A stretch of 64,000 bases of DNA from the human T2T-CHM13v2.0 reference genome, Homo sapiens (GCF_009914755.1 NC_060937.1), one strand, 5' to 3'. Shown: positions 1 through 64,000, numbered from the stretch's first letter. Translations and numbers: made by a program. The notes: a model not told the origin generated them from the sequence alone.

Positions 1-312
1 ATTGATGGACACTTAAGTGGCTTTCACCTATTCACTGTTGTGAATAATGCTGCCATACACACATGGGTGTACAAACATCTATTTGAGTCTGTGCTTTCAG
101 TTCTTTTGAGTGTATACCTCAAAGTGGAATTGCTGGATCACATGGTAATTTTAAGTTTAATTTTTTTGAAGAATCATCATACCATTTTCCACAGTGGCTA
201 AACCATTTTACATTCACACCAGGAATGTACAAGTGTTCCCATTTTAACAGCTCCTCAGCAACACTTGTTATTTTCTGTCTTTTGATAATAGCCATTCTAA
301 TGGGTGAAGTAG
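1..312 (-). mobile_element. Old L1 (L1M) ORF2 3' fragment
   Basis: Antisense L1 motifs (gtggaattgctggatcacatggtaat, gccattctaatgggtg); minus ORF ending LKLPCDPAIPL resembles the L1 ORF2 C-terminus. Confidence 0.8.
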
Positions 313-546
313 TTCCTTCATTTTTTGACTTCATACTTTTCTATTTCCTCTTTGCATGTCAACGGTTTTGTAATATCTTCTATAGAGTGTCAATTCAGTA
401 TTTCTTCTAGCACAGTGGTTGGGATTTATAAATATGTGACTTCACACAGCCATATTCACCATATATAGCACTACTATAGACTTCTGTCCTACAAACTCAG
501 AAATCCTGATAAACACTTGACTTTGACTGTCATAAAAAATAAAAAT

Positions 547-858
547 AGTCCAGGCATGGTAACTCACACCTGTAATCCCAGCACTTTGGAAGGCTTAGGT
601 GAGAGGATCACTTGAGCCTGGGAGTTTAAAACCAGCCTGGGCAACATAGTGAGACCTTGTTTCTACAAAAAAATTTAAAAATTAGCTGGGCATGGTGGCC
701 CGTGCCTGTAGTCCCAGCTACTCAGCAGGCTGAGGCTGGAGCCCAGGAGGTCAAGGCTGCAATGGGCTGTGATCAAGACACTGCACTCCAGCCTGGGAAA
801 CAGAGTGAGACTGTGTCTCAAAGAAAAAAATGATTAAATAAATAAATAAATAAAAATA
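547..858 (+). mobile_element. Alu (AluJ-like) with (TAAA)n tail
   Basis: Dimeric Alu motifs, A-rich linker and tail. Confidence 0.9.
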
Positions 859-979
859 CAATGCATTGGATTTATAATCATTGCGTTATTGAGTATATCC
901 CTGAGGGAGAAACCTTCTGTTTAGACCCAGTGTCATTGAAGACTGGCTTCTCCACTAAAAATGTTACGCCTGTGATTAG

Positions 980-1644
<665 letters not shown>

Positions 1645-2035
1645 TAATTGTGTTTTTGATGAACAAAAGTTCCTAATGTTAATATAGTTCAACTTATCTG
1701 TTTTTTTTTGTTTTTTTTTTTTATGGTTAGGGATTTCAGTGTCCTGTTTAGGAAGAGTTTTCTCTCACCTCAAGACCAGGAAGATATTTTCCTATTTTCT
1801 TCTAGAAACTTTATTCGTTTACCTTTCACATTTAGATGACCAATCCATCTGCAACTGATTTTTGTATATGGTATGAGATGGGGCCAAAATTTATTTTAAA
1901 AAAAGAAATACCAATAGCCAATTTCCCTAATACCAATTATGAAGACCATTTTTTCCTCTGTCCTCTGAGCTTCAAGTTTTGTCATAAATCCAGTTTTGTC
2001 TATGTATGTGTGGATTTATTTCTGGACTCTTTGGG

Positions 2036-2401
<366 letters not shown>

Positions 2402-5400
2402 TAATAAGTCTTGGTTTCCAGTAATGTAGAAACTTCAATTGTAATCTTCTTGATGAATGTCTTACCTATTCTCGGGCTTTTGTATTTCCATATAAATTTT
2501 GGAAACAGATTGTTGATTTCTAAAAAAAGAAAAAAAGCGTTCTGGCATTTTTATTTGGATTATATTGAATCTATAGCTCAGTTTGGAAAATAAGTAATTT
2601 AACTTTTCTAAGTCCTTTTTCTCTTCTGAAAAAAAAAAGAAAAAATGGTGACTGAGCAATTTTTAAACTGGAAAAAATCACTACAGAAATGCTGGATTTT
2701 TATTATAAAATGAGAAGGAACACAGGCAAGGACTGGGGCAAGGTCAGCCTACAGTGGATTTCCAGAAGGTTGGAGTGACTCTGGAATCTGGTTGCCCTCA
2801 GGCGGCACTGGCCCAGGTTGCTGGAGCACGGGCTGTTCGGCTGCCGCTGGTTAGGAGTCAGGCTGGCTTCTAACTCAGAGGCTTGAGTCCAGGAAGAAGA
2901 GGCCGTGGGGTTTTCCTGCACCGTTGTTCCCATCCCATCCCCAGGGGGGCGCCACATTCCTTCTGATGATTGTGTGTTTGCCTTCCTGCATCTTTTTCTT
3001 TGTAGACTGGAAACTGCAGAGCAATCACATTACCTTTATTTTTCAAATGTGTCCACCGTGTGTCAGGCCCAGCTCTGGGTGGATTCACCTCCCCACTTGT
3101 TCTGTACAGAATGGCACACTTGGAGAGAGGACCAGATGTGCCAATGGGGAAAGGGCATCAAGACAGTCCCTCGTGACCCCCCACTGTCTCTAGGGTCCCC
3201 CTTCTGTTCCTTGGAGCACGTCCTGAGCCAACCTAAGGCCATTTGTGTGTTCATGTGACCAGGGCATAAAGGGGACACAACCTTCTTTCTCTGGAGTCAG
3301 CCTGTTTAGCAAACGCGAGGGTCTGACACCTCCTCTCTCCACACTCCCAGCCTCAGCCTGCCAGTTCCAGTGGTTTCTTTCAAAGCTTTCACTGCAGTCC
3401 CCTGAACAAATACTTTTTTCCCAAGAGGCGTTCCCCAGGCTGAAACAAGGGGAAGTAAATGTGACCCCACTGCATTGCCTCCCACAAGTCATTCTGCCTC
3501 CTTCATCCTGTCCTGGTCTTTGTCCTGTCCTGGTCTTCAGGGAGCCCCTGGGAGGGAGACCTGTGTCTGCAGCGGCCAGTGTCTAGCAGAGGTGGTGCCT
3601 CTATCCAAAGCCATGGCCCACTCTCCTGAGTGCGAGTGAGCCCCAAACAAACCTTGGAGAACCTTCCTGCTTTCAGGTGCCCCAGGATCCCTTAGCACTT
3701 CTGCCCATCTAGCCTCCTAGAGGAAGCCCAGTCGGGGGGGGGGTGGGGGAGGGGCGGTAGGGGAGTTAGCACCCTCTTGAGAAAAGAGGCAGGCAGGCAG
3801 CAAAGGAGAGAAGGATGCTAGCTGGAGTCTGTTCAGCCCAGGTGCCTGGGGAGGGTCCTCAGTGTCTGCAGCGGAGTCTGGATGTCCCTGCAATGGGCAG
3901 AGCCCCACATTGGGCAGGGCGGAGCTGGCTTGTTGAGGAGTCCTACCTGCCTCCACCATTCCCTGAGTGCTGAGTGGCGTGTGGGCTTTGTCTGGATGGC
4001 TGAAGGAACAGAACAGTACCTGTGGTATCCTTCTTTATCCCAGCCCCGCTGGACCCGGCCCCTATAAGGCAGTGTGGTAGGTGAACCCCCAGAGGACACC
4101 CTCAGACCCTCTTCTCGTTCCTGGGGGCGGGGGACGTGCTGTAGCCTGACCCCAGGAACATTGGGATTCCTACCTGTCCTATCCCCCCCTCCTGTGGGGG
4201 CAACCAGCCCCAGCTGAGGGGTACCAGATGTGAGAGTCGGAAGCGCACCCTCACCCTCCCTTCCCAGCAGCTGGCTAGAAGGCCTCTCTTAAAAGGCCTG
4301 GGTACCTGGCCGTGGGGTGTGGGGAGGAAGGAAGGGAGTGGGAGAGAATTAGACAAAGGAAGCCCACCATAAAACCAGCAGCAGGTCTGTAATCGTGACA
4401 GCCCTTTGTTTAGAGCCGGTTTAAACAAGTTGTGATCCTTTGGAAGGGGAGGCCATAAACCGAGGGGTGAAATAAAAGTGTTTACAGCAAGGGAGACCCA
4501 GGTGCTGGGGGGTTCGTTTGGCCAGGATCAATGCGGGAGCGGGGCCGGTGCGGCCTGGCCTGGCCTGGGCTTGGAGAATGGGCTTCCTCTTAGTGCCGGG
4601 CGGCTCCAACATCACAGACTCAAGCCCGACGAGGGGCGGCCCTCCCCACCCACACCTGCAGTCGAGGGGCAATCCCACATTCCAACCTGGGGGCACGGGG
4701 CAGGAGCCCGGGTCTGCACCATCTAGAGATTAATTGCCTGGGGCCGCAGAGCTTACAGTCAGCTTCTCTGCTTCTCTACAAATTCCTTCATAATGGACTT
4801 GAGGGAGTTACACTAATAAGAGGGTGTGAGGACAGTTGTTTCTCACAGACATGCCTCTTAGTCCCCACTTATCAGGCTGGGAAAGTTAGGGTTAGGGCCC
4901 GAGGGAGTAATATGGTTATATCTGACATGTCCCCAGCCCTGAGCCCCCCACACCTACCACCATTTCTGTCCTCCGCTCTGTTTAGCAATGCTGAATACAT
5001 AAACATCACACAATCAGTCAGTCATTCCGTAAGTTTAACGAGCACTTCCGGTAGGGCAGACAACCAGGGCAGGGGCCACAGAGGTACAGGACACAGTCTC
5101 TGTCCTGAAAGTAGGGCAGTTTGGGGATGACTAGCAATAATATTCTCAGGACATGTCAGCTGGCATATACTCATGTTTTTAAAATAATTAATGCTCCCCA
5201 AGAATATATGTGTCCATGCAACACGATACCTTTGGAGAATGGCAGTACCAAATAAGACTAACATGGTCCTTGGAAGAATATCGTGCTGATGTCCTCCCCA
5301 CGTAATTTGTTGTTTGTGCTCAGCAGGAAATGTTGCCAGACTTTTCTGCAAAAATTCACACTGAGGTCACACCTATACTAATAAGGAAAATGAGTAGTCA

Positions 5401-6243
5401 GAGGCACAAGACGGATCAGGCCCCTATTCTCCCTTAAGACATTTGTATGGCTCTTTAGCTTGCAACATTTGTGGAAGTGGGGCAACTACGTGGGGGCCTC
5501 TTAAAGAGAAAAGTCCCCATGAAAATGTCCCTTCTGTCGTTCATGTATTCAATTCTTGGATCAGCCTGGCCAGTTAAAGAGATGAGCTTTGTTCTGTAAT
5601 ACCCAATATGTTTTCTTCATTAGGAGAACAGTTCAGAAAATAAGCAAAGATGCCAGTTTCATCTTTAAAATGACTTCATTTTTTATAAATTGATTTCAAA
5701 CACATTCTAGTCTGAGCCTGGCCACTCTGGTGACCTCCCTAGGACCATTTCCTTATTTGTAAAATAATCATATTTATAATCTCTGCATTCCTGCTTCGTT
5801 AATAACAACAACAAAACCCAAATAGGATTCTAAGTAGCATAGTGGCCTGATCAATTGCGCTGGTGGGAATCACATTCCTAATCACACAGTTAGGAAACAT
5901 TTCGCGCCCTCCAGCATTTGGTAATATATACCATTTACTGGTGTAAGAGGCACGGGCCCCTCTGTCTCTTTCAGTGATTGATGCAAATTCTCTACTCTCC
6001 CAAAGCTCAGCTCCCTGGGGGAGAAGTCCTGGAGACTGTCCTTACTGTGCACTGTGAGGTTCAATAGGTGGCAGCAGCCTTTATCTCTGATGGCTGGCAT
6101 CTTGCTGCCTTTGCTGAACCGGTTCCTGTGGGAACCGGTCTCCCCATTGCTCTAAGGCAGGAGTGTGTGTCCTTCAACTGTGATGCTGAGCCATTGCATC
6201 AGGAGCCTCTCAGATACATAGCTGCTGGAGGAGGACCAACCCT

Positions 6244-7078
6244 TGATATGGGGGTGCTGGGAAGGGAAGAGCGTGGTCCCTTTAAATGATACAGAAGGGG
6301 GTAAGGGAAGTGCAGGGTAGAGGAGGGCGTGGTCCCTGGCTAGGGCTCCACCCCCATGGACCTTGGTGAGGACAGGCATTTTTGTTGCATTTCCCAAGAC
6401 CACCCTGGCCGACCTTCCACACCCTTATCCTGGACCTATAAAAACCCGAGACCCTAGCAGGCAGACACACAAGCCGCTGTACGTGGAGAAAAACAAATCG
6501 ATGAAAGAAGACAAGCGGCTGGACATCGAGAGACATCAAGGGGAGCATGCCGGCAGAAGAGCACTCAGACAGATGCTGGCAGGCCATTGACCCGCGGAAG
6601 GAGGCGGAGTTTGGACGGGGCAGTCTGAGGAGAGCCTAGGCCGCCAGGTGGCCCAGCTCCACAAGGAAAACCATCTCCCTTCTGGCTCCCCCGTTTGACG
6701 AGAGGTACTTTTACTCAATAAAGCCTTGCACTCATTCTCCAAGCTCACGTGTGATCGGGTTCTTCCAGTACACCAAGGCAGGAAACCCCAGGATACAGAA
6801 ATCCTTCTGTCCTTGTGATAATATGGAAGGGGATCTAACTGAGCTAACACAAGCTGCCTGCAGACAGCTAAACTCTTAAAAGAGTACCGTGTAACACATG
6901 CCCACTGAGGCTTCAGGAGCTGTAAACATTCACCCCTAGCCACTGCTGTAGGGTTGGAGCCCCACAGCCTGCCCGTCTGTATGCGCCTCTAGAGGTTTGA
7001 GCAGTGCGGCATTGAAAAGGCGAGGCGCACCCTCTATCGCAAGCCTTGCGAGGGGGACAGGGGAACTTTTACGTTTCA
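6244..7078 (+). mobile_element. Solo ERV1 LTR (LTR1-family-like)
   Basis: TG...CA ends, duplicated gcgtggtccct U3 block, TATAAAAA at 6437, AATAAA at 6717; family name from recalled consensus. Confidence 0.75.
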
Positions 7079-7199
7079 GCATCAGGAGAGCCAGCTCAGC
7101 CAGCTCGGAAGATCCTGAGAGAAGCCAGTACATGGAGATCGTGCCCCCCGGGTCCTGAAGGATCTGTTTTATGAGAGGAGAAAACACAGTGCAGGGAAA

Positions 7200-7385
7200 A
7201 GGCATGAACTTTCAGATTTGAGTCAGTTTTGAATCCCATCTCTGCAACTTAGTAATTGGACAAGTTATTTAACATCTCTATACCTCAGTTTTCTCATCTG
7301 CAGAATGGGGATAATAAGTACCCCCTCCCAGGATCTTGTTATGAGGATTACATGAGATGATGTCTATAAAGCTTCCTGGCGTTGT
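7200..7385 (+). mobile_element. MIR SINE
   Basis: MIR core cctcagttttctcatctgcagaatggggataata. Confidence 0.8.
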
Positions 7386-8741
7386 GAGTCCCTCCCTCCC
7401 TCCCTGCCTCCCTTCCTTCTCTCCCTTTCTTCCTTTTTCCCTCCTCCCTTTCTTCCTGTGAAATAAAATTTAGTATCACTCCCCACAAATTCTGAAAAAT
7501 GAATTATAACAAAAATACTAAACCCTGTAGATGAGCCCTTCCTGTGTATGAAACATTTTAAATTCCTTCATCAAAGGAATGCAGTTTCACTGTCCGTATA
7601 CACCGAATGGTGTTGAAGTGGTACTTCCGGTTCATGCACTGGAACAGACAATGGAGGTATAAAAATGAATGGAACGATCATTAAGCACAAGGCAAATGAA
7701 CACAGAAACAGACAATTTCAAAGGCATGATGGATTTTGGGGGAAGACAGTGGAGGGCCCTGCTTGACTTGGAGCAGGAGCTGGGAGAATGGGGTTCTGGT
7801 GAGGTTAGTCTTCCTGAGAAAGTGATGTCTTTTGTAGAAAATAAATCTCTAAACTTTCAAGATATGTCAACTAAGTATCAACAAAATTGATTTAGAAACG
7901 ATTAGTGGTGGATTCAATAGGAATAAGGATTTGCTTTGTATAAGGTCTCCTGACAAACAGCTCCTGGGTGTCTACTCATGAAACTGCACAGATGTGGAGA
8001 TACAATGTATAAAAATGAATAAGAAATGACCTGTTCTCCAAGGAGCTTGTATTCTAACAAGCAAGTGAAAAACACTGTGATCAGCGTAGCTGATTCTCTG
8101 CTAGAAGTGCATAAAAAGTATATTGAAACTGTGGCTTCTCATTTGCAAAGTTCCTAGTTTTCAGCCACTAAATTATTTTAGGGGCCACTCTTTGCAGGTC
8201 CATGTTCCTTTCCCAGCCCTGCATGTAGGTGATTGGAATCTCAGAATTTGCTCTTGGCTGGGCAGCAACAGCCTATCTCTTTGTAAAACGGTTTGCAGTA
8301 ACACTTACCAGAGAAGTGAGGCACTCATCTTACAGAATTCACTGGGGAGTGGGTCCAGGCCAGGCAGTGTTGGGGAGGACTTTAGATAGGGCAAAGGAGA
8401 TGCAGGATCAGAGGCGTCTGGTCAGGTTGGCCACCTCCCCCGACTTCTGCATGCTGATTTCTTTCCTTGAGCCTCCTCCAAGAGTCCCGGCCTGATGGTG
8501 CTTGAGAGGTGGGCTCCAGATGGAAAGAGGGAAAGGAAGAAACCCAACATTTAGTGAGCATCTATTGCAAGCCAGGCACGTTCCATTGAACGGTGACATG
8601 GGCTCTGGAGATGGGCATGGTCCCTCTTACAGTTCGGGGAGCTGGGGCTTGGAGAAACCTGTCCCAAGACCCAGTGAACCTCGGAGCCGAGCCTGAGCTC
8701 CACCTGTGTGCTCCGCATTCTTTGCACACCTGTGCTTCCTA

Positions 8742-9263
<522 letters not shown>

Positions 9264-9769
9264 TCATTCCAGCTCCCTGGGAACTCTGAATCAGAGCCCA
9301 GTGATTGAGCCTGCCTTGCTCATCACAAGATATGCACACATCTGCCGTGATCCACATGGAAAGTGCTTTGATTGAGTGCTGAATGCTGTGACGAGCATTA
9401 GAAATACAACAGGAATTCGGAGGGCCAGAGGTCTGGAGGGCTGGCAAAGCCAGGGGAGCACCTCTTAGGGGAGGCGGGTGTGGATGGCTGCAGAGGAGGG
9501 GTGACAGTCTGAGAATCCTGAATCCTGGAGGCGGCACTCTGATGTGTAGTGTGTGGACCCCAGGAGGCTGGATAGTAAGGAGGACTGCTGGGGAGGAGAT
9601 GAACTGCTAATGGCAAGATGGGGATCCATTTATTAAAGGACCTAAGTCTTCGGTTTGCTATGAGACTTTTGCTTGTGGGTTTGTGACACTTTGTGGTGCT
9701 GGAAGCAGGAGGTGGGCTGTTAGCACAGGAGAGACTGGAGGGAGGAGGCAGCTGGATGTCTACAGACAT

Positions 9770-10084
9770 CTTTTTATTTATTTAATTATTCATTTTTGAG
9801 ACAGTGTCTTGCTCTGTCACCCAGGCTGTAGTGCAGTGAAGTGATCATAGCTCACTGCAGCCTCGAAATCCTGGGTTCAAGTGATCCTCCCATCTCAGCC
9901 TCCTGAGTAGCTGGGACTACAGGTGCACGGCACCAAGCCCAGCTAACTTTTTTGTATTTTTGGTAGAGACAGGGCCTTACTATGTTGCCCAGGCTGGTCT
10001 CAAACTCCAAGGCCCAAAGGATCCTCCTGCCTTGGCCTCTCCCAAAGTGCTGGGATTACAGGCATAAGCCATCACGCCTGGCCT
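9770..10084 (-). mobile_element. Alu (AluJ-like)
   Basis: Antisense Alu motifs. Confidence 0.88.
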
Positions 10085-10818
10085 GCTTTTTCACTTTAGC
10101 CTAAATTCTGTGGCAGGCCATCTACTTGCTTCATTTTAGCCCCTAAGTCTTATGCGATTGGTAACTGGTTGCACCACCAGTGTGCAAAGGGCTGAGGCGC
10201 TGGGGAGGAGGCGAGGGTTGAGGACTGCGCCAGGTGCTAATGCCCATTTCCTGTCGCCTCTGGCTGGCAGCTCCCCTCTGGCCCAGCCGTGTGTGGCCAT
10301 AGGAGGCTGCAGAGGGACGGGCAGGCTGGGGCGCCCAGAGCCCACAGTCTGGTGCTCAAGTCTTTGAGATGCTGCACAGCAACTTTTCTGAGTCTGATTT
10401 TCTGAAAACGTGTAATGTGCATGCTCCAGCTGCAGAAACATCAACAGTGACCCCCCCCTCCCCCCATCTCTCCCTCTTGTTTTTGAAAAGGGATAGAAAA
10501 TAAAAGAAAAGGGGATGTTCGCTTTCTGCTGGGTGACTTGGAAATAGAGCTCAGAGCTATGGTCTCTTAAGATAGATTTACAAACAGATGCTGGCGCATC
10601 TGAGCAGAAGAGTTCTGATTTCACTTTGGCTTCTCAGTGACATGTTCTAAGGAGAAACAGAGATGCAGAGAGGAACAGGCAGAGGCACACAGCAGAGGCT
10701 ACACAGGCCTCAGGTTTGTGGAAGACACTTGAACGCTGCTCTGTTGTGGGTATGTGCCCTGAGCCCTCCTCACACAGAACCACGTTGCAGGAGCCAGGAG
10801 TGAGAGGGACATGGAAGC

Positions 10819-10820
<2 letters not shown>

Positions 10821-10852
<32 letters not shown>
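10821..10852. repeat. (GA)n microsatellite
   Basis: Direct observation. Confidence 0.95.
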
Positions 10853-10856
<4 letters not shown>

Positions 10857-12040
10857 GGGAGCATGGGAGAGGGAGAGGGAAGGTTTAGAGAGGGGGAGGG
10901 GAGAGTTGTAGACGGGAATGGATGGGATGCAGAGAGAGAAAGTGCAGATAAAAACAAAAATTGTCCTTTTGCATCTTTTTATTCTCCAGGCAAGTTTGAC
11001 CTACTTTGCCTCCTCTGTCATCTGCTTTGGTATCTAAATAAGGCTTCCCAGCCACTGAGTTCAGATTACTATCCAGTTATTTGAAGATCTGTTATCTCCT
11101 GACGGGGAGATGCTAACTGTCTTCCCATTCTTCACACCCTGCCACACCTCACAGCCCTTGGCCCTCTCCTTTGCTTAACATACACTCATCTGTGTGAGGG
11201 CCAGGGACTTGCTGGGTGGCCAGGGAGTCTGCTGCCTCCAACCCATGGAAGTGTGCAGACCATCCTGTTATTCCTGTTCCTAATCTCCTAGGCCTCAGCA
11301 ATTACTACTGCCTGCCTTGCTGGAGTTATCAAGAGGCTAGATAGTCTTCAACAGAGAGCATAGTATAATGACCCCCATGTACCCGTCCCCAACTCCAGTT
11401 GTCAGCTCATGGCCAAGTTTGTTTCCCCACCCCGATTATTTTGAAATACATTTTATTCAAAATATATTTTATTATTATTATGAATTATAACCCATATAGC
11501 TCATCATCGATAAATATTTCAATAAGTATTTCTAAATCCTAAAACTAAAAAATATAACCACAGTATTATCTCATCTAAAACATTAACCATAACCCCTCAA
11601 TATCATTCAATTATCCAGTCAATGTTCACATTTCTTTAATTGCCTATTGCCATTAATTATTTTAAAGTTTACCTGTTTGAATTGAGATCCACAGAAGGTC
11701 TGTGCATTGGGATATGTCTCTTGAGTATCTTTTAATCTATGTAGATACCTGCCCCCCTCCCTCAGAAACTGAATTATTTCTCCTGCAGCGCTGCCTATAG
11801 GCTAAGTTTTGCTGCTGAAATTCCTCTAGGGGCCTTTAACGTGTGCCCTGTCCCTTGTATTCCCAGAACTAGAGGCTTGGTCAGGTGTGTGTCTGCAAGA
11901 TTGCTTCATGGGTGGTGTACATCCTTAATGGAAGTACACAATGACTACTTTTCTCCCCTTGTGTAATGTTACTAGCTATTGATGGGCACTGCCTAGGGCT
12001 ATTCATTTATTTGGATTGCAAAACGATGATATTCTAATTC

Positions 12041-12346
12041 TTTCTTTTTTCTTTTTCTTTTTTTTTTTTTTTTTTTTTGAGACAAAATCTCACTCTGTCG
12101 CCCAGGCTGGAGTGCAGTGGTGCCATCTCCACTCACTGTAACCTTCAAGCGATTCTTGGGCCTCAGCCTCCCAAGTAGCTGGGATTACGGGCGCCCACTA
12201 CCACGCCCAGCTAATTTTTGTATTTTTAATAGAGACAGGGTTTCACTATGTTGGCCAGGCAGGTCTTGAACTCCTAACCTCAAGTGATCTGCCCACCTCA
12301 GCCTCCCAAAGTACTGGGATTACAGGCGTGAGGCACCGCACCCAGA
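12041..12346 (-). mobile_element. Alu with small internal deletion
   Basis: Antisense Alu; TSD ttctaattct. Confidence 0.9.
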
Positions 12347-12629
12347 CTTCTAATTCTAGCAATCCTTCTGTATCTATGAGCAATACTGTATACTACAAAG
12401 CAAAGCTTCCCTCATCAACTCGTTGGTTACCCTGAGGTCCAGATCTTATAGAAAATAAAGAACAAATGCCTAATTTTTTCCCCTTGATTTACCAGTTCAA
12501 AAATAAAGATTCGGTTCCTTAAAATCCTCCAAAGTTATCAGATAAGCTGCTGTTATGTTGTGGTGGTGTTTGTATTACTGTGAACTTGGGGACTTAAACA
12601 TCTTTGGCCTCTTCAAGCTTGGCTCCAAG

Positions 12630-12631
<2 letters not shown>

Positions 12632-12662
<31 letters not shown>

Positions 12663-12864
12663 AGATGGAGTCTTGCTCTGTCACCAGGCTGGAGTGCAGT
12701 GGTGCAGTGGCGCAATCTTGACTAACTGCAACCTCTGCCTTCCGGGTTCAAGCAATTCTCCTGCCTCAGCCTCCCCAGTAGCTAATCTACTGCAGTGCTA
12801 CCACGCCCCGCTAAGTTTTGTATTTTTTAAGTAGAGATGAGGTTCCACCATGTTGGTCAGGATG
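12632..12864 (-). mobile_element. 5'-truncated Alu
   Basis: Poly-T plus antisense Alu; TSD gcttggctccaagtcttt at 12617 and 12865. Confidence 0.9.
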
Positions 12865-13801
12865 GCTTGGCTCCAAGTCTTTGGCGCCACCCGAGTAGCC
12901 TTGAGAGCTTGCTTGCTTTCTGGTATGAGAAAATATGGTACTTTTTCTGCCCCAGACATGCAGTGGGCTGTTTCTCCAGGGACTCCTTGTTGCTTTTCAT
13001 GGGAAATGCTGTATAGAGATCATGATCTGGGTACCGGGAGTGTTAATGATCCCCAGGGGGATCATCTTTTCTAGGCCTTTTCTGTGAACAGATGTAGAAA
13101 ATATGTATACTTTATTAAAGATAGAACTCGCCATAAAGTATTATTCTGATACTTCAATGCAAACCCAGTATTACAAGGACTGTACTTAACTTCATTAGTC
13201 TTACACCCTATCTCCTTTCAATCACAGAGAAAAGTTCTCAAAGACATGAGCACAATTACTCATTTGATTTGTCCCACAAATACACAGACAACAGTCTCAG
13301 AACAACAATATCTGTGTGCCCATCAACAACATGATTACTGAAAGCCATGGAAGGCTCTGGTTGCAGCTCTTTTTGTCCTCAGGGTATATCCCACTGAGCA
13401 GGGACAGTCAAGTGACAGTGCTTTCAAGTCAATTGCAATGATTCCTGCCTGGGTGGGGACACATTTGGGTCCATTTGTTTCCTTTTCCTTTTAATTTTTA
13501 GAAATTGCTTCTTGATTTAATTTTGTTTTGTAATTATGTAGAATACTTACTGGCTCCAAAATAAACTCTATAAAATTTGGTATAGGAAAAAAGTTCATCC
13601 CATGGATTGTACAGAGTATGAAAGGAAAAAAACAAAAAAGAAAAAGGTCCACCTTTTTTCCTGGCATCTTTGATCTTATTCTTTTCTTCTATTAGCAAGA
13701 GTTAAAAAAAATTATGGCTTATTCTTCCATTTCTAAATATTTGTATATACTTTTATGAGGGCTTTATTGAGATATAATTTACATACCATAAAATTCATCC
13801 T

Positions 13802-14161
<360 letters not shown>

Positions 14162-15036
14162 TTACTTTTTGCACTAACAATAAATCCTAGACATTCCTCC
14201 CTATCAGTAGAGCTCTCCTTCATTCATTTGCACAGCTGCATTGCATAAAAGTACCATAAGAAGTATCACAATTTATTCAACCAGTCCCCTACTGATGGAC
14301 ATTTGGATCATTTTCACATTTTTGCCATTACAAATAATGCTGATGTATTTTCATGTTTTGGTCAATGTACCTTTGGGATAGATTTGTACAAGAGGAATTG
14401 CTGAGTCAAACGGTGTCTGCGCAGGGCAAGGAAGAAAGGACTCTTGAGTAATGAGGGGAAATGACATTACTTTTATTGCAAGTGCAGCCTCTAGAGGCCT
14501 CTATGGATTTGCCCTGTTCTAGGCAGCAGGGGAGGCCTTTTCAAGAATCAGATTATCCCAGCTATCAGCCAGTGAATGGTTCATTTAAGATGCATTCATA
14601 GATTTTACATTCATTAATATAATACATAGCCTTTGCATGATACATCTTTACAAAAGAGTTGTGTATCAGGCATGTGGTGCTGCGTTTAGAAATGAGAATA
14701 AGTTACAGAAATGCAAGTAACAATTCCACATATTCTCAACATCAGCAATGGAATAACTCTGAGGCAGGAGACACGGGGACTGGAAGTACTTAAACGTCAC
14801 TGCATACCTGCTACCGTGCTGGTGGCTTTGACATGTACTCTCGTATACTCCTACTGCCAATACCTCCTAGAAAGCATGCACAAACACCAAGCGATGGACC
14901 ACTCTCTCCTCATTTTACAGATGAGGAAACTGGGACTCAGAGGGGTGAAGTAACCTGAGCAAAGTGAGTGGCAGAACCAGGGGAAAGGTAAAAATTATAA
15001 TAAAAATGCAAATTGTGATAATAGACATGATGTTAT

Positions 15037-15347
<311 letters not shown>

Positions 15348-15399
15348 CTAATATATTTGTTATAAATCAAGACTAAGCACTTAGCCTAAGTAAAACAAA

Positions 15400-16590
<1,191 letters not shown>

Positions 16591-16959
16591 GGGCCGTTTT
16601 TGGTAAACGACTTAGCTTGCCTATTTGTCATTTTCCTGACTTCACCAGATTTCTACAGTTTATTCTTTGAACATCGTGTGTCTTTGATCAAAGGTTAATT
16701 TAAGGCTTTGGTCTTAGAAGGCCTGATGAGCAGATTGAGGAAAACCCCTATCGTCGTCCAAAGGTTCAGGTCAGCCACAGTCTTCACAGTTAAGGTCTAG
16801 AGCAATGAGCAATATCTACATGTGAACATTTTCATGTGTTTCTTTGTCTTTAATTAATTAATTAATTTTTTTTTTTTAGAAATGAGGTCTTGGTATGTTT
16901 CTCAGGCTGATGTCTTTCTAATGCAGGAGTTCTGATTTTTTTGGTCTTTGGGCCTCTTT

Positions 16960-17671
<712 letters not shown>

Positions 17672-19211
17672 GATCTAGGGGATTTCCTCAGGTTTGGTTT
17701 GATCTTTCCTCTAGGTTGCAGTAGATATGCAAAGCTGGACTTTTTTATTGGAGTCTTTGGGCAACGTGGTCTTTTTAGAAAATTTGGGGAATAGTCAACT
17801 GAAAATAGGATAATGAGGGAAGACAGCGTCTCCAGAAGGCTTTTTTTGGGATGAGGCGGTGAAGTCTGTTTTTTTCTTATAAACAAGACTCTGAAGACAA
17901 GGTCTGCATGTACTCAGGAGGCTCCAGCATTTGGCGGGACCGAACAATGCTTCGAAACTAGCCCGGCCGCAGAGGACGCCCAGGTGATCCAGTCCTGGGA
18001 AAACGGGGCGTTTTAAGCAGCTGTGTAAAAGTAGCGTCTACCATGGCTTTCCTTTTAACGAGATTAGTCTTGCTTTTCCCCTCCTCTTTATTTCACTGTC
18101 TGGGGGCCACCTCTTGGCTCTCATGGTAATGTGATTAGCTGGCCTGTGGCCCACACCGAGACCACTGTCACAAAGATCTCTGCTTACTTGAGTGCACCTC
18201 TCTCCTGAATGCAACATCTTGTGTTTATAGTCACAGGGGGTATTGTTAACTCTGGGATTCAAATAGAATGGGATATTTACGACAGCCTCCTACCTCCCCC
18301 ACCACCATAAAAGTTGATTCAGGGAGACATTTAGGGAAGAAATAGACAGAAGACAGATGTGTTGCCTTCCCCAGATGCTGAGGAGCCTCAATTGTTCTGC
18401 TTATGTAATGACTTTTTATGGCTGCTTGCAAATGCCTCTTTTGACTTTTAAAAAGGTGCCAAAGTCAAATATAGGTAGTTACTGAGAACGTTTTAGTAAT
18501 CTCACCGGACACTCCAGCTGGCTCAAAACTCTTCATCAGAGGATATATAATAAGCATACATCCCTTTCCCACTTCATGGATATAACTGTGGTTTCCTCTT
18601 GTTTGTATTTAAGACTGCATGTGTAGCTACAAAAAAGCAATAGTGTCTTGGACAATGAACATTTTCCCATAAATCCTTAATGGTTCAATAATTGTTTTAA
18701 AGGCAATTTATATAATTACAGCAAGAAGAAAATGAAGTTAATGGAGATTGCGGACCTCCACTTCTTTTCTTTTAATGCAAATCAATACATCCAGTTATCT
18801 CTGAAGGACAAATTTGATTTCAGTGATTTTGATAATTTAGGTTAAATTGAATAGGAAAATGTCCAGGACAGTGAGAGTTTTCCTGTCCACAATGCTGTAT
18901 TTTCATCAGCTTTTGGCCTCTCACTTTAGAGACGTTCTGCTTAAACACTCTCACGCTAGATGTGATCCCAGCACACGGGTCAGCATTGTGCACCTCAGCC
19001 TTGACTTGGGAGGGATGTGTAGGAGGGTACTGGGTGCTCCACAGACCTGCGTCCACTGTTACTTCTCTCCTTCAGAGCCTGCAGCTGAGAAGCAAATCCG
19101 CAACTGATAGACAAATGGCAAGACAGGGCAGAGTGCTGGAGTACATGCTTCCCAAGAACAGAACTCACTCTTCGCCTATGAGCCTAGTGCAAATGTCTTC
19201 TCACCTTTGAA

Positions 19212-19391
19212 CAGTAATGGTAAATGTTTAACAACTAGCTCTTTGGGGAGAAAAAGAATAAGGCCTGCTTTGTTGTGTTTGCCATTCCTGTGGTGTAAAC
19301 ACTCCCCTGTGGCTGATTCCAAGCCACCACGGTGACGTTGCTGAACCTGGGGTTGGGAAGAGAGGTGGGCACTGGCTTCAGCATGCCTCTG
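19212..19391 (+). mobile_element. MER63A-like (hAT-Blackjack)
   Basis: ggtaaatgtttaacaactagctct...gtggtgtaaacactccc matches recalled MER63 consensus. Confidence 0.65.
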
Positions 19392-19616
19392 CATGCACTT
19401 CCGCTTTTTTCTGCTTAAATTATTGGTTAGATGCCCATACGCTCATCCTTTCAGGGAGACTGTAAGCATGGTGAAGGCAAAGGGAGTGTGCTATAGTCCC
19501 TGCATCATTCACAGTGCCAGGCACAGTGCCCCACAATACAAAGTCCTCCATAAATTGTCACTCAATTGCATCACTACACTACTTGTATTGTTGCAATTGT
19601 TGGTATTGTTAGTTAA

Positions 19617-20261
<645 letters not shown>

Positions 20262-23032
20262 TAACATTTATTCTTATAAGAGCTTCACTTGCATTATTTC
20301 ATTTGGTGATGACAAACATAAGCATGTATTAGAGAGAATATGTTGGTTGAAAGAACTGAAGAGTTGCTATCAGAGTTGTCCTCATTCGATGTCTGGAAAC
20401 CAGGAAAGAATGTTTATTTATATTCTCACCTCGTCTCCTCTTGCTCTTCCCTGCTTCCCAGAGCACTTTCTTCCTCCCTGTTCTCTTTCCTCTTCCCACC
20501 CATTGCTTGTCTTCTCTCTTTTTAATTTTTGTGTATATATAAATATTTGCAAATAATTCTCAATCATTAGAGTGAAAACATTTTTCTTTATTCCACTTAC
20601 AATGATCAACGTCATCCTCTTGCAAAAACAAATCTTTTGTGTGTTTCCCTTATCAAGTAGTTAGGGGAATCCAAATATCTTCTCAAATCAAATCTTATAA
20701 CCCTCCTGGCCTTGAAGCCCCAGAACGCCAGACAAAGGATGAGCCAGAAAGGGCGATGACAGGACCACGTTTCTTTCAGGCCTTTGCCAACCTGCGAAGG
20801 TTCTCTGGACAGTGCTCTGAAGGGGATTCGAAGGTTCAGTGACCCAGGAGCCCAGAGACTTGAGGTATCATTTCAGCTGAACTACGGAATTACTTAACTT
20901 TGGGGAAATCATTTCCCCCATATTCATTCAACATTGGAAAAACTTCCATGTTCTAATTTATGTATCAATCACTTGGGAATAACAACACGTTTTCTTATAG
21001 GTCTTTTTTCTTTTGTCAGTTTCAAATATATGAGTTTGTGCTTTAAAAGCATGAGGTACGGCATATGCCCATGTACACAGAATGTGAGAGCCTCGGATAT
21101 TGTACACACATTGAAATGAAGTATTATTCTTTGCACTTTAGACAAGAAAGTCTAAAGTATATGGCTGATACAGACATATAGGTATTTTACCATACTGATC
21201 CAAACTTGTAAAATACTTCTCATTAGCATCGAGAGTATTTATTGAATATCCAGTTTTCATTTTTGTTGTGTGCTGGGCCCAGCAGTAAAGGCGACGTTTT
21301 GTCTTTGAGTATAGTGGGGAGCCATGTGACCAAAAAGTGGAAACACGTTTGGCTGAACCCATGACTCATGTCCTAGGAGATGCTGTCAATGCCAGCTCCT
21401 GTAGGTGACATCTCAGCTACATTGCCCCACATTTCTGGATTGGGCAAATGTGACAGAAATGTCCAGTTTCTGTTAAAGTTTTTTCCTGTGTTTTTATTAA
21501 TTTAGGCTGGTGTTGCTATAACATATAACTTTATCCTCAGATATTGAAATTTGGCCAAAATATAGATGGGACTATTTAAACAAGATTTTTATTTCAACTA
21601 TTTTAGTCACTTGCCCATATGTATTTTTGGCATACATTCAGAGAATCATTTTCCACTTTAGGTTAAGCACTATTTAGTCAGTAACTTGTTGAATGAATGA
21701 TATTCTAGATTCACAGGTAGTCTCCTCAAAATGCTGCTACGAGAGCTGTCATTTTATTCAGGAAGGGGGTCCAGGAAGGGGTCACGTCTCATCCTCCTCA
21801 TCCACTAGTCTCAGGACTTCCAGTTTTTAAGACAAATGTACTCATTGTGGCCCAACAGGAGACACCTGCCTAAGCTTGTAAAAGAGTCTTGTTCAAATAA
21901 CCAGTTTTATATTCTTGGCCCATTGGAGAACTCTGCCGCCACCTGGGCTGGTGCAGGGATGAAGGACTGAAGCATATTCCAGATAAAGTATGCTCACCTG
22001 TCTTGTCTTACTGGGCTCACAGCCTCCCCAGAAACAGGGGAGAAGTGACTGTTCTGTTAGGATACCCATAAAACACACATGGGTAGGGAGGTGCCGAGGA
22101 AGCAGACCCCAGAAAGCAGGATTCAGTGAGCCACTGGGAGGTGTAGGCAAATCTCAAAATCCATCAGTCCATTGCTCCCTGCACCCTGGTCACTACCAAA
22201 ATGGGTCAAGTTGAGAGCTAGGTTTACTAGAAACAAAGGAACATTTAAAACTCATCAATGAAGCCCAGCCGGCAAGAAATGCAGAAGCATTTCAAAAACC
22301 AAAATGCATTTCCTGTTAAAAGACCTTTTCCTTAAAGCAGTTGTGTCAAGGCACCATCTGGGCACAAAGACACGAGTCTATTTGGAAGTACACAAAGGCT
22401 ATCAGTGTCGATGTTATTCAGACTGTGAGTAACAGTTCCATTCCTGCCAATGCTGTCTTCATTCTTCCTTCTCCAGGTAGGTCCCTCTTGGAAACCAAAC
22501 TGGTGGATCTCAAAAGGTTGCCGTTTCCCCTGACTTAAAGAAAGGAAGTTAGGCCTCTGCCCACTTTGTTCGGGCTTCTTAAGTCAAGAATTGTTTGTTG
22601 GTTTGTTGTTGTTCAACTTATTATTAAATATTATTGAATAGATGGTGCTTATTTAAATATATTTTTTCTGTAGCATTTTCCAAAGGGCAGATTTTTAGCA
22701 CTCAAAACTTCAAGATGGCTTCCAAATTTATATAGGCATTTTTATCTCAAGGAGATCCCAGATGAGAGCTCCTCTGAGAAAAGAATATTTTCAAAGTCTT
22801 TATTTCCTTACTGAAATAACCTGGGGTAGGAATTGGAACCTGGAACAGGTCAGAAACAGCCCTTAATGGAAGCAGGGCAAGGAAACAGGGCCCGTCCACC
22901 TCCAGCACCCTCACTCATTCCAACAAAAAAGTGGAAGCAAAAGATGGAAGGAATGTTTTTGTCTTATTTCTAAATGAATGGATCCTTTTTGAAAGAAATT
23001 CAGATCCGCTGTCATTAAAAATCAGATAACAT

Positions 23033-23855
<823 letters not shown>

Positions 23856-24973
23856 TTAAAAATCCACATTTGGCCAATAAAAGGACTCATACAGTTACTA
23901 GCATGGAGGAAAAAAGCATTTTTAGTCATTGGATCGGTATCATAAAATGTATAAATCATGTATACATGTCCTTGGAAATGTCCTTTGGTATTGGAATTTG
24001 AGTTTTATGATCTGCTTATAACTAAAGTTTCTGGTTAAGTTTTTAAGGGAGAGAAAATGAAAAGCTTTCAAAGCCAACACCTTGTTTCTCAGGACATACC
24101 CCAGGGCAGAGTTTTATGACTGCACTAGGCTTTTAGTCACTGGCTGGCACTTTCCTCCTAATTCTCAAAATGCTTCCAGCACTTCCTCTTTATGGTGGGG
24201 CTGGGCTTCCGGCACCTCCAGAAGTGCAGACTTGCCCAGCCCATCTTGGCTGTAGACAGACTGCTTAGCCACAGCTCGGCCCAGAGTGGGACACCCTCAG
24301 TGACTGTGCCAAGGGGAGTAGGAATGGGAAACAAGGAAAAACCAGGCTTTCCTAAACCACTGCTGCACTCAATGGTGTGCCGAGGCTGGCTGGCATAGGC
24401 TGGCAAGCATCTTCACGAATCTAAATATTATATTTAGTAAGTTCCCAGTTATTAAACATAGCCACTGTTGATAATTAAGTTTTATAAAGGTACGCTGAAA
24501 TAAGGTATATAAAAAACAAAGGTAAAATGCTCAAAGCTCATTACTTCCTAATTTGTTTTTTGCTGCATTGTATTACAATTTACGTTCTTGAGGTTACTTA
24601 GGCTACTGAAGGTGTATGGTAGGAATACTATAGAAAGGTGTATTACTGTGAATCTTTCCCCAACTCTGAGGTCAGTGATGCCTGTCAGTAGACTGAAATC
24701 AGCCATGGTGGGAATGTTTACCAGAACAAGGGCAAACACTGCAAGCCAGGGCTTGATGGTTTAGTTGATTGCCTGGACTTAAGAAAGTGATGGAGAAAAT
24801 GTTAATGATGCAAATTAAACTTAAAACTGTAATGTTCATAGCCATTACATTGCAGATTGCTTAAACATTGAAAATACTTTCTTCTAGCTTTTGAAAATAC
24901 TATCTGATTTGGCAAAACAGTCACATCATTGATAAAGGACTGAAATTTTGACATAGTCTTTGTTATTTCACAC

Positions 24974-25279
<306 letters not shown>

Positions 25280-25280
25280 T

Positions 25281-25389
25281 AGACTAGTCAAGTGCAGGAG
25301 TGAGAAGGAGGAAAGTGTAGAATAAAGAGTTGGATCTGTAACTAACTATGAACTATCGGTTGAGATAACTCACTACCTTTCGATCACCC
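25281..25389 (-). pseudogene. Y1 RNA (RNY1) processed pseudogene with poly(A) tail 25267-25280
   Basis: Reverse complement GGGTGATCGAAAGGTAGTGAGTTATCTCAA...TTCTCACTCCTGCACTTGACTAGTCT aligns end to end with hY1. Confidence 0.92.
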
Positions 25390-27907
25390 ACTTTTGTCTT
25401 ACTCTTAAACAAAATGACAACTAACATTTATGTTGGAACCGCACTTGTTCATCAATTGCAACTACAGTTTGGCTATGGATACAAGATTCAACAAAAATCA
25501 ACTGAAAGCATTTAGTGAGAGTCGGTTATATGGGATTTGTGATTAAGAGTATTGTATATTTAATTGTATGTTTATTTGTAAGTTGCACATCACACATCTG
25601 TATCAACATTTATAATAAACATATATTAAACACGCACACACACAGACACACTTTTTACCCCTGAAAGCTGGCTGCAAACATCTCTACTAGCACACCACTG
25701 CATACACTGGTGTAATGTAATTCCAGACTTCTAGGACTGGAGCCTGCAAAACTTTTTTGACAGCACCCTACTTTGACAAGCCAGAAACCTCATGGCCTAC
25801 CTCCCTCATTCACTTTCCATATGGCGTAGGAAAAGGGATGCCCACATACATCTGGCAGAATCACATACATTTTTCATTTGGCAATAGCGGCATGCGTGGT
25901 TCATATTTGAACCTAGTGTGTTTATGTGTTCAAGTGTAGTTACCAGAACAGCATAGGCAGATGCTAGAATATACCATCACACACTAACCAGACAACACAC
26001 AGTGAACTAAGTTGGCAATAAAGACACAAAACCAACTGTAAGTTATAATTCAAAAGCAAGAAAAGCAGCACTTATAAAGCATGACAACCTCAAGACAGCA
26101 CTAATAGCAAATTGTTCCTCTTCCAAACTGCAGGAATTCCAACTATGCTGCATATGTGGGCCACAGAGCTAAGCCGTGCACAGCAGCCAGATCTCTGGGA
26201 AGGAACTGAAGTTAAACCCTTGGTAAATGCTAGTTCTGTGCTAGTTTTAGTGTGTGAATAATAAGCTGTACCGACTCCTAATGACTCACTTCTTAGGTCA
26301 CAAATACTTAGGCTTATATAAAAATGAAAGTGTCTGGAACTGCCTGTCATTGACACAATAGGCATGCAAAAAGAACCTGAGTGATCTGCTTAGCAGGAGG
26401 CAGGCTGGGCATTGGGTTAGCAGTACTGGCTCTAGAGAATTCTACCGCATAACTGATATCTTACACAGAACAGCTCTCTTCCTGGCTTGGGCTTCACTAA
26501 GGCCATTTCTAATCACCACCAAGTTTGATTTCAACTTTGGAGTCAATGCAATCCTTGTGCTAAATGAGATCCTTCCTGGTAGTTACTGGCACTGTCTGGC
26601 ATATTTGTGGAAGCATTAACTCCTTGAGGTAGTCAATTAGTTGCTGCTGGAGCTAAGTCCACGACAGAATTTCTGCAGTCAGCTCTAGGCAGGCCCACCT
26701 CCTGCCACACTGCTCTCCAGGCACATGGAAGGGTTTCCCTCACCACCAGTTTACTCCTGGGGCCTAGCTCGGTCTCAGGCAGGAGAGCACTCAGGAAGAC
26801 AGCCATATATCACTCCACTCGAGGCTGCCTCTGGTCTGGAAATTGTGGGTCTGCTTCACCGTGTGCTGTAAAGAGCTTATCTTTCCGTTTATTTGTTTCT
26901 CCAGATCGAAACAGCATTGGCAGAGGGACAGAGCCAGCACCGGGACTGACCAGGAGCTGTTCCTCCTTCGCCTCATTTTAGAGTTGATTTGGGGGTTAAA
27001 GGTTACGCTTTTTGAGAGAGGTAGTAAAACATTAATTATGGGTAAAGTTCTTTCTCTCTTGCTCCATAGATTAACTGGCTGATCCTGTTTGCTCTATGAA
27101 GTGAACCATATTTGCTAAGGGTAATTTGAAATCGGCAGTGCAAATGGCCCCCTGACTTCCTCCTGCTGTTGGGCACTGTGCTGAGGTGAGTGCTGCAGGG
27201 CTCATGGTCATCAAGTCCCCCCAGTGGGACAAATACTGCATATCTTGTGAGAACCACTGGATTACTAAGATGTTAGCAGCCCCATGGACTTCCCGGAGCC
27301 TGTCCCTCATCAGGAAATGTGCCATCTAACGCATGCACATCAGTTCACAGTGATGCACAGTAAAACCGAAAGCCAAGGGTCTGATTAACTGGCATCACTG
27401 AAGGCTCTGGTTTTATTCCCATCCTGGGTGACCTGGGAGCATCCTTCAGATTGTGCATCTAGGGTATGATGGGTTTATTTGTTCATCACCGTCTTCCTCG
27501 GGTGTAGAGCAGGGTCTGGCATGGAGCAGGCGTTCCGTATTTGCTGAGCGAACACACAGATCGTATGACCTGCTCTACACCTGTTGCTTGCTGCCTTCAC
27601 GTCACTTACGGTCTCACTGGGGAGATGTGAGTGTTACACGTGAGACCATGAGACAGCAGGAAAAGACTAGCAGAGCCAGGAGCTAAAACATGGGCAAGGC
27701 CAGCAGGTCCCGGCAGGAAGTCTGCGGGCTCTGAGGCCCTCGTGGGCACAGGGCTGAGGTTGGGCAGGCGCCTCCGCGTCTGCTGGGCAAAGATCAGGTT
27801 GGCGCCGGGGTGGGAGGCTGGACAGGTGTGGAGGAGCAGGAAACACATTCCAGGTTTCCCTAAGGAAATGGGAAAAACCAGTTGTTTTAAAAATTGAACT
27901 GAATTCT

Positions 27908-28011
27908 TTCTTTTTTTCTTTTTTTTTTTTTTTTGAGATGGAGTCTTGCTCTGTCACCAAGGCTGGAGTGCTGTGGTGTGATCTCGGCTCACTGCAACCT
28001 CCACCCGCTGG
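27908..28011 (-). mobile_element. Severely 5'-truncated Alu
   Basis: About 75 nt of Alu 3' end plus tail; 19-bp TSD aaaaattgaactgaattct. Confidence 0.88.
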
Positions 28012-29506
28012 AAAAATTGAACTGAATTCTGTCTTAACCAACTTCCAGGGCATGGCCAAAGTCATCTGTAGCAGAGTATCCCCATGGACTGGGTTTGGGA
28101 CTGTAACTTAGTGCCTGGAAACATTGGTACCAAGCTGAGGCTCTTATGGTTCCATTGTTCGTGGTCTTGAGACTTGGCCTTCATAAACACAGCTCAGCAA
28201 AGGCGTCGTTATTGGGCAGGCCACTGCAAACTTGCCCAAATCTGTGGAAGCACCTGGTGAATCCCGAGCACTCTCTAAGCAGAGTGAGAAGAACCCTGAA
28301 GCCACATTTTTGAAGTGTCTCTTATGAGCGTTGAAGATGGGGGCATCTGCTGAGCTTATGCAGGAGGCTGTTTGCTTATTTGAGGGCTGAAGTTTGTATG
28401 AAGACTGGCGGTGCGTGTGTATCACCAGTCGTAGCCGAAGCAACTTGGGGAGGCTTTTCACGGTTGTTCAAGCTGTTTATAACAGCTGTGTATCCACAGG
28501 TGACACTAGTGCTTGGAGCAGCAGAGGAGCCATGCTTGGGCAGCAGCTGCTTTGTAATCCATGCACTGAAATTCTGTCCCCTGTGCTGGGTGGGGATGCT
28601 CTCTGTGGTGTCATTGAACTCAGTGTGTGTTGTTGCTGTTTGCAATGTGCTCAATGGCTCAGATGCAATGATGGATGCTTCCAGGAGAGGCAACATGAGT
28701 CCTTGAATCATACAAATTCATATTCCACAGCCTCATGAAGTCATCTCTGCTGAATCAGGTTTCTCCCTGACATGGAGGGTGTGGCCACACAGCATCTGAC
28801 AGCATGGAGAGAGCAATCAGACTAATTTCTTATTATGTTCTAACAATATAAAAAATCCAAACTGCATAATTGAGGCAAATAATAAATCTTTCTGGACCAT
28901 GATTACCCAATTTGACTGTTTACTTTAATCAAATCACAAAATAATGATCGAATTTGGATTTAATTATGTGCCTATAAAGATAACCAAGAAGCAAATGTAA
29001 GTAACTGTCAGTCAAAGTCTTCTCAGACAATAGCTCGCATTACAACACGCCAATTACATTTTTATCAGGTAGTTAAGTTAATTACCTGTGGTAAATGTGT
29101 TAGTGGGACAAGTGTAGATTGCTGTAAACATTTGCTGACCACTTTAAAATGCTGCTGGACCATATGGGAGGATTCAAGGGTACAATAGCATGCAGATGTA
29201 TTTACACCTGCTAATGCCATATAAAATCCAATAAAGTGTTCATGGTGAAACCTGTGTGTCTTTTTTTCCACCACAAGATGGCTCTGTGGTGGTTTCTTCT
29301 CAGAAACCACATGGGTGGCAGGACAAATTCATGGTTGTGAAGTAGCACACACACTCTGGGCAATGGTGTTGTCGAAACTGGACATTTGGTTTGAACCAGT
29401 GACTTCAGCCTCCCTTCCTTGCTGAGAGAAACCTCTCCTTCCCACCCTCTCCCCCAAGCACCCGGTGCCTTTGGCTTCCCTCTGTCGGAGGCTAAAACAG
29501 CATCTG

Positions 29507-29820
<314 letters not shown>

Positions 29821-30559
29821 ACCAGCATCTGGATCCTTCTGTGTTGGCAGGGACTTTGCCTATTTCGTTCATCACTGTCTTCCCAGTGCTTACAGCAGTG
29901 CCTGAAACTGCGCTTAGAAATTTGGGGTGTGCCAGTGGAGGCTGCAGTACCCATGGGAGTCAGTGTCAATTCCAGGTTGTATCCACCTCCATTTCAGGGT
30001 GCACTGCCTGAAATTCATTCCCTGCATGGAAGGGTGGTCAAGCTTTATATAATTTTAATATACAACTTCTTTCATTTGTCTATTTATATTAAGATAATTC
30101 CTTTCCAAAGTCCCCAACCCTGTGTAGTTCAAAACTTACTTTCAGTTGGGAATAAGTCAGCCTTATTCACATTTCTTCACCTACCATTCCCAGGCAGGAC
30201 TGATTGCTGTCAGTTCTTTTTCTCAGGAAGTCTGTGGACTTATCTCAGCCTCTTCAAAATATTTTCTTTTTCTGCCAACCTAAAGCTTTCCACAACAGTT
30301 TTACTGCACTTGACTGTTTGCAGTGCCTAGTATGTGTTAACTTATTCAATTCTCCCCATGGCTTCTTGCCTCTGCTCAATCAGTTACCATTCAATTTTTG
30401 CTTTCCAGCATCCAAAAATGTTGTTGCTACAGTCTCTTGTCTCTGGTTCATTTGTCCTTCTGGGGTAATATGCTTTTTTGAAAAAGGACCTCACCATTAC
30501 TTATTTGAGGGTTCAGAGGAAGCACAAGTAAATGCTTATATTCAATCCAACATCTTTTA

Positions 30560-30750
30560 TAAGGAGCCCAAAGTGAGCCCTTTGCATGTAGTGTCATTGA
30601 CTCATCACAATAATCCTGCACTGTTATTATCCTCATTTCCCAGATGAGGAAACTGAGGTACTGAAAAGTTGAATAACTTGCCAAGACCCCACCGTCAGGA
30701 AGTGGGACAGAACTAGAATCCAATTCCAGGCAGTCTGACTCCAGCATTTA
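30560..30750 (-). mobile_element. MIR SINE
   Basis: cagatgaggaaactgagg core. Confidence 0.8.
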
Positions 30751-30909
30751 TCATTTTTTCTCTAGAAGAGGGGAGGTGCTAGAAATAGAAAACTGACTGA
30801 AGGTCTGTTTAAGAAGTAGTTAGACCCCTAAGCACACTGCACACACATGCATGCATGCATACATACACACAGAGACACACACTCTGTACGGATTTTCTTC
30901 TATTTACCA

Positions 30910-31384
30910 TGTTAGTGAGGGGGGATCTTCTGCCCTAAACAGTATAAGATGGCTGAACACATGACACCCAGCACTGGGCTGATGAGATGACAACAGTTCA
31001 TCAGTCACACATACTCAAACAGCCAGGGGAGGAGGACGCCACACACTGTGCAGGGCCACACAGCGGCGGCACTGGATGAACCAGTAGGGGCTGTGAGAGG
31101 AGGCTTTGTAGTAACAGGAGGATGAGGTGCTCCCTGGTTTCCAGGGGAGGATGTGATTGGTTTGTTTGAATAATTCCACAGACTGGCAAGGAGGTGAAGC
31201 CTGTTAGGTGGAGGATCAGGTGGAGTGCTGCTGGTCTGGCTGAGAGGGGAACTGGCCAGGTGGAGGAGATTTGTTGCTCGGGGGAGCATATCTGGCCAGA
31301 GCAGGGAAACTCATAGTCAGGCCTTTGGGGCCCTGTGAGGCTCTAAGACATCATGCAGCACATGACATTTTAGGTCTTACAACA
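30910..31384 (-). mobile_element. ERVL solo LTR (MER73/74-like)
   Basis: TG...CA ends; recalled similarity only. Confidence 0.5.
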
Positions 31385-31762
31385 TGCAACAACACACACA
31401 CAAATGCCCTCACTCCTCACTGTGGGTAATTTCACCTTTCTATTTCCAGAAGAAGCCTGGAGATAGTTATACCCAATGAAGACGTAAAAGCACCGGGTCT
31501 CTGGATTGATGGGAATGGTACAGTTGAGGGTACAGAAACTAAGGAAAAGTTTATACAATGAACAGGGCAACCCCCACTCTCTTTCCCCACAACTAGCAGC
31601 CAGCAGAACGCAATGTGCAGGGACTTGAGGGCTGTGACCACCCCAAGAGGAAAGCCCTACAGACACCGGGGCTGCCAATGAAACAGCCCAGCTCTTGGTC
31701 ATCACTCATGAGTCCAGGGCTTCAATTAGTTTTTAATTAAATATGAGAAAGCAGCCAGGGAT

Positions 31763-32550
<788 letters not shown>

Positions 32551-32559
32551 CACCAAATA

Positions 32560-33800
<1,241 letters not shown>

Positions 33801-34274
33801 GGCAAAGGGAAGCCCATGGAAAATGAGGAAAGGGGATCCCAGGATAAGGGCTCTGTAGCAGGTTCTGGGAGCTCCCAGTCCACATGGGAACAGGTCAGAA
33901 GTGCTCCAGGAGAGGCCAGGTGTGGTGGCTCATGCCTGTAATCCAAGCACTTTGGGAGGCTGAGACAGGCAGATCACTTGAAGTCAGGAGTTCAAGAAGT
34001 GCTCCAAGAGAAATTTCTCCCAAAGGTAAAATTGGTCAAATACCTGATGCAATATTGAGTTGCGATTCAGATAAGTTGAATTTGTGATAAATGTATAAGA
34101 CACAAAAGAACAGATAAACGAACAAAAAAAAATTTTAAACTCTGGGTAAAATAAAATGTTTTTCAAGAAGGAAAGAGAAATCACAGTTTACCACCTACAT
34201 AGCACTGATGTAATCATATTAGTACATATAAATACTGAAGACTGGTCTAACTAAAATTATGGCATAATCCCAGC

Positions 34275-34835
<561 letters not shown>

Positions 34836-36306
34836 CCCTAGTATTGTTTTATAATCATATTAGGAAAATGGAGAGAAAGAGGTGAGCTAAGGGTGGGGGT
34901 GAGGATGGAGGGTGGGAACTTAATTGTCTGTCATATTCCATAGAGGAAAATAAATAGAAATGCCTAAAACTGAAAAATCAGGAAGCAGCACTATAGGAAT
35001 ATTATTTAGAGATCTGAAGGAACATAGGGGGAAAAAAAGCTAAAACGAATGTAGAATGAATGGTTGCTTCTGGAGAACAAGAAACTGAAGGGAATCCAGG
35101 GGATGATGGCACATTGTTTTTCACAATAAGCTTTATAAAATGATTTGACTCTGAGTTCCCCAGAAGCAGACCCTGAGATGGAGATTGGTGCGCAAGTGAT
35201 TTACTAAGAAAGTGCTCCCAGGGGAAACTGGTAAGGGCAGGAGAAGCGCATCCCAGACTGCACCAGACCCTGCTCCAGCTCCAGGCAAGGCTGCCAGGCT
35301 TTGTCACTCCCTCCAGCACCTCTGGAGGGCCAGGCACTGAGATGGAGAGGGCCAAGGGCACCAAGGGCCACAGGTGGAAAGTCTCCTGCACCCCAGGGCA
35401 CCCAGAAGGCTGGTGACATACCTCTGAGATGTAAGAGGATCTGAGAGGGTTTGGGTGGTGACCTCGAAATACCTACGAGTCCTAAAATATAGTTCAATAT
35501 GCTGCAATTTGCATCTCCCAGCCAGACTTTTCCAGATTTGTACATCACATGGGATTGGCAATAAACCCAACTTGTTCAACCACAGGGGGTCCCAGAGATC
35601 TGTGCTGGTGGGTGCTGATGTGCAGCTTCCCAGGAAGATATACTTTGCTTTTCCAGGTACCCAACACTTTGTGTGCCTTCAAGCTTGAAGGAGAGGAATG
35701 ATTGTGGGGTAGGGTTCTTTCTTGAACCCCCAAATTCATTCCATGGAGACAGCCACTCACTACTTCTAGGTGGGCATTAATGTTATGAGTGGGCTACACT
35801 CTGGAGATTAATTCTTGTTGTTTATTGCCACTGCTATATAATTTATTCAAGTAAAAACAGTAGTGTTTCAGTAAAGTCAATTTTAGAATAATTATAATAT
35901 TCAGAAAGTTTTTTTTTTTGCAAATACAGACAGCAACAAAAATAACTTTGAAAGAGAAAAACTGGCCCTTTAATTTTCTCCAGAGGACTATAACCTAAAT
36001 TTCTCCCAGATTTACATGCTTTCATTTATTAAGCAAAATAAACTAAACAGAAGCTTAATTAAAAGTTTGTATGTGATATGAACAAAGTTCACATGAAGTC
36101 TGTCTTTACCAATCCTGCTATAAATGAGTGACCTCACACTCTAATGTTTTAAATACTTTTTACCACTAATATGGCACTGGCCCCAGTTGTCTCAATGCCT
36201 TTAATAGACAGCGAGGAGCTGGAAGGTTCTGTGGCACATGCCCTGAGCATCGCCTTGGGGCTGGCACAGCATGCCACACGGAGATGCCCAAAAAACATCT
36301 GAAAGA

Positions 36307-36667
<361 letters not shown>

Positions 36668-36871
36668 TCACCGCTACCATAAGCAAATGTCTTTCTGTGG
36701 CAGTCGCTGAGGGAGGCGAAGTCACGGGTAAGACAACCACCTGCTTACGCACAGGATTCCTTGTCACAAACGATCCCATGGGAGGACAGGCTCCCTTCCA
36801 GAGGATCCTGGGTCACCCACCTTTGGGATGCTGAAGGAAGGTACTGAGCTGGAAACAGTCACCAGCTCTAG

Positions 36872-37263
<392 letters not shown>

Positions 37264-37344
37264 AAGATCTAAAATTTCACATCATGTTGTTGTCCCCATT
37301 CTATCTCAGCTGCCCTAAGTTACTTTTGAAAAATTTTTTTTTTC

Positions 37345-37592
37345 TGCATGCCATGGCTCATGCCTGTAGTCCCAGCACTATGGGAGGCCAAGGTGGGAGG
37401 ATCACTTGAACCCAGGAGTTTGAGATCAGCCTGAGGAACACAGTGTGACCCCATCTCCACAAAAAAATTTAAAAGACAACCATGCAGCTGTAGTCCCAGC
37501 TACTGAGGAGGATGAGGCAGGAGGATTGCTTGAACCTAGAAGTTCAAGGCTGCAGTGAGCCATGATCACTACTGTACTAGAGTCTGTCTTGA
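37345..37592 (+). mobile_element. Degenerate AluJ
   Basis: Alu motifs with deletions. Confidence 0.8.
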
Positions 37593-40079
37593 AAGAGGGG
37601 AGAAGGGAGAGGAGAAAGGAGAGGAAAGGAAGGGTGAAAGAAAGATCCTTTTCTGCTCACTTCCGGAGCAGGAATTCTGAACCTGAGGTCTGAAGTCCAT
37701 GAAACTGCATGACATTTGCTTTGCTTCTGTGTGTATATTGTGGGGAGACGGCCCTGGGGTGGTCCTCCAGCTGTAGTGATACAGTGATGCAGTGGAAGGG
37801 TGACAAAGGAAGAGCTTTTGGTGTGCTGTATTTGTTTTCTACATTTGCTAAAGGAAATGCCCACATAATTCAATGTCTTTAACCCTATCTCCATTGGGGA
37901 AAAGAATGACAAAAGGACTGCAAAGGAGAAAAGCTGAATAGAAACACTTCATCCCATCCCACTCCAGCTGCAAGTAGATGAGGGCATGTTCCCTTTTTCA
38001 ATTCTTTTCTCCCTCTGGATGGGGAGGGGCAGCACACAGTCAGGAGAAGTAGCAACTGTGCCTACATCTGCTCTAATCCCTATTTTTAGAAGAAGGAACA
38101 TTTGAGACCAGCTGTTTTCTCTTCTCCATGGGTAAGAGAGTATTTATAGAAGTCCTGTTGAGATTCTGGGGCAAGTTTGTATCATTGCGTAAAGTAGAAT
38201 AGTGGTTTTCCAGGATACATCCTGCAAGTTCTCAGACATGACCCCAGATGTCCCAAGGAGAATAGAAACCCTTCCTCTTCTATCTCTTCTCCATCCAGCC
38301 CTCCACTGCAAGAGAGATGGTTCCTATCTCTGAAGCTGGCCCCAGCGACAAGCAAGAAAGGACTGGACCAGCCTGTACTTTCCTCATCTCTTTTGTCTTA
38401 CGTTGCTGTTGAGGTCAACATAGAGGCTGGAATCTCCTCAAAATGAACTGTTTTGAGCAAATATGAACAAACCCATTAGTTTGAAAGTTCCAAGAGGGAG
38501 AGAACTTGCATCAAGTTTTAAGTCTCCCCCTGCAGGGGCTGGAGGCCACCAGGCACCTGGTAGTCTGCGCTGAGAGCCTGGGCTTCCCCATCCTCTTCAG
38601 GAGGAGAGGAGAGATGGATGGATTCTACCCCTAAAGTAAGCCAAGGAGCCATCCAGAAATGGGGTGAGGGCTCCCTAAAGGTGACTGCTCACCTCTGCCA
38701 GGGGCATCTCTGGTGGCTCAGAGTAAAAAGCTGTCAGAGGAAATTAGCGAACACAAGGATCTTGCATGTGCTGTGGATGGAACTGTGCACATTCAAGCAC
38801 CTGATCCTGTGGGTAATCAGAGAGCAATTAGGCCTCACTTAGTAGATGGAGTCTGGCCACCACAGACTGAAATGGATTTGAAGTGGATGGCAGTGATTAA
38901 GCCCAGGCCTGTGGCGGTACCCCACAGGGTCAATTACAGCTGCAGGAAAACGTGATGCTCCAACCAAGTGAGAGGAGGGCTAATTAGAGAAGCTGGGCCA
39001 GAATCGCAGATGAGCCCATCATCAAGAAGGCAAGATGGTACTGTGTCTAAACACCACCTGTTAGGTGATTCCAGATAAGCAAACATCCAAGGGAAGTGGT
39101 GGGGAGCATTCAAAGAGCAGACCCTGAGAGAGGGTGAGAAATCTGCTGATGAGTTCAGCTGGGAGCCAGGACAAAGCACAGGTGACAGCCTGGGGGACCT
39201 GTCCTAACTGGGCGATTAGACAATCAGTGACTCCTTGAGGCTTCCTGAGAGACTGAGATATAGCAGGAAAGTGGCCTAGAAGTGAGAATCTTTCTTGTTG
39301 AATCCAGAGGCAAAGTGGAGAGCACTTTTTTAACCCCTTGTCTTCCAGCTCACCTTGCCAACATAATGGTGCTCATCCACTCATTCACTTTCTGTCTGGG
39401 CCAATATTTGAGAAACTATTGTCAGAAACCATTTACGGATGGTTGGCACTTTGTCACTGACAAAGGTGTTCAGGCAGATCATAATGATAACAATGCAAAG
39501 AGCTAACATTTCCTGAGCAATTCCTCTCTGCTGTGCATTCTGCTATGTGCTTCACATGTATTTTCTTGTTGAATCCTTACAAACTAGGAGGTAGGTACCA
39601 TTATCATTGATTGATGAGGCAGAGAGAGGTTAACTTGCCAAGAACTCATGGGATGCTTGTAACACCTCAGTGAGTGAGGCAGGCAGGGTCTCCTCCATTC
39701 TGCACAAGAGGTTGTACAGGCTGGATAGAGTTGCCTAAGGTCAGACTCAAGTCACAAATGGCAATTAGGGTCCAATCTGAAGGTCTTTCTACCATGCCAT
39801 GTGGCCTATAAGAGGAGAAACAGAGCATGTGGTCTGCTTCTTTAGTTAAAGGTGTGTTTCTGTGGTGACGTCCTGGTTCCTTGCCTGACCTGCAAGGACA
39901 ATGGCTCTCACTAACCACCTTGGCTGTGCCTTATCCATCTGGGAGGAGATAATGTTGGAGATAACAGGAAAACTGGCATACAAGGGACAACCCATTGGAG
40001 AATTTTCCAGGACAGTCCATATTTGAGACAGTTTGTGCAGTTATCATCATAACTACACTCATTCTTGTCACACTGTGTA

Positions 40080-40586
<507 letters not shown>

Positions 40587-40751
40587 TATCTGATTTATGG
40601 TTAGGAAGACATTTTGTAAAATGGCTGGACTTTGTGTCAGAGCCTCACCCCCTGCCAGAAGCCCCTTTGTTCAAATGCTCTCTCCTCCATGTGAGTGAGT
40701 TCAGAACCACCAGGCCTACAGTCATTTTGTGGCATGAAAAGCCTGGACTCT

Positions 40752-41190
40752 GTGTATTAGTTATGCGGCATAACAAGTTACTCTAAAACGCAGTGGCTTA
40801 AACCAAACACATTTATCATCTCACAGTTTCTGTGGGCCCAGAATCAGGGCATGGCTGAAATGAATTCTCTTTCAGGGTCTCTCCCAGGCTGCAATGAAGA
40901 AATCAGCCAGGTAAGGGTCTCACCTGAAAGTCTGGCTGCAGCAGAAGCCAATTCTAAGCTTGCATGATCGCTGGCAGAATTCAGTTCCTCCCGGGCTCCC
41001 GACTGAGGGCCTCTGTTCCTAGTTGGTTGTTGCTCAGAGGCCACCATCAATTATTTGCCTTGTAGACTTCTCCAACAGAGTAGCTGGTTAAAGCAAAGTG
41101 TGGAAGCCAAAGCCAAGAAGGTCAAGGAGGCAAGGAGGAGAGTCTGCTAGCGAGATGGAAGTCTCAACCTTCTGTAATCTAATTGCAACA
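40752..41190 (-). mobile_element. MLT1 (MaLR) LTR
   Basis: cagtggcttaaa...tttatcatctcacagtttctgtggg. Confidence 0.75.
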
Positions 41191-42567
41191 AAATAGACTA
41201 CTATTTTTTGATTGCTTACTATGTGCTGGGCTCTGTGTTAAACACCTCGCATGAATTATCTCATATAATTCTCACGACCACCATGTGGCATAAATATTAT
41301 CTCCATTGTGCAGAAAACCTGAACTCCAGAGGGATTAAATATCTGGCTCAAGGTCAAATAGTAAATGCCAGAGCCAGGATTCAGTCAGGTCTACCAACCT
41401 CCAAAGCCCATGCCTTCAGCCACCACCATTACTGAACTGCCATTTAAGCGAAACACTCAAATTTCTTCTACCTGCCTCCTTCTTTGTGGTTCCATGGTCA
41501 CCCCCTGGAGTCCAGACCTCCTACTCTGGTGATGATAATGATGATACTGTCGGGAGAGCAGTGTGCCTTCCTACTCTACGGCTCTCTCCTAATCCTATTC
41601 TATATCCTCATTTGCTTTAGTACCATATTTATCCTGTCAAGCCCCGACTCAAAAAGTTATCACCACCTCCCTCTTTCTTATCATAGGATCATAGAACGTT
41701 AGAGCTGGAAGTATCACATTTATCTTGCCAACTTCCAGCTCAAAAAAGTCTCACCATCTCCCTATTTCCTATCAAAGAATCAGAATGTCAGAGCTGGAAG
41801 GGATCTTGGCTTTCTATTTGATGCAACTTCGTTCATAAGTTGGATAGTGGCAAGGGAGGAGGCTAACGTGGATTTCCACATGCTATGCCCATGGTAAAAT
41901 CACACCCACTCAGATGGTATAGAAAGAAGGCCCAGGCTTGGCAGAATAATGGGAGAACTGGGGAGATGTGGAGCCATTTGGGAGAGAATGGCCTCTGAGC
42001 ACGACTCTTTCCACATGGCTGGGGGGTGGCTGGTTTGCTCTCTTGACACTCCTTTTCTGATGGAATCACAGCTGACTATGGGAACTAGAGGACCAGAGCC
42101 TCCCTTGGGTGTAACTGAAGATCGGGACATAAAATCAACAGAGACAGATCATTTAATAAATGCAAGGGTGAGAGAAGGGAAGGAGCCATGGGTTTATTCA
42201 GCTGGGTGGATGGTGGCACTGCTCATGGAGACAAGGAAACCCTGAGGTCAGTGGGGAGAGCAGTTTTGAATATGCTGACATTGAGGTCTGTGAGTCATAG
42301 ATTGGGCCTGGAGGCAGTTAGATGAAACAAGAATGGCAAAAAATTGGCTGTTGAAACTGGTTAATGGGTCCAAAGGGGTTCTTTGTACTACTATGTTTTT
42401 GTATATGCTTAAAATTTCTGTGATGATGATGAAAGTGTGAACAGGCAAACAAGAAGAAGAGCATGGACTAATCTTTTCAGTGAACCTGGCCATCAAGGGA
42501 AGGAGTGAGATCCAGCAATGACTACGAGAGGCATAAAAGGGAGTTGTCTGATTAAGAGAAGAGAGAG

Positions 42568-43030
42568 TAATATAGTTTGAATATTTCTCCCCTCCAAATC
42601 TCAGGTTGAAATTTGATCCCCAAATTCAAATTCAAAGGGATCAAATTGTTAAAGGTGGGGCCTCACGGGAGGTGTTTGGGTAGTGGGGGCAGATTCCTCA
42701 TGAATGGCTTGGTGCCATTGCGAGGTAGGCCGTGAGTTCAGAAGCAAGTTCAGAGTTCTTGCTCTGTTAGTTCAAGCGAGAGCTGGTTTAAGAGAGCCTG
42801 GCATCTCCTCTTCTCTGTCTTGCTCCCTTCCTCTCACCATGTGATGTCGGCTCCCCTTCCCTCCTCCTGTGAGTGGAGGCTTCCTGAGGCCATCACTAGA
42901 AGCAGATGATGGCACCATGCTTCTTGTACAGCCTGCAGAACCATCAGCCAAATAAACCTCTTTTTTTTTTTTTTTATAAACTACGCAGCCTCAGGTATTC
43001 CTTTATATCAATGTAAAATAGGCTAAGACA
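42568..43030 (+). mobile_element. MST (MaLR) solo LTR
   Basis: ccctccaaatctca...gtacagcctgcagaacc...aataaacctc...ctaagaca. Confidence 0.85.
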
Positions 43031-43082
43031 AAGAGATCTGAGCATATATATTGGCTGAGGGGAAGCACCAGCAAAGAGGGTG

Positions 43083-43470
43083 TAGAAGTTAGCTACTGCC
43101 ACAAAATTGCTGCATAACAAAACTACCCTAGAGCTATTGGCTTATAGTCATTTATGGTCACAGATCTGTGGATTGGCTGATGGTCAGCTGATGGGAGGCA
43201 AGGCTCAGCTGAGATGGCTCGGCTTTGCCCCTCACATCTGTCTTTTTCCTGAGACAGACTGATGCAGAAATGTGGTCCTTGTGGCAATGGCAGAGCACAG
43301 GGAGCAATACATGAGGTCTCTTGAGGCCTAGGCTTGGAACCTGCACACCGTCAGTTCCAACTTACAGAATGGAAGCACGTCATGTGGATGGACTCGTAGA
43401 CAATGGGTGAGAAAATATCTCCAGCCCTCTTTACGGGCAAAACAAAGCCACATGGCAAAAGGCAGCTAAT
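43083..43470 (-). mobile_element. MLT1 (MaLR) LTR fragment
   Basis: gctgcataacaaa...ggcctaggcttggaac. Confidence 0.6.
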
Positions 43471-45205
43471 ACATGACATTTACTCACTTGAGCAGGCACA
43501 CCATAGTTCTGTTTAAGTTCACCTTCGAGGTTGACCTTCATGACTCCCAGTTTTATCCCCTCCAGACCAAAGCTGTTTGGGCCTGGGGAAGAGCTTGAAC
43601 CCCTATTGGGCCAAAGGTTCTCTTTCAGGGGGCATTAGCCATGGGGAGTTAAGGGAACAGATTACATAAGGTCTGGGCTGCTTGAGTGGAGCCAAAGCCC
43701 TCAGAAAACTACAATCACAGAGGCAGAAACTCATCCTTACCGATGAAGCTGATCTGCAGAGAAGAGAGTGGAGAGACAGGCAGAGGTAAGGAGAGGCCTG
43801 GGCCTGAGAGGACATGAAACCTGGGAGGGTAGGTGGGCAGGAGGGAGGAAAGGGAAGGTCATGGGAGGGAGAGCTGAGCAACGCACACACATGTGCACAC
43901 AGGACATGAATGCAGCAGTCTAAGAGATGACTGGAGAGCAAAGGGGGAGTGAGACTAAGGAGGACAGCAGATCCCAACAGTGACAGACTGAGACCCAAAG
44001 CGTTTGCAGACAACTCTCCCACCCTGAGGCCTTTCTGTAGTTGGTCCCGTGAGATCCCCTTGTATCCTTACAATAACTCCCTTTTCATTAGATTAGTTTG
44101 AATGGAATTATGTTCCGTGCACACAAAAGATTCCTTGCTGAAGACATTCATGTAAAATCTTTAAGGCTTCACACAATGAGTTCATAGTTGTTCATTCAAC
44201 TAATAAATAATAAGGTTAGCCCTTCATGTATGCATGTCGTCTTGCTACTGAGGACTCGAAAAGAGTATCTTCCAGTCTCTAGCCTTATAGAGGTTAAATC
44301 AAGATCAGAGAAATTAGAAATTATGTGCCTAAATAGTTAAAAATAGCCCAACACATTTGAGCATTACTATAGAAAGAAAAGGCCACAAAAGTTCAAAGGA
44401 AGAGAGGGCGGGTGCGGGTTGCAGTCACCAGGGGAGGCTTATCTAGAGGAGGCAGAACTTGATCTGGGCCTGGACTTGAGCCTCAGGTAGGAAGGGGCCT
44501 GGAGGAGGCCTGCACCCTGGGCTTCCATGTCCCACCTGAGCATTGTTACCTGATTTGTAGGAATAATAGCTAGCAGGAATACAAATGCTTTGCAAATACT
44601 AGTGTTGTAAATTTAAACCTATAAAGTCTCGGGTGTTTTAGGGAGATGACACGGGCAGCTATAGGCAAGAGAGACTAAAGGCGGGAGAGTGTAAAGGCAG
44701 GAAAATCTGTTGACAGGCTGTTACAGGTGTCAAGGCCTAGAGCAAAGAAAAGCCTAGCAGAGGTGGGGAAGGAGGAAAATGGAAAGGACAGGTACAGAGG
44801 CCAGCTAGGGAAGTGCAGAGGAGAGAGCAGGTGATACTGTCAATGGTTTCCAACCCTGAATAAGAGACTCATTTCACTGGTATGGTGGCAACAGCATTTT
44901 CAAAAGCTTCCAGGTGACTAATGTGCAGCCAGGGTTGAGAACCACTGTTATAAGTTTTCGTGGCTGGAGACAGAATTATGCCACCATTGACAGAGAGAAA
45001 AAGGGCAAAAAGAGGTGTGGTCAGACAAAGGCAGTAAGATTGACTTACAAAGAATGTTGAGTTTAAGGTGACTGCCTGACATTCAAGTAAAACACACACA
45101 GACAGACAGACAGACAGACACACACACACACACACACACACAAACCAAACCCCAGTTGTCATCTAGAAATGTGGGATATTAGAAAAATTAGAAAAACACA
45201 TTGGG

Positions 45206-45525
<320 letters not shown>

Positions 45526-46854
45526 ACACATTGGGAAGTAAACTGCAGAGAGAAAGGAGGTGGAGCTGTGGATCACAGGGTGAGAAAGAACAAAGAAAAA
45601 AGACCAAAAGTTTTTGAGTATACAGAGTGACCTGGATCCTATTAGCTGCTTTACGTGGAGAGTTGTTGGAAGAGCTGTAGATTGGTGGTAAATGTGTCTA
45701 GCATAGGGGATGGCACATAATAAATACAACTATTGGTTAATAGAATTTCATTTAATTTTAAAAATGACCCTTACTGGTGGGTATTAACAGTCTCAGTTTA
45801 AAGATAAGAAACTCAAAGAGCCCTTATCCAAAATCCTAGTTAGTAAATTTAGAGTTGGAATTCAACGTCAGGGGATTGAGGCTGAAAGCCAGCGCTCGCC
45901 TGCTATAATACATCAGTGCACAGGGCTAAGCACCAACCTAAAAAGGTGGAAGAACGATTGTCCAAGGAGACAGGACAAGTCAGGAAGGCAGGGGGAAGCC
46001 ATGAGTATGGCTATGCTGCATGGGGTCAGTGGCCAAGAAAGGCCAAAAGAAAGGAGGATCTCAGAGATTTACCGTGCACCCTGGCCCTGGGCATGAGGCA
46101 TGGGGAGGAGAAAACCAGAACTGGCGCAAGAGAAACCATTTTAGAATTCCGGAGTTGTGGGAGGGATGAGTGTAGAATTCTCCCATCCATGGACAGGGGC
46201 TAGAGTGGCAAATGAAGAAAGCAACAGGTGGACCCAAGGCATAGACACTCTCACAGCCCCGTTATCTTGAGACGGAGGATGACACAGGCGTTATCAACTT
46301 TCCCACTTTCAAGATGAGCAGACTGAGGCAAAGGAGTGTTTATGAACTGGAATACTCAGTTCATAAGCACTGATGTTAAGCCCTGGCTTGTTTCCAGAAC
46401 TGCACTGCTGTGCAGGGACCTGTTCATCACATTCCGACAAGGGCTTAATGATTCGGAATAATGCAGGATGTGAAAAATATGGATCTGGCGAACATCCCCC
46501 AAGTCATCCTGCCAGTTATCTGTATCCAAGGACATTTTTTAGGCATGTGGTCCTCATAAACTAAGATACTCATATTCATTCAGGCCTCTCAAAAGTGCTT
46601 CTCAGGTTTTGATATGCACTGAATCACCTGGAGATTTGTTTCAAGTAGGTCATCAAGGCTCTAGGGCAGTGTTCCCAAACTTTTCCTTTTTTTTTTTTTT
46701 TTTTTTTCCAACCACCTGGTCAGTTTGCCGGGGTGGGGAAGGGTAGGATGGGGAGACATCTGTATTTATTCTTTTAGAGCTCGGGGTCTCACTCTGGGCT
46801 CAAGCGATTCGCCCGCGTACCTGGGACTACAGGTGCGCACTACTGTGCCAGGAT

Positions 46855-47020
46855 AGTGGTTCCCAAACTTTTCTGCGCATTGAAATCACCTAGGAAGTTT
46901 CCAAAAATACTGATGCCTGTTTCCTACCCCCAGAAATTGTGATTTAAGTGGTCCAAGTATCCTCTAGGCTTCGGGATTTTGTAAAGCTCTCCACGTGAAT
47001 CTGAGCTTAGGAACCTCTGA
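46855..47020. mobile_element. MER5-like hAT MITE
   Basis: agtggttcccaaac...ggaacctctg termini. Confidence 0.6.
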
Positions 47021-47199
47021 ACTGGGGCTTGCAGCAGAAGCACGTAAAGCACGCAAAGAAACGAAACCACACAGGTCACACTAGTAATGTGGCAACAGGC
47101 TAACTTAAATTATGTAAGGCTAGTGCTTTCCAGAGTGTACTGGAGGACGGGAAACAAGCCCCATTTAAGCAGTGCCTCGGGATTTGAGTTGCCTGTGAA

Positions 47200-47800
47200 A
47201 CGCAGCAGCCTTCCGCCGAGGACGCAGAAACCCCCGCCTCTCATCCAGGGCTGACAGGGCACGGGCCGCGAGCCGCGGCGGGGCCTCCTGGCGCATGCGC
47301 GATCTCCCGGAGCATGCGCAGCAGCGGCGCCGGCGCGGGGCGGTGCCTGGTGACCGCGCGCGCTCCCGGAAGTGTGCCGGCGCCGCGCGAAGGTTCAGCA
47401 GGGAGCCGTGGGCCGGGCGCGCCGGTTCCCGGCACGTGTCTCGGCACGTGGCAGCGCGCCTGGCCCTGGGCTTGGAGGCGCCGGCGCCCTGGATCCGCCG
47501 GCCGTGGTCGCCGAGTCGGTGTCGTCCTTGACCATCGCCGACGCGTTCATTGCAGCCGGCGAGAGCTCAGCTCCGACCCCGCCGCGCCCCGCGCTTCCCA
47601 GGAGGTTCATCTGCTCCTTCCCTGACTGCAGCGCCAATTACAGCAAAGCCTGGAAGCTTGACGCGCACCTGTGCAAGCACACGGGGGAGGTGAGGGGGGC
47701 GAGGCTGCCAACCCTGGGCCTAGGGATGGCGCGTGGCCCCGGGGTAGCCACTGCAGTCGTGGCCAGGGCCGCAGGCCCCGCTGTGCAGCGCGTTCAGCTT
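47200..47800 (+). promoter_or_regulatory. GTF3A: GTF3A CpG-island promoter: NRF1 (47291-47300, 47312-47320), GC box (47337-47343), ETS/GABP CCGGAAGTG (47366-47374), E-boxes CACGTG (47433, 47445)
   Basis: High CpG density; motifs read directly. Confidence 0.85.
47489..47689 (+). CDS. GTF3A: TFIIIA exon 1 (CUG start; zinc finger 1)
   Basis: GCC CTG G start; (M)[12 protein letters not shown]...CSFPDC...HLCKHTGE; donor GAG|GTGAGG. Confidence 0.96.
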
Positions 47801-49842
47801 TGACATCCAGGACTTGGGGAAGGAGCTGAGGAAGTAGACAGGAAGTTGTAGGACCTTCGTTCTGCGACCTTGATATCCATGGCAGGGGCTCGGGATTTAC
47901 TAAGCAGTCATTGATCGTGAGTCTCGGCCAGCCAAGTGCCTCCCGTAATCTGCAAATAAGTGTGAGGTTTGAGGGGGCCCACCGCTACTAGACACCTGCC
48001 AAACACTGGCCCCTGGAGCTGGTACAGAAGATGGGTTACATGTACCAGGGGTCGTGAAAGCAGCATGTGCTCATTTCTTCGTAACTCCACACTGGAGAGA
48101 GCAGTGAGCAAAACAGGCAAACCCAAGGTTTCTGCTGCCATGGACCTTTGTTCCTGGGTCGAGCCGACCACAGGATAGGTGGGAATGACATGCAGTGTTG
48201 TGGTCAGGAAAGGCCTCTCTGTGTGAGCCGTGTAAGAAGGAAGGATCTAGCCATGCGGACATTTGTGCTAGGTAGAGAGAACACAAAGGGAGCCTGTGAC
48301 CCTTGGGGTGGGAGGCAGGTGGGTCTGTTTGGGTGCGGAGATCACCATATGAGGTCTGAGAAGTAGGCCCATTAGGAGTTTGGATTTTATTTTGAGGGCA
48401 GGAGAATGTCAGATACCATGATATGACGTGGCAGCCCATGTCACACACAAGTGAGGAAAACGAGGGTCATGGAGGTCAAGGAATCTGCCCAGCTTCCCAG
48501 TTTTTGGCAGAGCTAGGCTTCACACTGCCTCAGCTTAAAGCCCTTAATTTCTTAAACCACTGGGCTGCAGTCCATACCTTTGCCCCTTGCACCTCCTCTA
48601 ATTTATGGGCCACCTTCTCCAGGTGTCCTCCGGGGCCTCATTCCTTAACCTCTCCAGCACTGGAAGGCCGACCGCTTCTTCCTTGAGACCTTCTCTGGTT
48701 CTTTTCCTCTTCCTCGTCTGCCCTTTTCGTTGGATCCTCTTCTGCCCTCTGCATGTTCCACCCCGCCCAGCTCCCTCTTGCGGTCTTACATAGCCACCGG
48801 CATGACTCATAACATCCTTTATGCTTTGCCCCTCTGCCCTTCCTCTTGCCCGTTCTAGCCTCTAAATTCTGGGCTCTGTATTACCAGTAGATCCACGTAA
48901 GAGCTTGCCTTTCCTTTTAGACCGGTGTGCTGTATTTTGGATACTGGCGCTACCAGTTTCCTTAATACAGGTTGAAAAACTTGGAGTCATCTTTGTTGTC
49001 CCAGATCTCTCATGCAGATTAATTTGACAAATGTTTATTGAGCCTACTCCACGCCTGCCGCTGTGCAAGGTTCTGTGGCTCCGCCCCTGGTGGTATGTAG
49101 CTCACTGTGTTCCTGTTTGCTTGTTTTGCTCCTAGTACTCTCATGGAGGCCTCGGTGCCTCCCTCCTGGACGCCTTGGTAGTATGCTTTTCATAGTTTGA
49201 TGCACCAAACTGGTTATTTGGTTATTTGGGGTGTGTGTTTGGCTTTTACTATAGGTTCAAAATGAGTCACCCCCTCCCAACTCCTGGGTTACAAAAGGTG
49301 GTTGCATTTAGGGAGTTGAGCTGTTTTCTTTGCTTCGCCCTGGCACCTGTGAGCTTTTTCAGGTGTGACACACTTTCCTATAGCTGTGCTTGGCATTATC
49401 CTAGCACAGACCCTGGGCTTGTCTGGGATGAGACAGGCCTCCCTCGTTCCTCTGCCCTAGGCTTGCTTTTTTACATGTTAAATCATGCGGTGGTGGGGAT
49501 CCATGCAGACAAGCCATGCTAACAGCCAGGGCGTCTTTAAGAGGGGGTTGCTGTGAAAGCCTGCTGCCGGGTTGGGGGCAGGTTAAAAATGCTATGCCTG
49601 CTTATTTTAAATGCTGTTCATGGAACAAAAATCTGTGTAGTGACTTTGTGAGAAGTTGTGATGTTTATGTTGTGTAACTTTGTGCAGGAACACTGCGTCT
49701 TGCAGTGGGTGCACAGCTCTGAGTAGAAACCACCTCTTCATAGGAAGCCTGTGGCCTTAACACTAGGCAGTTTAAGCTTTTAAATAATACCAGAGTTACT
49801 AACTAGTGCAGAAGTGACATGCTTTTTCTTTTTTCCTGCTAG

Positions 49843-49943
49843 AGACCATTTGTTTGTGACTATGAAGGGTGTGGCAAGGCCTTCATCAGGGACTACCATC
49901 TGAGCCGCCACATTCTGACTCACACAGGAGAAAAGCCGTTTGT
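49843..49943 (+). CDS. GTF3A: TFIIIA exon 2
   Basis: ctag|AGA CCA TTT; [10 protein letters not shown]...HTGEKPF; GT|GTAAGT. Confidence 0.97.
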
Positions 49944-50048
49944 GTAAGTAGAGACCTGTTTTTAGGCTTTTGAAGTGGGTTGTGTTGGGCATATAGACCC
50001 AGTAAGAAGATTGATGTTAACTCACGAGATCAGGAATGTGAAGCCTGG

Positions 50049-50878
50049 CAGGGCTCGGTGGCTCATGCCTGTAATCCCAGCACTTTGGGAGGCGGAGATG
50101 GGCAGATCACTTGAACCCAGGAGTTTGAGACAAACCTGGGCAACATGGTGAAACCCCGTATGTACAAAAATACAAAAATTAGTCAGGGATGGTGGTTTGT
50201 GCCTGTAATCCTAGCTACCCAGGAGGCTGAGCTAACATAAAATGCTCATGGGTGGGGACAAGCTAAAGTATATCAACACAATGGGATACCCTACAGCCAG
50301 GAAAATGAATGCAGATGCTCTCTGCAAAGCCATGAGAAAATCACCAGGGCACTTTAATTGAAAAACCAAGGTGCAGAAGAGTCCTCTTTAGGCTACTTTT
50401 ATGTGTGTAAAAAAGCTAGGGGGTAGGGGGAGGGGTGAGTAGTGGGTGTTGGGTAGGCAGGAAGCAACTATATTTGTATTTGTTCCTATTTGTAAAGAAG
50501 TCTTAAAAGTTACATAACAAAACTAAAAATGTCATCTGTTTTGGGAGCAGTGGGGGATCCTGGCCAAGTAGGGGGTGGGGATGGTAGGAAATGCCATGCA
50601 ACCAGGAACTACTGGACATGACTCTTCCAGCTCATGATCTAACCCAGACCCTGCCCCTCTTTAGCTGTAGTTCCCCGTTTCCCACTGCTCGCTGGACAGT
50701 GCTACTTGGCTATCTCTGTGTCTTCTTAAATTCCATGTGGTAGGCTGGGTGTGGTGGCTCATGCCTGTAATCCCAGCACTTTGAGAGGCTGAGGTGGGAG
50801 GATTGCTTTGAGGCCAGGAGTTCAGGCTGGGCAAGATGGTCAGGTCCATCTCTATTAAAGAAATAAATAAATAAAAAA
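50049..50878 (+). mobile_element. Partial Alu (50049-50232) and Alu left monomer (50743-50878)
   Basis: Alu left-arm motifs. Confidence 0.8.
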
Positions 50879-52620
50879 TTCCACATGGCCCAAATTTGTC
50901 ACAGTCAAACTGAGCTCACTTTTCTGTTTGATCTTCTCTCATGTTCTTGTCTGGAGAGGTGGCCTCGCTGTCTGTCCAGTGACCCATAGCAAAGATAAGG
51001 CAGCTCCCTGGACTCTCCATTCTTTCTCCCATCCCTTGCAACAGGTGGGTTGCCAGATCCTGTAACTGACCCATCAGATCCAGCAGCCACTGTCTTATCT
51101 CGGTCCCTTCCTCTGGCTGGAATGACAGTTTGCAGGCCAGCCCTCTCCCCCAGTGCCCTCCCGTGTGCTTCCCTTAAAGCTGTGCAGTGCTTTCAAGCAC
51201 GGCCTACATGTGAAATCCAGGTTTCAAGTGTGTCCTACAATGACCTGCGTGATTTAGCCCTTTTCTGCTTATCTTGCCCCATTTGCTTGACTTGCAGGCA
51301 TGAAGCTGTGGTCCAGCTGTGCTAACTAACCAGCCCCTTCTCCAAGTGTGCCGGGGTCTCTCACGCCCACTTGGGTCTTGTCAGGACTCTTCCTGGCCTG
51401 TCCTCCTATCCCATACCCGGTTGGGTTAGATGCCTGTGTCAGGTTTAGAGTGAAGAATGGCAGGAACCCCAGCACAAGAGATGCTTAAACAAGATGGGCT
51501 CTTTGTCTTGTGCGACTGAAATACAGAAATACAGAGGCAGGAGCTCTGGAGCCTCTTCTGACTGGTCTCTGCCATCCTCATCTTGGGCTTTAACCTCACT
51601 GTGATGCCTGTTTGGGCCCATCTGTCACATAAGCATGCCACTGGCAGGAAGGAGGAAAGGGCATAAGAGGCATGCCCCCTTATTTAGAGACTTTGTGGGG
51701 GTTGAGCAGGATGGGCTGGACTCAGCCATGAGCCGCCCTAATTGCAGGGGAGGCCGGAGAGTGCGCTTTCTGTCGGCCACCTGCCCAGCTAACACTCAGC
51801 ATTCTGTCCCTGCAGTTAGGGGGGCTTCTAGGGTCTCTGCCACAGCGCCCCTCCCATTTGTGGGCCTCTGTGCTGTGCCTCCCATGGTCACTGCTGGCTT
51901 GTTTGTCTCTGCTTGGCCCTAGGAATGGGACAGTGCCTGCCTCAGGGTTATCAGTGAGTGATGGCTAAGATTGAGCCTGGGAAAGGAAGTCCTGCTTCAT
52001 CCCTCAAGCTTACGAAGGCTCATCACAAGAGGCACAAATTTTCTTTTGGGAAAAAAAAAAAAAAAAAAGGAAAAGGCTTTGCAGAGGATTTAGATCATTC
52101 AAAGCCAAGATGCCAAGATAAGGGGAACCAGAATGGCTTGGTAAGCCAGAGAACATAATGGTTATGGTTCTGCTCTAAGTATCTGTTTTACCTCTAATGA
52201 TAAGCCAAGACAAGTTTTATGGAGGCCTTTCTGGAAATCCAGTTCATAATGACATCTCAAGCAGCATTAAGGTTGTCAGATTCTAAGCTGAGAATAATTT
52301 GTCTTAAGCATGATTTAGGCCTAGTGTAGGCTTTTGGGACTAGTGTATTTCACCTTCCCATCTGCCCAGTGTGTATAAAAGATGACTGATGTAGTGTGTA
52401 TAATTTCAGAAGCCTAATATGAAAAAGCATTTTGTTACATGATAGTCATCAGGTTGAGAGTCTATGTGGTATGGCTTAACACTCTGGAATTCGCTAAGAC
52501 TATTTTATAGTATTACTATTCTTTGGAAGAATTAGCTTCTATAAAGTAGGAAGATATATGTGTCTTAAAACTTCTTCTCCCTTGGTTTATTAATATTTTG
52601 GTTTATATAACTTCTTACAG

Positions 52621-52717
52621 TTGTGCAGCCAATGGCTGTGATCAAAAATTCAACACAAAATCAAACTTGAAGAAACATTTTGAACGCAAACATGAAAATC
52701 AACAAAAACAATATATA
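52621..52717 (+). CDS. GTF3A: TFIIIA exon 3
   Basis: [10 protein letters not shown]...[14 protein letters not shown]; AG/GT boundaries. Confidence 0.97.
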
Positions 52718-53283
52718 GTAAGTATGATTTTATATGCTTAAATTTTTTGAGTATTTTTACACTTACTGCCTATGTTTCTGACATTTTCAGCCAGGTGCGG
52801 TGGCTCAAGCCTATAATCGTAGCTTGAGGCCAGGAATTTGAGACCAGCCTGGGAAACATAGTGAAATGCTGTCTCTGAAAAAAAAAAACAAAAACAGAAA
52901 ACAAAACAAAAAATTTTGGGGTAACAGAGACCCTGTCTCTAAAAAATAAAAGTGAAAAATAAAGTTTTCGTCAACCAAATTTTGTCTGCCAAATGTCTGA
53001 ATTTACTTAATGCCATCATAATGATAAAGGTTTTAATTTGGAAGCAGACATTGTGCAAATTAGTGTATTGGGAGACTATTCCAACTGAAACAGTTTTGCT
53101 TTTTCAAATGTTATATGATTCTTCAAACCTTTTTGAGATAAAGCAGAATTTTACAGTAACAAAATGGGTGAAAGCAGAAATTTTATACAGTCTCCAAAAT
53201 TGTTTTATCTTGAGGATTCTGTTACGAACTGTTCATTTTGTTTTGACTTTCCATAAGACTAACGAGCCTTTACAATTTAACAG

Positions 53284-53372
53284 TGCAGTTTTGAAGACTG
53301 TAAGAAGACCTTTAAGAAACATCAGCAGCTGAAAATCCATCAGTGCCAGCATACCAATGAACCTCTATTCAA
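53284..53372 (+). CDS. GTF3A: TFIIIA exon 4
   Basis: [10 protein letters not shown]...[11 protein letters not shown]. Confidence 0.96.
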
Positions 53373-53440
53373 GTAGGTACTTCATGTGGCTGAAAATGCC
53401 TGGATTCTAGGTGTGAATAAGATTGGAAATGCAAGGGTGG

Positions 53441-54535
53441 TGTTGAGCATTGTTTCATGTTTTTTGGCCATTTGTATATCTTCTGAGAAATGTCTGTTCA
53501 TATCCTTTGCCCACTTTTCGATGGATTGTTTTTTTCTTGCTGATCTGAGTTCCCTGTAGATCCTGGATATACATTCTTTATTGGATGCATAATGTGCCAG
53601 TATTTTCTCCCACTCTCTGGGTTGTCTGTTTACTCTGCTGATTATTTCTTTTGCTGTGCAGAAGCTTTTTAGTTTAATTAGGTCCCATTTATTTATTTCT
53701 ATTTTTGTTGCATTTGCTTTCAGGGCCTTAGTAAGAATTCTTTGCCTAGGCTGATGTCCAGAAGTTTTTCCAATGTTTTCATTTTGAATTTTTAGTTTCA
53801 GGTCATAAACTTAATTTGAGTTGATTTTTGTATAAGGTGAGAGATAGGGATCCAGTTTTTCCAGCACCATTTATTGAATAGGGAGTCCTTTCCCCAGTTT
53901 ACGTTTTTATATGCTTTGTTGAAGATCGGGTGGCTGTAAGTATTTGGCTTTATTTCTGTTTTGTTCCATTGGTCTAAGTGCCTATTTTTAAACCAGTGCC
54001 ACCCTGTTTTGGTAACTGTAGCCTCGTAGTATAATCTGAAGTCTGGTCAAAGGAAAAGAAGTCACTATATGAAAAAGACACATGCACACACGTTTACAGC
54101 AGCACAGTTCACAATTGCAAATACATGGAGCCAATTTAAGTGCCCATCGACCAATGAGTAGATAAAGAAAACGTGATGTATATACACCATGGAATACTAC
54201 ACAGCCATAAAAGGGAACAAAATGATGTCTTTTGCAGCAGCTTGGATGGAGCTGGAGGCCATTATTCTCAGTGAAGTAACTCAGGAATGGAAAACCAAAT
54301 ACCATAGTTTTCACTAAGTGGGCACTAAACTATGAGGACAAAAAGACACAGTGATTTCATAAACTTTGGGGACTTGGGGTGGGGAGTTTGGGGAGGGGGG
54401 TGAGGGATGAAAGACTACATATTGGGTACAGTGTATGCTGCTTGAGTGATGGTGCGCTAAAATCTCAGCACCACTATAGGATTCATCCACGTAACGAAAA
54501 AACACTTGCAACCCCAAAAGCCATTGAAATTTAAA
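53441..54535. mobile_element. 5'-inverted (twin-primed) L1: antisense 53441-~54047, sense ~54048-54535
   Basis: Antisense ORF2 joined to sense ORF2 end/3'UTR; degenerate TSD aaa(t)gcaa(g/c)ggtgg. Confidence 0.8.
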
Positions 54536-55480
54536 GCAACGGTGGGACAAATCTTCTGAAAGCTTCCTAATCAACATTTTTCTGTTAAAATGTACTGCAT
54601 ATGCACATTTATATATTGGGAGCATTTTAAAGGTTTACTTTGCTCTGAAAGAAATATTTAATGTGTTTCAAAATAATTTTGAGATTATTCTAGTTGTGGT
54701 TAAGCTTAAAGGCTGAGAAATTACTTAACTATTCAAATAGAGCCTGTGCAACTATATGAAATGTCATTATGGAGACACTCATTATGCTTTTCCTGTAGAA
54801 CAAAACAAGTAGTTGGGTTTATCTGCAATTAGGGTTTTTTGAGGAACGTGAGGGTGGCTGGACAAGTTGGGTAGACCTGCAAAAGGGCCAGCGGCTCTCT
54901 GCATGGCTCTGGCCATCCGGCACTTTCCCTTGACTTGCACAGGCTGCCCTGTGCCTTGGAGTTGCTGCAGTGACCTTGCCTGTCCTTGCTTGTGGGTCTG
55001 CTGCTGCTGCTTTGCTGCTGATGGCTTTAGCACAGAGGGGGCCCGTGCTTTTTATTGCTCACCAGAGGCAGATGCATCTACTGCTGTGCTGTCTCGCACA
55101 CCCCCTATGCAGCATCATTAGGAAAGCTAGACACAAGTGATTCAGAATGGCTTAGGGGTTTATCTAAGCCAAGTCAGATAACCTCTTGAACTATCTTTTT
55201 GTAGCCATGAAAGCAGAGTATATTTCCAGAGGTATAAAGATGAAAACTGTTTAAATGGGTCAAAAAAAGTAACGTGACTTTTTTCTCCAACAGTTTGTTT
55301 TGTCCTAAAGCTGGTCAAGTAACTTGAATCTCACCTGTGATGAGAGCTACATTTTAACATGGGTTTGGTTATGGGAAGAGGCAAGACTTTGGTGGGAGAA
55401 ACAGGACAAAGTGCCATTGACCTTGAGCGGAGTTCTCTGTGAAAATGGATTGGCTAATACCTCATGTGTTGCCAATGCAG

Positions 55481-55554
55481 GTGTACCCAGGAAGGATGTG
55501 GGAAACACTTTGCATCACCCAGCAAGCTGAAACGACATGCCAAGGCCCACGAGG
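55481..55554 (+). CDS. GTF3A: TFIIIA exon 5
   Basis: [10 protein letters not shown]...HAKAHE; donor G|GTGTGT. Confidence 0.96.
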
Positions 55555-55618
55555 GTGTGTACGGATAGCCTGGGTGTGCTCCGAGGGGGATGCCAAATCC
55601 TGGGCGCCTTTGAATCTG

Positions 55619-55651
55619 TTCTGTGATCACGCTGAAAAGATGGGAACCCTG
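55619..55651 (+). repeat. Intron 5 duplicated motif, copy 1
   Basis: TTCTGTGATCACGCTGAAAAGATGGGAACCCTG; 30/33 identical to 56625-56657. Confidence 0.9.
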
Positions 55652-56603
55652 TGAACAGGGGACACCATCCTGCTTATTTGGGTCTTACACTCTTGTCCAA
55701 AGAGGCACTGTATATGTCTGTTTTTCCACTACCGTATCATTGCTGTTCACATGTAATGTGTTGTTTGTTCACAACAAGCGCCTGGTTACACATTACACTG
55801 ACGAATGTGCTGATGCTCCAGCCATGGCTTTGATGCTTCTGTCATTTTTAACCTCTTCTATTAATATTTACTGCCTGTGCCATTCTTTTCCTTGTTGGCC
55901 ATTCACAAGGCTTGGATAATCGTGTGACATTTTGAGAGCCATCAGATGTTACGTTTCTCAAAAAAAAAAAAAAAAGACTTGATTATATTAACTATTTGAA
56001 TCTATGATCTGTTTCCTTGAGGGATTTTTGCTAATCTGTATTTCAATTTCCCAGGTCCTAGAATTTATGATTTTTTTTTTTTTAAGAGGTTAGTAGCTAA
56101 CAGTGAGAGGCAGCCTCATTGTTTTTAGTTTCTAGTTGGGTGGAACTCAGCCCTAGTGTTGTATACTTATTAATCCCATTTTAGTGCTTTGCACATATCC
56201 ATTGTTATTCAGTGTTTTTCTCTGGGTCCTTCCAGTTTATTTTCTTCCTTAGCTGTACTCTTTTAAAAAAAAAAAACAAAAAAAAACTTTTTTGTTTTTT
56301 TTTTTTGTGATAAAGTTAAAATATAATGTACCCTACTTTTTTTGTGCAGTATGACACTTACAAGATGGCCAGACTAGAGGAAGCCAGAGGTGGGCATGGT
56401 AACACTACTGAAAAGTTGGTGGTGTGCCATGGACAAGGGACCGACTGCAGAGTATGTTTGCTGAGGAAAATAGAGGCGAGGATAGAGCAGGCAGGGGAAG
56501 GGAAATAAGACATGGAGATAGGAGGTTAAAGCAGTTGGGAGTCCATACACAGCCTACCCAACTTCCTGAGAACTCTTAGAGAGGAAAAGGCATCCTTAGG
56601 CAT

Positions 56604-56677
56604 CCTTCCTGTGAAGTTTGCCTATTCCGTGATCACGCTGAGAAGATGGGAACTCTGAAGTTTGCTTCACAGGAAGG
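56604..56677 (+). other. Intron 5 hairpin (13-bp perfect stem) enclosing motif copy 2 and overlapping a cryptic donor
   Basis: CCTTCCTGTGAAG (56604-56616) / CTTCACAGGAAGG (56665-56677); AAG|GTAAAA at 56676/56677. Confidence 0.75.
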
Positions 56678-56891
56678 TAAAATCCTTAAAGGGAGGCACC
56701 TTGCTGTGCCACTGTTCAGTTTTACTATAACATCAATCTTTTTTTAGTTTTTATTCCCACCTCAAGAGGCTGAGTTGAATACTATTAGGCGGGGAATGGA
56801 AAATTATATAGGCACCTAAGTTTCCTTTCTAGTTATGGTCAGTGTTTACACTGAGTATTCATGACAGACAATGCACCAATTTTTTTAATAG

Positions 56892-56972
56892 GCTATGTAT
56901 GTCAAAAAGGATGTTCCTTTGTGGCAAAAACATGGACGGAACTTCTGAAACATGTGAGAGAAACCCATAAAG
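56892..56972 (+). CDS. GTF3A: TFIIIA exon 6 (finger 6, 81 nt, phase 1-1)
   Basis: [26 protein letters not shown]. Confidence 0.97.
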
Positions 56973-57557
56973 GTAAGGCAGGCATGAATGGCAGGCATGG
57001 TGTAAATGTTTGTCCCCACAGAACTGATTTAGTGCTTTTCAAGAGTGAAATGCTGTGTGCTTTAAAGTAAAAGGGTTTCTCTATGATATTTTGTGAAGTG
57101 CTGGGTATGATGTTGTTGGAAAGGTGAGCAGAGCTGTGCCAGGTCTCTGAGCCACCCCACCATGCACAATTAGCATGCTGAAGGCGGTGGCAGGTCTGTA
57201 GTGAAGAATTTCGGGAGGCACTGCTGTTCTGTGGGACCGCCTGGGAAACAGTACCCTGCATACTGGGGGACAAGGAAGGACACTGGTCTGCTTCATTTTC
57301 TGTACCTCCCCACAGTCACCTTCCTGAGAGCCCTGCCTCTTGGCAAGTGAACAATGACTGTGTGGCATTTAAGAACTTCAGAGAATTGAGACAAACTTCC
57401 TAGGTGATAAAAACTGGGGTTGTTTCCTTGGGAATTTCTGATTTGTATATAGTGATCAGGTTTCAGGCACTGAATGTTACTTATATATTAGGTATTAATT
57501 TTTTCTAAATGGTAATATCTGGGGAAATTTGTGAAATTTGTCTGTCTGTCCCACCAG

Positions 57558-57787
57558 AGGAAATACTATGTGAAGTATGCCGGAAAACATTTAAACGCAA
57601 AGATTACCTTAAGCAACACATGAAAACTCATGCCCCAGAAAGGGATCTATGTCGCTGTCCAAGAGAAGGCTGTGGAAGAACCTATACAACTGTGTTTAAT
57701 CTCCAAAGCCATATCCTCTCCTTCCATGAGGAAAGCCGCCCTTTTGTGTGTGAACATGCTGGCTGTGGCAAAACATTTGCAATGAAA
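57558..57787 (+). CDS. GTF3A: TFIIIA exon 7
   Basis: [11 protein letters not shown]...[13 protein letters not shown]. Confidence 0.97.
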
Positions 57788-57885
57788 GTAAGCACTCACC
57801 CTCATACTCATGGTCCTATAGTCTATGCTTTCACAACATGGTTTTCATATTAATATTTCATTAATAACTTTCTCTTTCATTGTAG

Positions 57886-57945
57886 CAAAGTCTCACTAGG
57901 CATGCTGTTGTACATGATCCTGACAAGAAGAAAATGAAGCTCAAA
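57886..57945 (+). CDS. GTF3A: TFIIIA exon 8
   Basis: QSLTRHAVVHDPDKKKMKLK. Confidence 0.96.
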
Positions 57946-58185
57946 GTAAGTTGAAACTACTTAGGCAAGCTTAGTTTTCAAGTGGAAATTGTTTAAGGCC
58001 AGAAGGAGTCTGTTTGGAATTCTTTTCACCTGCTTTACTGTTTGAGTCTGCACTACTGTTGAAGACTTTACTTCCTCATAAAGCAATGTTGTACACTATA
58101 TCTGCTGGTACATATGACTATCGTAAAATTAACTCAGACAGTTTTGATTTTGAATTCTAATCGTGTGTCTTCCTTATTCCCAAAG

Positions 58186-58350
58186 GTCAAAAAATCTCGT
58201 GAAAAACGGAGTTTGGCCTCTCATCTCAGTGGATATATCCCTCCCAAAAGGAAACAAGGGCAAGGCTTATCTTTGTGTCAAAACGGAGAGTCACCCAACT
58301 GTGTGGAAGACAAGATGCTCTCGACAGTTGCAGTACTTACCCTTGGCTAA
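58186..58350 (+). CDS. GTF3A: TFIIIA exon 9 (stop TAA)
   Basis: [17 protein letters not shown]...VAVLTLG*; exons sum to 1098 nt. Confidence 0.97.
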
Positions 58351-58417
58351 GAACTGCACTGCTTTGTTTAAAGGACTGCAGACCAAGGAGCGAGCTTTCT
58401 CTCAGAGCATGCTTTTC

Positions 58418-58426
58418 TTTATTAAA
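58418..58426. terminator. Overlapping poly(A) signals: ATTAAA (+, 58421-58426) and AATAAA (-, 58423-58418)
   Basis: TTTATTAAA between the two convergent stop codons. Confidence 0.8.
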
Positions 58427-58427
58427 A

Positions 58428-58646
58428 TTACTGATGCAGAACATTTGATTCCTTATCATTTCCATGGTCTTTGTTCAAAGTGTCTCTTTCCTGGGTCTCT
58501 TGAGTTTCTTTATATGCCTTCTCCTCATTTTTGCTCAAAGCACGAAGAACACACATTAAAGCTTTTCCTCCTTGAACAGCTTGTGGCCTAGATGAGAATG
58601 TAGCTATTCCAGGCATAGTCTGGAGTATTTGATGAAATATCTCCTC
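58428..58646 (-). CDS. MTIF3: Mitochondrial IF3, last coding exon
   Basis: [36 protein letters not shown]...NVLHQ*. Confidence 0.96.
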
Positions 58647-59349
58647 CTAAAAAAGGGAAACAGCCAAAGATTAATTTAAAATCAGAGGCTTTGGTGCTTT
58701 CTAATGTTCTGCTTGAACATTCACAAAAACTGGCACCCTTGAATTGCTGCTGTCGGTTAAGTGATTAGCTAATCAGTTCATACGTATCTGGTTAAGTTGA
58801 CTGAAATCTGTACAATAACACCATGTAACTAAACTGACATGCTGAATGCTTCCTAATTTTAAATCTCCACTTCGTCATGGCACGAAGAGGCTACGTTTGG
58901 CTCAGCATTACCCTCTCCCACAAACAGAAAGCACTGGGTTTGGGCATTGGCAAAATACCTCCTCATCCCCAAGGTGTCAGCCGAGCAGTTCTCAGCACTC
59001 TCTATTGCCCCTAACAGAGTCTCTCTCAGTGACTGAAACAAATGGATACCTGGGCTCAAGAAATTCTGCATCAGCTGGGTTGCGACCTATGCTTAAGTGA
59101 CTCTACTGTGGAGCTGGATTACTAAGGATACCCTTAGTGGATGATAAAGTTATCTAACTTTTAAAAAAAAAAAGCAAAATAGGTATTCCATAAACTTATG
59201 GGATTGGAAACTACACACTTTCTAGAAGACAGTCTACGTAATTAATGCCCCTATAAGTACAAAGAAGAAACAAAAAATCTATAAAGTTTCTAATTTTCCT
59301 GTTTAAGGGTTATTCTACAATTTATAAAACAATAGTATATTGCTTTTAA

Positions 59350-59816
<467 letters not shown>

Positions 59817-59868
59817 TTAGATCAGAAGACCCAAAGCACAAGCAGTGGCTTGTACCTTCTTTACTTAC

Positions 59869-60026
59869 CATTTCATTTTCTGACACGTCTACATTTTTTC
59901 CTTTCTTTATGGTAATCTGGACTAGGTGTTTTTTCTTAATCCACTGCTGAATCTGTTTAGTCTTTGTGTCCAAATCATGTTGTCCAATATTTGAAGACAA
60001 AATCAGTTCCTTTCTCAGGGTTGGTC
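59869..60026 (-). CDS. MTIF3: Mitochondrial IF3, middle coding exon
   Basis: [29 protein letters not shown]...SENEM; cag|GA and ATG|GTAAGT. Confidence 0.96.
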
Positions 60027-60958
60027 CTGGTTTGAAACAGATAGGGTGCAAGGACTACTGACTAGTCCACTGTGAACCCTGAACTTCCCAACATGCCCAT
60101 CATAAAATCCTAGGTTGCCACCTGACAATCTTCTCATCTGGCTTTCAGTTTCACAGACCAGTAAATGTCTTTTCAAATGGGGAAGATACACATAAAGGTA
60201 CCAATTTTTTACCTGCCCTGGAAGGGTACTTAAAATCTGAAATGCTTCCATTTATTGTTAACCATCGTTTGTTGAAAGAACACCAAAAGATAGTCGTTTA
60301 AAGGATCAAGTTTGGCTTCATGGTGCACTTAACATCCTTATCTATCAGCTGTGGGTTGGCATCTGGGAGTGCACTACCCACTCCTTTTGAGATGCTCTCC
60401 TTGCTATAAGGGGTCAGCCAGACTGTTGGACAGGTAAGGGTCCCTACATCCTGTGTTCATGCCCTCTGTCTCCAGAAATCCTGCCTACTGGAAAATTATA
60501 GAGAAGGAACCGGCCACTCAATAAAGGTGTTGGGACAATTGAGAAGTTTATAGATGACAAAAAGTTAGGTCTCCCCAGGTATACTAATGTTCTACAGGTG
60601 AAAAATACAACTTTAAAACAAACAGAAGAAAAGACAGAATGGTTTGTGATCTCAGGATAGGGGATGGAACTCATTAAGAAAAAAAGGCAAAATGAAAAAT
60701 CTAACTGGGATACGGTTTTTTCCATCATACACAACAGAGAACCCTATAAATCGGAGAAAAACCATCTACGTAGAAAAATAAAGGAATATAAACACGCAAT
60801 TCACAGAAGAAAAAAGTGAAATACACATTAATTTCTCACCATTAAAATGACAAATGAGGGAGGAGGTAGAGAAACTGCATACACTGCTGCTGAGCAGTTT
60901 GATCCATTTAGGTTCATAGACCCTAGAGTATGCACCAGGGTTCATCATAAAGATTGGG

Positions 60959-61556
<598 letters not shown>

Positions 61557-61973
61557 ACCTTTTTTTTTTTAAGTGACATAGTTTGACGTCATTATCCTCC
61601 CTGGTTGGTCTCTTCTGAATATTGTTTTCCAGTCAACATCCTTGTTAAATGTGGCATTACAAAACTGAGCCGCAGATAACATGTGGTTTTCTGAAGGCAC
61701 ACAACCTCACGATGCAGTGCTGGGAGCAGTCATCTGATGCCTGTCCCCGTGCGCCATCCATTGAACTTTCATAATGATTGGCACTTTTTAGGAACTATGA
61801 AAAACAAACATCTTTGCTTAATATCCAATTCCTGACTTCTGTGAGGCTTAAATGACAAGTGCCTCGTCAAGTGACTGGTTGTATATCTAAGAGTGTTGCT
61901 ACTGATATTGCAACACAATGCTTTGGCATGGGAGATGCTCTGTGAATCACTTCAGAGTCGAAAAGGTGCTTCC

Positions 61974-62342
<369 letters not shown>

Positions 62343-62749
62343 TTAAATGAGTGGCCCGGCAGAGGGCAGGGAACTTGAATGTACCCCTCCTAATCTCACT
62401 CTGTTTCACCCCATCGGCTACTCAGCTTGCTGCGGCATTGGGAGAAGGCCACAGGACAGGGGAAAGAGTTCTCTTCACTTTGGTTTGTTTGCCTGGTTTC
62501 TCCCACATTTTACACAGGTTTAAAGGGAAGAGATAATGGGCAGGGTATTGTGGAAAAACAGTGAAAAAAAGGGAACAGGAGTAAGTGCAGGATAAAGGAG
62601 GAAAGACAGACACTGGGAATGGTGGTTGAATCATGAATTTTCTAGTTTCTCATTTCCCTCTTGTCACAGGCACCTTGACAAATGCTAGAATTTAAACTGC
62701 TGATTTGTAGCTCTTAAAGGATTCAGGGAGCCAACAGCAAAATACCTAC

Positions 62750-63209
62750 CAGTTTTGGGGTTCGCCTTCTCCATCTCCCTCAGCCTCTGCCGCTCCTGGA
62801 GGATCTGCAATCCTGTCATGAGCTGATACTCTGCAGGTTCTGTGCTGGTGTTCCTTTGAACCAGTCGCAGGTCTCGCTCATCCATAAGTCTAATCACATT
62901 TGCTCGGTGCATGTTTCCCAAATCATTGCCCTTCTCATCAAATAAGTGAATAACTCGCTGACTAATTTTTCTTCCAACGTTACTAAAAGCTGTTTTATTC
63001 TTTTTTGTCTTTTTTCCTTCATTCTGGGTGTCTTCAGCGGTACTAAAGGCTTTTGCATGAATTAGGAAGGAGAGTCTTGGGGCAGAAGCAATAGGGGACA
63101 ACTGTGCTGGTGCTGTCTTTTGCAGGATGTGTTTACCAAAACATCTAATGCAACTATTTTCAGACTTTACAGTTTGTAGTGTTAACCTCTTTAGAAAAAG
63201 AGCAGCCAT
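62750..63209 (-). CDS. MTIF3: Mitochondrial IF3, first coding exon (targeting peptide and N-domain)
   Basis: [12 protein letters not shown]...EKANPKT; 460+158+219 nt = 278 aa plus stop. Confidence 0.96.
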
Positions 63210-63526
63210 CCTAAGAAAGTAGTAAGAAGAGTTCATTAAAATTCAATCACTTATTCCCTTGGTCTGACATTGTGGTACATGGCAGGGTGTGTGTGAGGTT
63301 GTGGAGGCTGTAACTGCAAGTGTGAGGGAAATGCTGTTCTCTAGACTTTCAGATCCACACACAGGAAGTCTACACTGATAAAGCGGACTAGCAGGTGACT
63401 CTGGCCAGACTAACTCATGGTGATACTGTCCCCAAGACAAGTGGCTATTAGAATAAACCAGATTTACATAGCATTTTGGTTTCACTTTTTTTTTTTTTTC
63501 TGTACACATGATCTCATTTGACTACT

Positions 63527-63958
63527 TAGTTGACCCCTGAACAACTTGGGAGTTAGGGAAACAGACCCCCTGTGCAGTTGAAAATCTGTGTATAACTTTG
63601 ACTCCTCAAAAACTTACTAATAGCTTACTGTTGACTGAAAGCCTTATGAATAACATAAGCAGTTGATTAACACATATTTTGTATGCCATATGTATTATAT
63701 ACTGTATTCTTACAATACAGCAAGCTAGAGAAAAGAAATGTCATTAAGAAAATCATAAAGAAGAGAAAATATATTTACTATTAAGTGGAAGTGGATCACC
63801 ATAAAGGTCTTCATCCTCATTGTCTTCACATCAAGTAGGCTGAGGAGGAGGAGCAAGAGGAGGGGTTGGTCTTCTCTCAGGGGTGGCAAAGGTGGAGGAA
63901 AATCCACATATATGTGGACCCCATGCAGTTCAAACCTGTGTTGTTCTAGGATCAACTG
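63527..63958 (-). mobile_element. Tigger2a/MER28-like TcMar MITE
   Basis: TIRs agttgacccctgaacaac / gttgttctaggatcaactg, followed by TA. Confidence 0.8.
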
Positions 63959-64000
63959 TATTTCTCATGCATCTTGTAGTGCCAACTCCAAAAGCGAGTG

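What the first reader, a model, noticed from the sequence alone, without database searches (positions are those of the whole stretch)
56350..56678. Candidate poison exon whose donor is buried in a perfect 13-bp stem
Seen: strong acceptor-like tactttttttgtgcag| (AG 56348-56349) and donor-like AAG|GTAAAA (56676/56677). Spliced to exon 5 (phase 1) this reads G|TA TGA, an immediate stop far upstream of the last junction, so the product would be an NMD target. The stem CCTTCCTGTGAAG (56604-56616)/CTTCACAGGAAGG (56665-56677) pairs the exonic donor bases and the first G of GT. It encloses the duplicated motif, an inner TTCCGT/ATGGGA helix and a direct repeat TGAAGTTTGC (56612, 56656). Weaker alternative acceptors lie at 56579 and 56599. 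Inference: a structure-gated AS-NMD switch for TFIIIA level.
Basis: partly seen in the sequence, partly recalled or inferred. Interest (0 to 1): 0.75.

Follow-up and report, generated by a model that had tools for sequence, protein, structure and literature searches.

The report
Unproven cryptic poison exon in GTF3A
Intron 5 of the human TFIIIA gene holds an exon-like stretch that would stop the protein if spliced in, with a real 13-bp hairpin over its donor site, but nothing available shows that cells use it or that it works as a switch.

Summary
The sequence features are all present. There is an acceptor-like site ending at AG 56348-49 and a donor-like AAG|GTAAAA at 56676/77. Reading from exon 5 gives an immediate in-frame stop (G|TA TGA). 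A perfect 13-bp inverted repeat (56604-16/56665-77) covers donor positions -12 to +1. The hairpin is rarer than composition predicts: 2 in 64 kb against 0.09 in shuffles.

The exon-like pair of splice sites is not rare. By a rough scoring matrix recalled from memory, 21 other equally good pairs lie in this window. The predicted cost of opening the donor (6.3-7.4 kcal/mol) falls inside the range of GTF3A's own constitutive donors (1.8-10.2).

No evidence of use was found. RefSeq gives one transcript. No paper found links GTF3A to a poison exon. The one NMD-inhibition table I could read lists only exon 5 as a GTF3A cassette. Junction reads and cross-species conservation could not be tested here.

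A likeness to 5S rRNA, as in the plant TFIIIA exon, was tested and not found.

Two things remain unexplained. A 36-nt motif occurs twice in the genome, both times in this intron. The 5' arm also carries an 11-nt perfect complement to exon 5.

Most likely this is a largely silent pseudo-exon.

The parts
56323..56327 (+). Possible branch point ATAAT, with the branch A at 56326, 24 nt before the exon start. No AG lies between it and 56348.
   Evidence: Read directly. The yUnAy consensus is recalled, not tested.
56335..56349 (+). Acceptor-like site ACTTTTTTTGTGCAG|TA
   Evidence: rough matrix score 6.64, above all 8 real GTF3A acceptors (0.03-6.15). Only 2 of 766 AGs in the gene score this high.
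56350..56676 (+). Candidate 327-nt pseudo-exon or poison exon. It is a purine-rich island with exon-like composition.
   Evidence: GC 0.49 and purine 0.61, against GC 0.19-0.37 in the 300 nt upstream. Read from the exon 5 phase it translates as V*... with 4 in-frame stops.
56352..56354 (+). First in-frame stop (TGA) when the candidate exon is spliced to exon 5
56674..56682 (+). Donor-like site AAG|GTAAAA
   Evidence: score 3.42 (real donors 1.43-7.30); 17 of 677 GTs in the gene score as high. U1 duplex -6.8 kcal/mol (real donors -4.5 to -10.2).
56604..56616 (+). 5' arm of the 13-bp stem, CCTTCCTGTGAAG
   Evidence: I25
56665..56677 (+). 3' arm of the stem, CTTCACAGGAAGG. It covers donor positions -12 to +1.
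   Evidence: I25; positions -3 to +1 have P(unpaired) of 0.01 or less; positions +2 to +6 have 0.62-0.99.
56622..56657 (+). Copy B of the 36-nt motif, inside the hairpin loop
   Evidence: D1; 32/36, E 9e-8
55616..55651 (+). Copy A of the 36-nt motif, 62-97 nt downstream of the exon 5 donor
   Evidence: (D1), (the 25-nt core occurs only at these 2 places in the 3.1-Gb genome)
56609..56621 (+). Direct repeat CTGTGAAGTTTGC. Its partner CTCTGAAGTTTGC lies at 56653-56665.
   Evidence: D8
55488..55498 (+). Exon 5 segment CAGGAAGGATG, perfectly complementary to 56601-56611, which overlaps the 5' arm
   Evidence: duplex -21.5 kcal/mol
55481..55554 (+). GTF3A exon 5, the upstream partner of the proposed junction. 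Both its splice sites are weak.
   Evidence: Hub table; acceptor 1.42, donor AGG|GTGTGT 2.92. NMD-responsive cassette in PMC8361881.

Best explanation
The stretch 56350-56676 is most likely an unannotated pseudo-exon in GTF3A intron 5. It is a purine-rich, exon-like island with a strong acceptor-like site and a middling donor-like site. If it were ever included, it would put a stop two codons after exon 5 and send the mRNA to NMD.

It is most likely silent or used only at noise level. The local 13-bp hairpin pairs the last 12 exonic bases and the G of GT, so it adds some repression of U1 binding. It is not shown to be a regulated gate.

The perfect stem may be a by-product of local rearrangement. 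One candidate is a template-switch mutation, given the direct repeat next to the inverted repeat.

Shown: the sequence features, the stop, the predicted hairpin, and the base rates. Inferred: silence or low use, the NMD fate, and the origin of the stem.
For: - The features are present.
- The hairpin is predicted to dominate locally. P(stem) is 0.999 in 96 nt and 0.91 in 181 nt. MFE is -29.3 kcal/mol, z = -2.58.
- Equally good site pairs are common: 9 others on the + strand and 12 on the - strand in 64 kb.
- The donor opening cost is 6.3-7.4 kcal/mol and the U1 duplex is -6.8, so the net is about 0. This sits at the weak end of the real donors.
- RefSeq gives 1 of 1 transcript, without this exon (hub table).
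- In PMC8361881 Table S1 (supplement searched, 1 GTF3A row), the only NMD-responsive GTF3A cassette has the lengths of exon 5 (74 nt) and exon 4 (89 nt) (methods passages).
- No GTF3A entry appears in the readable supplements of PMC11632617, PMC11387194 and PMC6547761.
- 0 papers hold both 'GTF3A' and 'poison exon'.
- The exon body matches only itself in the genome. It is therefore not a young repeat, and no GTF3A retrocopy carries it.
- Template switching is described in print as a source of perfect hairpins (PMC8794818 and PMC10710096; titles and abstract starts only).
Against: - The acceptor outscores all 8 real GTF3A acceptors, and the donor is mid-range. A plausible branch point and an AG-free tract are present. 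The body is purine-rich like real exons. Some inclusion would therefore not be surprising.
- The scoring matrix is a rough one recalled from memory, not MaxEnt or SpliceAI.
- The literature evidence for absence is thin. It rests on one HeLa table and on supplements that may have been cut when stored. One supplement was unreadable.
- RefSeq often omits NMD isoforms.
- The hairpin is 10-20 times rarer than shuffles predict. It encloses a motif that is unique to this intron. Its 5' arm also complements exon 5. This hints at more than accident.
Confidence: 0.5

Rival explanations
1. One reading: a regulated poison exon whose donor is gated by the 13-bp stem. When the stem opens, through a helicase, a protein or a competing pairing, U1 can bind. 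The exon is then included and GTF3A mRNA is degraded by NMD, which sets the TFIIIA level.
For: - The sites are strong or adequate and the stop is immediate.
- The stem is stable and pairs donor positions -12 to +1.
- The 5' arm has a second possible partner of similar strength in exon 5: -21.5 kcal/mol against -25.0 for arm with arm. This would give a two-state design.
- TFIIIA in plants is controlled by a suicide exon (PMC3378873; abstract, introduction and start of methods read).
- RNA structures control the BRD2/BRD3 poison exons (PMC10789245; title and abstract start only).
Against: - No evidence of use was found in anything I could read.
- The donor opening cost is not an outlier among real donors.
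- Mean unpaired probability is 0.50, against 0.13-0.53 for real donors.
- Stem probability falls to 0.09-0.60 in contexts of 281-681 nt.
- The base rate of such pseudo-exons is high.
- Conservation is untested.
Confidence: 0.1
2. The functional unit is the duplicated 36-nt motif, not the exon. In this view it is a sequence-specific binding site on the pre-mRNA or the DNA. It lies 62-97 nt downstream of the weak, NMD-relevant exon 5 and again 1 kb further on, and it tunes exon 5 inclusion or intron 5 removal. Copy B would be displayed in the hairpin loop.
For: - The 25-nt core, allowing up to 3 mismatches, occurs at only 2 places in 3.1 Gb. Both are here and both are on the sense strand.
- The 36 nt are the only significant similarity between the two halves of the intron (32/36, E 9e-8). 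The flanks are not alike.
- Exon 5 has weak sites and is the reported NMD-responsive cassette.
- CTGARAAGATGG-like 12-mers cluster here. 5 of the 26 window matches lie on the + strand in 55437-56649.
Against: - The two copies share no fold: 8 predicted pairs, 0 compensatory, -4.05 kcal/mol. Copy A folds with z = -0.81.
- No known RNA family matches.
- Two copies at 89% identity could simply be a small neutral duplication.
- The 12-mer count over the whole window is only mildly raised: 26 against 17.06 expected, with 3 of 100 shuffles reaching 26.
- No binding data are available.
Confidence: 0.15
3. A decoy exon. The exon-like unit engages U2AF/U2 and U1 without being spliced in, and so slows removal of intron 5, giving intron retention or detention rather than inclusion.
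For: - A strong acceptor is paired with a partly masked donor.
- Decoy exons are described in print (PMC6097662; title and abstract start only).
Against: No data on GTF3A intron 5 retention were seen. This reading rests purely on analogy.
Confidence: 0.05

Closest known systems
Pseudo-exons and cryptic poison exons of human introns (e.g. the catalogue in PMC11632617)
   Same: It is an intronic AG...GT pair with exon-like composition, and inclusion would bring a premature stop.
   Different: No inclusion evidence was seen. GTF3A does not occur in that paper's readable supplement.
5' splice sites held in stem-loops: MAPT exon 10 and SMN2 exon 7 TSL2 (recalled from memory, not looked up here)
   Same: A local hairpin pairs bases that U1 must contact.
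   Different: Here the stem covers only positions -12 to +1 and leaves +2 to +6 free. It is much longer (13 bp) and has a 48-nt loop. Its exon is not known to be used.
Paired complementary regions that control the BRD2/BRD3 poison exons (PMC10789245; title and abstract start seen)
   Same: RNA base pairing is proposed to set inclusion of an NMD exon.
   Different: Those pairings are conserved and were tested experimentally. This one is neither.
Plant TFIIIA suicide exon with the 5S rRNA mimic P5SM, skipped in response to ribosomal protein L5 (PMC3378873)
   Same: It is the same gene family and the same logic: a cassette exon with an in-frame stop.
   Different: No 5S rRNA likeness was found. 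Rfam 5S_rRNA gave no match at E up to 10. Local alignment to a human 5S gene was at chance level: 189 of 3000 random segments scored as well for copy A and 1306 of 3000 for copy B. All 5 papers found for '5S rRNA mimic' concern plants.
Hairpins created by template-switch mutations (PMC8794818, PMC10710096; titles and abstract starts)
   Same: A perfect inverted repeat lies next to a direct repeat of part of one arm (D8 and I25).
   Different: The ancestral state is unknown because no outgroup sequence was available.

Membership tests
Poison (NMD) cassette exon | Flanked by usable 3' and 5' splice sites | tested here: met
   acceptor 6.64 (real 0.03-6.15), donor 3.42 (real 1.43-7.30). The matrix is rough and recalled from memory; no MaxEnt or SpliceAI was run.
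Poison (NMD) cassette exon | Inclusion gives a stop more than 50-55 nt upstream of a downstream exon junction | tested here: met
   TGA at 56352-56354, 322 nt before the exon's 3' end, with four junctions downstream.
Poison (NMD) cassette exon | Inclusion is seen in transcripts and rises when NMD is blocked | tested here: inconclusive
   No junction data were on hand. RefSeq lists 1 of 1 transcript without it. The single GTF3A row in PMC8361881 Table S1 is exon 5. The readable supplements of three other papers lack GTF3A.
Poison (NMD) cassette exon | Conserved across species (for regulated ones) | not testable with these tools
   No other vertebrate genome is held. The own-genome search states that it has no relatives.
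5' splice site-occluding stem-loop | The stem pairs the bases that U1 contacts (-3 to +6) | tested here: inconclusive
   4 of the 9 positions (-3 to +1) are paired; +2 to +6 are free.
5' splice site-occluding stem-loop | Occlusion is stronger than at ordinary donors | tested here: not met
   opening cost 7.4, 6.3 and 6.3 kcal/mol at +-60, 100 and 200 nt. The 8 real donors span 1.8-10.2, and the exon 5 donor is higher at 8.9-10.2.
5' splice site-occluding stem-loop | Disrupting and compensatory mutations change splicing | not testable with these tools
   This is a bench experiment.
P5SM-type 5S rRNA mimic exon | 5S rRNA-like sequence and structure inside the exon | tested here: not met
   no 5S_rRNA match at E up to 10 in 55300-57100; alignment scores were at chance level.
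P5SM-type 5S rRNA mimic exon | Binding of ribosomal protein L5 (uL18) changes exon use | not testable with these tools
   This is a bench experiment.
C/D box snoRNA (SNORD46-like) | Match to the family model above its gathering score | tested here: not met
   56574-56643 scores 18.1 bits against a gathering score of 40, E = 1.1. The C box is not aligned.

The most novel reading that the evidence does not exclude
Human GTF3A carries an RNA switch in intron 5 that sets the TFIIIA level through unproductive splicing. The 5' arm (56601-56616) would pair either with the 3' arm, masking the poison-exon donor, or with the start of exon 5 (55488-55498), masking the weak exon 5 and freeing the donor. 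The genome-unique 36-nt motif, present in two copies, would be the sensor site for a protein of the 5S RNP pathway, such as TFIIIA itself or RPL5. This would be an animal counterpart of the plant P5SM suicide exon, reached by a different RNA.
Probability: 0.06. Interest if true: 0.8.

Novelty: new member of a known kind. Interest (0 to 1): 0.3.

Why it matters
TFIIIA is the dedicated factor for 5S rRNA genes. Its dosage is tied to ribosome assembly, to the 5S RNP-p53 checkpoint and to antiviral RNA5SP141 biogenesis. These last links are recalled knowledge; the reference to Naesens et al. 2022 was seen only in a citation list.

Plants control TFIIIA by a suicide exon. No such loop is known in animals. 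A working poison exon here would fill that gap and would give an antisense-oligonucleotide handle on TFIIIA level.

As it stands, the value of this check is mainly negative. The eye-catching stem over a donor sits on a kind of pseudo-exon that is common, and its predicted masking effect is ordinary.

Tried and rejected
- **5S rRNA mimic.** An Rfam scan of 55300-57100 at E up to 10 gave 7 weak matches, none to 5S and none near its gathering score. I fetched a human 5S gene from the same genome and aligned both motif copies to it. Scores were 17 and 14, reached by 193 and 955 of 2000 shuffles and by 189 and 1306 of 3000 random window segments. The short GATGGGA..CCTG likeness of copy A to 5S positions 81-101 is therefore at chance level.
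- **snoRNA.** SNORD46 matched at E = 1.1, below its cut-off.
- **Repeat or retrocopy origin.** The exon body, copy A and the hairpin region match only themselves in the genome. That search skips very common words, so an ancient repeat is not excluded. The window file carries no soft-masking.
- **Longer duplication.** A MAFFT alignment suggested about 130 nt of A/B homology. BLAST supports only the 36-nt core.
- **Shared structure of the two motif copies.** None was found.
- **The motif elsewhere.** There were 0 exact matches in the prokaryote genome collection and 0 in the viral collection.
- **Structure around the exon 5 donor.** z = -1.36, not significant.
- **Literature.** None gave a paper on GTF3A alternative exons in intron 5. 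GTF3A mentions in PMC8395096, PMC5137021, PMC6642147, PMC7676395 and PMC13506345 were irrelevant. PMC12428622 lists a GTF3A skipped-exon event without coordinates, and its supplement could not be read.

Full report
**What is in the sequence**

The window's + strand at 55400-57050 shows GTF3A exon 5 (55481-55554), intron 5 (55555-56891) and exon 6.

Inside the intron, tactttttttgtgcag|TATGAC ends in AG at 56348-56349. CAGGAAG|GTAAAA has the G of GT at 56677. A possible branch point ATAAT lies at 56323-56327, with no AG between it and the acceptor. This is read directly; the branch-point consensus is recalled.

From the hub's coordinates, the CDS through exon 5 is 201+101+97+89+74 = 562 nt, which is phase 1. 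Splicing exon 5 to 56350 therefore reads G|TA TGA. The 327-nt unit is a multiple of three and contains four in-frame stops. With four junctions downstream, the stop fits the standard 50-55-nt rule for NMD. This is inference from established knowledge.

**The hairpin**

The repeat finder reports arms 56604-56616 and 56665-56677: 13 nt, 100% complementary, 48 nt apart. It also reports:
- the direct repeat CTGTGAAGTTTGC / CTCTGAAGTTTGC at 56609 and 56653;
- a tandem AGGCATCCTT x2 at 56588-56607;
- a 36-nt direct repeat, 55616-55651 and 56622-56657, at 89% identity.

Folded as RNA, 56595-56690 gives -29.3 kcal/mol with the stem extended by one G-U pair. z = -2.58, and 2 of 200 shuffles fold as well.

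Stem probability depends on the context folded:

| Context length | P(stem) |
|---|---|
| 96 nt | 0.999 |
| 181 nt | 0.91 |
| 281 nt | 0.60 |
| 481 nt | 0.09 |
| 681 nt | 0.40 |

So the stem is a strong local hairpin with competitors in long-range equilibrium folds.

In the whole 64-kb window there are 2 non-low-complexity perfect hairpins of at least 13 bp with a loop of up to 100 nt. The other is at 27501-27513/27569-27581. Dinucleotide shuffles give a mean of 0.09, and 8 of 100 have at least one. The hairpin is therefore not a composition accident. Real genomes do make such repeats by mutational routes, for example template switching (PMC8794818 and PMC10710096; titles and abstract starts).

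**How exon-like is it?**

I used a rough splice-site frequency matrix recalled from memory. It is not MaxEnt, so treat it as a ranking only.

- The acceptor scores 6.64. This is above all 8 real GTF3A acceptors (0.03-6.15), and only 2 of 766 AGs in the gene reach it.
- The donor scores 3.42. Real donors score 1.43-7.30, and 17 of 677 GTs reach it.
- The alternative acceptors at 56579 and 56599 score -3.43 and -4.78, which is poor.

The body is an island of GC 0.49 and purine 0.61, and up to 0.72 in 100-nt windows. The intron just upstream is T-rich with GC 0.19-0.37.

Intron 5 holds other decent sites: acceptors at 56054 and 56086, and donors at 56089 and 56390. Shorter units such as 56350-56389 are therefore equally conceivable.

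Against this stands the base rate. Across the window, 9 other pairs on the + strand and 12 on the - strand have both sites at least as good, 50-400 nt apart. My rounded thresholds left the candidate itself out of that list. That is about one per 6 kb per strand, and several lie in masked repeats. Such a pair in an 11-kb gene is expected by chance.

**Does the stem bury the donor?**

Only in part. Positions -3 to +1 have an unpaired probability of 0.01 or less. Positions +2 to +6 have 0.62-0.99. The mean of 0.50 is no lower than that of the 8 real GTF3A donors (0.13-0.53).

The free-energy cost of opening -3 to +6 is 7.4, 6.3 and 6.3 kcal/mol in +-60, 100 and 200-nt contexts. The real donors span 1.8-10.2. 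The highest is the exon 5 donor itself, at 8.9-10.2.

The U1 duplex is -6.8 kcal/mol, against -4.5 to -10.2 for real donors. The net is about zero, so this is a marginal donor but not an outlier.

**Evidence of use**

I found none, but the search was shallow by necessity.

- RefSeq lists one transcript (hub table).
- 0 papers hold 'GTF3A' with 'poison exon'.
- Searches combining GTF3A with NMD, cassette exon, exon skipping, or splic*/intron gave only irrelevant mentions. Two broader listings held no relevant GTF3A paper.
- The readable supplements of PMC11632617, PMC11387194 and PMC6547761 do not contain GTF3A.
- PMC8361881 used nanopore plus short reads in cells with NMD factors knocked down (methods passages). 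Its Table S1 has one GTF3A row. That row is a cassette of 74 nt with an upstream exon of 89 nt, which are the lengths of exons 5 and 4. ENST00000419181 is given as the NMD isoform. So the reported NMD-responsive event at this gene is about exon 5, not an intron-5 exon.
- PMC12428622 lists a GTF3A skipped-exon event without coordinates. Its supplement was unreadable.
- bioRxiv supplements are closed and may hold relevant junction tables.

Conservation could not be tested at all, because no other vertebrate genome is held.

**The 5S-mimic idea**

Plant TFIIIA is regulated by a suicide exon carrying the 5S rRNA mimic P5SM, which is skipped on L5 expression (PMC3378873; abstract, introduction and start of methods). 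All 5 papers found for '5S rRNA mimic' are on plants.

Here, Rfam at E up to 10 gave no 5S match. Alignment of both motif copies to a human 5S gene from the same genome was at chance level. This defining feature is not met.

**What remains odd**

1. The 25-nt core of the duplicated motif, allowing 3 mismatches, occurs at only two places in the 3.1-Gb genome. Both are in this intron and on the sense strand, and the reversed control gives 0. BLAST shows that only the 36-nt core is alike between the two halves of the intron (32/36, E 9e-8). The copies share no fold.
2. The stretch 56601-56611, which overlaps the 5' arm, is perfectly complementary over 11 nt to exon 5 at 55488-55498.
   - This is the only other complement of 11 nt or more to the hairpin region in the 11.2-kb pre-mRNA.
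   - The duplex is -21.5 kcal/mol, against -25.0 for arm with arm.
   - 277 of 2000 shuffles of the region find some 11-mer partner elsewhere in the pre-mRNA, but 0 of 2000 find one in exon 5.
In the 800 x 800 BLAST the same hit has E = 1.9.
3. CTGARAAGATGG-like 12-mers cluster around exon 5 and the candidate exon. 5 of the 26 window matches lie there. The window total of 26 compares with 17.06 expected, and 3 of 100 shuffles reach 26.

Together these leave room for a real cis-element tied to exon 5. They do not establish one.

**Verdict**

The interpretation cannot be decided with these tools, and the circumstantial evidence leans towards an ordinary, largely silent pseudo-exon with an unusual but possibly incidental hairpin.

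My odds:
- Silent or noise-level pseudo-exon: about 0.5.
- The motif as the real element: 0.15.
- Regulated, stem-gated poison exon: 0.1.
- Decoy exon: 0.05.
- The rest is undetermined.

Junction counts under NMD block and a multi-species alignment would settle it quickly.

Noticed in passing
55616-55651 and 56622-56657: A 36-nt motif (32/36 identical) whose 25-nt core occurs nowhere else in the 3.1-Gb genome at up to 3 mismatches. Both copies lie on the sense strand of GTF3A intron 5. Copy A is 62-97 nt downstream of the exon 5 donor.
   Followed up: partly
55488-55498 vs 56601-56611: An 11-nt perfect complementarity between the start of exon 5 (CAGGAAGGATG, coding Q-E-G-C of a zinc finger) and the 5' arm region of the hairpin. 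The duplex is -21.5 kcal/mol. It would compete with the 13-bp stem. The finding is post hoc.
   Followed up: partly
55481-55554 (exon 5): Exon 5 has a weak acceptor (1.42) and a weak donor AGG|GTGTGT (2.92). It also has the highest predicted donor opening cost of the gene, 8.9-10.2 kcal/mol. It is the one GTF3A NMD-responsive cassette listed in PMC8361881 Table S1.
   Followed up: partly
55483-55530: The HLA-presented peptide [10 protein letters not shown], attributed to GTF3A in PMC13254395, is exon 5 read in the -1 frame. The reading runs into a stop after 15 codons. It implies translation of a frame-shifted GTF3A isoform; skipping of the 97-nt exon 3 would give this frame (my inference).
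   Followed up: partly
55437-56649, + strand: Five CTGARAAGATGG-like 12-mers (up to 2 mismatches) lie within 1.2 kb around exon 5 and the candidate exon. Three of them contain AAGATGG.
   Followed up: no
56574-56643: A weak, sub-threshold likeness to SNORD46 (18.1 bits, E = 1.1), centred on AUCCUUAGGC. This lies inside the tandem AGGCATCCTT x2 at 56588-56607.
   Followed up: no
56257-56316: An A-run followed by a T-run forms a 19-bp perfect A/T palindrome (56265-56283/56288-56306) just upstream of the candidate acceptor. The T-runs supply much of the pyrimidine context (I6).
   Followed up: no
27501-27513 / 27569-27581: This is the only other non-low-complexity perfect 13-bp hairpin (loop 55 nt) in the window: GGTGTAGAGCAGG / CCTGCTCTACACC. 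It is intergenic, about 275 nt past the end of a RefSeq enhancer interval (26656-27226).
   Followed up: no
56390 and 56054-56089: Other exon-like units lie in intron 5. The donor GAG|GTGGGC at 56390 would give a 40-nt exon from the same acceptor. The acceptor at 56054 with the donor GAG|GTTAGT at 56089 would give a 34-nt unit.
   Followed up: no
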